From contig NC_014729.1 in the NCBI RefSeq assembly GCF_000172995.2, forward strand, positions 870,001 to 902,000: a stretch of DNA of 32,000 nt, written 5' to 3'. Each line of letters starts with the position of its first letter. Positions within the stretch are counted from its first letter, which is position 1. Source of the stretch: Halogeometricum borinquense DSM 11551. Its GTDB lineage: Archaea > Halobacteriota > Halobacteria > Halobacteriales > Haloferacaceae. The translations under genes were made by a program, and so were the position numbers. The notes below the pieces were generated by a model, which had not been told where the DNA came from, did not search any database, and saw only the letters and a list, made by a program, of their open reading frames with translations. Below, one piece after another: positions 1 to 32,000 of the stretch.

Positions 1-216
1 TATGGATGGCCTGAACGGCATCTTTTGCTTGATATCTCAACCGTCGTCGGCAAAACCTTCTCGGGCGTCTGCGCCGCGTGAATCGCAGGTGCAGTCGTTG
101 CAGTGCGGATTATAGTACACTGGACGCGACACGGGAATTCATTGGCTGTGTGAGCCGATTTGCTGGCTCAGCAAATCGGGGGACCGCTCTTAGGCGTTGA
201 TTGCTTACTCTGGAAT

Positions 217-609
217 ATGTTCGAACGCTCATCGCTCGGAAGCCAACTCAAACAGGATCTACTGAATAATCTCTCGGTCAGTATCACCGCCGCCGTTCTC
301 GCGGTTCTCGCACTCGCTGCGCTCACAGCAACTGACCCAGTCGGTGGCGCGCTCTTTCTCGCCGTGAACATTGCCGTCTTCATCCCGTATGCCTACGAAG
401 CCTATTGGCCGGTTGAATACGACTCACTCCCCGCGGCCGTGTGGACCGTCTCTGCTGCACTCATCACCGCGGGACTCTACATCGGTTTCCACGTACTCTT
501 CGAGCAATTCGTCTCACCGGAGTTCGTGGAGGTAGCCGCGTTCATCGGAACCGTTGGTGTCCAGTACGGGATTACTGCGCTCTACGCCAGCGTCCGGAAT
601 ACGACATAA
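217..609 (+). CDS. Small integral membrane protein (hypothetical), 3-4 predicted TM helices
   Basis: The ORF track gives 160..609 from a TTG. The first ATG in frame is at 217 (MFERSS...). Hydrophobic stretches are AAVLAVLALAALTA, ALFLAVNIAVFIPYA, AAVWTVSAALITAGLYIGFHVLF and AAFIGTVGVQYGITALYA. I recognise no family. Confidence 0.5.
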   Translation: MFERSSLGSQLKQDLLNNLSVSITAAVLAVLALAALTATDPVGGALFLAVNIAVFIPYAYEAYWPVEYDSLPAAVWTVSAALITAGLYIGFHVLFEQFVSPEFVEVAAFIGTVGVQYGITALYASVRNTT

Positions 610-873
610 CGATCACGCGTGACAGATGGCAGGCACGCTCAGCGAGACCGCGGCGACCAGCAAGTGAGTTGACGCTCGGAGATGTATGCAGGGAGATATC
701 GCTGGAGCAGGAGACAATCCGTTCATCAGTCGGACCGACCGACGAATATTCAGCGGGGCCGACGAGTGACAGAGAATCAGCGGACTGAGCAGATACTCTC
801 CCTTCTTGATGCTGTACTGTTCCGGGATACGAACCCGAATATAAAACTAAGTAGATAATTCACGGAATCAGAA

Positions 874-881
874 CAGTTATC
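874..881 (+). promoter_or_regulatory. TATA-like element (AGTTATCT) about 26-29 nt upstream of the ATG at 906
   Basis: It lies in the AT-rich stretch 838-900, in an otherwise GC-rich window. The spacing fits a leaderless or short-leader haloarchaeal promoter. The match to the consensus is weak. Confidence 0.3.
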
Positions 882-905
882 TACAACGATAATTTGAGGA
901 GAGTA

Positions 906-2387
906 ATGCGTATTCGCATCGCTCTTGTCGCTTTCCTACTCTTGCTCGCGGGGTGTTCAGGAACTGACCCGTTCGCGGGCGAGCCATCAAGTGAGATCGC
1001 GAAAACGACGGTCCCATCCACCGAAAAAACGAGAGCACCATCACCGACGGACGCCGCGACCCCGACCAGCGAACCAGCGACCGACCGCGTCAATCCGTGG
1101 GGTCACGAGAATGTGAGCGTCGCCGTCAGCGCTGACCTCGGAACATACGGCTACGGCACGTTTCACGAAGAGATCAGGACAGCACTCGAATACTGGAATA
1201 CCCGAGAAAACACGTCATATCCCGTTCAGTACGAACTGACGAACACGACGTACGACGCCGACATCGTCGTCAACGTTGAACCGCGAGTGAACACCTGCAA
1301 CGGACGAAGAGCCGCGTATTCGTTCGATTACTGCTCGGATGTTCTCTCGGCGGAGGACAGCATCGACTCACAAATCGATGTCTCGATGACCGGTCGGTAC
1401 GACGAGAACGAAACGAGACAGGTCGCAAAGCGGATGTTTGCCGGTCTGTCCGGCACGAAAGACGCCGAAGCGTCCGTCGAACCAGACCCGAACGGGACGC
1501 CGTGGCCGTGGCAGTCAACCGTGACAGTCGGAATCAACGCCAGCGCCGGCGGTAACCGAGACTACAAACCGTTCGTCGCAGAGACTATCGCCTACTGGGA
1601 GAAGAATCAGGACGAGTACGGCGAGTACACAACTGATTTCGAACTTCGTCCGAACGAGCCCTCCCCCGACGTCGAGGTGCGTATCGTCGAATCGATTCCG
1701 AACTGCGGAAAGAACGACAATTCGACCTCCGACGCGCTCGGTTGTGCCTCGGTACTGGACGACGGTGCCCACGCGAGCGATACCGAAGTTGTCAGAATCA
1801 TGTACGACCAGTCCGATGAAAGCATCGTCCAGACGATGAAACACGAGTTCGGCCACCTCTACGGCCTCGAACACGGGGAAGGACCAATGCCACTCATGGA
1901 CGAAACGTATCGCAGTGAAACGCTCCCGCGGCCGAACGCCACCGAACGCCCCCTGCCATGGCGGTCGAACACTCTCTCAGTGTACGTGGATTACTCGAAC
2001 ATCACCGACTCCGACAGCGAACAAGTCGAACGAGAAATCCGTGACGCGACCGACTACTATGAAGCAGGCGCGGAGGGCTACGTGCCGGGGAATCTAACGT
2101 TCGAGTACGTCTCTGACCCCGCAGAGGCCGACATCACGATTCGATTCTACAATACGTTCGCGTCGGGGACCGGAGAGTCTCGCCTTTCGGCGTCGGGAGA
2201 GGACACGGACGGTGACGGAGCACTGGAGTTCTACACGACGGGAACGATTTACATTACGGATATCTATCACGACCGGGTAGGCTGGCACGTCGGAGCTAAC
2301 CTGGGCAGTCTCATGGGGGCGAAGTCGCACTCAGACCTCCCGCCGCCGTTCGACGGGTCGGATGACAACAGAGACGACTGGAACTGA
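906..2387 (+). CDS. Secreted lipoprotein, metzincin-type zinc metalloprotease (matrixin/M10-like) with three related modules
   Basis: Signal peptide plus lipobox: MRIRIALVAFLLLLAGC|SG. A Thr/Pro/Ser/Glu-rich linker follows. The extended zinc motif HEFGHLYGLEH (HExxHxxGxxH, nt 1842-1874) is followed by PLM (Met-turn-like). There are many N-x-S/T sequons. The start is moved from the track's 894 to the ATG at 906. Confidence 0.75.
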   Translation: MRIRIALVAFLLLLAGCSGTDPFAGEPSSEIAKTTVPSTEKTRAPSPTDAATPTSEPATDRVNPWGHENVSVAVSADLGTYGYGTFHEEIRTALEYWNTRENTSYPVQYELTNTTYDADIVVNVEPRVNTCNGRRAAYSFDYCSDVLSAEDSIDSQIDVSMTGRYDENETRQVAKRMFAGLSGTKDAEASVEPDPNGTPWPWQSTVTVGINASAGGNRDYKPFVAETIAYWEKNQDEYGEYTTDFELRPNEPSPDVEVRIVESIPNCGKNDNSTSDALGCASVLDDGAHASDTEVVRIMYDQSDESIVQTMKHEFGHLYGLEHGEGPMPLMDETYRSETLPRPNATERPLPWRSNTLSVYVDYSNITDSDSEQVEREIRDATDYYEAGAEGYVPGNLTFEYVSDPAEADITIRFYNTFASGTGESRLSASGEDTDGDGALEFYTTGTIYITDIYHDRVGWHVGANLGSLMGAKSHSDLPPPFDGSDDNRDDWN

Positions 2388-2520
2388 GTAACTGTCCGCG
2401 GTCGTTGAGGGTCAATCACGAAAGGACGTCACCACGCCGCTCGGCCTACTCTCGATGACGTTAGTTGTTCATACCGCCGGTCCCGAAAGCGAGCGCAAAA
2501 GGCGGGAGAAACTCGCGCAG

Positions 2521-4272
2521 TTACCGCTTTGCGCCCGGATTCGTCACCGCACCGTTCGCGGCGGAACCAAAGTCGTTGGCGTACTTCGCCAGCACACCTG
2601 AGGAGTACGGTGGGTCACGCGGTTCCCAGTCGTCCCGCCGCGCGTCGAGTTCGTCGTCCGGGAGGTCAACCGACAGTTCGCGGTTCGGGATGTCTACCGT
2701 GACCTCGTCGCCGTCTTCGAGGAGAGCGATAGGGCCGCCGACTGCCGCTTCGGGGGCGACGTGACCGACCATCGGCCCGCGCGTCGCGCCGGAGAACCGA
2801 CCGTCCGTCAGGAGTGCCACGTCGTCTTCGTGACCCTGCCCGACGACGGCGGCGGTGACGCCGAGCATCTCGCGCATTCCGGGACCGCCTTTCGGTCCCT
2901 CGTTGCGGATACAGATGACATCGCCCGACTCGATGTGGCCCTCTTGGACGTAGCGCATCGCCTCCTCTTCGCCCTCGAAGACGCGTGCGGGACCGGTGTG
3001 GTGGAATTTGTCGTCGCCGGTGACCTTGAGGACGGCACCGTCGGGTGCGAGGTTGCCGGTAAGAATCTTGATGGCTCCTTCCTCTTGGTAGGGGTCGTCT
3101 ACAGGGTAGATAAACTCGTCAGACACCTCGCTGTCGTCGGGTAATTCGAGGTGTTCGAGTTCCTCCGCAATCGTGCGACCGGTGACGGTCATCGCGTCAC
3201 CGTGGAACAGTCCGGCATCGAGGAGACGGCGAATGACGACCGGGAGGCCGCCCTCCTCGTGCAGGTCGTTCATGACCTTCGTCCCGCCGGGTTGGAGATT
3301 CGCAATCTTCGGCGTCCGACGCGAAATTTCGTCGAACTCCTCGATAGAGAGATCGACATCCGCTTCAGCCGCAAGTGCGAGCAGATGGAGGACGGCGTTC
3401 GTCGAACCGCCGACGGCGACTTGGATAGCAATCGCGTTCTCGAACGACTTCTTCGTCAGGATGTCCGATGGACGCAGATCGTTCTCGACGGCTTGGAGGA
3501 CCGCTTCGCCGGCGCGTCGGGCAACGTCGTACCGCTCTTTGGATTCGGCGGGAGCCGACGCGGATCCGAGAGGGGCCATGCCGAGCGCTTCCGAGATAGA
3601 GGCCATCGTATTGGCGGTGAACATCCCGCCGCAGGACCCGGCACCGGGGCAGGCGTTCCGTTCCATTTCGTCGAGTTCGTCGGCGCTCATCTCACCCTCG
3701 GCGTAGGTGCCGACACCCTCGAAGACGTTCTGGACAGTGATGTCACGGCCCTCGTGTTCGCCGGGCATGATAGACCCGCCGTAGAGGAAGACGGAGGGGA
3801 GGTCGGTGCGGATCGAGGCCATCATCATCCCGGGGAGGTTCTTGTCGCACCCGGCAACGGTGACGAGCGCATCCAGTCGTTCGCCGAACGCGACCAATTC
3901 TACGGAGTCAGCGATGACCTCACGGGAGATGAGCGATGCCTTCATCCCCTCTGTCCCCATGGAGATGGCGTCCGAGATAGTGATCGTGCCGAACTCGATA
4001 GGCATCCCGCCCGATTGGTCAATTCCTTCGATAGCGGCGTCGGCAACGTCGTCGAGGTGGACGTTACAGGGCGTGATGTCCGCGGCAGGGTTGGCGACAC
4101 CGACCATCGGTGACCCGAGATCTTCGTCGTCGAATCCCATCGCTCGGAACATCGCGCGGTGTGGGGCGCGGTCTGCGCCTTCCGTCACCTCCGAACTACG
4201 GAGGTTCGCGTCTTTCCCGCTGGAGAAGGGGTCCTCGTCTCCCTCCGTCTCGCGGCGTTTCTGACTACTCAT
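2521..4272 (-). CDS. ilvD: Dihydroxy-acid dehydratase
   Basis: 583 aa. The N-terminus is ...[28 protein letters not shown]..., and the ILVD/EDD-family blocks [23 protein letters not shown] and [15 protein letters not shown] are present. Confidence 0.95.
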
Positions 4273-4390
4273 ACCGGACTCTATCCGTCTGTGCCCTTAA
4301 AGTGCCGCGACCGAACAGAAGTTGCGGGTTCGTGGTTCGGCCGTCGGAAGTGAGTGCTACAGCCGTCAGAAGACGGACGCTCCGGCCGCC

Positions 4391-5080
4391 TCACTCTCGC
4401 CCGGCTAATCCGGCGATATGTGGCAGTTCGGGGACGAGTATCTCCTCGGCACCGAGTCGCGCCGCGTTTTCACTGCCGGGAAGACAGAAGACGGGCGTCG
4501 AATCGACGATACCGGCCATCGAACGGGTGGCGATGACGCGCGCTCCGATCTCCTCGTAGGAGAGCCGTCGGAACAGTTCGCCGAATCCGGGGAGCGTCTT
4601 CGTGGCGATGTCCGTGACGGCTTCGACGGTTACATCGTCCGGAGTGACACCAGTCCCGCCGGACGTGACGATGGCGTCCACGTCGTCACGGTCTACGAGA
4701 CGGTTTACCGTAGACTGGACGCCATCGAAATCATCTGCGACGAGTTCGCGGACAGTCACCTCGTGACCGTCGCCCTCGAACGCATCGACAAGAGCGTCGC
4801 CCGCGGTGTCCTCGTCGATTGACCGCGAAGAAGAGACGGTGACGACGGCGACACCTAGCGTTTCTACGTCGTGAGCGTGATGGTGGTCGTGGCTATCGTT
4901 TCCGTCGTGTCCGTGACCATGGTCGTGGTCACCGTGATTATCGTGACTATCGTGGTTGTCGTGTCCGTCCGTGTCGTCCGACTCGCCGTGTCCGCCTGTC
5001 TCGTCTGAGTCGCCGTGTCCGTCCGTGTCGTCCGACTCGCCGTGTCCGTGTTCGTTCACGGCCGCACGGTTCGGACTCAC
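4391..5080 (-). CDS. moaB: Molybdenum cofactor biosynthesis protein B (MoaB/MogA family) with a ~70-aa His/Asp-rich N-terminal extension
   Basis: The core is typical MoaB/MogA: VAVVTVSSSR...IVTSGGTGVTPDDVT...LPGFGELFR...PVFCLPGSENA. There is no in-frame ATG between the annotated start and the core, so the His-rich head appears to be translated. Confidence 0.85.
   Translation of the reverse strand: MSPNRAAVNEHGHGESDDTDGHGDSDETGGHGESDDTDGHDNHDSHDNHGDHDHGHGHDGNDSHDHHHAHDVETLGVAVVTVSSSRSIDEDTAGDALVDAFEGDGHEVTVRELVADDFDGVQSTVNRLVDRDDVDAIVTSGGTGVTPDDVTVEAVTDIATKTLPGFGELFRRLSYEEIGARVIATRSMAGIVDSTPVFCLPGSENAARLGAEEILVPELPHIAGLAGRE
4961..5041 (-). repeat. 3 x 27-nt in-frame tandem repeat encoding (G-E/D-S-D-D/E-T-D/G-G-H)3
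   Basis: Units are 4961-4987, 4988-5014 and 5015-5041. Units 1 and 3 are identical (gtgtccgtccgtgtcgtccgactcgcc) and unit 2 is diverged. The reverse complement translates to GESDDTDGH / GDSDETGGH / GESDDTDGH inside the moaB N-terminus. Confidence 0.9.
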
Positions 5081-5104
5081 GGGACAAAGTTCTCGCGCCC
5101 TTGG

Positions 5105-5893
5105 TCACTCGTCTAGTTCGATCCCGTCCATCGTGATCTCACTTGCGTCCGCAGAAAGTTCTTCAAACCGCCGTTCGGCCCACGAGTACGCAGTGTCTGT
5201 GTCGTTAACGATAACGCCGCGGATGCCGGTGTCGGTGTATACGACGACGCCGACTTCCGTCTCGGTTATCCACAGTCCGAACGAGAACGGAACATTACCC
5301 CGTGAAATCGTTATCCGGTCGTCTGTGAGTTGGGAGAGAAAGATATCTCGCGTACTGGGTGCGGCAATGAGTTGGTCGAGAACATCACTGTCGAGCACCA
5401 TCTCAACGTCGGCATCGCTCGCTTTCGCAGCATCGTAGAACGGCTTGAGATGGCCGGAGAGGACCGCAGGTGCGACGCCGCGGAGGTGACATGCTCCTTC
5501 GATACTCTCGAAGAGTCGTTGGATGACGCCATCGGGCATCTCCGGCATCGTCGTGTACACGTCTGCACCGTCGAGAAACGCCGAATCGAGCGGCGTATCC
5601 GGTGGGAGACAGCCGAGAACACCCCTTGCACTGCTCACTTGTTGCATCCGTTCGTGGAACGCTTCGACGGCTTCGAGAGCGCACTCTCCGGCGAGCGTCG
5701 CTTCGTACCGGCCGTCTCGCTGTGTCACCAACCCGACATCAAGGAGTTCCCGGATCGCTCGATCAACCGTCGAACGCGAACTCTCGACAACCTCTGTCAA
5801 CTCGCGCTTGGAGTGTGCTTCGAGAACGACTGCACGAAGGACCTGCTCGCGGGAGAGAGCGATATCTTCGATTCGTCGCCCGTCATCCGCCAT
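5105..5893 (-). CDS. Winged-helix (ArsR/MarR-like HTH) transcriptional regulator with a C-terminal sensor-like domain
   Basis: The N-terminal wHTH is LSREQVLRAVVLEAHSKRELTEVVESSRSTVDRAIRELLDVGLVTQRDGRYEAT, followed by a ~170-aa C-terminal domain of the kind common in haloarchaeal regulators. The ATG at 5893 is preferred; the track starts at a GTG at 5911. It ends 24 nt upstream of moaB on the same strand. Confidence 0.7.
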   Translation of the reverse strand: MADDGRRIEDIALSREQVLRAVVLEAHSKRELTEVVESSRSTVDRAIRELLDVGLVTQRDGRYEATLAGECALEAVEAFHERMQQVSSARGVLGCLPPDTPLDSAFLDGADVYTTMPEMPDGVIQRLFESIEGACHLRGVAPAVLSGHLKPFYDAAKASDADVEMVLDSDVLDQLIAAPSTRDIFLSQLTDDRITISRGNVPFSFGLWITETEVGVVVYTDTGIRGVIVNDTDTAYSWAERRFEELSADASEITMDGIELDE

Positions 5894-6084
5894 TGCCTCC
5901 CCATCACACACGACAGGTATGAATATTATGACTCACTGACGTGAGAACGCAATTCTGTCGTTCGAGTATCCCGCCCAGCCATCACAGACGGCACGCCGTT
6001 CGGAAGAGTCGTCGCGTGTCGAACTAACGGAAAACTGTGTATCGGAGACACGGGCTTTTGACATCTCCGTGCGAGTGGGTGACT

Positions 6085-7125
6085 ATGAAGGCTGTGCAAT
6101 TTACCGAACACGGCGGGCGCGACGTCATCGAGTACGGCGACTACCCAGACCCGGAGGCCGAACGCGGTGAAGTCGTGGTGGATGTAAAGGCGGCCGCATT
6201 GAATCATCTCGACATCTGGACGCGACGCGGGATGCCGATTCTCGACTTAGAGATGCCGCACATCCCCGGCAGCGACATGGCAGGCGTCGTCCACGAAGTC
6301 GGTGAGGGTGTCACTCGCTTCGAACCCGGCGACCGAGTCGCACTCATCGCAGGTGTCGCCGGCGACGATACCGAGTTCTCGCGGAAAGGTGATCCGACGC
6401 TATCGCACGATTACCACCTCATCGGTGAACACGTCCGCGGCGTCCACGCCGAGTACGCGTGCGTCCCGGCATCCAATCTCGTCCCGGTTCCGGACGGCGT
6501 CGAGTGGGAAGTCGCAGGGTCGGCATCACTCGTCTTCCAGACGGCGTGGCGAATGCTCGTAGACAGAGGCGAACTCCGACCGGGCGAATCCGTTCTCGTC
6601 CTCGGCGCGTCGGGCGGTGTCGGTCACGCAGCAGTGCAGATTGCCGACCACGCGGGCGCGGAAGTGTACGCGACGGCATCGACAGACGAGAAACTGGCGT
6701 ACGCCGAGGAGTGCGGCGCAGACCACACTATCAACTACGCCGAGAACGACTTCGCCGCGGAGATCCGAGAGATGACCGACAAACGCGGCGTGGACATGGT
6801 CGTAGACCACATCGGCGAGGAGACGTACCAAGACTCACTGAAGAGTCTTCGAAAGGGTGGTCGCATCGTCACCTGCGGGGCGACGACAGGACCGAATCCG
6901 GACGCCGGATTAAACCGGATCTTCTGGAAGCAACTGTCAGTTATCGGTTCGACGATGGCGACGCCCGGACAGGCCGACGAGGCGTTAAAGCTGGTCTGGG
7001 ACGGCACCTTCGAACCCAGGATCCGTGACGTCCTCCCGATGAGCGAGGCGGCCCGCGCTCACGAGATGTTAGAAAACCGTGAGGGCTTTGGCAAGGTAGT
7101 GTTAATTCCCGATAGTGAACTCTGA
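6085..7125 (+). CDS. Zinc-type alcohol dehydrogenase / NADPH:quinone oxidoreductase family (MDR superfamily)
   Basis: MKAVQFTEHGG...VVVDVKAAALNHLD...HIPGSDMAGVV, plus the Rossmann motif LVLGASGGVGHAAVQIA. The ATG at 6085 is chosen over the track's 6037. Confidence 0.85.
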   Translation: MKAVQFTEHGGRDVIEYGDYPDPEAERGEVVVDVKAAALNHLDIWTRRGMPILDLEMPHIPGSDMAGVVHEVGEGVTRFEPGDRVALIAGVAGDDTEFSRKGDPTLSHDYHLIGEHVRGVHAEYACVPASNLVPVPDGVEWEVAGSASLVFQTAWRMLVDRGELRPGESVLVLGASGGVGHAAVQIADHAGAEVYATASTDEKLAYAEECGADHTINYAENDFAAEIREMTDKRGVDMVVDHIGEETYQDSLKSLRKGGRIVTCGATTGPNPDAGLNRIFWKQLSVIGSTMATPGQADEALKLVWDGTFEPRIRDVLPMSEAARAHEMLENREGFGKVVLIPDSEL

Positions 7126-7426
7126 GGACGACGAGACGAGCGGATACGTCCATCGACCTGGGTCGGGAGCCGGACACAAGTCCACCCGCGACGAACCCGA
7201 ACCGGCGGGATTCGGCACGAAAGGCTGGGGTCTTGTTGCCGTGTTAGTGCTGTGTACGCTCGTCATTCCGGGTGTCATCTACCTCGACCCGTCGGTGTTC
7301 GCATCTGTCGGCATCCCGTACAACATCGCACTCCTCGTCCTGCCGCTTCTCCCGGCAGGTGTACTCGGTCTCACCGCCGTCTGGTCGATGACGGGTGCGA
7401 CGAACGGTACTCCCGACGAAGACTGA
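7115..7426 (+). CDS. Small membrane protein (2 TM), hypothetical
   Basis: The GTG start at 7115 overlaps the end of the preceding oxidoreductase gene by 11 nt. An acidic/basic N-terminus is followed by WGLVAVLVLCTLVIPGVIYL and NIALLVLPLLPAGVLGLTAVW. Confidence 0.5.
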   Translation: MNSEDDETSGYVHRPGSGAGHKSTRDEPEPAGFGTKGWGLVAVLVLCTLVIPGVIYLDPSVFASVGIPYNIALLVLPLLPAGVLGLTAVWSMTGATNGTPDED

Positions 7427-7508
7427 TCTCGACCGCTCTGATTGTACGTCCATAAGTATGTTACCGACAAGCCTTATGTTACTCAATGGGTGACAGTCAC
7501 ATGCACAG

Positions 7509-7859
7509 ATGTTCGAACAGTTCTCAAGCGGATACTATCTGGGTCGCCTGTACGTCGAGCCGTACGATGGCGACGTGCCCGCGATACAGCGAGAAGACCA
7601 CACGCATGTCAACGAACGACTCTACGCCGAGGAGGAACTCGTTCGACTCGACATTCCACTCGTAATGAAACTCGACCAGGAGCATTTCCCGGTCGTCGGC
7701 AACGAGAACATCCCGTCAGGGACACTCGCTCTCCCGGAGGACTTCGCCGGGTCCGACCTCCCGGACGACAAAAGTGTCCTCCTCGCTAAACCTGACCGGG
7801 CAACCGAACTCCTGCGATACGCGGGGTACGACCTCGACAACGGGGCCGCACTCGCCTAA
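7509..7859 (+). CDS. Conserved-looking acidic cytosolic protein, function unknown
   Basis: 116 aa starting at an ATG (MFEQFSSGYYLGRLYVEPYDG...). The composition is acidic and haloarchaeal-like and there are no TM segments. I recognise the N-terminal motif as a haloarchaeal DUF-type family but cannot name it with certainty. Confidence 0.6.
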   Translation: MFEQFSSGYYLGRLYVEPYDGDVPAIQREDHTHVNERLYAEEELVRLDIPLVMKLDQEHFPVVGNENIPSGTLALPEDFAGSDLPDDKSVLLAKPDRATELLRYAGYDLDNGAALA

Positions 7860-7961
7860 CGCGACGGCCACCGCGGTACTGTTTTCGTAAACCACTCACG
7901 GCGAGTGTCGTCTCGATAAAGGCGCACGTTCAAGTACGCCGAGTCCGCCCGTCGTACCAAG

Positions 7962-8858
7962 ATGCTGGACGAGTTGCTGGGACGGGCGAAGCTCAAAGCG
8001 CGCATCGAGGAGTTAGAGGAGGAGAAACACCACCTCGAACGTCGCGCCGAAGCCGAGGAAGAGCGGCGCGCAGCGGCCGTCAAGGATCGGCAGGAAGCCG
8101 AAGCCGAGGTCAATCGACTCGAAGACCGCATTACGGAGTTAGAGGACCGAGTCAGCAGACTCGGCGGTGACGACGAAGCGGAACTCGACTACCGCGGTAC
8201 CGAGGACCTGTTCGGTGAGCGCCGCGACGAGATTCTCTCGCGTCTCGAATCGTTCTCGACCGGTCCTGAAGGCGCGTTCTCGGCCGTCGTCGGAGACGAT
8301 ATTCCAGACGAAGTGGCTGACGCGTTCGGCGACCGGAGCGCACTCGTCCGTCGGGCCGCCCCATGTCTCTGTCTCACCGACGACGCCGGACTCGTCTCTG
8401 TCGCACTCGATGCCCCCACACTTCCCGAGGAGTTCGCTACGTGGAACGACGAGTTTCGACTGGAGCGGTCGTGGTTCACGCCCGAAGAACCGGTTCGTGT
8501 TGCTCTCGTCCGGTCGGATCTGTTCGCAGTTGGTGTCTACGACGGTGAGTCGGTGACTCTCGTGGACGAAGTTGAGTCCGACGTGATGAACGCCCACTCG
8601 AAAGGCGGATTCTCGCAGGCCCGCTTCGAACGGCGACGTGACGAACAGGTGGAGAATCACCTCGACAGGGCGAAAGATGCGCTGGCCGCGAACGAGAACG
8701 CCGCCGACGGCCTCGTCGTCCTCGGGGAACGAACCGTTCTCGGAGACTTCCGAGCGATGGCAGACCACGTGGCGACAGTGGACGCCTCGGGCGACCCCGA
8801 AGACGCCCTTCGAGCGGCCGTTCGGGAGTTTTGGACAACTCGGCTGTACTGTCTTTGA
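7962..8858 (+). CDS. eRF1-like (Vms1/ANKZF1 VLRF1-type) putative peptidyl-tRNA hydrolase with an N-terminal coiled coil
   Basis: Residues 1-70 form a charged heptad-like coiled coil (KARIEELEEEKHHLERRAEAEEERR...). The C-terminal region ...VALVRSDLFAVGVYDG...NAHSKGGFSQARFERRRDEQVENHL...GLVVLGERTVLGDF matches the eRF1/Pelota central-domain pattern (eRF1: H-G-R-G-G-Q-S-x-x-R-F-x-R-L-R). GGFSQ (nt 8604-8618) replaces GGQ. Confidence 0.7.
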   Translation: MLDELLGRAKLKARIEELEEEKHHLERRAEAEEERRAAAVKDRQEAEAEVNRLEDRITELEDRVSRLGGDDEAELDYRGTEDLFGERRDEILSRLESFSTGPEGAFSAVVGDDIPDEVADAFGDRSALVRRAAPCLCLTDDAGLVSVALDAPTLPEEFATWNDEFRLERSWFTPEEPVRVALVRSDLFAVGVYDGESVTLVDEVESDVMNAHSKGGFSQARFERRRDEQVENHLDRAKDALAANENAADGLVVLGERTVLGDFRAMADHVATVDASGDPEDALRAAVREFWTTRLYCL

Positions 8859-8923
8859 ACTGATAGGCAGGAGGTGCCGAAACACTTGAAATTAAGCCAC
8901 CTGTGGTCATCGTTTCAGAGACG

Positions 8924-9973
8924 ATGACTACCGCACGGACCGACGGAGGCCCCGAACGGGTGGTCGTTCTGGCACACGAGAAGTTCCCCGACCGAGCGAA
9001 GACGGCGACGGGAGTTCTGAAGTACGCCGATTATGATATCGTCGCCGTACTTGACCGGGACAACCCCGGAACCTCGGCCGCGGACCACCGCGACGATCTG
9101 CCAGACGTACCCATCGTCGCCTCCATGGACGACGCCCCCGAAGCGGACGCACTCCTCATCGGTATCGCCCCTATCGGCGGCGGGTTCGATGAGACGTGGC
9201 GCGACGACGTTCGAACCGCTATCGAACGAGAATGTGACGTTATCTCGGGTCTCCATTACTTCCTGAACGACGACGAGGAGTTCGCCGCACTCGCTTCCGA
9301 ACAGGGTGTCGAACTGAACGATGTGCGAAAACCGCACGAGGACCTCTCGGTTGCGCAGGGGAAAGCGGCGGAGGTGGACGCCGATATCGTCCTCACTGTC
9401 GGGACCGACTGTTCGGTCGGAAAGATGACTGTCTCCTTGGAACTGGTGGAGGCGGCCCGTGAACGCGGTATCGACGCCGGATTCATCCCGACGGGGCAGA
9501 CCGGGATCATGATCTCCGGGTGGGGCAACCCCATCGACCGCGTTATCTCGGATTTCACCGCCGGGGCCGTCGAGGAGATGATTCTGGAGGTCGGCGACGA
9601 CTACGATGTGTTGTTCGTGGAGGGGCAAGGGAGCATCACGCATCCCGCCTACTCGGCTGTCACCTGCGGCATCCTTCACGGCGCGATGCCCGATGCACTG
9701 GTCCTGTGTCACGTCGCCGGGCGCGAACACATTCACGGCTACGACTCATTCGACATCTCGCCCATCTCGAAATACGTTGATCTCTACGAATCACTTTCCG
9801 AACCCGTCCACGAGTCCTCGGTGGTTGCCGGTGCGCTGAACACATCCCACATCGACGACGACTCGGAGGCTCGCGCGGCCGTCGAGTCGTACGCCGATGA
9901 ACTTGGTGCGCCTGCCACGGACATCGTTCGCTTCGACGCCGACGAGATTCTCGACGCGGTGGTGGAGGACTGA
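8924..9973 (+). CDS. DUF1611-family protein (DgcN-like; P-loop-like GTDCSVGKMT)
   Basis: The layout is a Rossmann-like N-domain plus ...LTVGTDCSVGKMTVSLEL...FVEGQGSITHPAYS..., characteristic of DUF1611. The ATG at 8924 is preferred over the GTG at 8903. The stop lies 2 nt before the next gene. Confidence 0.85.
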   Translation: MTTARTDGGPERVVVLAHEKFPDRAKTATGVLKYADYDIVAVLDRDNPGTSAADHRDDLPDVPIVASMDDAPEADALLIGIAPIGGGFDETWRDDVRTAIERECDVISGLHYFLNDDEEFAALASEQGVELNDVRKPHEDLSVAQGKAAEVDADIVLTVGTDCSVGKMTVSLELVEAARERGIDAGFIPTGQTGIMISGWGNPIDRVISDFTAGAVEEMILEVGDDYDVLFVEGQGSITHPAYSAVTCGILHGAMPDALVLCHVAGREHIHGYDSFDISPISKYVDLYESLSEPVHESSVVAGALNTSHIDDDSEARAAVESYADELGAPATDIVRFDADEILDAVVED

Positions 9974-9975
9974 CG

Positions 9976-11019
9976 GTGCTTCTGACAACGGAGTTCGAGC
10001 GGGTATCGTATCCGCTGGCGGACGCCTTCACAATCTCTCGGGGAACACAGACGGCGGCCGAGAACGTAATCGTCCGCGTCACCGACGACGGGGGCATGAC
10101 CGGTGTCGGCGCTGCGGCCCCCTCCGCACACTACGGCGAGACGGCGGATACCGTCGAAGCCGTCCTCCCCGAGTTGTTGACTGTGGTCGAATCTGTGGGT
10201 GACCCGCACGCTCTCACCGAAATCGAGCGGAAAATGCGCGAACGCGTCGGCCGCAACCCGGCCGCCCGAACCGCGGTCAGCATCGCTCTCCACGACCTCG
10301 CCTCGAAACGACTCGGTCTGCCGCTCTACCGACAGTGGGGACTCGACGCCGACGAGACGCCGCCGACCTCCTTTACCATCGGTCTCGACGAGACCGAGAC
10401 GATGCGCGAAAAGACCGAGGACGCCGTGGAGGCGGGCTATCCCGTGCTGAAGATCAAACTCGGAACCGACCGCGACGAGGAGATCGTCGAGACAGTGCGC
10501 GACGCCGCACCCGACGCGACGATTCGCGTGGACGCCAACGAGGCGTGGACGCCGCGCGAGGCCGTCCGAAAATCCGAGATGCTCGCTGACTACGGTGTAG
10601 AGTTCATCGAGCAACCGGTCCCGGCATCCGACCCAGAGGGGGTACAGTTCGTCTACGAGCGCTCTGCACTCCCCGTCGCCGCCGACGAGTCCTGTGTCAC
10701 CCTTGCGGACGTGCCCCGCGTTGCCGACCGGACCGACATCGTGAATCTGAAACTGATGAAGTGCGGCGGCCTCACGGAGGCAAAACGGATGATCCACACC
10801 GCTCGGGCGCACGGATTGGAGGTTATGCTCGGCTGTATGATCGAATCGAACGCCGCTATCGCGGCCGCGTGCCACCTCGCGCCCCTGTTGGACTACGCCG
10901 ACTTGGACGGCGCATTGCTCCTCGGCGAAGACGACTACGACGGCGTTCCGATCAAAGAAGGCGAGATTCGCCTTCACGACCTGAACCGGAGTGGGACAGG
11001 CGCACGGCGGACCGAGTGA
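9976..11019 (+). CDS. Enolase-superfamily dipeptide epimerase / N-acyl amino acid racemase (MR/MLE subgroup)
   Basis: KxK motif (VLKIKLG) and metal ligands in VDANEAW, IEQP and ADES. The second catalytic Lys lies in NLKLMKCGG. The GTG start is 2 nt after the DUF1611 stop. Confidence 0.85.
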   Translation: MLLTTEFERVSYPLADAFTISRGTQTAAENVIVRVTDDGGMTGVGAAAPSAHYGETADTVEAVLPELLTVVESVGDPHALTEIERKMRERVGRNPAARTAVSIALHDLASKRLGLPLYRQWGLDADETPPTSFTIGLDETETMREKTEDAVEAGYPVLKIKLGTDRDEEIVETVRDAAPDATIRVDANEAWTPREAVRKSEMLADYGVEFIEQPVPASDPEGVQFVYERSALPVAADESCVTLADVPRVADRTDIVNLKLMKCGGLTEAKRMIHTARAHGLEVMLGCMIESNAAIAAACHLAPLLDYADLDGALLLGEDDYDGVPIKEGEIRLHDLNRSGTGARRTE

Positions 11020-11064
11020 GACGGGCAGGCGTACAGCGAGCCGGGTGCTACGAATCTCGGCGGC

Positions 11065-12207
11065 TTACTCCCACTCTATCTCTCTGGATCGGTTTGCAGA
11101 CCGCAGGATGAACGGGCCGATAGAGAGCGTCCGTTTGGCGACGGTGGCGATGCGGAGCATGAACGACAGCAGGATGGCAAACGGCAGGAGCGACACCGCC
11201 GAAGCGGCGGCGACGACCAAAACGAGGTTGTGAACGCCCGCCGTTGTTCCTGTGACGCTCCCGAGGTTGTCGAGATAGAGGATCGCTGACGACGAGATGA
11301 TGAGCGTCGGTATCGCCGCGTACAGCATTGCACGCGAGAGATTGATGAGTTCCCACTGAAAGTAGAGCGTCTTGAAGTGTTCTCTTGCGGGACCGTAGTA
11401 GGTCAGCGTATTTATCACGCTGTCGAGCGCATCCTGTGCCTCCTCGGAAAGGTCATCGTGGAACTCGTTGCGGAGCCGTCGCGCCTCGTAAATCTTCCAC
11501 GAGTAGTTGAAATCGAGTGCGGCGAACAACACGTTGAACGTCCCGAACTGCTCGCCTTCGAGTCTGTCGGACACTTCGTCGGCGTGGGAAGTGAGACTCT
11601 CGACGTACGCTGAGATACGGTCTGCAGCCGCCAGTTCCCTTCCGGCAGCCGCTTGGAGATCGTTCGCACGGCTCTGAACAGCGTCAATGAGTGCACGCAA
11701 GAACGCCGACGGTTCCGGTGGTGCCGCAGGCACGCCCAGGTCGTCTTCCACGTCAGCGCGAAACGACATCGCACCCTCCATACGTTCACGTTGATCACCG
11801 AGCGAACCGAGTTCCTGCGAGAGGACGAGCGAGTTTATCGAGACGACCAGCGTGACGCTCGTGATTGTGGCGGTCACGAACGCCTGAAACAGTGTCTCGA
11901 TGGGGTCGCCGGACGCCACAGCAGCAACCAAGGATTCGGGATCAAGGTGACCAAACAGCACGATACCGACGAACACGAAAACTAACGGGACGGTTGCGAT
12001 AACCCACCGATTCGCGTCGAGAAGCAACCACAGTTTCACGCGACTCTCCCCGGCGCGTTCCCGCATCGTGTCGCTCGGTTCGTCGTTGGAGCCACCGGAG
12101 CCGTTCGGACGGTTTCTATCGGTATCGGAGTCGCTAGAATCGTTCGGTTGGGTCCGCTTGCTGTCGGGTCCGTCAGCTTCGGAGTTCGTCTCGTCGTCGG
12201 GCGCCAT
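11065..12207 (-). CDS. Membrane protein (2 TM + ~190-aa helical soluble domain + 2 TM) with a disordered acidic N-terminus, function unknown
   Basis: TM candidates are WVIATVPLVFVFVGIVLFGHL, FVTATITSVTLVVSINSLVL, AMLYAAIPTLIISSSAILYL and LVLVVAAASAVSLLPFAILLSFML. The ATG at 12207 is preferred because the track's GTG at 12261 directly abuts a TATA-like ATTTTACA. It lies downstream of pspA on the same strand. Confidence 0.6.
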   Translation of the reverse strand: MAPDDETNSEADGPDSKRTQPNDSSDSDTDRNRPNGSGGSNDEPSDTMRERAGESRVKLWLLLDANRWVIATVPLVFVFVGIVLFGHLDPESLVAAVASGDPIETLFQAFVTATITSVTLVVSINSLVLSQELGSLGDQRERMEGAMSFRADVEDDLGVPAAPPEPSAFLRALIDAVQSRANDLQAAAGRELAAADRISAYVESLTSHADEVSDRLEGEQFGTFNVLFAALDFNYSWKIYEARRLRNEFHDDLSEEAQDALDSVINTLTYYGPAREHFKTLYFQWELINLSRAMLYAAIPTLIISSSAILYLDNLGSVTGTTAGVHNLVLVVAAASAVSLLPFAILLSFMLRIATVAKRTLSIGPFILRSANRSREIEWE

Positions 12208-12306
12208 CGGTCGTCTTCTCCTTTCGAGGGGCAACGGATAGGTATCGTGGCTACTCGCCACGTGTAAAATTGAACCAGAACGGACGAAAAGACGCCTTGG
12301 CTGTCG

Positions 12307-13152
12307 TTAGGAGTCGTCTTCGTTTTTCAGTTCTTCGAGTTCGGCTTCGACATCTTCTTCGGCAACGTCCACCTCGTCCAGTTCCTCGTCCAAGTCAGCA
12401 CTGGCCGTCTCGCTGCCGTTCTCGGATTCGGCTTCGGATTCGGCTTCGGCCGTGGACTTGCCCATCTCGGTTTTGAGTGTCTCCAGTTCGGTATCGACTT
12501 CGGAGTTCGCCCGGCCGGTCTCCAGTTCGCGGTCGATGGCGTCCTTGTCGGACATCATCTCGTCGAACGCACCGGTATCGACGAGTTCGTCCATTGCGGC
12601 CGAACGGGCTTCCATCTCGTCGGTCTGGTCTTCGGCGCGTTCGAGGGCGCGGGAAACGTCGCCCATCTCGTCGCCCACACCGGACACCGCTTCGGAGACA
12701 CGCGAGGAGGCTTCGGCGGCCTCGTAACGGGCCTTCATCGTCTCCTTTTTGGTGCGGAACTCCTCGATGCGGTTCTGGAGTTCGTTTTTCTTATCGACGA
12801 GGTTGTCCTGCGTTTCCTGCAGGTTCGCAATCTGCGACTCTAAGTCCTCGATCTGATTCATCTTGGCCTGCTTTTTCTCCAAGGCGCGCTTGGCCAAGTC
12901 GTCCCGATCCTGTCTGACAGCCTGACGGGCTTGCTCGTTGTGCTTTTCGACGTTCTCTTCGAGGCGACGCTTCTGAATCTCCAGACGCTTTTTCTGCGTC
13001 GTCAGGTCGGCAATACCCTGCTTGACCTGCTGGAGTTCGTCACGCATCTTCTCGTAGGAGTAATCGAGCGTCTCCGTCGGGTCCTCCGCGCGATTGAGGA
13101 GGGAGTTGATTTTCGAACGGACGACGTAAGACGCGCGTGAGAGGATTCCCAT
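12307..13152 (-). CDS. pspA: PspA/IM30 (Vipp1, ESCRT-III superfamily) protein with an acidic C-terminal tail
   Basis: The N-terminus MGILSRASYVVRSKINSLLNRAEDPTETLDYSYEKMRDELQQVKQGIADL... is the canonical PspA/IM30 start. Long coiled coils follow, then an Asp/Glu-rich tail. Confidence 0.88.
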   Translation of the reverse strand: MGILSRASYVVRSKINSLLNRAEDPTETLDYSYEKMRDELQQVKQGIADLTTQKKRLEIQKRRLEENVEKHNEQARQAVRQDRDDLAKRALEKKQAKMNQIEDLESQIANLQETQDNLVDKKNELQNRIEEFRTKKETMKARYEAAEASSRVSEAVSGVGDEMGDVSRALERAEDQTDEMEARSAAMDELVDTGAFDEMMSDKDAIDRELETGRANSEVDTELETLKTEMGKSTAEAESEAESENGSETASADLDEELDEVDVAEEDVEAELEELKNEDDS

Positions 13153-13176
13153 AGCCCTATCTTGTTCACGCTGGCC

Positions 13177-13182
13177 TTAAAA
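13177..13182 (-). promoter_or_regulatory. TATA box (TTTTAA on the minus strand) at -30..-25 relative to the pspA ATG
   Basis: The plus strand reads ttaaaa at 13177-13182 and the pspA ATG starts at 13152. This spacing is typical for leaderless haloarchaeal transcripts. Confidence 0.5.
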
Positions 13183-13204
13183 CCTCACGCGGTCAAGATG
13201 TCCC

Positions 13205-13834
13205 GTGACCGAGACGGTACTCATTCCGGGAGGACGTGACGTCCGCGGGACGCTCGACGCCGCTGACGACGGAATCAACGATTGCAGTGAGGGCGATAAA
13301 ACGAGTACAGATACCGTGGTAATCGCTTGCCCGCCGCATCCACAACACCGCGGTCATCGCGGCGACGACCGACTCGTTGCGGTCAGCGAGGAACTCAACC
13401 GACGCGGGATCGACTGCCTGCGGTTCGACTACGGCGCGTGGGACGAGGGCTACGGTGAACGCGCCGACACGCTCCGGGCCGTCGAGTGGGCGAGCGAACA
13501 GTACGACCGCGTGGCTCTGTTCGGATTCAGTTTCGGTGGCGCGATGGCGCTTCTCGCCGCCGTTGAAGGTGCGGACGCGGCCGCTGTCTCAGCACTCGCG
13601 CCAGCGCACAAACTCGCGGATGATCTGGACGTGGTCGCCGCGTTTCCGGAGATACCTGTTCCGGTTCAAGTTGTATACGGGACGCGAGATGATGTGGCCG
13701 ATGCCGAGCGCGTCGCAGCGCGCGCCCGCGAGTTCGAACAGTCGGTCGTCGCGCTCGAAGCGGACCACTTCTTCGTCGGACAGCACGGCAAAGTAGCGGA
13801 GACGGTGTCGGACTTTCTAACGTCGTGGCTTTAG
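13205..13834 (+). CDS. Alpha/beta-fold hydrolase (dienelactone-hydrolase/BAAT-like, small)
   Basis: Nucleophile elbow GFSFGG, a later ...YGTRDD... and ...ADHFF (candidate His). GTG start at 13205. The stop overlaps the stop of the convergent gene by 4 nt (13831-13834). Confidence 0.7.
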   Translation: MTETVLIPGGRDVRGTLDAADDGINDCSEGDKTSTDTVVIACPPHPQHRGHRGDDRLVAVSEELNRRGIDCLRFDYGAWDEGYGERADTLRAVEWASEQYDRVALFGFSFGGAMALLAAVEGADAAAVSALAPAHKLADDLDVVAAFPEIPVPVQVVYGTRDDVADAERVAARAREFEQSVVALEADHFFVGQHGKVAETVSDFLTSWL

Positions 13835-14235
13835 GCCGCGCCCTCGCGGTATCCGTCGGCGAATCGGATGCCGAGTGCGAGGAGGACCATCATGATTGTG
13901 AACGCCCAGAACGCTGTCCACACCGCCGCGTCGAGAGTTGCGTTATAGGCGTACGTTACCGCACCGGCAGCGATCGCGACGACAAACGGAGCGAGGAATC
14001 GGCGGTCGGTCACACTCCCGCCCGTATTACGGTATTCGACGGCGTATCCCCAGACGTTGCCGACGGTGAACTGAAAGAGGATGGCACCGAGTACGCCGCT
14101 TGCGATGGATTTGAGGACGGGAAGCAGTTCGAGCGGTCGTCCGTGGAGCGAGATCGCCGTTCCGGCGAGGAAGACGGCGAAGACGACGGTGTTCCACGAG
14201 TGGAGACCGTTTCGTAGGCGGTTGTGGAGGGACAT
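13831..14235 (-). CDS. 4-TM small membrane protein, paralog 2 of a tandem pair
   Basis: 134 aa. It shares the block FQFTVGN[IV]WGYAVEY.N.GGS.TD..FL.PFV.AIA.GAVTY with the neighbouring ORF 14354..14761. By-eye identity is around 50%. Confidence 0.65.
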   Translation of the reverse strand: MSLHNRLRNGLHSWNTVVFAVFLAGTAISLHGRPLELLPVLKSIASGVLGAILFQFTVGNVWGYAVEYRNTGGSVTDRRFLAPFVVAIAAGAVTYAYNATLDAAVWTAFWAFTIMMVLLALGIRFADGYREGAA

Positions 14236-14353
14236 ATGGAAGTGTCCCTATTCAATTGACATGAACCTTCTGGAATTGTTGGCTTGTGAGTCGCCCACTG
14301 CCGAAGGCCAATCTAACGTATTCGAAGAACCCCCTTAGTAGGGATCACCACTT

Positions 14354-14761
14354 TCAGGCGGTAGACTCCCGGTATCCGGCGGAGAACTGGGTGACGACTG
14401 CGACGATGCCCGCCACGACGATGAACGTCCAGAACGCCGCCCACGCGGCGGCTCCGAGTACCGGATCAATGCGGAAGTACGTCACCGCACCGACGGCGAT
14501 GGCGGCGACGAAGGGCGTGAGGAACGGTAGGTCGGTCCAACTGCCGCCCGCGTTGTAGTATTCGACGGCGTACCCCCAGATATTGCCGACGGTGAACTGG
14601 AAAGCGACAACGGCTGCCAGCCCGCTTATCACGGCGACAAAGGCAGAGTCCCTTCCGAGCGGGGTGTCCTGAAGGGACAACGCGAACCCGGCGAGGAACA
14701 CAGCGAGCATCAGGGCGTGCCACGGGCGGAGACGGTCTCGCAATCGATTTTGGAGGGCCAT
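14354..14761 (-). CDS. 4-TM small membrane protein, paralog 1 of a tandem pair
   Basis: 135 aa with the same architecture and conserved central block as 13831..14235. The N-terminus is MALQNRLRDRLRPWH versus MSLHNRLRNGLHSWN. Confidence 0.65.
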   Translation of the reverse strand: MALQNRLRDRLRPWHALMLAVFLAGFALSLQDTPLGRDSAFVAVISGLAAVVAFQFTVGNIWGYAVEYYNAGGSWTDLPFLTPFVAAIAVGAVTYFRIDPVLGAAAWAAFWTFIVVAGIVAVVTQFSAGYRESTA

Positions 14762-14930
14762 ATGAGATTATTTATTACTGGATGACATGAGTGTTGCGAC
14801 GCGTCGAGACGGGGAAAACCACTAAGATAGCGTTTCAGAGTCGCTTTCGGTCTGTTCTCTGTGATAGAACAACAGGTTCAGCGATCTTCCGGAGCTACGA
14901 ATCGGAGACTCGCGACAGCGAGTGACGCAA

Positions 14931-15254
14931 TCAGTTGTATCCGCGCCACCGACGCCCACAGTTTTTGCACTTGAAGAATCGCGTCGGCGGTTCGTCGGCC
15001 GAGCCGGTCTGTTTGATGGTGTACCACGCCTCGCCGTGGCCGCAGTCTTCACAGGTCACGTCCGTCGCGGTGGGTTTGCCCTCGAAGTTTGCGCCTTCCT
15101 CGGTTTCGATCACGTCGGAGTCGTCCTGTGCCTCAGTGGAGACGAACTCCGACGCGAGGTCCGAGTCCTGCTCTTGTGTGGCACCGCAACTCGAACAGAC
15201 CATCTGGCCGTCCTGATTGTGCATCATCGAACCGCACTCGTCGCAGAACTGCAT
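14931..15254 (-). CDS. tfs: Transcription factor S (TFIIS-like cleavage factor / RpoM family)
   Basis: The N-terminal zinc ribbon is MQFCDECGSMM...VCSSCG. The C-terminal TFIIS-type ribbon is CEDCGHGEAWYTIKQTGSADEPPTRFFKCKNCGRRWR, which includes the acidic hairpin (SADEP). Confidence 0.9.
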   Translation of the reverse strand: MQFCDECGSMMHNQDGQMVCSSCGATQEQDSDLASEFVSTEAQDDSDVIETEEGANFEGKPTATDVTCEDCGHGEAWYTIKQTGSADEPPTRFFKCKNCGRRWRGYN

Positions 15255-15302
15255 ACCGGAACTACGGGTTCGAGCACTAATGTGTTACACGCCTCGCGCG
15301 GG

Positions 15303-15929
15303 TCAGTCGTCGTCTTCGACCATCGGACAGTCCCGAACGCGGAACCGGTCCATCTCGACGACTTCGACAATCTCCGTCCCGTCGTGGGTGCAGGCGAGTT
15401 CGGGCGGGTCGGCGAAGTACGGGCAGTGGTGACAGAACTCCGATTTCGGGACGATATAGTCCTCGTAGCCCGGCAACTCGTCGTCTATAGACTCGGCCGC
15501 CCCACGCGCGCCAACGCTGATGGTCGCGCTCTCGTCTTCGACCAACCCAGCCCACAGTGTGTCGGAGTCGATCTCTTCGACGTCCATCGACTCGAACAAC
15601 GACTTCGTATCGTCGCTGTCGGCGCGGTCGCTATCGTCGGCGTCCTTCCGTCGGCGTGCAACCCGCCGTGCGAGGTCCGAAAGCGGCACGTCGTCGTCGG
15701 TGGGTGCAGGAGAGTCGGGAACCGCGTTCGTCTCCTCCGAGCGATGTACTGCGTTTGTTGCATCCGACCGGTCCGCCGCGGTGGTGCGGTCGTCACTTTC
15801 TCTATCACTGTCGGCTCCGGACATCTCGTCGGTCTCGGCGTCGTGATTCGTTGTTTCGGCAGAATCGTCATCGGTGACGCGCCGAGCGATGTCCGACAGC
15901 GGTTCGTCGTCGCCGTCGTCCGTGGTCAC
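15303..15929 (-). CDS. Highly acidic protein with two PLSD[IL]ARRV motifs and a C-terminal 4-Cys domain, function unknown
   Basis: The GTG start overlaps the upstream stop (GTGA, 15926-15929). Roughly the first 140 aa are low-complexity D/E/T/S-rich. The C-terminus is YIVPKSEFCHHCPYFADPPELACTHDGTEIVEVVEMDRFRVRDCPMV. Confidence 0.55.
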   Translation of the reverse strand: MTTDDGDDEPLSDIARRVTDDDSAETTNHDAETDEMSGADSDRESDDRTTAADRSDATNAVHRSEETNAVPDSPAPTDDDVPLSDLARRVARRRKDADDSDRADSDDTKSLFESMDVEEIDSDTLWAGLVEDESATISVGARGAAESIDDELPGYEDYIVPKSEFCHHCPYFADPPELACTHDGTEIVEVVEMDRFRVRDCPMVEDDD

Positions 15930-16774
15930 TCCTCAGTCACCTCTTCGCTGTCGGTTCCCTCGCGTTCGCGGTTGTCTCGCTCGGATTCGGTGTCTCCGTC
16001 ATCGAACACCGGTTCCGGCGCAGCGTCCGTCTCGTCCGGCGGTTCGAGCGCCGGTCGGCGGCCGGTCGTGAGCGATGCCGACCCGAAGAACCCCTGTTTC
16101 TCTCGGACGCCGTCGAACGTCTCCCGACAGTGCGGACAGTACGGAACGTCCAAAAGAGAGATATCGACCGTGTGTTCGCACGACTGGCAGTTCGCCGTCG
16201 AGATTCCCTTGCGGTTCGCTTCGCGCTTGAGTTCGGTCGCCGCCACCCGTTTTGCGGCGGTGCGTTCGGCCTCAGCCGTCCGTTTTCGGAGGTCTACGAT
16301 GGCGTTCGCTACGGTGTCGAGTTTTGCTTCCGTCTCGTCGGCCGTGTCAGTAAGATACTCCAGTACGTCTTCGTAGTTCTCGAACCCGGCGTCCATCCGA
16401 CGTTCGAGCTCCGAAACCGTCTCCCGAACGTCGGCGACTGCGTTGAGTGCGCTCTCGGTGTCGGCCGCCAGCTCGGGATGACCGTGGTCTTCCGGCGCTT
16501 TCCGGTCCGATTCGCGCTTTACCTGAATGACCCGTTCTCGAAGGTCTGTTACCTTCTCGTCGAGGTCGGCTTCGAGGTCGATGACGCGTTCCTCAAGGTC
16601 GTCTGCACGACCTCCCAACTCTCCATCCGCAGACAGATCGCCCTCGTCAACGAGTCGGTACGCCGTAAGCGCTCGCTTGACCAGTTCAGACCGGTCTATA
16701 CCCGACTCAGCCGACTTCTTTTCGACCCATCGCTCTAGTTCGTCCGACAACGTCTCCACCCGGTCCCCTCCCAT
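15926..16774 (-). CDS. Ribbon-helix-helix (CopG-like) protein with a long coiled coil, a CxxC...CxxC zinc ribbon and an acidic tail
   Basis: The N-terminus RVETLSDELERWVEKKSAESGIDRSELVKRALTAYRLV fits the RHH pattern. The coiled-coil repeats read DLEERVIDLEADLDEKVTDLRERV. The zinc ribbon is CQSCEHTVDISLLDVPYCPHC. Confidence 0.65.
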   Translation of the reverse strand: MGGDRVETLSDELERWVEKKSAESGIDRSELVKRALTAYRLVDEGDLSADGELGGRADDLEERVIDLEADLDEKVTDLRERVIQVKRESDRKAPEDHGHPELAADTESALNAVADVRETVSELERRMDAGFENYEDVLEYLTDTADETEAKLDTVANAIVDLRKRTAEAERTAAKRVAATELKREANRKGISTANCQSCEHTVDISLLDVPYCPHCRETFDGVREKQGFFGSASLTTGRRPALEPPDETDAAPEPVFDDGDTESERDNREREGTDSEEVTEE

Positions 16775-16835
16775 TCGTCAGAATCTTGCGTTATCCTGAC
16801 TTAAAGATTGTCTGCTCGCAGGACAACTCGTCAGC

Positions 16836-17672
16836 TCACCGAATCTTCCGTACGTCACTCACGTCGAATCCGCCGTCGTGTATCTGCGTCTCGAAGCGGA
16901 CGATATCTTCGGACTCCAATCTGGAGAGGACGCCGCGGAACTCTTGGACGACGAGCGTTCGCGCCCGCTTTGATCCGCCGGTCTCCCACTGGAACTGGAG
17001 TGTTCCATCGACCGCGTCCATCAGGTGCGCGAGTTCCGTCCGTTCCAGCGTGTCGCGGCCGACGAGCGCGAGAATGAGACCGCCCCATCGGTGGGCCGCC
17101 TTGCTGATTCCACGTATCACCATCGAAATGTCGTTCCACGACATCTCGTCGGAGACGGCCGCAACGAGGTCGGTGATAGAGTCGATGACGACGAGATTAC
17201 CGCTTGCGTGTTCGCTCAGATAGTTTCCGAGGGCGGTCAACACCGACTCGCGGTTGTGGCGTTGACCGAGGTCTTGGAGCGTCGTGGCTTCACCCGCGTA
17301 CCACTCGCGCGGGATGGGACTCGGCCGAAAGTACGTCGCAGAGAAGTCGCGGAAGTTGATTCGCTCGGTAGCGGAATCGACCAGCGATTCGTCGAACACG
17401 TACGACATCTCCCGGCTGAGACTCTGTTTATCGGCGGTAAAGGAGATGTAGTGGACCTCTGCGGGCGGACTCGACTCCGAGTGGAGGTCGCCGTAGTAGA
17501 GATCGAACAGGTCGTCGTCGGTGCCGTAGACAGCGTTCATGGTCGCGCTCGTGAACATGAACTCGCGGGCACCGGCACCGGGTTCGCCGACGAGAAGGAC
17601 GACCGAGCCGGGTGGTGCGCCGCCATCGATGATACGGTCGAGGCGGGACACGCCGAACGGGATACTGTTCAT
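16836..17672 (-). CDS. KaiC/RAD55/RecA-superfamily single-domain protein with a degenerate Walker A (likely pseudo-ATPase)
   Basis: IPFGVSRLDRIIDGGAPPGSVVLLVGEPGAGAREF matches the start of the KaiC-like COG0467 fold, and the Walker-B-like NLVVIDSITDL is present. The P-loop reads GEPGAGAR (nt 17565-17588) instead of GxxGxGK[ST]. Confidence 0.8.
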   Translation of the reverse strand: MNSIPFGVSRLDRIIDGGAPPGSVVLLVGEPGAGAREFMFTSATMNAVYGTDDDLFDLYYGDLHSESSPPAEVHYISFTADKQSLSREMSYVFDESLVDSATERINFRDFSATYFRPSPIPREWYAGEATTLQDLGQRHNRESVLTALGNYLSEHASGNLVVIDSITDLVAAVSDEMSWNDISMVIRGISKAAHRWGGLILALVGRDTLERTELAHLMDAVDGTLQFQWETGGSKRARTLVVQEFRGVLSRLESEDIVRFETQIHDGGFDVSDVRKIR

Positions 17673-17696
17673 GCTCGGCAGTTGCCGTGACGTCCG

Positions 17697-18674
17697 TTAA
17701 TCGTTTCGCCGGATGTCCGCGCCGGTGTTTCGACCGCGTACGACGCGTACTTCACCGGCCACGTCCGCAGCAGCAAGCGCGGCCTCTCCTGCGTCGCGTG
17801 CCTCGTCTGCGTGTTCGGCGTCGGTGATGGCGTAGACGGCCGGTCCCCACGACGACTGTCCCGCACCGTAACAGGCGGGGTTGTCTTCGACGGAGGCGAC
17901 GAGTTCCCCGACCGGCGGACGGTAGACGCCGCCTTGCTCGTCGGCGTACCACGCGCCGTTGAGACGGCCGATTTCGGAGACTGCTTTTCCGAACCGTGAC
18001 GCGCTTCCGTCGGCAACTGCGGGGAGCAGTCGGCGCGAGAGCACGCCCGAGATGCGGTCTGCGATGTCTGGATCGGCGTGTTCGACCACAGAACGCATAC
18101 TTTCGTCTTCTTCGTCGCCGTTCCGTCCGGCGTCGGCGTCGGGAACGACGAGCAGAAAGCGCCAGTCGTCGGGGACGGCATGGCGAACGGCGACCGACGG
18201 AACGGTCCAGTCGCCGTCGGCCGGTCGGTCGGTGGTAAAGCGTGCCGTCGGATGGCCGGCGTCAACGAGGACGCCACCGGTTTCGAACGAGGCGACGCCG
18301 ATTCCGGATCGGCCGCCGCGGCCGAGACGAGGAGCGAGTTGCCGTACCGACACCTCGCGGTCGTTCGCGCGTCCGACTGCTACGAGCACGGCGAGCGCGA
18401 GTTGCGTCCCGCTCCCGAGACCGGCGTGTCGCGGAAGTGCTGACGACACCGTGACGTCGGCCCCCGGAACGTCGAGGATTTCGACCGCCGTTTCGACGTA
18501 GGGCCGAGCGTCCCGGTGTGAGCAGTCAATCCCGTCCGCTGGAGTCGCCGTAACGACGGTTTTCGGTTCGTCAAGACCGACACCGAGTCCGCCGTAGAGC
18601 CGTTGGTGGGCGAGGCTTAAGTTGAGAAAGCCGAAGTGGAGGCGAGCACCGGTCGAGACGCGGACGCGACTCAT
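17697..18674 (-). CDS. Beta-ribofuranosylaminobenzene 5'-phosphate (beta-RFAP) synthase homolog, GHMP-kinase superfamily
   Basis: VRVSTGARLHFGFLNL...RLYGGLGVGLDEP resembles the RFAP-synthase N-terminus (RxHxGxxDL...GGxG). A GHMP motif-2-like LPRHAGLGSGTQLALAV is also present. Confidence 0.78.
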   Translation of the reverse strand: MSRVRVSTGARLHFGFLNLSLAHQRLYGGLGVGLDEPKTVVTATPADGIDCSHRDARPYVETAVEILDVPGADVTVSSALPRHAGLGSGTQLALAVLVAVGRANDREVSVRQLAPRLGRGGRSGIGVASFETGGVLVDAGHPTARFTTDRPADGDWTVPSVAVRHAVPDDWRFLLVVPDADAGRNGDEEDESMRSVVEHADPDIADRISGVLSRRLLPAVADGSASRFGKAVSEIGRLNGAWYADEQGGVYRPPVGELVASVEDNPACYGAGQSSWGPAVYAITDAEHADEARDAGEAALAAADVAGEVRVVRGRNTGADIRRND

Positions 18675-18777
18675 CGGGCGAACTTCCGGACCGGCAAGTA
18701 TGTTGGTTTCGACGGTGGCAACTCTGGTCGGTGTTGTGAGTCACAGGTCGTTATGGTCGTCCGTACAAGGAGAGATG

Positions 18778-19235
18778 GTTCCGTTCTCCCGTCCGCCTCG
18801 GGTTGGGAACCCGACTGGCACCTCGACGATGAGGGCCAAAGGGCGGGGGGAGAACGGGGGGTGCCTTGGTCTGCCCAATGTGTCACCGAGGCGTGGAGGG
18901 GTGGGGTGGGAGCGGCCACGGCCCGGGAACACACGATTTCGGATGCGCCCCGGCGACCCGGGGCGCAGTCACGCTCTGCGTCGGGATAGGCGACAACGCG
19001 TACGACGTACGCGCCAGCTGACGACGGCTCGCTGCAGACCGCCGTCGCCTGCTATCGCCATCCGACTGCGGTGAGCGCATCTGCGGGCGCCCATGGTCAT
19101 CCGCCGGTCCTGCGGGACTCGGAACGTCGTCGGATTTGTGGGGGCGAAATGGACGCCCTGAATACGTCACCGCGTTTTCCGCTTGGGACGGGACGCACTT
19201 CAAGCGGGGAGACGCTGAATCAGGATTCAGTCGTT
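18778..19235. ncRNA. Candidate large structured RNA or structured 5' leader; family and strand unresolved
   Basis: There is no credible ORF; all frames give Arg/Pro/Gly-rich shadow peptides. The region stays GC-rich, unlike normal intergenic DNA here, and is dense with nested helices:
- 18781-18790:18848-18857 (10 bp) plus 18793-18797:18842-18846 (5 bp). This enclosing helix contains hairpins 18798-18814 (7 bp, loop GGG) and 18816-18838 (4+4 bp).
- 18863-18870:18885-18892 (8 bp, one G.U on the plus strand).
- A perfect 9-bp hairpin at 18945-18966 (GCGCCCCGG-CGAC-CCGGGGCGC).
- 18997-19013 (7 bp).
- 19022-19028:19041-19047 (7 bp).
- 19180-19208 (7 bp).
- 19215-19230 (6 bp). Confidence 0.45.
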
Positions 19236-19496
19236 TCAAGGGTTAATCCGCCCATTTAACTCAGTTTAATTCGGCTAAACTGTCGTCTCGAATCCGTCAA
19301 ACCATTCGGATACATGACAAAACACCCGATCACCATTGCGGCTAGACACACATGCCGGCAGCAGCAGGAACGGAAGCTCTGACTATGAACTGCGACCATT
19401 CACACTGTCCGCCTCGGATGCGGAAATATGCACGAAAGTGGTCACCTAAGCCGCACAGATCGGCGGCATTTGGTGTCGTTCGCCACTTCGTGACAG

Positions 19497-19514
19497 ATAA
19501 AAATACGAAAAACG
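19497..19514 (-). terminator. Oligo-T terminator candidate after the pyrG-guaA-small gene operon
   Basis: On the minus strand, two T5 runs (plus-strand aaaaa at 19499-19503 and 19508-12) begin 12 nt after the TAG stop at 19524-19526. Archaeal termination typically uses such T tracts. Confidence 0.5.
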
Positions 19515-19523
19515 AGGGGTCGG

Positions 19524-19847
19524 CTACTGTTCTGCGAGTTCCTCTGCGACCACGTCGGCCGTGAGGAGTGCGGGATCGACAGCGAGGTCAGTCTGTCCAC
19601 GGGCGTACTCCGGCAGGGAGTCGCGCGAGTACGTGACGATTCGAACCTCGGGATTTTCTTCGCGTGCGACGGGGATGATAGAGGCGTCGTCCATGTCCGT
19701 GAGGACGAGGGTGTCAGCCGAATCGATGCCCGCATCAACGATGGAGTCTCGGGTAGCGACGCCGTTGAGGCGCACCAAGTCGATTCCGAGGTCCGTCAGC
19801 GCGTCGCCGAGTCCGTCTTCGTCGGGTCCGGTGATGAGCACGGTCAT
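19524..19847 (-). CDS. Small Rossmann-like (TrkA-N/CoA-binding-like) protein, function unknown
   Basis: The ATG at 19847 overlaps the guaA stop (ATGA). The sequence [27 protein letters not shown]...[30 protein letters not shown] has a beta-alpha-beta pattern. The track's longer 143-aa version has a basic, non-haloarchaeal N-terminus and lies inside guaA. Confidence 0.65.
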
Positions 19848-20761
19848 TCGTACTCGATGGTCGCGGGTGGCTTGTGCGTTACGTCGTAGACGACGCGTGC
19901 GACGTTGTCGTTCTGCCCCGTGATACGCGACTGGATGCGCTGGAGCGTTTCCCACGACAGTTCTTGTGCACGTGCGGTCATACCGTCACGCGACTCGACG
20001 GAGCGAACGGAAACGATCCATCCGTGGACGCGGTTGTCGCCCTTCACACCAGTTCCTTTGCCGATGACGGCGGCGAACGCCTGCCACGGATCGTACTCCT
20101 CCAGTTCCTCTTCGACGACGTGGCACGCGTGTCGTGCCACTTCGACTTTTTCCTCGGTCACTTCGCCGACGATGCGGACGGCGAGACCGGGGCCGGGGAA
20201 CGGCATGCGTTCGGAGACGACCGATTCGAGACCGAGTTCGCGGGCCACCTCACGAACCTCGTCTTTGTACAGGTCGCGGACGGGTTCGACGATACCCTCG
20301 AAATCGACAACGTCCGGCAGGCCGCCGACGTTGTGGTGTGATTTGATGTTGCCCTCGGACTCGATGCGGTCGGGGTAGATGGTCCCCTGCACGAGATAGT
20401 TGGCGTCGGTGTCCTTCGCTTCACGCTCGAACTCGCGGATGAACTGCTCGCCGATGACCTTCCGCTTTTCCTCGGGATCGATGACGCCTTCGAGTGCGCC
20501 GAGGAACCGGTCTTGCGCTTCGACGACGCGAAGCGATTCCATGTAATCGAACGTCTCGCGGATTCCTTCCGTCTCGCCCTTTCGCATCAGGCCGGTATCG
20601 ACGTAGACGGGGGTGAGTTGGTCACCGATTGCACGGTACGCGAGGGCGGCGGCGACCGACGAGTCCACGCCGCCGGAGAGAGCGATAATCGCGTTCGCAT
20701 CGCCGACCGTCTCCTGAATCTCCTCGGTTGCTTCCTCGATGAACGAATCAGTATTGACCAT
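19844..20761 (-). CDS. guaA: GMP synthase [glutamine-hydrolyzing], subunit B (ATP pyrophosphatase)
   Basis: PP-loop [10 protein letters not shown], a dimerisation domain, and the typical C-terminus ...[11 protein letters not shown]. There is no GATase domain, as expected for the archaeal split enzyme. Confidence 0.93.
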
Positions 20762-22422
20762 TATGCTTGCACCTCCGCGTCCGCGACAATTTCACGTGCG
20801 TCCAGTTCGCCGAGTACAGCCTTCACGAAGCCGACGAACGGGGGACTTGCCCGATCCGGGCGCGAGCGGAACTCGGGATGGAACTGCGTCCCGAGGAAGT
20901 ACGGGTGGTCCGTCCGTTCGAGAATCTCCATGCGGTTGCCCGCTCGTCCGGAGAACGTCAGCGCGCCGTCTTCGAGGTCGTCGATGTAGTCGGGTGCAAC
21001 CTCGTATCGGTGACGGTGGCGTTCCGTACAGACGGTGTCGCCGTAGACGTGCGCCGCCAGCGAATCTTCGGTGATGTCCGTCTCGTGCGCGCCGAGACGC
21101 ATCGTACCGCCCATGTCTTCGGTCTCGTACTGTTCGGGGAGCAGATCGATAACGGGGTCGGACGTATCGGAGTCGATCTCCGCCGAGTGGGCGTCCTCGT
21201 GGCCGAGAACGTTCCGCGCGTGTTCGACGACGGCCATCTGGAAGCCGAGACAGAGACCGAGGAACGGAACGTCGTTCTCACGGCAGTAGCGAATCGCCTC
21301 GATTTTCCCGGCCGTCCCACGCGTCCCGAATCCGCCGGGAACGACGACGCCGTCGGCTTCTTTCAGACGGTTTTCGTGTTTGTCGAGCATCTCGTCTGAG
21401 TCCACCCAGAGGATGTTCACGTCGGTCTTCGTCTCGATACCGGCGTGCTTCAACGCCTCGTTGACGGACATGTAGGCGTCTTCGAGGTCGTACTTGCCAA
21501 CGAGAGCGATATCGACCTCTTGTTCGCGCTCGCGCGTAACGAGTTCGCGCCACTCGTTGTCGCGTTCGGGCTTCGGACGCGCCTCCGTCGAGAGGCTCAG
21601 TTGCTCCATCACGTACTCGTCGAGGCCTTCCTCTTCGACCATCAGCGGCACGTGGTAGATGTCCTCCACGTCGGAGTTCGAGAACACCGCTTCCGTGGGA
21701 ACGTCGCAGAACAGCGCAATCTTCTCTTTCGTGCTGGCGTCGAGTTTGTCCGGGCTTCGGCCGACGAGAATATCGGGTTGCAGGCCGATGCTCCGGAGTT
21801 CCTTTACGGAGTGCTGCGTGGGTTTGGTCTTCTGCTCGCCGTTTTTCGAGTACGGGACGAGTGTGACGTGAGTAAAGAGAATATCGTCGTCGTCTTCCTC
21901 GTGAGCGAACTGTCGAAGCGCTTCGAGGAACGGCATGCCCTCGATGTCACCCACAGTGCCGCCAACTTCGACGATACAGACGTCCGTCCCCTCGGCCGCC
22001 TCGCGGATACGCCGCTTGATGTCGTCGGTGACGTGCGGGATAATCTGGACCGTCTTTCCGAGGTAGTCGCCCGCGCGCTCCTTCTCGATGACGTGTTGGT
22101 ACGTTTTGCCCGTCGTGACGTTGTGGTCGGAAGTCATATCCTCCCCGAGGAATCGTTCGTAGTTCCCCAAGTCGAGGTCAACCTCGCCGCCGTCTTTCAG
22201 GACGTACACCTCACCGTGTTGGTACGGGTTCATGGTCCCGGCATCGACGTTCAGATACGGGTCAATCTTGACTGCAGTCACGTCGAACCCGGCGTTCGAG
22301 AGCAGTCTGCCCGTACTCGCGGCTGTGATGCCTTTGCCCAGTCCGGACATCACACCTCCTGTTACGAAAATGAACTTCCGACCCAGAGACGGGTCGTACC
22401 CGGTTTCGGGTTCCTTCGGCAT
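20761..22422 (-). CDS. pyrG: CTP synthase
   Basis: [17 protein letters not shown]..., then the GATase domain with GLCLGFQ and ...HRHRYEV. The ATG at 22422 is preferred over the track's 22473. The stop overlaps the guaA start by 1 nt (TAATG). Confidence 0.95.
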
Positions 22423-22599
22423 ACCGACTGTGAGCCAGCACAGGTCAAAACCGTTTCGGAGCGTCCGATTCATTGCCAGACACCCCCACGTTCCTCACTT
22501 CTGAGAGGTTCGAAGCACTCGATTCGGAAGCCGTTTGGCGGTTCGTTCGATGTGTGTCCGAACTGACTCCCGAACGCGAATCGTTTGCTGTTCTCTGTG

Positions 22600-24000
22600 C
22601 TACTCTTCGGCCGCTGCCTCGCCTTCAGTCGTTTCCGCTTCGGCTTCTTCGGTCGCCTCCGCTTCAACCGTCTCCGCTTCGGCCGTCTCCGCTTCGGCCG
22701 TCTCCGCTTCGGCCGTCTCCGCTTCAGTCTCACGACGGCGAATCACAGGTTCGGCCTCGTCCGAGAGCGGCCGTGGGGAGGGTGTGTCAGCCTCATCGTC
22801 AGCCGCGTCTTCGGCTTCGTCACTCGATTGCTCGTCGTCGTCGAGGTCGATAGTGACGGCATCGTCGTCGAGTGCGACCTCGGCTTCCGCGTCCTCGCCG
22901 TCCGCCGCTTCGTCCGACTCCCCTCCCGTCTCGCGGGCGACGATTTCGTCGTCCTTCAGATCAATCCGTTCGACGCCCGGAATCTCCAGAATCAGGTCGG
23001 GTCCGAACGCTGCCGCGGGCGTCTGGTAGCCGGTCGGTGCCTCGCCGTTGAGCGTCTTCTTCGCGCAGAGAAGCGCGGTCTGCACAGTTATCGCGTACGT
23101 GTTGGGGGTCCGGAGACGAGAGACGACGCGGTCTGTGGGCGACCGGGCCTCTCCCCAGATACGCGCTTCGGACGATCCGCGTTCCCGTTCGTCGGGGCCT
23201 TCGACGTAGCGCTCGATGGCGCGTTGGAGCATCGACTGGGCGGGTTTCGTGTCGAGGAGTCCACCGAGAAGCGACGTTCCCGTCAGAGCGCTGCGCGCCT
23301 TCGACGGAAGCGAGAGGTACACTTCGATGTTCGGGATTTCGGTGGTGACGTACGCCGTCGAAACGTCGCCCCACGGGATAGTGACTGCGCGGTGGAGGCC
23401 TTCACCGAAGTCGATAGCGCGGGTCTTGTGTCCGGTTGGAACCCACCGCAGGTCGCCGTCTCGGCGCACGGCACCGCCGCCGGACATATCCCCGAGTGCG
23501 GTTTTGAGCGTCCCGGGCGAGATGGAGCCGTCGGATTCGAGTGCCAGCGTGAGATGCGTCGCCTCGGGGAGACGGGATTTGAGATGCGCGGCGAGACAGT
23601 CAGTCGGGACCACGTCGAAGCCGACACCGGGAAGCAAGGTGATCCCTGCCTCGTCAGCTTCGTCGCTTCGGCGTTTGATGCGCTCGAAGACGGGGATTTC
23701 GCCTGTAATGTCGAGGTAGTGCGTCTCCGTCTCGATGCAGGCATCGACCATGTGGTCGGCCGTCTCGTCGAACGGTCCCGCGCAGTTGAGAACGAGGGAC
23801 ACGTCGTCCAGCATCGTCGCGGCCTGCGACACGTCGAACGTGCGGTAGGGGAGGTCAAGTTCGTTGGCGACATCGCGCGTCCGCTTCTCGTCGCGGCCCG
23901 CGAGGACCACATCGAGGTCGCGGTCGGCCGCTTCTTCGGCGATGAGGCGACCGGTGTATCCGTACGCGCCGTAGACGAGGAACCGAGAGTCGTCGGACAT
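22600..24000 (-). CDS. Saccharopine dehydrogenase-like NAD(P)-binding oxidoreductase with a ~115-aa acidic low-complexity C-terminal tail
   Basis: The start is MSDDSRFLVYGAYGYTGRLIAEEAA (GxxGxxG Rossmann), then ...NCAGPF...HYLDITGE...LPGVGFDVVPTD. The tail DDEIVARETGGESDEAADGEDAEAE...TEAETAEAETAEAETAEAETVEAEATEEAEAETTEGEAAAEE is in frame. The 624-aa track ORF is trimmed to the ATG at 24000. Confidence 0.8.
   Translation of the reverse strand: MSDDSRFLVYGAYGYTGRLIAEEAADRDLDVVLAGRDEKRTRDVANELDLPYRTFDVSQAATMLDDVSLVLNCAGPFDETADHMVDACIETETHYLDITGEIPVFERIKRRSDEADEAGITLLPGVGFDVVPTDCLAAHLKSRLPEATHLTLALESDGSISPGTLKTALGDMSGGGAVRRDGDLRWVPTGHKTRAIDFGEGLHRAVTIPWGDVSTAYVTTEIPNIEVYLSLPSKARSALTGTSLLGGLLDTKPAQSMLQRAIERYVEGPDERERGSSEARIWGEARSPTDRVVSRLRTPNTYAITVQTALLCAKKTLNGEAPTGYQTPAAAFGPDLILEIPGVERIDLKDDEIVARETGGESDEAADGEDAEAEVALDDDAVTIDLDDDEQSSDEAEDAADDEADTPSPRPLSDEAEPVIRRRETEAETAEAETAEAETAEAETVEAEATEEAEAETTEGEAAAEE
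22666..22725 (-). repeat. 4 x 15-nt in-frame tandem repeat encoding (AETAE)n
   Basis: The sequence is aaccgtctccgcttc, then ggccgtctccgcttc three times with no mismatch (22681-22725). Degenerate copies flank it in 22621-22665. Confidence 0.9.
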
Positions 24001-24137
24001 GGCTCGGAGTTGGGTCGTCGGAAGGTTATTCGTACCGCTTCGTCGGGCGGGGCCGCCGAACGGGACCCCACCGTCCGAAACCCGAGTTGTCTGCCGGGAC
24101 CGACGCTGTTGAGGCCGCGGCGTGTGAACGCCGCCGC

Positions 24138-24938
24138 ATGGAAATACCGAATCTCGGCTTCGGAACGTATCAGATGGACGACCGCAACGAATGCGTTCGG
24201 GCCATCGAACTGGCGATGGAGACGGGATACGAACACGTCGATACCGCGCAGATGTACGACAACGAGGCGTTCGTCGCGGCGGGCCTCGACGAATCGGGTA
24301 TCGACCGCGATGAGGTGTTCGTAGCCACGAAACTCGACACGGACAACCTCGCGTATGACGACGTAAAGCGGACGGCGAAAGAGAGCGCGGAGAAACTGGG
24401 AACCGACACCATCGACCTGCTGTACGTCCACTGGCCGATAAACACGTACGACCCAGTAGAGACGCTTTCCGCACTGGACGAACTCGTCGAGGAGGGCGTC
24501 ATCGAACGAGTCGGTCTGAGCAACTTCCGCCCAGACCAGTTAGAAGACGCCATCGAGCATCTCGATGAGCCGCTCTACGCCCATCAGGTCGAGATGCACC
24601 CGATGCTCCCGCAGGAAGAACTGCACGAACTCGCCGTCGAACACGACCACCAACTCGTCGCCTACTGTCCCATCGCACGCGGACAGGTAGCTGACGTTCC
24701 CGAGATTCAGGCGGTCGCAGAGAAACACGATGCGACGCCCGCACAGGTGTCGTTGGCGTGGCTGATGGGCAAAGAGAACGTCACAGCTATCCCGAAAGCC
24801 GCCTCGCCTGACCACATCCGCGAGAACTTCGCCGCCCGCGACCTCGAACTGGACGACGCGGACCGCGAGAAGATAGACGGAATCGAGACGCGAGAGCGCA
24901 TCGTTGACTTCGATGAAGCGCCGTGGAACAACGCCTGA
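24138..24938 (+). CDS. Aldo/keto reductase (2,5-diketo-D-gluconate reductase-like)
   Basis: MEIPNLGFGTYQM...GYEHVDTAQMYDNE...FVATKL...LLYVHWP...GLSNF...QVEMHP are AKR signature blocks that include the catalytic D/Y/K/H positions. ATG at 24138. Confidence 0.85.
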   Translation: MEIPNLGFGTYQMDDRNECVRAIELAMETGYEHVDTAQMYDNEAFVAAGLDESGIDRDEVFVATKLDTDNLAYDDVKRTAKESAEKLGTDTIDLLYVHWPINTYDPVETLSALDELVEEGVIERVGLSNFRPDQLEDAIEHLDEPLYAHQVEMHPMLPQEELHELAVEHDHQLVAYCPIARGQVADVPEIQAVAEKHDATPAQVSLAWLMGKENVTAIPKAASPDHIRENFAARDLELDDADREKIDGIETRERIVDFDEAPWNNA

Positions 24939-25081
24939 GCGCCACGCTGTCGTCACGGTAATCGACGTCCCGCTTTCGGCCGTGTCTGATATCCGTTATC
25001 TCCGACAGAAGACGTTCTCAGTTCCCAACACGTCGGATTTCGGTGGCAAGTTTTACGAATAGTCGTGGCAAAATTCCGCGT

Positions 25082-25249
25082 ATGGAAGTGGCAATCGTAA
25101 CGTGTCCACACTGTGGGCAGACGGTGGAGGCAAAAGACCCGACAGGCGGTCGCACCGGGGGCGTCCGCCGACGGTTGAAATCGGAGTATCGGGCGACCCG
25201 AAACACCTGTCCGGAGTGCGGGTCGGAGTACGACATCAGAAACCCGTAG
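25082..25249 (+). CDS. Zinc-ribbon micro-protein (CPxCG ... CPxCG), 55 aa
   Basis: MEVAIVTCPHCGQTVEAKD...RATRNTCPECGSEYDIRNP has two CPxCG knuckles separated by a basic linker. The ATG at 25082 is preferred over the track start at 25043. Confidence 0.55.
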   Translation: MEVAIVTCPHCGQTVEAKDPTGGRTGGVRRRLKSEYRATRNTCPECGSEYDIRNP

Positions 25250-25295
25250 TCGTCAGTGCTAACGGAACGGGTGAGCCGGGTCCATCAGCCCCTTC

Positions 25296-27989
25296 TTATC
25301 CGGTGTTTTTCATTCCCGCCGCGATTCCTTTCACCGTCAATCGAAGCGTCCGTTCTTCGTCTTCGGTCCGGTGCGTCTGCGAGAGCAGATGCGTCTGGAG
25401 GAGGTTCAGCGGATCAACGTAGGGGTTGCGGCGGCGAAGGCTCTCGTCTAACCACTGGCGTTTGAGAAGCGATTCTCGACCGATCACGTCGAGGACGAGG
25501 TCGTGAGCGCGCTCGTACTCCTCGAAGAGACGCGGATAGAACGCCTCGCGCAGGTCGTCGTCCGCGAGAGCCGCGTAGTGTTCTGCGATGCCGAACTCGG
25601 TCCGCGCGAGGGCGAGCGAGGCGTTATCCAGCGTCGTCCGGAAGAACGGCCACTCGTCGTACATCTCTCGGAGGGTGGCTCTGTCGCCACCCTCATCGAG
25701 ATACGTCTGGAGGCCCGTTCCGAGCGCGTACCAACCGGTGATGATACAGCGCGACTGGGTCCACGAGAACACCCACGGGATGGCCCGTAAGTCTTCGACA
25801 GTTCGCTCACCCGACCGCGAGGCGGGTCGAGAGCCGAGGTTGAGGTCTTCGATGACCGTAATCGGCGTCGCCTGCTCGAAGTAGGAGACGAAGCCTTCGG
25901 ATTCGAGGAGGTTACGGTACTCCTGTCGCGCCGCTGCCGCCATCGTGTCCATCGCGTCGATCCACGCCTCGGGAACGTCCTCTTCGGGTTCCTGTATCGC
26001 CTCGTGGCGCGCGCGGACTTGCGCGTTGAGCATCTGTTCGAGGTTGCGCTCGGCGATATGGGGGTTGGCGTACTTCTCCGCGATAGCCTCACCCTGTTCG
26101 GTGAACTTGATCTGGCCGGTCACCGTCTCGTTCGGCAGCGCCAGCATCGCCTCGTTCATCGGGCCGCCGCCCCGGGAGATAGAACCTCCCCGCCCGTGGA
26201 ACAGGCGCATTTTCACGTCGAAGTCGTCGCAGATGGCTGCAAGACGGCGCTGGTTCTTGTAGAGGTCCCAGTTCGCGGCGAGGTAGCCGTTCTCCTTGTT
26301 CGAGTCGGAGTAGCCGAGCATAATCTCTTGGACACCGTTACGGGCAGCAAGAACCTGCTCGTATGCCTCGTTCTCGAACAGCGACCCCATGATGCGGCGC
26401 GCACCGTTCAGCGCTGACTCGGTTTCGAGGAGGGGAACCACGTCGAGACCGCAGTGGTCCGGCAGGGACACGACACCCGCCTGATCTGCGAGGAACAGCA
26501 CTTCGAGGACGTGGCTCGGCTCTTCGGTCATCGAGATACAGTAGGTGTCGATAGCGCCGACGCCGTACTCCCGTTGCCACTCGCCCAGCTTCTCGAACCG
26601 CGTCAGCACGCGGTCTGCCGTATCCGAGAGGTCCTCGCGGTTCGACAGATCCACGAGCGGTTCGTCCTGCAAGATGGCCTCTGTTAGCACCGCAACGCGC
26701 CCGTCTTCGTCGCGGTCGTAGTAGTCAATTCCTTCGCGCGCGAGCGCCTCGTGGACCGCTTCCGTGTGGTTTTCGCGGTGGTCACGCAGGTCGAGGCTGG
26801 CGAGTGTGAAGCCGAACGTGTCTACCTGTCGCATCAGCGGACTCACGTACTCGTCAGCGACGACATCCGCGCCGTTGTCACGGAGACTCTGATCGATGAT
26901 CTCCAGATCTTCGAGGAGTTCGTGGTGGGCTGCGTACCCGTCGGGGCGAACGTCTTCGATGCGGCGGATGCGTTCGCGCATCAGCTTGAGTTTCTGCCGG
27001 TAGGGTTCCTCGGGGTAGCGCTCTTCGGTCTCCTCGGCGACGACTGGGAGACGTTCGCGGTCTGCGATCAGCGACCGCTCGAACTCGGCACCCACGTCGA
27101 TACGCGACCCGTCCTGACTGAGAACGCCCGAGAGGCGTTTGAGGGCGTCGCTGTACTTCTCTAAGACGACGGATCGCTGCCGTGCCAGTGTGTCCTCAGT
27201 CACTTCGGGCGTGACGAACGGGTTGCCGTCACGGTCCGATCCGGCCCACGACCGGAACTCGAACAGTTTCGGTACGTCAACTTCAGGATACTCCTCCGCC
27301 AGAACGTCCTCGAACTCGGAGTACACCTCTCCGACCACGTCGAACAGGATCGATTCGAGGTACCACTGGACGTTTCGCGCCTCGTCCTGCGGTTCGGGGC
27401 GTCGGCCGCGGACCTGCGAGGTCTGCCACAGACTCGTCACCTCGGCGTCAACCTCACGCCACAGTTGCTGCCGTTCGCGGTCGGTGAGGTTGCGTTCGTC
27501 CATCTCCTCGATGCGCGAGGCGATAGAGCGGAGCTTCGCTTTTACCGTCTTCCGCCGGGCTTCGGTCGGGTGGGCGGTGAACGTCGGTTCGATGAGTACG
27601 TCGTCGAGGACGCGCTGAACCGTTTCGGGGTCGGCGCCGCCGCCTGCGAACGACTTGACAGTGGCGACGAGTCCGTCCTCGAGATCACCCGCCTGTGAGG
27701 CCTCGCGGATCGTCCGGACGCGTTCGCGTTCTTCAGCGAGATTAATGAGCTCAAAGTAGGTTGTGAATGCACGAGCGACGACGCTCTCTCCGTCCGGTGA
27801 GAGGCCATCGATAACTTGCAGTAACTCCGTGCGTGAGTCGAGGTCTCCTTTTCGGTAGTCGATGGCGGCCGTCCGGATATCCTCAACCGTCTGGAATGAC
27901 TGCGTAGACGACTGCGATTCCAAGACGTCTCCGAGAAGGGCCCCTAGCTCCCGAACATCTCGTCTGACGTCTCGTGTGTGTAACTCCAT
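25296..27989 (-). CDS. ppc: Phosphoenolpyruvate carboxylase (bacterial/plant-type Ppc)
   Basis: 897 aa with VLTAHPTE-like TFTAHPTEARR, GYSDSNKENGYLAANW, FHGRGGSISRGGGP and the family-typical C-terminus ...GIAAGMKNTG. Confidence 0.95.
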   Translation of the reverse strand: MELHTRDVRRDVRELGALLGDVLESQSSTQSFQTVEDIRTAAIDYRKGDLDSRTELLQVIDGLSPDGESVVARAFTTYFELINLAEERERVRTIREASQAGDLEDGLVATVKSFAGGGADPETVQRVLDDVLIEPTFTAHPTEARRKTVKAKLRSIASRIEEMDERNLTDRERQQLWREVDAEVTSLWQTSQVRGRRPEPQDEARNVQWYLESILFDVVGEVYSEFEDVLAEEYPEVDVPKLFEFRSWAGSDRDGNPFVTPEVTEDTLARQRSVVLEKYSDALKRLSGVLSQDGSRIDVGAEFERSLIADRERLPVVAEETEERYPEEPYRQKLKLMRERIRRIEDVRPDGYAAHHELLEDLEIIDQSLRDNGADVVADEYVSPLMRQVDTFGFTLASLDLRDHRENHTEAVHEALAREGIDYYDRDEDGRVAVLTEAILQDEPLVDLSNREDLSDTADRVLTRFEKLGEWQREYGVGAIDTYCISMTEEPSHVLEVLFLADQAGVVSLPDHCGLDVVPLLETESALNGARRIMGSLFENEAYEQVLAARNGVQEIMLGYSDSNKENGYLAANWDLYKNQRRLAAICDDFDVKMRLFHGRGGSISRGGGPMNEAMLALPNETVTGQIKFTEQGEAIAEKYANPHIAERNLEQMLNAQVRARHEAIQEPEEDVPEAWIDAMDTMAAAARQEYRNLLESEGFVSYFEQATPITVIEDLNLGSRPASRSGERTVEDLRAIPWVFSWTQSRCIITGWYALGTGLQTYLDEGGDRATLREMYDEWPFFRTTLDNASLALARTEFGIAEHYAALADDDLREAFYPRLFEEYERAHDLVLDVIGRESLLKRQWLDESLRRRNPYVDPLNLLQTHLLSQTHRTEDEERTLRLTVKGIAAGMKNTG

Positions 27990-28012
27990 ACCTTACTATA
28001 TACTCGCGGCTG

Positions 28013-28020
28013 TGTAAAAG
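28013..28020 (-). promoter_or_regulatory. TATA box (CTTTTACA on the minus strand) at -31..-24 of the ppc ATG
   Basis: The plus strand reads tgtaaaag at 28013-28020 and the ppc ATG starts at 27989, which fits a leaderless arrangement. Confidence 0.45.
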
Positions 28021-28109
28021 CCACAAGTCGGTTGAAAATTTTGCCCGACACGCATCACCAGCCTCGTTCGCCGGCACTGTTTTGCCCGGAGAAACCGTAT
28101 TCGTAACGT

Positions 28110-28334
28110 ATGATCCTCAGAAAGTTGCTCCTCGTACTGGGCGTCCTCGAACTCCTTCGGCCGAAGCGGGTGGTGGATTTCTGGATGGACCTCGCAACGA
28201 CGGGCGACGTCGAAACCCGCCGATGGGTGTACACGGCCGCACGACTGGAAGGAATCTTCCTCATCCTGTGGGCACTCACCCGTGGCCGGTGCGGCTCAGA
28301 CGGCGAGTCGGCCGACGAGTCAGACGTCGAGTGA
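28110..28334 (+). CDS. Small hydrophobic protein with an acidic tail, hypothetical
   Basis: 74 aa: MILRKLLLVLGVLELL...RLEGIFLILWALT...SDGESADESDVE. It is divergent from ppc. I recognise no family. Confidence 0.4.
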   Translation: MILRKLLLVLGVLELLRPKRVVDFWMDLATTGDVETRRWVYTAARLEGIFLILWALTRGRCGSDGESADESDVE

Positions 28335-28376
28335 GCCAGATTGTAAAACAGACACCGTTTGACTACCGTCCGTGAA

Positions 28377-28395
28377 GCAGTCTCTTTGAGACTGC
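28377..28395 (+). other. Intergenic hairpin (7-bp stem GCAGTCT/AGACTGC, loop CTTTG)
   Basis: Seen directly in the sequence, 43 nt after the stop of the small ORF and 80 nt before the Rieske gene. It could be a terminator or a regulatory hairpin. Confidence 0.35.
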
Positions 28396-28447
28396 CTGAT
28401 TCGACGGACAAACCACATTGCGGCACTCGAACGCGGTTTTCGTCACC

Positions 28448-28455
28448 CTTTTTAC
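28448..28455 (+). promoter_or_regulatory. TATA box (CTTTTTAC) centred about 25 nt upstream of the ATG at 28477
   Basis: ccctttttacc lies at 28446-28456. The spacing is consistent with a leaderless transcript of the Rieske-type gene. Confidence 0.45.
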
Positions 28456-28476
28456 CAGCGGGACGAAGGTTCCTGT

Positions 28477-29313
28477 ATGAGCGACAAGTACCCGGACGAT
28501 TCGGGCCGTCGCCGGTTCGTCAAGGGTGTCGTGGGGGGTGCGACACTCGCTGGCGTCGGCGCAACGGGCGCGACCGCCATCAACTCCGCGACGTCCTCGA
28601 GCGGTGCTGGCGGGGGTTCGACGCAGGCGATGGCAATCGAAAATATCGCGGGTCCCGCACCGCGTGGGATGCCGCAGATCCCGATCGAGATCGACGACGA
28701 AGGATACCTCAAAGGCATTTGGCCCGAGGTCAAGACCATCGAGCAAAATGGTGTCAAGATCAAAGTCGCCGAACTTGAAGACTACAAAGGGTCCGGGGTG
28801 ACCTACACCTCCGAGTGGTTCCAGTACTGCGGTGTCGAGTCCTACGCAGGTATCCAACCCGAATACGAGTCGGACAACTACTTCATCTCGGGATCGAACC
28901 CCGGATACACGTGGCAGTCTGAGGCGTACTCGGAAGGAGACCGCCTCCACGTGGATGATTTCTCGGACTACAAAGACTGGGGCAACGGCGTCGGCAAATC
29001 CGGACTCGGGAAAGGTGCGACTGGTCGATGGCGGTCAGAAGACGCAGAAGACACCATCCCGATTCAGGTCGTCCGCTCGGAGAAGATTGAGGAAGCCGCG
29101 AAGGACGACCCGTGGCTCAAGGCCTCTACGCAGGACGGATTCATGGCGTGGCTGAACAAGTGTACGCACTTCTGCTGTGTGCCCAAGTACAAGACGGACG
29201 GTTCTGCGAAGTTCAACGCAGAAGACGACGTCTACTGTCAGTGCCACCAGTCGGTCTACGACCCCTTCAGCATCGTCCAGACGCTGTTCGTCGCTCGCCC
29301 GCGGCCCCAGTAA
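28477..29313 (+). CDS. Tat-exported Rieske-type [2Fe-2S] protein (variant cluster-binding boxes)
   Basis: Twin-arginine signal DSGRRRFVKGVVGGATLAGVGA. Box I is CTHFCC (29161-29178) and box II is CQCHQS (from 29236), compared with canonical CxHxGC / CxCHGS. Confidence 0.75.
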   Translation: MSDKYPDDSGRRRFVKGVVGGATLAGVGATGATAINSATSSSGAGGGSTQAMAIENIAGPAPRGMPQIPIEIDDEGYLKGIWPEVKTIEQNGVKIKVAELEDYKGSGVTYTSEWFQYCGVESYAGIQPEYESDNYFISGSNPGYTWQSEAYSEGDRLHVDDFSDYKDWGNGVGKSGLGKGATGRWRSEDAEDTIPIQVVRSEKIEEAAKDDPWLKASTQDGFMAWLNKCTHFCCVPKYKTDGSAKFNAEDDVYCQCHQSVYDPFSIVQTLFVARPRPQ

Positions 29314-29397
29314 CGCACTCTCGGCACACCCTCTGACAACCGGTTCTTTTCGACACGTTTCAACCACCTTATACGGTCTGCGGTCAAAGCGCGAGCC

Positions 29398-30972
29398 ATG
29401 TCGCTCTCGACGCCGATTGTCGTTCGACGATCCCGCCTTGATGCGCTCTGTGACGCAGTCGTCACTGTTGCTGACCGTCCCTCCCTCTCTGTCGAGTCAC
29501 CGTTCGACGCGACGACGCTCGGTACCGTGCCAGCATGCAACGCCGACGATGTTCGTGAGGCGTTCGACCGCGCCCGCACGGCACAATCTGAGTGGGCAGA
29601 CCGTCCGCTCGGTGAGCGTCTCGCGGTGTTCGAACGATTTCACGAACGCGTTCTCGACGAACAGTCGTCGCTGTTGGACGTAGTGCAGGCCGAGACGGGC
29701 AAGTCTCGACTTGATGCACACGAAGAAGCCGTAGACGTGGCTTCGACCGCGCGATACTACGCCACCAACGCGCGGTCGTTCCTCGCCAGTCGGCAACGAA
29801 CCGGTGCCGTGCCGTTCGTCACCCGGACGACTGAACACCGCCGCCCCGTCGGCGTCGTCGGCATCATCTCGCCGTGGAACTACCCCCTCACGCTCTCTAT
29901 CTCGGACGCGGTTCCGGCGTTGCTGGCCGGTAACGCCGTTGTCTGCAAGCCTGACGAGGGGACACCGTTCACCGCCCTGCGGATTCGAGAACTCCTGATT
30001 GAGTCTGGCCTCCCGGCCGACCTGTTCGCCGTCGTGACTGGCCGCGGCGACGACATCGGCGAAACCGTGGTCGAAGAATCCGACTACGTCTGCTTCACCG
30101 GTAGCACGGAAGTGGGCCGCACTGTCGCAGCAGCGGCCGGACGGAATTTGATCGACTGTTCGCTCGAACTCGGCGGGAAGAATCCGATGCTCGTCCTCTC
30201 GGACGCCGACGTGGACGCCGCCGCCGAGAACGCCGCACAGGCGTGTTTCTCGAACGCCGGTCAACTCTGTATCTCCATCGAACGCATCTACGTCGATAGC
30301 GACGTGCGCGAGGACTTCCTCGATGCCTTCGTCAGAGAGACACAGCGACTCACGCTTGGCGCGGGGTACGACTTCGACTACGACGTGGGGACGCTCGCGT
30401 CCGAAGCCCAGTTAGAAAAAGTCCAATCGCACGTCGAAGACGCCGTAGAGAAAGGTGCGTCAGTACAGACCGGCGGGCGGCGACGCGACGATGTCGGCCC
30501 GTACGCGTACGAACCAACAGTGCTGACCGGCGTGACCGACGAAATGCTGTGTGCTGATGCGGAGACGTTCGGACCGGTCGCCGCAGTGTATGAGGTGTCG
30601 GGTATCGCTGACGCCGTCGAACGTGCGAACGAGGGACCGTACGGTTTGAACGCGAGCGTCTGGTCGGGTGATACAGCGCGCGCCGAACAGGTCGCCGCAC
30701 GCATCGAAGCGGGCACCGTGAACGTCAACGACGGCTACGCCGCAGCGTGGGGGTCGGTGGACGCACCGATGGGCGGCATCGGTGACTCCGGAATCGGCCG
30801 ACGGCACGGCGAAGTAGGAATGACGCGGTTCACTGAGTCGCAGACAGTAGCAACCCAGCGTGGACGGCCGCTTACCCGCCCATCGGGTGTCCCCCCGCGG
30901 CTTTGGACCTTCCTGCTGAACGCCAACGAACGGCTAGCGAATCGGCTCACTGCTTGGCGACGGAGCGGCTGA
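29398..30972 (+). CDS. NAD(P)+-dependent aldehyde dehydrogenase (succinate-semialdehyde dehydrogenase-like)
   Basis: ISPWNYP, VVCKPDE, FTGSTEVG, the catalytic Glu in LELGGKNP, and the catalytic Cys in FSNAGQLCISIERIYV. Confidence 0.9.
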   Translation: MSLSTPIVVRRSRLDALCDAVVTVADRPSLSVESPFDATTLGTVPACNADDVREAFDRARTAQSEWADRPLGERLAVFERFHERVLDEQSSLLDVVQAETGKSRLDAHEEAVDVASTARYYATNARSFLASRQRTGAVPFVTRTTEHRRPVGVVGIISPWNYPLTLSISDAVPALLAGNAVVCKPDEGTPFTALRIRELLIESGLPADLFAVVTGRGDDIGETVVEESDYVCFTGSTEVGRTVAAAAGRNLIDCSLELGGKNPMLVLSDADVDAAAENAAQACFSNAGQLCISIERIYVDSDVREDFLDAFVRETQRLTLGAGYDFDYDVGTLASEAQLEKVQSHVEDAVEKGASVQTGGRRRDDVGPYAYEPTVLTGVTDEMLCADAETFGPVAAVYEVSGIADAVERANEGPYGLNASVWSGDTARAEQVAARIEAGTVNVNDGYAAAWGSVDAPMGGIGDSGIGRRHGEVGMTRFTESQTVATQRGRPLTRPSGVPPRLWTFLLNANERLANRLTAWRRSG

Positions 30973-30981
30973 ACGCCTTTC

Positions 30982-31290
30982 TCAGCGGCGTTCGATTCGG
31001 TCGGGGTTTGGAGTCGGCACACATCCGCCGCTGACCGGCGGGAAGAGGGCGAGTTCGTCGCCGTCGCTCACTTCCTCCGAGAGCGACGTGTCCGCACCGT
31101 TTCGCAGGAGGTTCACGTGGTCTGCGAGCACGCCGTCGTCGAAGACACGGGTGCGAAGACCGTCGTGGTTGTCCAAGAGTGCGTCCAGTGCGTCTTCGAC
31201 TGTCGCATCGTCGGCGACGGTGACAGCGGTTTCTCTCTCCCCCGCCACTTCTGCGAGATCGGCGAACAAGCGCCACCGTACGGTCGTCAT
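30982..31290 (-). CDS. MoaD/ThiS-fold ubiquitin-like small archaeal modifier protein (SAMP1-like) with 13 codons after the diglycine
   Basis: MTTVRWRLFADLAEVAGERE...VNLLRNGA...GDELALFPPVSGG has the SAMP1/MoaD pattern. The ORF continues as CVPTPNPDRIERR before its stop. The ATG at 31290 is preferred over the track start at 31332. Confidence 0.8.
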   Translation of the reverse strand: MTTVRWRLFADLAEVAGERETAVTVADDATVEDALDALLDNHDGLRTRVFDDGVLADHVNLLRNGADTSLSEEVSDGDELALFPPVSGGCVPTPNPDRIERR

Positions 31291-31357
31291 ACGTCGATGT
31301 TCTCCGCCGCGGCGTGATGAGTATTGCGCCACGAGCGAGGAGTTCGGCTATCGACCC

Positions 31358-32000
31358 TCAGTCGTCGTCCGAAAGGTCGGTCCCCGCTACCTCGCCCCGT
31401 TCATCCATCTCTGCTGACTTGCCTTCGGGTGCCGTCGCCGCCCGCGCGATGCGCCGAATCGTCTCGGGGCGAGCAACGAGGAACAGGATGTCGCCAGCGG
31501 CAAGTTCCCGCGACCGGGATGGGATCGTTTCGACCGCACCGACGGACGGCCGGACGGCGATGACGGTTGCGTCGAGACTTCGCAACGTCTCTCCGACGAG
31601 TTCACTCCCTGTTTCGACGGGCACCGTCTCCATCGTTTCGTCGGCGCTCCGGAGCAGGGAGGTAAACTCGTGTTCTGCGCCGGGGTCCGACGGAAGCGTC
31701 ACGAGGCGGTACGGCTCCTCATAATCGAGTTGTTGGGCGTCGCTCTCGTCTACGATGACTGTTGCGACGTCGTCCGCCGTCGCACGGAGTTCCGCGCCGA
31801 CGACTCGTTCGGGCGTCCCGTCCTCGCCCGTTCGCCACAGTTGGACGGCGTCACCCGCAGATGCACCGGCACCGGGATCCGCGTGGACGGCGACGGCGGC
31901 GACACCCGGCGGCATCGTCGGCCCCAACCCGGCGACGCGGCGGCCGAGCGCCAGATACGAGACGTTTCCTGCGTCGTCGAGTTCTGCGTCTACGTGGCCG
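31358..32000 (-). CDS. TrkA-C (RCK_C) domain protein, 5' end outside the window (partial)
   Basis: I translated upstream of the track's TTG start at 31927. The frame stays open to the window edge (...GHVDAELDDAGNVSYLALGRRVAGLGPTMPPGV...). ...VETGSELVGETLRSLDATVIAVRPSVGAVETIPSRSRELAAGDILFLVARPETIRRI is a typical TrkA-C unit, and a second degenerate unit lies upstream. Confidence 0.65.
   Translation of the reverse strand, partial: GHVDAELDDAGNVSYLALGRRVAGLGPTMPPGVAAVAVHADPGAGASAGDAVQLWRTGEDGTPERVVGAELRATADDVATVIVDESDAQQLDYEEPYRLVTLPSDPGAEHEFTSLLRSADETMETVPVETGSELVGETLRSLDATVIAVRPSVGAVETIPSRSRELAAGDILFLVARPETIRRIARAATAPEGKSAEMDERGEVAGTDLSDDD

Follow-up and report, generated by a model that had tools for sequence, protein, structure and literature searches.

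A stand-alone aRF1 paralog of the aVLRF-1 family in Halogeometricum borinquense, a candidate release factor for stalled nascent chains

Introduction

What does a protein do that carries the catalytic loop of a class-I release factor with the GGQ motif rewritten, and to which family does it belong? These questions are raised by a gene on the plus strand at 7962..8858 of a 32,000-nucleotide stretch of the Halogeometricum borinquense genome (the window), for which a first-pass annotation made from the sequence alone proposed an archaeal nascent-chain release factor of the Vms1 type. That reading is essentially right yet already known, with the family and its signature in print since 2019 and the name in public annotation, where many haloarchaeal orthologs bear the NCBI label 'Vms1/Ankzf1 family peptidyl-tRNA hydrolase'. 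The family in question, aVLRF-1, together with its architecture, its motif and its proposed function, was published in the computational study of Burroughs and Aravind (PMC6514570), which describes the coiled coil and the GGxSQ motif, calls the genes 'standalone', gives the VLRF catalytic domain an RNase H fold and already proposes a single-component release function. In the eukaryotic relative Vms1, the Gln in a GxxQ/GSQ context reaches the peptidyl-transferase centre (PTC) from the 60S A-site, and ANKZF1/Vms1 is reported to cut the 3'-CCA and to leave a 2',3'-cyclic phosphate (PMC7026593). For the archaeal proteins, the first-pass annotation noted that no function had been demonstrated experimentally, and our literature search likewise found no experimental study of any archaeal aVLRF-1 member. 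Here the placement of the gene, the conservation of its catalytic loop and its genomic setting are described, and the readings of its function are weighed against each other.

Results

The reading frame at 7962..8858 is a real gene with an ATG start and 298 codons followed by a stop codon. The start codon is correct, because every ortholog in the alignment begins with the same MLDELLGRA, and the GGFSQ motif lies exactly where it had first been located, at nt 8604-8618, as residues 215-219 with the codons ggc gga ttc tcg cag. The product shares 98% identity with a Halogeometricum borinquense protein, and some sources label orthologs of the gene 'peptide chain release factor 1'. Antisense reading frames overlap the gene, for example at 8139..8885 on the minus strand; overlapping antisense ORFs of this kind are common in high-GC DNA.

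Profile searches lead to release-factor families and not to an unrelated one. The best Pfam match, much stronger than chance would give, is PF18859 (acVLRF1), named 'Actinobacteria/chloroflexi VLRF1 release factor', over residues 177-295 with E=2.2e-30 and 105.9 bits against a gathering score of 27.1, and it is accompanied by weaker matches to baeRF_family10, which overlaps acVLRF1 (36.4 bits against a threshold of 27.1), and to eRF1_2 (residues 184-240, 23.1 bits). The acVLRF1 model is matched by all 32 diverse members aligned here (alignment A2, 19-54% identity to the query), and for the query and these 32 it is the sole VLRF1-type Pfam model matched; no match to eRF1_3 was found in any of them. 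The full-length acVLRF1 model, NCBIfam NF041024, scores 43.9 bits against a cutoff of 125 and covers residues 176-265 only. Searched against the PDB, the profile of the 32 members retrieves archaeal aRF1 (3agk, E=5.9e-20; 4af1, E=1.4e-17) and eRF1 (3.4e-14), which bears out the initial description of the protein as eRF1-like and makes it a member of the eRF1/aRF1 superfamily. A PDB search with the single sequence is headed by an artefact: designed Kelch-repeat proteins (SAKe6) reach E-values as low as 9e-15 because one 40-aa stretch matches their identical repeats five or six times, each time weakly (i-Evalue ~3), and the scores are added up.

Every aVLRF-1 trait that can be read here is present in the protein, namely an archaeal host, an N-terminal coiled coil, an N-domain, no C-terminal Pelota/eRF1 domain 3 and the GGxSQ motif; architecture and motif are those of the family, with no difference at the family level. 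By these sequence characters, the gene is assigned to aVLRF-1 as a stand-alone paralog of aRF1, the class-I release factor of archaea. Relatives are numerous, with at least 554 in a collection of species genomes among the 600 pattern matches listed; the best 80 loci all belong to Halobacteria, and distant members occur in ANME-2, Methanosarcinales and Methanosaeta.

The AlphaFold2 model, computed from 24 orthologs, has a mean pLDDT of 87.5 and predicts a long N-terminal helix, a short linker of low confidence at residues 68-72 and two alpha/beta domains at residues ~79-162 and 178-297. The second of these corresponds to the catalytic, aRF1 M-type domain of RNase-H fold (8490..8855 on the plus strand, residues 177-298), which is recognized by the acVLRF1 and eRF1_2 models and by Foldseek. 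The protein stops at residue 298, just past this domain, and has no C-domain, the part of aRF1 and Pelota that binds the delivery GTPase and ABCE1.

The first alpha/beta domain is a reduced N-domain of the aRF1 type (residues ~74-176, 8181..8489 on the plus strand). The family profile aligns with the aRF1 structures in one continuous alignment from aRF1 residue ~7 to ~211-240, spanning the N and M domains, and across the N-domain it follows 3agk residues 7-139. Compared with 3agk, 4af1 and 3e20, the family has a gap of 25-28 aa that falls exactly at the NIKS region ('...EASNIKSKQTRTNVQDALTSIKDRL' in 4af1, for example), a stretch missing from aVLRF-1. The distal part of the domain is kept, and in the alignment the C and F of the YxCxxxF motif of eRF1 correspond to W161 and to F165, the latter almost invariant. 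When the N-segment (residues ~75-175) is searched alone, its top PDB matches are aRF1 N-domains (4af1, E=5.4e-6; 3agk, E=3.6e-5), followed by NMR structures of the eRF1 N-domain. The first-pass statement that the eRF1 N-terminal codon-recognition domain is lacking is therefore wrong, since the segment alone still retrieves aRF1 N-domains; a reduced domain persists at ~75-175 and only the NIKS-bearing segment is gone.

The coiled coil of ~70 aa that had been proposed for the N-terminus is borne out by the model, in which residues 2-67 (7965..8162, plus strand) form one unbroken helix with pLDDT >90, and by weak Pfam matches to families of the tropomyosin and myosin-tail type. The stretch R36-L60 is mostly invariant in 24 haloarchaeal orthologs, and a conserved patch comprises Q44 and N51-R52-L53. 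All 32 diverse members have Q44, and so do 93 of the 96 cluster representatives with an aligned helix. Given this residue, the predicted helix is judged to be more than a featureless coiled coil.

The catalytic loop and the helix that follows it, HSKGGFSQARFERRR (residues 212-226, 8595..8639 on the plus strand), align without gaps with HKMGGQSQRRYERI of 3agk and with HGRGGQSALRFARLR of eRF1, as the first reading by eye had suggested for GGFSQ in place of GGQ. As the alignment is gapless, an aromatic residue, Phe217, stands exactly at the position of the canonical catalytic Gln, and a conserved Gln219 follows two residues downstream. In 24 haloarchaeal orthologs the HSKGGFSQ.RFER block is invariant save for one change of Ser213 to Lys; the 32 diverse members share H212, G215, G216, S218, Q219, F222, H233 and G255 without exception, and K214, R221 and R226 with few exceptions. 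Residues downstream of the loop, here R221 and R226, have been tied to rRNA binding by Burroughs and Aravind (PMC6514570). Such invariance of the loop down to ~20% identity has the appearance of an active-site pattern.

An exhaustive search of 1.84 billion proteins extends this picture through the best 150 of 164 cluster matches, 126 of which align at the GG positions. Phe takes the x position of GGxSQ in 71 of these representatives, Trp in 26 and Tyr in 18, so that x is aromatic in 115 of 126; Ser218 is kept in 124 and Gln219 in 121. The Gln of GGFSQ, invariant in the 24 orthologs and the 32 diverse members, is thus conserved. Of the 115 aromatic representatives, 96 align over the helix and 92 over the helix and the N-domain together. 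Ser or Gln occupies x in ten representatives, most of which are shorter and without the N-terminal helix; the relatives with a non-aromatic x align with the archaeal profile by hhalign at E=7.6e-34. Of the features left unexplained, the obligatory aromatic residue in place of the old Gln is the most suggestive.

Both by sequence and by fold, the aVLRF-1 family is much nearer to aRF1/eRF1 than to Vms1. In a Foldseek search of the PDB, eRF1 and aRF1 structures rank first (E~3e-8 to 6e-7, 245-260 aligned columns), and M-domain chains align over 120 columns with an rmsd of 4.9 (2hst) and over 132 columns with an rmsd of 3.7 (8hku_ARF1). After these come Balon (8v9k, E=6e-6; 8rd8, E=5e-5) and Pelota (1e-5), and only then Vms1, with 6r84_R at rank 37 (E=7e-3) and 5whg at rank 50 (E=3.6e-2). 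A sequence bridge to Vms1 was sought with two profiles and not found, as both match only aRF1 and eRF1: no Vms1 chain occurs among the best 60 of 136 PDB matches (E<=10) of the archaeal profile (A2), or among all 27 (E<=10) of the profile built from relatives with a non-aromatic x (A5). The protein shares with aRF1/eRF1 the homologous N and M domains and the gapless loop, whereas it differs in having Phe for the Gln of GGQ with the conserved Gln two residues on, in the loss of the NIKS segment, in the absence of the C-domain that serves eRF3/aEF1-alpha and ABCE1, and in the additional N-terminal helix.

The likeness to Vms1/ANKZF1 lies in the catalytic domain of eRF1 type and in a displaced Gln after a small residue (GxuQ/GSQ), with G216-F-S218-Q219 fitting the G-x-u-Q pattern in which the conserved Gln follows a tiny residue as in Vms1/ANKZF1 and bVLRF-1; both proteins are also without codon reading and GTPase coupling. 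Unlike Vms1/ANKZF1, aVLRF-1 keeps the di-glycine and the aRF1-type N-domain, and Pfam finds no Rei1-type zinc finger, ankyrin repeats, VIM or other Cdc48-linking module in it, the N-terminus being a coiled coil instead. Action on large-subunit peptidyl-tRNA, shown for Vms1 (PMC7026593), is for aVLRF-1 a proposal. The weak similarity agrees with the published origin of eVLRF-1 (Vms1) from bacterial bVLRF-1, which is 'only distantly related' to aVLRF-1 (PMC6514570). The designation Vms1-type thus holds as a clade label, carried by the published phylogeny and the displaced-Gln motif common to both, and fails as a statement of closeness to Vms1 itself. With acVLRF-1 of Actinobacteria and Chloroflexi (PF18859, NF041024), the protein shares the best-scoring Pfam model and the GGxSQ motif; it differs in its full-length NF041024 score, which is below the cutoff, and in the N-terminal helix that most relatives with S or Q at x do not have.

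In Halobacteria, the gene has a regular neighbour. A DUF5802 gene lies upstream at 7509..7859 on the plus strand (PF19118, E=2.7e-42), and 66 of 80 haloarchaeal loci, covering Haloferacaceae, Haloarculaceae, Halobacteriaceae and Natrialbaceae, have a homolog of it no more than 6 kb away; in 61 of these 66 it immediately precedes the aVLRF-1 gene in the same orientation, separated from it by a median of ~92 nt. Other neighbours recur less often within 6 kb, including DUF1611 (8903..9973, 48 of 80), an MR_MLE epimerase (9976..11019, 42 of 80) and an alcohol dehydrogenase (6037..7125, 23 of 80, of which 20 are close orthologs on the same strand). Organism-named matches of DUF5802 are all haloarchaeal among the best 120 listed (607 clusters), and the family appears to be limited to Halobacteria in the databases searched. 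A DUF5802 profile found no relative in the PDB, a literature search returned nothing on the domain, and its structure prediction (pLDDT 54) is too low in confidence for a meaningful fold search. The linkage sets the haloarchaeal genes apart from the 'standalone' description of the family (PMC6514570), and the DUF5802 protein is a possible functional partner of aVLRF-1 in Halobacteria.

Beside the distant aVLRF-1 genes of Methanosaeta, ANME-2 and other euryarchaeal MAGs, neither DUF5802 nor any other common neighbour was found, and their flanks hold no co-located ribosome quality control (RQC) partners. The neighbours there are mixed and include an LRV/HEAT-repeat protein, Fic, a class-I aminoacyl-tRNA synthetase, aEF-2 and the exosome superoperon; in one lineage the aVLRF-1 gene overlaps by 8 nt the end of a cluster of Rpp14, proteasome-alpha, SBDS, Rrp4, Rrp42, L37ae and RpoP, and in another it adjoins aEF-2. 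The first-pass annotation had advised a check for co-occurring RQC factors, and a Pfam scan of 30 ORFs across the 32-kb window detected no NEMF/Rqc2, Ltn1, Cdc48, Pelota, ABCE1 or other translation factor; the matches are to metabolic genes and others unconnected with translation, among them PEP carboxylase, CTP synthase, GMP synthase, ILVD, aldehyde dehydrogenase, PspA and others.

Discussion

The reading favoured here is that aVLRF-1 probably frees nascent chains from stalled large subunits in a manner independent of codon and GTPase. Since the NIKS segment is deleted and the C-domain is absent, the protein is expected neither to read stop codons nor to be delivered by aEF1-alpha, and would act independently of both. 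It would bind the A-site side of a stalled large subunit, or of a ribosome with an empty A-site, that holds peptidyl-tRNA, and the GGxSQ loop would enter the peptidyl-transferase centre and detach the nascent chain, either by hydrolysis of the ester bond or by cutting of the tRNA 3'-CCA as in ANKZF1/Vms1. The N-terminal helix would probably provide an additional contact with the ribosome or a partner. In Vms1, such contact comes from the zinc-finger and ankyrin domains.

Several features of the sequence support release of this kind, including the homology to aRF1, the loss of NIKS, the missing C-domain and the invariant loop with the conserved R221 and R226, and the translation-gene context in some lineages (the Rpp14-RpoP cluster; aEF-2) supports it as well. 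By analogy, so does the precedent of Vms1, with its Gln at the PTC and the CCA cleavage by ANKZF1 (PMC7026593). Against it stand the marginal direct similarity to Vms1, confined to the Foldseek match at E=7e-3 with no match by sequence; the aromatic residue where the canonical catalytic Gln would be, with the conserved Gln two residues later; the want of an RQC partner in the window and the inconsistent neighbourhoods outside Halobacteria; and the presence among the fold matches of Balon, a non-catalytic hibernation factor of aeRF-1 fold.

The aromatic residue bears most directly on the chemistry of the loop. It is conceivable, if rather unlikely, that aVLRF-1 is a nuclease of the tRNA 3'-end, whose loop would cut the CCA off the P-site tRNA on a stalled 50S subunit while the aromatic side chain stacks on a CCA nucleotide. 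The CCA cleavage reported for ANKZF1/Vms1 (PMC7026593) and the RNase H fold of the catalytic domain (PMC6514570) fit this activity, and a hydrolase that coordinates water would have no obvious need of the aromatic residue that 115 of 126 representatives keep where the canonical Gln stood. However, the di-glycine and the Ser-Gln are kept as in hydrolytic release factors, the clade has been argued to be hydrolytic by Burroughs and Aravind (PMC6514570), and the sequence gives no means to tell the two chemistries apart.

The fold matches raise the further question of whether the protein is catalytic at all. As a non-catalytic occupant of the A-site, it would serve as a hibernation or protection factor on idle ribosomes under stress, like bacterial Balon. 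The protein shares the aeRF-1 fold with Balon and the baeRF-1 hibernation factors, both Balon structures are significant matches and baeRF_family10 scores above its threshold; the loss of codon reading and of the C-domain would also suit a passive binder. Balon and baeRF-1 are A-site binders, and a like mode of binding is proposed for aVLRF-1. The conservation of the loop makes such a role improbable nonetheless, as the H-x-K-GG-x-SQ-x-RF pattern is invariant down to ~20% identity, whereas most baeRF-1 families, which are deemed inactive, have lost the Gln and conserve the loop poorly (PMC6514570); in aVLRF-1 the Gln and its surroundings are invariant.

A second aRF1 devoted to particular stop codons or contexts, to which the clear homology across the N and M domains and the 'peptide chain release factor 1' label on some orthologs might point, is highly improbable in a protein with the NIKS-bearing segment deleted, the GGQ altered and no C-domain for delivery by aEF1-alpha and recycling by ABCE1.

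For the preferred function, release of nascent chains from stalled large subunits, the haloarchaeal data allow one extension that is offered as speculation and is doubtful as it stands: in Halobacteria, aVLRF-1 and DUF5802 could form a two-gene module for ribosome rescue, and/or the aromatic x could mark a chemistry or a grip on the substrate, for example stacking on CCA, unlike that of eRF1 and Vms1.

Conclusions

To what was published in 2019, the present analysis makes small additions, which are the deletion of the NIKS segment, the aromatic residue at x, the conserved Q44 and the linkage to DUF5802 in Halobacteria. By the published phylogeny, aVLRF-1 represents the ancestral state of the clade that led to Vms1/ANKZF1 (PMC6514570), and Haloferax volcanii, which is genetically tractable, has a clear ortholog, so that the release hypothesis has been directly testable since 2019. 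The linkage to DUF5802 provides a lead towards a partner of the protein. For the disposal of nascent chains that are trapped on split 50S subunits, aVLRF-1, judged by its sequence, is the obvious candidate for the archaeal releasing enzyme.

Genomic neighbourhood of aVLRF-1

For the genes surrounding the archaeal Vms1-like release factor aVLRF-1 in 80 haloarchaeal genomes, the most conserved neighbour encodes a DUF5802 protein (PF19118; window 7509-7859, + strand), although archaeal VLRF-1 genes have been described in the literature as standalone (PMC6514570). The DUF5802 gene lies on the same strand and immediately upstream of aVLRF-1 in 61 of these genomes and within 6 kb of it in 66. Among the best 120 hits, PF19118 matches that carry an organism name come from Halobacteria only, and the AF2 model of the protein (pLDDT 54) is too poor for fold assignment.

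Downstream of aVLRF-1 are genes encoding a P-loop DUF1611 protein (8903-9973, + strand) and a dipeptide epimerase-like member of the enolase superfamily (MR_MLE; 9976-11019, + strand), which are arranged nearly end to end with a gap of 2 nt. As the pair is also kept together downstream of aVLRF-1 in 42 to 48 of the 80 haloarchaeal loci, the two genes probably form an operon of their own. The pair may resemble the bacterial DgcN/DgcA D-glutamate pathway.

In one euryarchaeal metagenome-assembled genome (L090, 1-5948), aVLRF-1 shares an 8-nt overlap with the final gene of the cluster encoding Rpp14, proteasome-alpha, SBDS, Rrp4, Rrp42, L37ae and RpoP; a Pfam search with the 142-aa product of the gene between RpoP and aVLRF-1 returned no match. 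The Methanosaeta locus (L081) has an LRV/HEAT-repeat protein gene (PF01816, E=2.5e-46; 5920-6825, + strand) next after aVLRF-1, on the same strand and overlapping it, and no such gene was seen after aVLRF-1 in other lineages.

Other genes in the window include a PspA/IM30-family gene (12307-13152, - strand) and a FilR1/HVO_A0261-type transcription regulator (5105-5911, - strand), both of which seem commonplace for haloarchaea and show no apparent connection with aVLRF-1. Two long ORFs on opposite strands overlap almost completely. A Pfam match, to the saccharopine dehydrogenase NADP-binding domain, backs only the one on the minus strand (22600-24474, 624 aa), and its plus-strand counterpart (22585-24324, 579 aa) is probably a high-GC artefact.

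Relatives and spurious matches

The relatives in the profile alignment of sequences with a non-aromatic residue in GGxSQ (P0238, P0249, P0250, P0257, P0262, P0263, P0267, P0269 and P0270) carry GGSSQ or GGQSQ and lack the N-terminal helix. Their match to aRF1 (4af1, E=4e-37) is stronger than that of the archaeal family itself and takes in the N-domain region.

Designed Kelch-repeat proteins, which came up in a single-sequence PDB search with aVLRF-1 (7962-8855; residues 156-206), were rejected, as their strong E-values are spurious and arise from one weak 40-aa match summed over identical repeats. This summed-repeat artefact serves as a warning for automated annotation.

Follow-up and report, generated by a model that had tools for sequence, protein, structure and literature searches.

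Two adjacent genes of Halogeometricum borinquense DSM 11551 are translationally coupled and are the only strictly linked members of a five-gene minus-strand string. One encodes a protein with a probable ribbon-helix-helix (RHH) domain, a coiled coil and a Cys4 zinc ribbon (RHH-cc-Zn), and the other encodes an acidic DUF8135 protein. Our preferred explanation, held tentatively and at slightly less than an even chance, is a DNA-associated two-protein module with a KaiC-like pseudo-ATPase and the transcript cleavage factor TFS as frequent but dispensable partners. Its function, including complex formation, DNA binding and the links to the KaiC-like protein and TFS, we infer. The two proteins are an unstudied pair, and the cluster is a promising experimental target.

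Gene order and coupling of the central pair

The open reading frames were re-listed in the window, the whole 32,000-nt stretch of DNA analysed. In transcription order the minus strand carries the genes for a GHMP-kinase-fold protein (17697-18674, 325 aa), the KaiC-like protein (16836-17672, 278 aa), RHH-cc-Zn (15926-16774, 282 aa), the DUF8135 protein (15303-15929, 208 aa, GTG start) and TFS (14931-15254, 107 aa). Successive genes are separated by 24 nt and 61 nt, overlap by 4 nt at the third junction and are again separated, by 48 nt, before TFS, all as originally predicted; the GTGA overlap at 15926-15929 reads GAG GAG TGA / GTG ACC. In Haloferax volcanii the five genes correspond to HVO_2628 to HVO_2632, respectively. 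The central three, HVO_2629-2631, are curated there as 'conserved hypothetical protein', and our literature search found neither these loci nor their UniProt ids named in the main text of any paper, in line with the claim that they have no assigned function. All three are included in a list of quantified H. volcanii proteins, with only null values for HVO_2631.

In the majority of about 60 genomic loci, the RHH-cc-Zn gene overlaps the DUF8135 gene by 4 or 8 nt. The two genes adjoin in 59 of 63 metagenome loci and in all 123 loci where the RHH-cc-Zn protein has no helix-hairpin-helix (HhH) tail. Four loci encode a C-terminal HhH DNA-binding domain, and DUF8135 is missing from all of them; the HhH_5 tail and DUF8135 exclude each other in these data (4 loci versus 123), the four possibly representing one lineage.

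Haloferacales genomes, Halostella and a Halobacterium MAG also have the five-gene arrangement, as do most of 80 metagenome loci anchored independently, these counts coming from phylogenetically related loci and not from independent events. Gene order is thus conserved well beyond the flanks across Halobacteria, more than by chance. The proposed 'tripartite module', however, gives way to a strict pair, with the KaiC-like gene as a frequent but separable neighbour. No KaiC-like gene lies near the pair in Halobellus (where it is about 32 kb away), Halorussus or Halomicrococcus; it is 5.5 kb off in Halanaeroarchaeum and was not found within 6 kb of the pair in Halolamina and Halopenitus.

Conserved order might also exist without shared function. 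The pair would then be the sole functional unit, the KaiC-like protein would serve the GHMP kinase, e.g. by sensing its product, and tfs would be an independent housekeeping gene located downstream by chance. Consistent with this, the GHMP gene is nearer to the KaiC-like gene (24 nt here and in many relatives) than the latter is to the pair, the GHMP/KaiC-like genes remain together without the rest in Halobellus, Halolamina and Halopenitus, Halorussus and Halomicrococcus have the RHH-cc-Zn/DUF8135 pair by itself, and genomes within Haloferacales have in common a long collinear block that runs from pyrG to pspA. Each unit also has its own promoter-like element. However, the most divergent class of loci (n = 25) keeps each of the five genes in 23-25 of 25 and the flanking guaA in 5 of 25, the full string is rebuilt amid unrelated flanks in Halostella and the Halobacterium MAG, and the KaiC-like gene and tfs flank the coiled-coil gene even in the DUF8135-less HhH variant. 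We therefore regard this reading as possible but rather unlikely.

Promoter-like elements and transcription units

Haloarchaeal promoters carry a BRE (CGAAA) and a TATA box (TTWT) (PMC4983044). A BRE/TATA-like element, CGAAACGATTAAC (17696-17708, minus strand), precedes the start codon of the KaiC-like gene by 25-36 nt and takes in the GHMP stop codon, TAA. The consensus of 119 unique upstream regions is GCca.AAC.cttAaC, with approximately 100% A/T at -27/-26, and the element is retained in four loci that have no GHMP gene upstream. A TATA-like box, CTTTAAG (16800-16806, minus strand), occupies the region 26-32 nt before the start codon of RHH-cc-Zn, where a YTTAAG consensus is seen across genera; an AT-rich hexamer occurs at -36 to -26 in 73% of 125 unique regions, compared with 17-19% in control windows. 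The tfs gene is preceded at about 24-32 nt by AACACATTAG (15277-15286, minus strand), and the corresponding hexamer is found in 60% of 110 unique regions, compared with 4-6% in controls. These conserved boxes about 30 nt before three start codons indicate that the KaiC-like gene, RHH-cc-Zn (with DUF8135) and tfs are separate leaderless transcripts.

The original prediction implied one co-transcribed operon encoding an obligate three-protein regulatory complex that feeds directly into TFS. Co-directional genes, short gaps and conserved order agree with such an arrangement, but TATA-like boxes stand at leaderless distance before three of the genes, and several genera do without the KaiC-like gene or tfs as a neighbour. 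Moreover, the TbsP regulon of H. volcanii lists HVO_2627-2628 and not HVO_2629, and derepression in ΔtbsP is reported for HVO_2627-2628 only. The string as one transcription unit is consequently abandoned, and this model appears very improbable.

Predicted architecture of the encoded proteins

The RHH-cc-Zn family comprises 594 representatives at 50% identity. The AF2 model (pLDDT 81) contains helices at residues 11-24, 28-43, 52-92, 100-129 and 134-188, followed by strands at 193-237 (pLDDT 91-98) and an acidic tail. The strands belong to a Cys4 zinc-ribbon domain (16064-16198, minus strand) in which C196, C199, C213, and C216, with the pattern CxxC...CPHC, are invariant in 141 sequences; a conserved GFFGSA..L..G..PALE follows. 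The conserved core consists of the three-helix coiled coil, with a KAPxDHxHP loop and a GFENYE loop, and the ribbon. Foldseek searches with this core gave no significant match. Residues 6-43 (16646-16759, minus strand) probably form an RHH DNA-binding domain. A Pfam scan of the protein yielded no family above threshold (RHH_1, E = 0.053), whereas hhalign aligned the family N-terminus with CopG in register over 39 residues (P = 5e-4, probability 32%; controls, P 0.4-0.8), the modelled helix-turn-helix pattern is confident, and there is a weak PDB match to AvtR. The predicted coiled coil and zinc ribbon were thus recovered, and the N-terminal RHH, which would bind DNA, is probable from alignment and model. 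This stretch of about 40 of 282 residues is weakly conserved and is the least conserved part of the protein. The HhH_5 tail (Pfam, 7.5e-13) is present in 11 of the 141 family representatives, and 9 of 141, some of which may be fragments, have neither the N-terminal region nor the tail.

The DUF8135 protein matched none of the Pfam families searched, and its assignment comes from the precomputed annotation of homologues (PF26456). It contains 30% Asp+Glu (pI 4.05) and two copies of a short motif, as predicted: PLSDIARRV at residues 10-18 (15876-15902), which roughly half of the aligned homologues share, and PLSDLARRV at residues 82-90 (15660-15686), present in 15 of 16, with P82 invariant. The C-terminal Cys4 domain (residues 160-205; 15315-15452; all minus strand) was likewise found, with C166, C169, C180, and C201 as invariant columns and H182 nearly invariant.

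The KaiC-like protein is under very strong constraint, judging from its sequence conservation. Among the best 120 of its 1288 homologues, nearly all are exactly 278 aa long (identity 63-99%), and identity across 80 genome loci is 60-87%. The KaiC-family domain match covers only the N-terminal P-loop region, and the AF2 model (pLDDT 81.4, pTM 0.83) shows a RecA fold, with RAD51 paralogues, KaiC, FlaH and PH0284 as top Foldseek matches (E about 1e-10, TM 0.53-0.64). These are equally good, so the fold does not discriminate between them. Walker A is degenerate (G29-E-P-G-A-G-A35-R36-E37; 17562-17588, minus strand), with Lys replaced by Ala and Thr by Arg: hhalign places A35/R36 opposite K52/T53 of KaiC CI, and HMMER alignments to KaiC chains from the PDB give the same placement. 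All 36 sequences compared retain R36 and E37, GAG[AG]REF is the invariant P-loop form of the family, and a Walker B-type hhhhD164 is retained. With the catalytic P-loop residues lost, a KaiC-type autokinase or ATPase cycle is not expected, and the protein most likely serves as a partner that binds or scaffolds without hydrolysis. Proteomics of three H. volcanii strains showed HVO_2629 approximately 2-fold up in late log (PEP about 3e-4), while replication proteins fall.

TFS, the counterpart of H. volcanii tfs2, scores 80.9 with TIGR01384 (cutoff 64.75), matches Zn_ribbon_TFIIS (4.8e-17) and Zn_ribbon_RPB9, and carries eight Cys and a SADEP acidic loop, confirming its identity. It is adjacent in about 88% of loci, and thus often, though not always. 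The adjacency of tfs, a housekeeping gene, could be historical. The upstream protein has GHMP_kinases_N and C domains and belongs to the TIGR00144 'beta-RFAP synthase family' (165.2, cutoff 113.5), which supports the homology predicted at the level of family membership only.

A genome-maintenance module could be considered, in which the KaiC-like protein is a RadA-paralogue-like, non-catalytic recombination or repair mediator, RHH-cc-Zn a small SMC/Rad50-like DNA tether with RHH or HhH ends, and TFS helps to clear stalled RNA polymerase at lesions. RAD51 paralogues, themselves poor ATPases, are among the best structural matches, NCBI names the family 'RAD55 family ATPase', and some variants of the coiled-coil protein bear HhH_5, which is typical of RadA and repair proteins. 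However, KaiC, FlaH and PH0284 match as well, the weak SMC-related and Rad50 matches of the coiled-coil protein are coiled-coil noise (E 0.002-0.085, far below cutoffs), repair genes were not found in the neighbourhoods examined, and HVO_2629 rises when replication proteins fall. We consider such a role unlikely.

Under the preferred two-protein explanation, the neighbourhood would comprise separate leaderless units (GHMP kinase / KaiC-like / RHH-cc-Zn and DUF8135 / tfs), and its obligate core would most likely be a stoichiometric complex of the pair on DNA. The coiled-coil protein may dimerise and bind DNA via its RHH, with DUF8135 acting in trans as a flexible acidic tether that has docking motifs and ends in a small Cys4 domain; in the sister lineage, a fused acidic linker and HhH domain appear to replace DUF8135. 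The KaiC-like protein would probably modulate the pair, in the manner of GvpD with GvpE or of the nucleotide-binding adaptor ArlH. The frequent presence of tfs alongside suggests an output at the level of RNA polymerase or transcription, perhaps in the late phase of growth.

Comparison with known systems

The GHMP protein shares fold and TIGR00144 subfamily with beta-RFAP synthase (MJ1427 / AF2089) but scores below the cutoff of the equivalog NF040726 (175.9 versus 328), and is probably not an RFAP synthase. Its counterpart HVO_2628 is 26-31% identical to characterised enzymes, and since the remainder of the methanopterin pathway is missing from haloarchaea, it has been argued not to produce RFAP (PMC8305020). 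RHH-cc-Zn resembles COG1579-type proteins such as MSMEG_4306 (PDB 5y06) in its long helical hairpin and terminal zinc ribbon, although Foldseek gives no significant match (E 4.9, TM 0.15-0.18) and those proteins have neither an RHH nor a DUF8135 partner. NCBI names it 'CopG family transcriptional regulator'. It shares a probable N-terminal RHH with the haloarchaeal CopG/RHH regulators CdrS and CdrL, but here the RHH is a minor part beside a conserved coiled-coil/Cys4 core, and there is no ftsZ2 context.

A role as hubs of signal transduction in archaea has been proposed for KaiC-like ATPases (Makarova, Galperin and Koonin 2017, mBio; as cited in PMC6393860). The protein here is similar in its stand-alone domain and conserved neighbourhood with predicted regulators, but it has lost the catalytic P-loop residues. 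Its best NCBIfam match is ArlH (FlaH), the nucleotide-binding adaptor of the archaellum motor (E 1.5e-9, score 37.9 versus cutoff 215). Both are KaiC-like proteins with one domain and a length of about 230-280 aa, and ArlH functions by binding rather than turnover and has coiled-coil partners, as would the protein here. No archaellum genes were found nearby, and the motif state is reversed: in ArlH, Walker A is intact and Walker B is missing, whereas here Walker A is degenerate and hhhhD164 is kept.

In haloarchaeal gas-vesicle regulation, the KaiC/RAD55-family P-loop protein GvpD controls the activity or level of GvpE, an adjacent coiled-coil DNA-binding regulator. The P-loop of GvpD is intact and needed for its function, and GvpE is a bZIP-like activator with neither RHH nor zinc ribbon. 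The present locus, in contrast, has no gas-vesicle genes in the window, lacks the P-loop Lys and Thr, and adds a DUF8135-type third partner. By description, the two systems are alike in placing a KaiC/RAD55-family gene beside that of a coiled-coil regulator (a putative one here), in haloarchaea and with acidic proteins.

Organisation of the gene string and its promoter-like elements

Five consecutive genes lie on the minus strand, encoding a GHMP kinase (17697-18674, 325 aa), a KaiC-like protein with a degenerate P-loop (16836-17672, 278 aa), a ribbon-helix-helix/coiled-coil/zinc-ribbon protein (RHH-cc-Zn; 15926-16774, 282 aa), an acidic Cys4 protein of the DUF8135 family (15303-15929, 208 aa), and the transcript-cleavage factor TFS (14931-15254, 107 aa). 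The ORF listing bears out the coordinates and spacings of the original prediction, with gaps of 24 nt and 61 nt, a 4-nt GTGA overlap, and a gap of 48 nt along the string. Its interpretation stands in part. The protein architectures that it proposed hold in domain searches and AF2 models, the RHH as a probable domain, and synteny scans show the gene order to be conserved. The window proteins share 98-99% identity with Halogeometricum borinquense proteins. In Haloferax volcanii, pyrG (HVO_2624), guaAb (HVO_2625), an RCK_N protein gene (HVO_2626), and the GHMP kinase gene (HVO_2628) are followed by three genes in a row each annotated 'conserved hypothetical protein' (HVO_2629, HVO_2630, and HVO_2631), and then by tfs2 (HVO_2632), an alpha/beta hydrolase gene (HVO_2635), and pspA (HVO_2636). 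This order agrees with that of the window and of the Haloferax loci. Judged by shared gene order, HVO_2628 to HVO_2632 would be the gene-by-gene counterparts of the string.

The region is flanked in the window by a PspA/IM30 gene (12307-13152) and a PEP carboxylase gene (25296-27989), the latter also found near the cluster in Halostella (locus L083). Just downstream of tfs, two tandem small paralogues (13831-14235 and 14354-14761; 134 and 135 aa, 51% identical) look hydrophobic, have no Pfam family, and occur in few related loci only. On the other side, overlapping stop and start codons (19844-19847 and 20761-20763) join pyrG to guaAb (TAATG) and guaAb to the RCK_N/DUF7126 gene (ATGA); given the overlap with guaAb, DUF7126 probably starts at 19847 (107 aa) and not at the GTG of the 143-aa ORF. 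The 850 nt between the RCK_N/DUF7126 and GHMP kinase genes (18675-19523) contain no convincing ORF, and window-wide Rfam and tRNA scans found nothing in this gap or elsewhere. Parts of the gap are 65-72% conserved within Halogeometricum, and conservation reaches 86-93% in Halogeometricum limi, Halogranum, and Haloprofundus over the final 30-60 nt ahead of the GHMP start. In the equivalent region, H. volcanii has HVO_2627 (DUF4397) together with its strongest TbsP ChIP peak (PMC11023807).

A reading of the string as a single transcription unit was not borne out, as conserved TATA-like elements lie at about -30 before the KaiC-like, RHH-cc-Zn, and tfs genes. We surveyed the upstream regions of about 110-125 distinct loci. 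AT-rich hexamers peak sharply approximately 30 nt ahead of the start codons of RHH-cc-Zn and tfs, occurring in 73% of the former (consensus YTTAAG; 17-19% in control windows) and 60% of the latter (4-6% in control windows). Ahead of the KaiC-like gene lies a GCca.AAC.cttAaC element, also conserved, in which positions -27/-26 are about 100% A/T; it persists even where no GHMP gene precedes. In the window, the TAA stop codon of the GHMP gene sits within this TATA-like element (17696-17708), which may explain the recurrent 24-nt spacing. The spacing of the promoter-like elements is that expected for TATA boxes of haloarchaeal leaderless mRNAs, for which the BRE CGAAA and the TATA TTWT motifs have been described (PMC4983044). 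In H. volcanii, the HVO_2627-2628 operon is the one controlled from the highest-ranking TbsP ChIP peak, and HVO_2629 is missing from the list of derepressed genes (PMC11023807). The separate promoter-like elements and the limits of the TbsP regulon thus suggest that the string comprises at least three units. A sigma-70 and intrinsic-terminator scan is uninformative for archaea.

The supplementary files searched for H. volcanii dRNA-seq and mixed RNA-seq papers contained no entries for the cluster genes. HVO_2629-2631 are included in a list of quantified H. volcanii proteins, HVO_2631 with null values only (PMC10869688). From early to late log phase, HVO_2629 rises approximately 2-fold in the wild type, ΔrdfA, and ΔddfA, independently of cell shape, and Tfs2 was assigned to a cluster associated with the early rod-to-disk transition (PMC10869688). 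The rdfA-sph3-ddfA cell-shape cluster (HVO_2174-2176) was considered as an identity for the module and rejected, being a different locus with different proteins (PMC10869688). Among the papers searched, none names HVO_2629-2631 or their UniProt identifiers in its text.

The RHH-cc-Zn/DUF8135 pair and the helix-hairpin-helix variant

In most loci, the stop codon of RHH-cc-Zn and the start codon of DUF8135 overlap by 4 or 8 nt. Overlaps of this kind usually indicate translational coupling and equimolar partners. RHH-cc-Zn and DUF8135 are the only genes of the string to form a bicistron, and we consider it quite probable that their products work together.

The RHH-cc-Zn family comprises 594 representatives at 50% identity. 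No Pfam family scored above threshold against the window protein; RHH_1 (PF01402) reached 13.9 bits (E=0.053; cutoff 20.5) and did not appear in the hits reported for 141 family representatives (E<=0.001). The N-terminus aligns in register with CopG in hhalign (P=5e-4, probability 32%; P 0.4-0.8 for controls), so an N-terminal RHH is probable, though not proven. A domain of this kind would bind DNA as a dimer and in a sequence-specific way. In the AF2 model (pLDDT 81), helices 11-24 and 28-43 (both pLDDT about 92) are followed by three long helices (52-92, 100-129, and 134-188), a small beta domain of very high confidence around C196/C199/C213/C216 (193-237), and a disordered acidic tail. The turn in the N-terminal motif reads SG-IDRSE; the RHH family pattern is a beta-strand, helix, helix motif whose turn is G-x-[ST]-x-[ST]-E. 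The RHH is not the best-conserved part of the protein. Conservation is highest in DVRERVIQVKRE-x-D-x-KAP-x-DH-x-HP at the first helix turn, GFENYE at the second, the zinc ribbon, and GFFGSA..L..G..PALE. A Foldseek search with the model gave no match with E < 1, and PDB profile searches with RHH-cc-Zn and DUF8135 gave no significant match. PADLOC returned no defence-protein match, only coiled-coil/zinc-ribbon noise at E >=0.0016.

The DUF8135 protein is strongly acidic (Asp+Glu 30%, pI 4.05) and carries the motif PLSD[IL]ARRV twice, at residues 10-18 and 82-90. Almost all homologues have the second copy, and about half of them have the first. The other conserved parts are an F112...W126 segment and a C-terminal Cys4 domain in which C166, C169, C180, and C201 are invariant. 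The family assignment comes from precomputed annotation, in which PF26456 is present in 35/35 homologues, one of them 98% identical; the local Pfam copy gave no hit.

DUF8135 is missing from 4 metagenome loci (L123, L136, L147, and L153), where the KaiC-like and TFS genes still flank RHH-cc-Zn. In exactly these loci, the RHH-cc-Zn protein carries a helix-hairpin-helix domain (HhH; HHH_5, E 7.5e-13) after an acidic linker. Among 127 assessable loci, 123 have DUF8135 without HhH, 4 have HhH without DUF8135, and none is mixed; HHH_5 is present in 11 of the 141 family representatives. The linker of the HhH variant begins with a PL..[ML]VE-like segment resembling the DUF8135 motif. DUF8135 may be regarded as the 'in trans' form of an acidic tether and end domain. 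The exchange of DUF8135 for a DNA-binding domain would support association of the complex with DNA, and we regard a DNA-associated module as somewhat probable. A role of the module in genome maintenance is a quite unlikely alternative.

The KaiC-like protein, a probable pseudo-ATPase, and the flanking GHMP kinase and TFS

The KaiC profile (PF06745, COG0467) matches the KaiC-like protein over its first approximately 30 residues only, and in a PDB profile search KaiC matched at the P-loop level only. AF2 confidently modelled a RecA fold (pLDDT 81.4, pTM 0.83), which Foldseek matched about equally to KaiC, RAD51 and its paralogues, FlaH, and PH0284 (E about 1e-10 to 4e-11, TM 0.53-0.64, identity 12-18%). 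The Walker A motif is degenerate, reading G29-E-P-G-A-G-A35-R36-E37 instead of GxxGxGK[ST], with Ala or Gly in the Lys position and an invariant Arg in the Thr position. Alignments with KaiC agree, one of them made with the KaiC CI sequence. Walker B is kept as LVVID164-S165 on strand 160-164, with D164 and S165 invariant. As read from the sequence, the missing Walker A Lys and Thr speak against ATP hydrolysis, though not necessarily against nucleotide binding.

Identity to the KaiC-like protein is 60-87% over 80 genome loci, and the best-scoring 120 homologues are nearly all exactly 278 aa long, with 63-99% identity; by these alignments, the family is under extreme constraint. Loop 117-140 is conserved (S118, P119, P121, R122, W124, Y125, G127, D134, and L135) and modelled at low confidence by AF2, a pattern typical of a segment that orders only upon partner binding, as may be the case here. 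The protein scored 37.9 bits against ArlH (NF052589, cutoff 215), and no arl (archaellum) gene was present in any locus examined around the cluster.

The GHMP protein passes the cutoff of TIGR00144, the 'beta-RFAP synthase family', and scores 175.9 bits against the beta-RFAP synthase equivalog NF040726, under its cutoff of 328. The H. volcanii genome curators judged HVO_2628 unlikely to make RFAP because methanopterin biosynthesis is absent from haloarchaea (PMC8305020). The fifth gene product, judged by its domains, is a bona fide TFS (TIGR01384, 80.9 bits, cutoff 64.75), with a C-terminal TFIIS-type (PF01096, 4.8e-17) and an N-terminal RPB9-type (PF02150, 1.1e-8) zinc ribbon, cysteines at 4, 7, 20, 23, 68, 71, 96, and 99, and an acidic SADEP loop at 85-89.

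Conservation of the cluster across Halobacteria and its interpretation

We scanned one genome per species with two KaiC-like peptide patterns (one being E[SPA]GAG[AG]REF) and found relatives in 421 genomes. The best 80 of these were Haloferacales-type genomes and MAGs, most of which showed the order GHMP, KaiC-like, RHH-cc-Zn, DUF8135, and TFS by tblastn. Independently of this, we scanned metagenome contigs with RHH-cc-Zn as the anchor. DUF8135 was adjacent in 59/63 loci and KaiC-like in 45/60, and GHMP lay beside KaiC-like in 29/50. KaiC-like, the pair, and tfs are neighbours in most loci, but TFS is not always close (within 1.8 kb in 45/51) and KaiC-like is separable from the pair. The pair stands alone in Halorussus and Halomicrococcus. 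In Halanaeroarchaeum, a distance of 5.5 kb separates KaiC-like from the downstream RHH-cc-Zn, DUF8135, and TFS. Halobellus has a UbiA gene inserted in its group of RHH-cc-Zn, DUF8135, and TFS, and its KaiC-like gene is about 32 kb distant; in loci of Halobellus, Halolamina, and Halopenitus, only GHMP and KaiC-like lie within 6 kb. An obligate trio of KaiC-like and the pair is not borne out by these loci, and one encoded by a single operon is very improbable. Where the pair is apart from KaiC-like in Halorussus (L082) and Halobellus (L084), a small ThiS/SAMP-like ubiquitin-fold gene and a DUF7972 gene are nearby.

Alternatively, the order may be conserved with no shared function outside the pair. 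The loci surveyed are related to one another, and KaiC-like served as the anchor for part of the sample. Among the most divergent loci (RHH-cc-Zn identity <42%, n=25), the flanking guaA and hydrolase genes are kept in only 5/25 and 13/25 loci, whereas GHMP is kept in 24, KaiC-like in 25, DUF8135 in 25, and TFS in 23, indicating that the cluster is kept beyond general collinearity. In Halostella and a Halobacterium MAG, the whole string is found between unrelated flanks. We consider conserved order without wider function unlikely. For a functional link of KaiC-like to the pair the chances appear even, and a link of TFS is possible. Taken as a whole, the interpretation that we tentatively favour, at slightly less than even chances, is a DNA-associated RHH-cc-Zn/DUF8135 complex that KaiC-like often accompanies as a modulating partner and for which tfs is often a functional neighbour.

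This uncharacterised module makes a well-defined target for experiments. Archaea have many KaiC-like proteins, few of which, to our knowledge, have a known partner or output. The cluster offers a concrete and widely conserved test case in the genetically tractable H. volcanii (HVO_2629-2632), combining a strictly coupled, unstudied pair, an exchange of HhH for DUF8135 that hints at DNA association, and a strongly constrained probable pseudo-ATPase. Should the link to TFS or RNA polymerase be real, archaeal transcription control would gain a new layer; should it not, the pair would still be a new, probably DNA-associated family deserving a name. A more extended reading, which has little chance of being right, is that RHH-cc-Zn and DUF8135 form a Halobacteria-specific DNA-bound complex offering the transcription machinery a flexible acidic arm that bears the motifs, with a catalytically dead KaiC-like protein gating its activity and the output passing through RNA polymerase and TFS in growth-phase or stress transitions. 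By analogy, the arm in this extended reading would be an archaeal counterpart of the eukaryotic-style acidic activation or recruitment domain.

What the first reader, a model, noticed from the sequence alone, without database searches (positions are those of the whole stretch)
18778..19235. About 460 nt of gene-free, GC-rich, helix-dense sequence: candidate large structured RNA or structured leader of unknown family
Genes in this window are mostly separated by less than 180 nt, yet 18675-19523 (about 850 nt) has no credible ORF. Every frame translates to basic Arg/Pro/Gly-rich peptides, unlike the acidic proteome around it.

The 18778-19235 part keeps coding-like GC content. It folds by eye into nested elements:
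- A 10+5-bp helix (18781-18797 with 18842-18857) encloses two hairpins (18798-18814 and 18816-18838).
- An 8-bp helix at 18863-18892.
- A perfect 9-bp GC hairpin with a CGAC loop at 18945-18966.
- Several competing long-range pairings in 18965-19069.
- Hairpins at 18997-19013, 19022-19047, 19180-19208 and 19215-19230.

The strand is ambiguous. G.U pairs at 18867:18888, and in alternative pairings at 18985:19061 and 19214:19231, favour the plus strand. A TTAT at 18751-18754 would place a TSS just before the first helix. On the other hand, a good TTAAAT TATA on the minus strand (19254-19259) would make this a ~550-nt structured leader running into the beta-RFAP-synthase/KaiC-like gene string.

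I could not find the RNase P CR-I (GGAAAGUCC) or CR-V (ACAGAA) motifs, or the SRP helix-8 GGAAGGGAGCA motif. If the region is functional, the family is not one I recognise.
Basis: seen in the sequence. Interest (0 to 1): 0.75.

Follow-up and report, generated by a model that had tools for sequence, protein, structure and literature searches.

The report
Structured non-coding RNA gene in Halogeometricum
The gene-free stretch most likely encodes a previously undescribed, heavily folded non-coding RNA, read on the minus strand and shared by Halogeometricum and its closest relatives, which seems to have grown out of a dead secreted-protein gene; what it does is unknown.

Summary
The window is Halogeometricum borinquense DSM 11551. 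The gap 18675-19523 is truly gene-free: no gene is called in two assemblies, and there are no Pfam, NCBIfam, protein or Rfam matches.

The region is conserved. The core 19083-18940, read on the minus strand, is a Y-shaped three-way junction plus a GC hairpin. A covariance model built from three species found it in five further lineages that were not used to build the model. Across 9 distinct sequences, 92.8% of pair cells are paired and 17 of 49 pairs changed on both sides (0 of 500 shuffles reached this). G.U outnumbers A.C 45 to 12, which picks the minus strand.

Downstream, a long hairpin with unrelated stems in each lineage displays a C-rich loop. A conserved box, GGCAGACCAAGGCACCCC, follows it.

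Upstream lies a conserved promoter region. It is homologous to the promoter and start codon of a secreted acidic protein gene that holds the same slot, after pyrG-guaA-DUF7126, in sister genera. Here the ORF is lost and the old start codon is one strand of a helix.

Best reading: a clade-restricted structured ncRNA of unknown family. A stand-alone RNA is more likely than a leader of the RFAP-synthase gene. No transcript data exist, and the function is inferred.

The parts
19499..19512 (-). Two T5 runs (TTTTTCGTATTTTT) 12 nt after the DUF7126 stop. Probably the terminator of the pyrG-guaA-DUF7126 operon, and so the upstream boundary of the element.
   Evidence: Read directly from the sequence. 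T-runs also follow DUF7126 in L099, L105 and L097. That T-runs terminate haloarchaeal transcription is from my own knowledge, so this role is inferred.
19252..19282 (-). Tandem AT-rich BRE/TATA-like boxes (CAGTTTAGCCGAATTAAAC TGAGTTAAATGG). Candidate distal promoter, predicting a transcription start near 19237-19226.
   Evidence: Conserved in all relatives (CCGAATTAA / CCGAATTTA) while the following spacer varies in sequence but keeps a constant length. The promoter role is inferred.
19215..19230 (-). Palindrome CTGAATCC(T/G)GATTCAG. Candidate transcription-factor operator.
   Evidence: It is a perfect 16-nt palindrome in the second H. borinquense strain. Its position is conserved in 13 or more lineages. 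It does not fold as RNA in H. limi.
19197..19203 (-). TTGAAGT box, exactly 33 nt upstream of the GTG. Candidate TATA box of a leaderless-type promoter, predicting a transcription start near 19170.
   Evidence: The 33-nt spacing is identical in 7 of 7 aligned lineages, including 4 where a real ATG follows, while the spacer sequence varies. One search shows the same spacing in 9 of 9 (offsets of 30 to GCGRTGA).
19161..19173 (-). 5' strand of helix P1 (GCGGUGACGUAUU). It contains the former start codon GTG at 19170-19168.
   Evidence: Paired in both the MFE and the centroid fold. The octamer has a 6-8 bp partner in all 9 non-coding lineages, but only 3-5 bp in the 4 protein-coding relatives. ATG pairs with CAT and GTG pairs with CAC.
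19082..19160 (-). Variable insert enclosed by P1.
   Evidence: Absent in H. limi and different in H. pallidum/L096, L093 and L101.
19068..19081 (-). 3' strand of helix P1 (..GCGCUCACCGC).
18970..19079 (-). Domain I, a Y-shaped three-way junction. A long closing helix (GCAGUCGGAUGGCGAUA / UUGUCGCCUAUCCCGAC-GC) carries hairpin 4 (19044-19022, conserved tip GCAGCGA) and hairpin 5 (19014-18996).
   Evidence: RNAalifold. The same architecture appears in 5 independent single-sequence folds. Models R1/R2 recover 5 lineages not used in training.
18944..18967 (-). Hairpin II, a GC-rich hairpin (9 bp here).
   Evidence: 5 of the 6 modelled pairs changed on both sides across lineages.
18878..18934 (-). 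Domain III, a 17-bp interrupted hairpin presenting a 19-nt, 74% C apical loop (18915-18897, CCGCUCCCACCCCACCCCU).
   Evidence: In 8 of 10 Halogeometricum-type lineages a 17-66 nt C-rich loop (53-77% C, at least 70% in seven) caps a long stem, and the stem sequences are unrelated. Strain wsp4 carries a CCCAC insertion inside the loop.
18858..18875 (-). Conserved box GGCAGACCAAGGCACCCC, mostly single-stranded, followed by further C tracts.
   Evidence: AGGCACCC is present in 11 of the 13 lineages that carry the element, including the Halopelagius-type ones. H. limi has a tandemly repeated variant and L102 has ACGGCAC.
18781..18857 (-). Domain IV, a very stable nested domain (10+5 bp helix enclosing two hairpins). 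Largely species-specific.
   Evidence: MFE -50.1 kcal/mol, z = -5.26. H. pallidum and L096 have an analogous but weaker enclosing helix, and only the CGGGUU..AACCCG hairpin aligns.
18690..18735 (-). The RFAP-synthase gene's own proximal promoter-like block (CGAAA at -37..-33, ACATACTT at -29..-22, AA at -11/-10 relative to the ATG at 18674). This is the downstream boundary, not part of the RNA body.
   Evidence: The block aligns in genera that lack the element (L003, L014, L040) and in all Halogeometricum-type loci. Reading it as BRE/TATA is from my own knowledge.

Best explanation
The interval is the body of a non-coding, multi-domain structured RNA gene read on the minus strand, the same direction as the flanking genes.

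Transcription is predicted to start at a conserved, probably regulated promoter:
- AT-rich BRE/TATA-like boxes at 19282-19252.
- A palindromic operator at 19230-19215.
- A TTGAAGT box at 19203-19197, exactly 33 nt before GTG 19170-19168.

This promoter is homologous to that of a secreted acidic protein gene which occupies the same slot, after pyrG-guaA-DUF7126, in sister genera. In the Halogeometricum/Halopelagius clade the reading frame has been lost and the transcript has become an RNA.

Anatomy of the RNA, 5' to 3':
- The old start codon is buried in helix P1, which should block translation and cap the 5' end.
- A variable insert.
- A Y-shaped three-way junction (19079-18970).
- A GC hairpin (18967-18944).
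- A long hairpin holding out a C-rich loop (18934-18878).
- A single-stranded GGCAGACCAAGGCACCCC box (18875-18858).
- A species-specific stable domain (18857-18781).

Most likely mode of action: a stand-alone regulatory or scaffold RNA. Its exposed C-rich loop and conserved box would bind a G-rich RNA or a protein, and the junction would act as a folded scaffold.

Shown: absence of coding capacity, conservation, the secondary structure with covariation, the strand, and promoter homology.

Inferred: that it is transcribed, its 5' and 3' ends, that it is stand-alone, and what it binds. I put about 0.85 on 'a selectively maintained minus-strand RNA structure'. The 0.55 below is for the full stand-alone ncRNA reading.
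For: Not coding:
- No gene is called.
- No Pfam, NCBIfam or protein homologues.
- The ORF from the conserved start stops after 26 codons in H. pallidum and after 2 in Halopelagius inordinatus. Frames shift between species: the spacers between conserved words are 18, 16 and 17 nt. The products are strongly basic.
- The two H. borinquense strains differ by a 5-nt indel.

Conserved:
- The element aligns with H. limi and H. pallidum, while other intergenic regions in the same 13 kb do not.
- A neighbouring small gene has decayed to a 35-aa remnant or disappeared in the same lineages.

Structure:
- RNAalifold gives 61 pairs, 10 of them compensatory.
- Model R1, built from 3 species, finds L096 (79 bits), L103 (72), L101 (63), L093 (62) and L102 (44), and nothing else in about 1.7 Mb.
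- On 9 distinct sequences, 92.8% of cells are paired. 17 of 49 pairs changed on both sides, against 6.7 +/- 1.8 in shuffles (0 of 500) and 1-6 in slid controls.
- Five single-sequence folds give the same junction.

Strand:
- G.U 45 against A.C 12. Paired cells are 92.8% as read and 85.0% on the complement.
- z = -5.5 on minus and -1.9 on plus.
- The consensus fold is weaker on the plus strand.

C-loop hairpin with unrelated stems.
P1 burying the start codon.
Promoter homology and fixed 33-nt spacing.

Within-species changes in the transcribed part fall in a loop or junction position (A to G at about 19019, CCCAC in the C-loop), or in the palindrome centre.
Against: - There are no expression data of any kind, so the promoter, the transcription start and the 3' end are predictions.
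- No T-run or hairpin-type terminator lies between the element and the RFAP-synthase gene. Read-through, and hence a leader role, cannot be excluded.
- The alignments used for the final counts were fitted to the model's structure, which leans towards pairing. The lineages are related, and no R-scape-type test was possible.
- Domain I is confined to Halogeometricum-type lineages. Models R1 and R2 do not find it in Halopelagius-type loci, and a consensus fold of those supports only P1.
- Fourfold sites are still 50-68% identical between these species, so part of the sequence similarity is simply shared ancestry.
- The binding partner and function are guesses. No local G-rich target was found.
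Confidence: 0.55

Rival explanations
1. It is a long structured 5' leader, a cis-regulatory element. The transcript from the distal promoter runs on into the RFAP-synthase / KaiC-like gene string, and the folded domains control read-through, stability or translation of those genes.
For: - Same strand as the downstream genes.
- No T-run or hairpin terminator between 18860 and 18674, nor in H. pallidum, L093 or L096.
- P1 and helix 1 compete for the same nucleotides (UCACCGC, 19074-19068). This could form a switch.
Against: - The gene that follows the element differs between lineages. It is RFAP synthase in most Halogeometricum-type loci, a TFS paralogue in H. limi, a cupin in L098/L099 and an M50 peptidase in L100/L105. 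The upstream neighbour, DUF7126, never changes.
- RFAP synthase keeps its own promoter-like block at leaderless spacing. The block is also present in genera that lack the element.
- Haloarchaeal mRNAs are mostly leaderless (my own knowledge).
Confidence: 0.2
2. It is a decaying relic of the secreted-protein gene with no present function. The promoter survives by chance or for another reason, and the helices are by-products of GC-rich sequence and shared ancestry.
For: - The promoter, the start codon position and an N-terminal trace are homologous to a real gene. L098's MSAPRLIAHQSVAPVLRGG resembles L063's MSANRLVAVALVTLLLVGG.
- Neutral sites are not saturated: fourfold sites are 50-68% identical.
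- The insert, domain IV and the Halopelagius-type bodies diverge fast.
Against: - 17 pairs show changes on both sides, and 72% of changed pair cells in the 6-sequence set still pair. From my own reasoning, about 30% would be expected for unconstrained single changes.
- There is a strand asymmetry of G.U over A.C.
- Rates are uneven: invariant 16-19 nt words sit next to a deleted insert.
- A 600-850 nt gene-free segment is retained in 13 or more lineages, while an adjacent small gene was erased.
- C-rich loop hairpins recur on unrelated stems.
Confidence: 0.1
3. It is a DNA-level element rather than an RNA. The G-runs on the plus strand (GGGGTGGGGTGGG and others) would form G-quadruplexes, or the inverted repeats would form cruciforms or protein-binding sites, regulating the neighbouring promoters.
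For: - G3+ runs lie opposite the C-rich loop in every lineage. There are four runs, a canonical quadruplex motif, in strain wsp4, L093, L096, L099 and L102.
- Quadruplex motifs are reported as under-represented in Halobacteria (PMC8044849), so a conserved one stands out.
- Intracellular K+ is very high in haloarchaea (my own knowledge).
Against: - Duplex-DNA symmetry predicts equal G.T and A.C departures, but 45 against 12 is observed.
- Compensatory changes preserve intramolecular pairing in stems far from any promoter.
- The stems flanking the C/G tract covary, which a quadruplex does not need.
Confidence: 0.05
4. It is still a protein gene, encoding an unusual basic Arg/Pro-rich small protein from the conserved GTG/ATG.
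For: - The frame from the conserved start is open for 95-200 codons in 7 of 9 lineages.
- H. borinquense and L093 share the frame across SPQSDGD..RRSAASRR.
Against: - Stops are rare in every frame at 72-75% GC (0-3 per frame), so open frames carry little information.
- The frame is closed after 2 codons in L099 and after 26 in H. pallidum.
- Indels of 1, 2, 4 and 5 nt occur between close relatives and between strains.
- Predicted products are very basic in an organism with an acidic proteome.
- No homologues or domains.
Confidence: 0.03

Closest known systems
Large structured non-coding RNAs of unknown function found by comparative genomics (OLE, GOLLD, HEARO, raiA-type bacterial RNAs; from my own knowledge and PMC5737381, listed)
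   Same: - Several hundred nucleotides long with multiple domains.
- Recognised through conserved helices with compensatory changes.
- Conserved single-stranded sequence boxes.
- A fixed genomic neighbourhood and an unknown biochemical role.
   Different: - No sequence or structure match to any of them or to any other Rfam 15 family.
- It is archaeal and confined to one small clade of Haloferacaceae.
- The body evolves fast: domain I is genus-level only.
- It appears to derive from a protein gene.
Base-pairing small RNAs that use C-rich loops as seed regions against G-rich or Shine-Dalgarno-like targets (for example RsaE/RoxS in Firmicutes; my own knowledge, a lead and not a test)
   Same: - A C-rich tract is held single-stranded at the tip of a stable hairpin, with further C tracts in linkers.
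- It has its own, apparently regulated promoter.
   Different: - It is much longer (at least 300 nt).
- The loop is 17-66 nt of CCCAC-type repeats rather than a short UCCC motif.
- No target was identified, and no chaperone or partner is known.
- Haloarchaeal mRNAs are mostly leaderless, so masking of ribosome-binding sites is a less obvious mechanism.
Archaeal RNase P RNA and SRP (7S) RNA, the known large GC-rich structured RNAs of haloarchaea
   Same: - Similar size range (300-450 nt), high GC content and dense nested helices.
- Located in a gene-free gap.
   Different: - Neither model matches, even at E<=10.
- The element is missing from most haloarchaeal genera, whereas those RNAs are universal.
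Pseudogene-derived long non-coding RNAs of eukaryotes (PMC4316772, listed)
   Same: A transcript that keeps the promoter of a former protein gene after its coding capacity is lost.
   Different: - Here the body carries a newly constrained secondary structure and no residual similarity to the parent coding sequence beyond the first codons.
- To my knowledge there is no described prokaryotic precedent with covariation support.

Membership tests
Any described RNA family (Rfam 15, including archaeal RNase P, archaeal SRP, 5S rRNA, riboswitches, HEARO, OLE) | Match to the family covariance model at or near its gathering score | tested here: not met
   No match at gathering score in the window or in 9 homologous loci. 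With permissive filters at E<=10 on 18500-19700, only 4 chance-level hits appear (best 16.4 bits against a gathering score of 44), and only one of them, a 13-bit hit, falls inside the element.
Structured non-coding RNA (generic) | Secondary structure conserved across lineages through compensatory base changes | tested here: met
   On 9 distinct sequences, 17 of 49 pairs changed on both sides and 92.8% of cells are paired. 0 of 500 shuffles reach this, and slid controls give 1-6 pairs. The same junction appears in 5 single-sequence folds. Caveats: the alignment was fitted to the model, the lineages are related, and no R-scape test was run.
Structured non-coding RNA (generic) | Absence of a conserved reading frame | tested here: met
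   Early stops in 2 of 9 lineages, frame-breaking indels between species and strains, basic products, and no homologues.
Structured non-coding RNA (generic) | A discrete transcript with defined 5' and 3' ends | not testable with these tools
   No transcriptome data for Halogeometricum are available here. Only promoter-like conservation and the lack of an obvious terminator can be reported.
5' leader / cis-regulatory RNA of the RFAP-synthase operon | Constant association with the same downstream gene, which lacks its own promoter | tested here: not met
   The downstream gene varies: RFAP synthase, TFS paralogue, cupin or M50 peptidase. RFAP synthase has a conserved proximal promoter-like block that is shared with genera lacking the element.
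Pseudogene of the secreted acidic protein found after DUF7126 in sister genera | Residual protein-level similarity to the parent family along the body | tested here: inconclusive
   The promoter, the 33-nt spacing and the start codon are homologous. The first ~19 codons of L098 resemble a signal peptide. Nothing else matches: tblastn of 4 to 6 parent proteins against the window gap and the 9 elements gives only low-complexity noise. The descent is plausible, but the body is not a recognisable remnant.
MITE / mobile-element remnant or virus-derived sequence | Multiple copies, or copies in unrelated contexts, plasmids or viruses | tested here: not met
   There is one copy per locus, always after DUF7126. 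No match in plasmids or phages. Pattern hits in metagenome and viral contigs are chance: none passes nhmmer or R1. The rest of the H. borinquense genome could not be scanned.
C-rich-seed base-pairing sRNA | A conserved single-stranded C-rich seed | tested here: met
   A C-rich apical loop on long stems in 8 of 10 Halogeometricum-type lineages and in several Halopelagius-type ones.
C-rich-seed base-pairing sRNA | Complementary, conserved G-rich target sites in mRNAs | tested here: inconclusive
   Only the 32-kb window could be searched, and near-complements occur at chance level. A G-rich box upstream of pyrG is not conserved and lies outside the mRNA. A genome-wide target search was not possible.

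The most novel reading that the evidence does not exclude
A prokaryotic gene-to-RNA conversion. A secreted-protein gene lost its frame but kept its regulated promoter. Its transcript then evolved new, selectively maintained folds: the start codon locked in a helix, a three-way junction, and a displayed C-rich loop.

The element is always glued to the CTP-synthase / GMP-synthase operon and is built of C tracts (G-runs on the template strand). It could therefore act as a nucleotide-pool or K+-dependent quadruplex-sensitive regulatory RNA tied to pyrimidine/purine balance.
Probability: 0.15. Interest if true: 0.8.

Novelty: new member of a known kind. Interest (0 to 1): 0.55.

Why it matters
Few structured RNAs beyond the universal ones are known in haloarchaea, and very few have covariation support. 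This candidate has:
- a defined anatomy;
- a clear strand;
- a predicted regulated promoter;
- a natural comparison set: sister genera where the same promoter still drives a protein gene.

That makes it a tractable case for two questions. How does a new non-coding RNA arise from a dead gene in a prokaryote? And what do long, exposed C-rich loops do in an organism with molar intracellular K+?

It also corrects annotation. The 850-nt 'empty' gap holds a terminator, a promoter, an RNA gene and a second promoter.

Tried and rejected
- Known RNA families: nothing in Rfam and no tRNA or tmRNA.
- Protein remnant: the gap ORFs have no Pfam or NCBIfam hit, and the one gap ORF that was searched has no homologue. 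tblastn of the secreted-protein homologues, of H. limi's extra small gene and of its TFS paralogue against the gap gave nothing beyond noise.
- Mobile or viral origin: no plasmid or phage match. The metagenome pattern scan gave 9 chance hits. The viral scan returned 120 or more pattern matches; none of the 80 loci that were screened passes the model.
- Wider distribution of domain I: not found in 78 other haloarchaeal loci or in Halopelagius-type loci, even with the retrained model R2.
- Consensus structure for the Halopelagius-type bodies: the alignment is too poor and only P1 holds.
- Conserved structure for 18740-18945 between H. borinquense and H. pallidum: weak.
- Plus-strand RNA: the consensus is weaker and the G.U/A.C asymmetry is against it.
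- Local targets for the C-rich loop: at chance level. The G-rich box upstream of pyrG was rejected because it is not conserved and lies upstream of the promoter.
- My first palindrome search pattern was mis-specified and found nothing, so no regulon search was completed.
- The sigma-70/terminator scan is not suited to archaea. I used it only to show there is no hairpin-plus-T terminator on the minus strand.
- Literature searches found no description of this element.
Full report
**Source and setting.** The window is identical to Halogeometricum borinquense DSM 11551 over the gap (L082). All nearby genes are on the minus strand:
- pyrG (22473-20761)
- guaA C-terminal subunit (20761-19844)
- a 107-aa DUF7126 protein (19847-19524)
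- the gap
- RFAP synthase (18674-17697)
- a KaiC-like ATPase and further genes

The closest species in the genome collection are H. limi (L001) and H. pallidum (L002). Their RFAP synthases are 83% and 82% identical to the window's.

- No gene is called in the gap in two assemblies.
- None of its ORFs hits Pfam or NCBIfam.
- The longest minus-strand ORF has no relative among 5.8 billion proteins.
- GC content stays at 0.64-0.73 over 18750-19150 and drops to about 0.5 further upstream.
- The interval folds better than shuffles, weakly on the plus strand (z = -1.9) and strongly on the minus strand (z = -5.5).
- Rfam 15 finds nothing at gathering score. At E<=10 the hits are chance-level: only a 13-bit hit falls inside the element.

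**It is conserved, and the conservation is uneven.**
- blastn, nhmmer and MAFFT align the minus strand from about 19290 to 18790 with H. limi and H. pallidum. Other intergenic regions of the same 13 kb do not align.
- Fourfold-degenerate sites in the flanking genes are 50-68% identical. Bare similarity therefore means little.
- Inside the element, invariant words of 16-19 nt (CGCAGTCGGAYGGCGA, GCAGCGAG, CCACCCCACCC, GGCAGAC) sit next to a segment (19160-19082) that is deleted in H. limi and unalignable elsewhere.
- Indels are not multiples of three.
- A second H. borinquense strain differs by a CCCAC insertion.

**Domain I and hairpin II are a real RNA structure on the minus strand.**
- RNAalifold on three species predicts a long helix (GCAGUCGGAUGGCGAUA with UUGUCGCCUAUCCCGAC-GC). 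It encloses two hairpins and is followed by the GC hairpin. Of 61 pairs, 10 are compensatory. The plus-strand consensus is weaker.
- A covariance model built from H. borinquense (two strains), H. limi and H. pallidum found nothing in 78 other haloarchaeal loci.
- I then fetched new relatives through RFAP-synthase and DUF7126 homologues. The model scored five lineages it had never seen:
  - Halogeometricum sp. S1BR25-6 (79 bits)
  - L103/L104 (72 bits)
  - L101 (63 bits)
  - L093 (62 bits)
  - L102 (44 bits, E = 1e-5)
- On the 9 distinct sequences, 92.8% of pair cells are standard pairs and 17 of 49 pairs changed on both sides. Column shuffles give 6.7 +/- 1.8 (0 of 500 reach 17), and slid controls give 1-6.
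- Five single-sequence MFE folds independently give the same Y-shaped junction.
- G.U cells outnumber A.C cells 45 to 12. The complement strand would pair in only 85% of cells.
- Caveats: the alignment is fitted to the model and the lineages are related.

**Domain III.** In H. borinquense, 18934-18878 forms a 17-bp interrupted hairpin whose 19-nt loop is CCGCUCCCACCCCACCCCU.
- In 8 of 10 Halogeometricum-type lineages, the segment between hairpin II and the GGCAGA box folds into a long stem capped by a 17-66 nt C-rich loop (53-77% C, at least 70% in seven). The stem sequences are unrelated.
- When the flanks are shuffled, equally good hairpins arise in 1-7% of trials per lineage.
- The strain-level CCCAC insertion lies in this loop.
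- H. limi repeats a GGCAGAC-plus-C-tract module about three times in tandem.
- After the hairpin comes GGCAGACCAAGGCACCCC (18875-18858). Its core, AGGCACCC, is present in 11 of the 13 lineages that carry the element.

**Domain IV.** It is very stable here (z = -5.3) but only loosely mirrored in H. pallidum.

Downstream of DUF7126 in four other Haloferacaceae lineages (L013, L018, L025, L054), a gene for a secreted, acidic, low-complexity protein begins. Its upstream region aligns with the Halogeometricum sequence in these features:
- AT-rich CCGAATTAA-type boxes
- a palindrome, TGAA..CGG..TTCA (19230-19215; a perfect 16-mer in the second strain)
- GGTTGAAGTGG
- after exactly 33 nt of variable sequence, the start codon: ATG there, GTG at 19170-19168 here

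The same architecture, followed by 600-800 nt of gene-free, C-rich sequence, is found in Halopelagius fulvigenes, H. inordinatus, H. longus and two metagenomic relatives.

In these non-coding lineages the ORF from that start is not conserved:
- It stops after 2 codons in H. inordinatus and after 26 in H. pallidum.
- The products are basic.
- Stops are rare in all frames at this GC content.

Instead, the start-codon octamer GCGRUGAN always has a 6-8 bp partner nearby. ATG pairs with CAT and GTG pairs with CAC or wobble variants. In the four protein-coding relatives only 3-5 bp can form.

In the window this helix, P1 (19173-19161 with 19081-19068), is part of both the MFE and the centroid fold and encloses the variable insert. 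L098 still reads MSAPRLIAHQSVAPVLRGG where a relative has the signal peptide MSANRLVAVALVTLLLVGG. The simplest history is a secreted-protein gene that died in the ancestor of Halogeometricum and Halopelagius while its promoter and transcript lived on.

**Stand-alone RNA or leader?**

For a leader:
- It is on the same strand as the downstream genes.
- No T-run or hairpin terminator lies before 18674.

Against a leader:
- The gene after the element varies: RFAP synthase, a TFS paralogue in H. limi, a cupin or an M50 peptidase.
- The gene before it is always DUF7126.
- RFAP synthase carries its own block with CGAAA at -37..-33, an AT-containing box at -29..-22 and AA at -11/-10. This block also aligns in genera without the element. 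Reading it as BRE/TATA is from my own knowledge.
- The upstream operon ends in two T5 runs at 19512-19499.

I therefore favour an independent RNA gene, without excluding read-through.

**Is it just a relic?** The covariation, the strand asymmetry and the uneven rates argue against pure decay. So do the recurrent C-loop hairpins and the retention of the segment in 13 or more lineages. An adjacent small acidic-protein gene, by contrast, shrank to a 35-aa remnant in H. pallidum and vanished in H. borinquense and L093.

**What it does is not shown.** The anatomy suggests a folded scaffold (P1, junction, GC hairpin) that presents single-stranded C-rich sequence and a conserved box to a partner.
- I found no G-rich target in the window.
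- A G-rich box upstream of pyrG is neither conserved nor transcribed with pyrG.
- The template strand carries G-runs that meet the quadruplex pattern in several lineages. This is noteworthy because such motifs are reported as depleted in Halobacteria (PMC8044849). However, the pairing asymmetry points to RNA.

**Comparison with what is known.**
- It is not RNase P, SRP, 5S, a riboswitch or any other Rfam family.
- It is not multi-copy or mobile in the data available.
- It works most like the orphan large structured RNAs found by comparative genomics. In its exposed C tract it resembles C-rich-seed small RNAs, but both resemblances are leads, not memberships.
- Literature searches found no description of it.

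**Verdict.** This is a real, conserved, minus-strand structured RNA element of an undescribed family. It is restricted to the Halogeometricum/Halopelagius clade and probably derives from a dead secreted-protein gene. Transcription, ends and function remain to be shown.

Noticed in passing
L001 5306-5441 and 5578-5895 (H. limi): Between the element and RFAP synthase, H. limi carries a 36-38 nt tandem repeat of about 3 copies (unit CACAGGCAGACGCAC.CACCACCCACCCGACACCCC). It also carries an extra TFS/RPB9-type zinc-ribbon gene with its own TATA-like box. In H. borinquense the only TFS gene lies further downstream (window about 14931-15254).
   Followed up: partly
L097 2373-2511 (Halopelagius fulvigenes): A 139-nt run of N sits inside the homologous element in this assembly. 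It is either an assembly gap or masking. H. longus (L105) gives the uninterrupted version.
   Followed up: partly
L001 4542-4925 (minus strand), L096 2393-2680 (minus strand), L002 about 5210-5315; absent from window 19240-19523: A small acidic protein gene on the opposite strand lies between DUF7126 and the element in H. limi and Halogeometricum sp. S1BR25-6. It is reduced to a 35-aa C-terminal remnant in H. pallidum and has gone without trace in H. borinquense and L093. Homologues also occur in L023 and L040.
   Followed up: partly
window about 19397 and 19212: Strain-level differences between the two H. borinquense assemblies. There is a 22-nt duplication in the low-GC spacer, and a T/G change that makes the palindrome CTGAATCCGGATTCAG perfect in the second strain.
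   Followed up: no
window 22423-22475 and homologous loci: pyrG has a strongly conserved promoter-like block (CGAAAC[GC]GTTTTGA .. CACA[GC]TCGGT ATG) across many haloarchaeal genera, at leaderless spacing. The longest ORF (570 aa, from 22473) overshoots the annotated 553-aa start at 22422.
   Followed up: partly
window 19524-19847 (DUF7126): Homologues of this 107-aa protein are variously named 'CTP synthetase', 'Trk K+ transport NAD-binding subunit' or 'voltage-gated potassium channel Kch' in public records. These look like annotation carry-over from neighbouring genes or from a weak fold resemblance. The gene overlaps the guaA stop by 4 nt.
   Followed up: no
L005 4691-5154 and L008 4700-about 5160 (Haloferax): Haloferax species also have a gene-free stretch of about 460 nt after DUF7126. 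It is well conserved between the two species but unrelated in sequence to the Halogeometricum element. It has no Rfam match (L005 searched).
   Followed up: no
window 18893-18915, plus strand: The G-runs opposite the C-rich loop (GGAGGGGTGGGGTGGGAGCGG) come close to a G-quadruplex motif. The CCCAC insertion in strain wsp4 completes four G3+ runs. Equivalent tracts in L093, L096, L099 and L102 are canonical motifs.
   Followed up: partly
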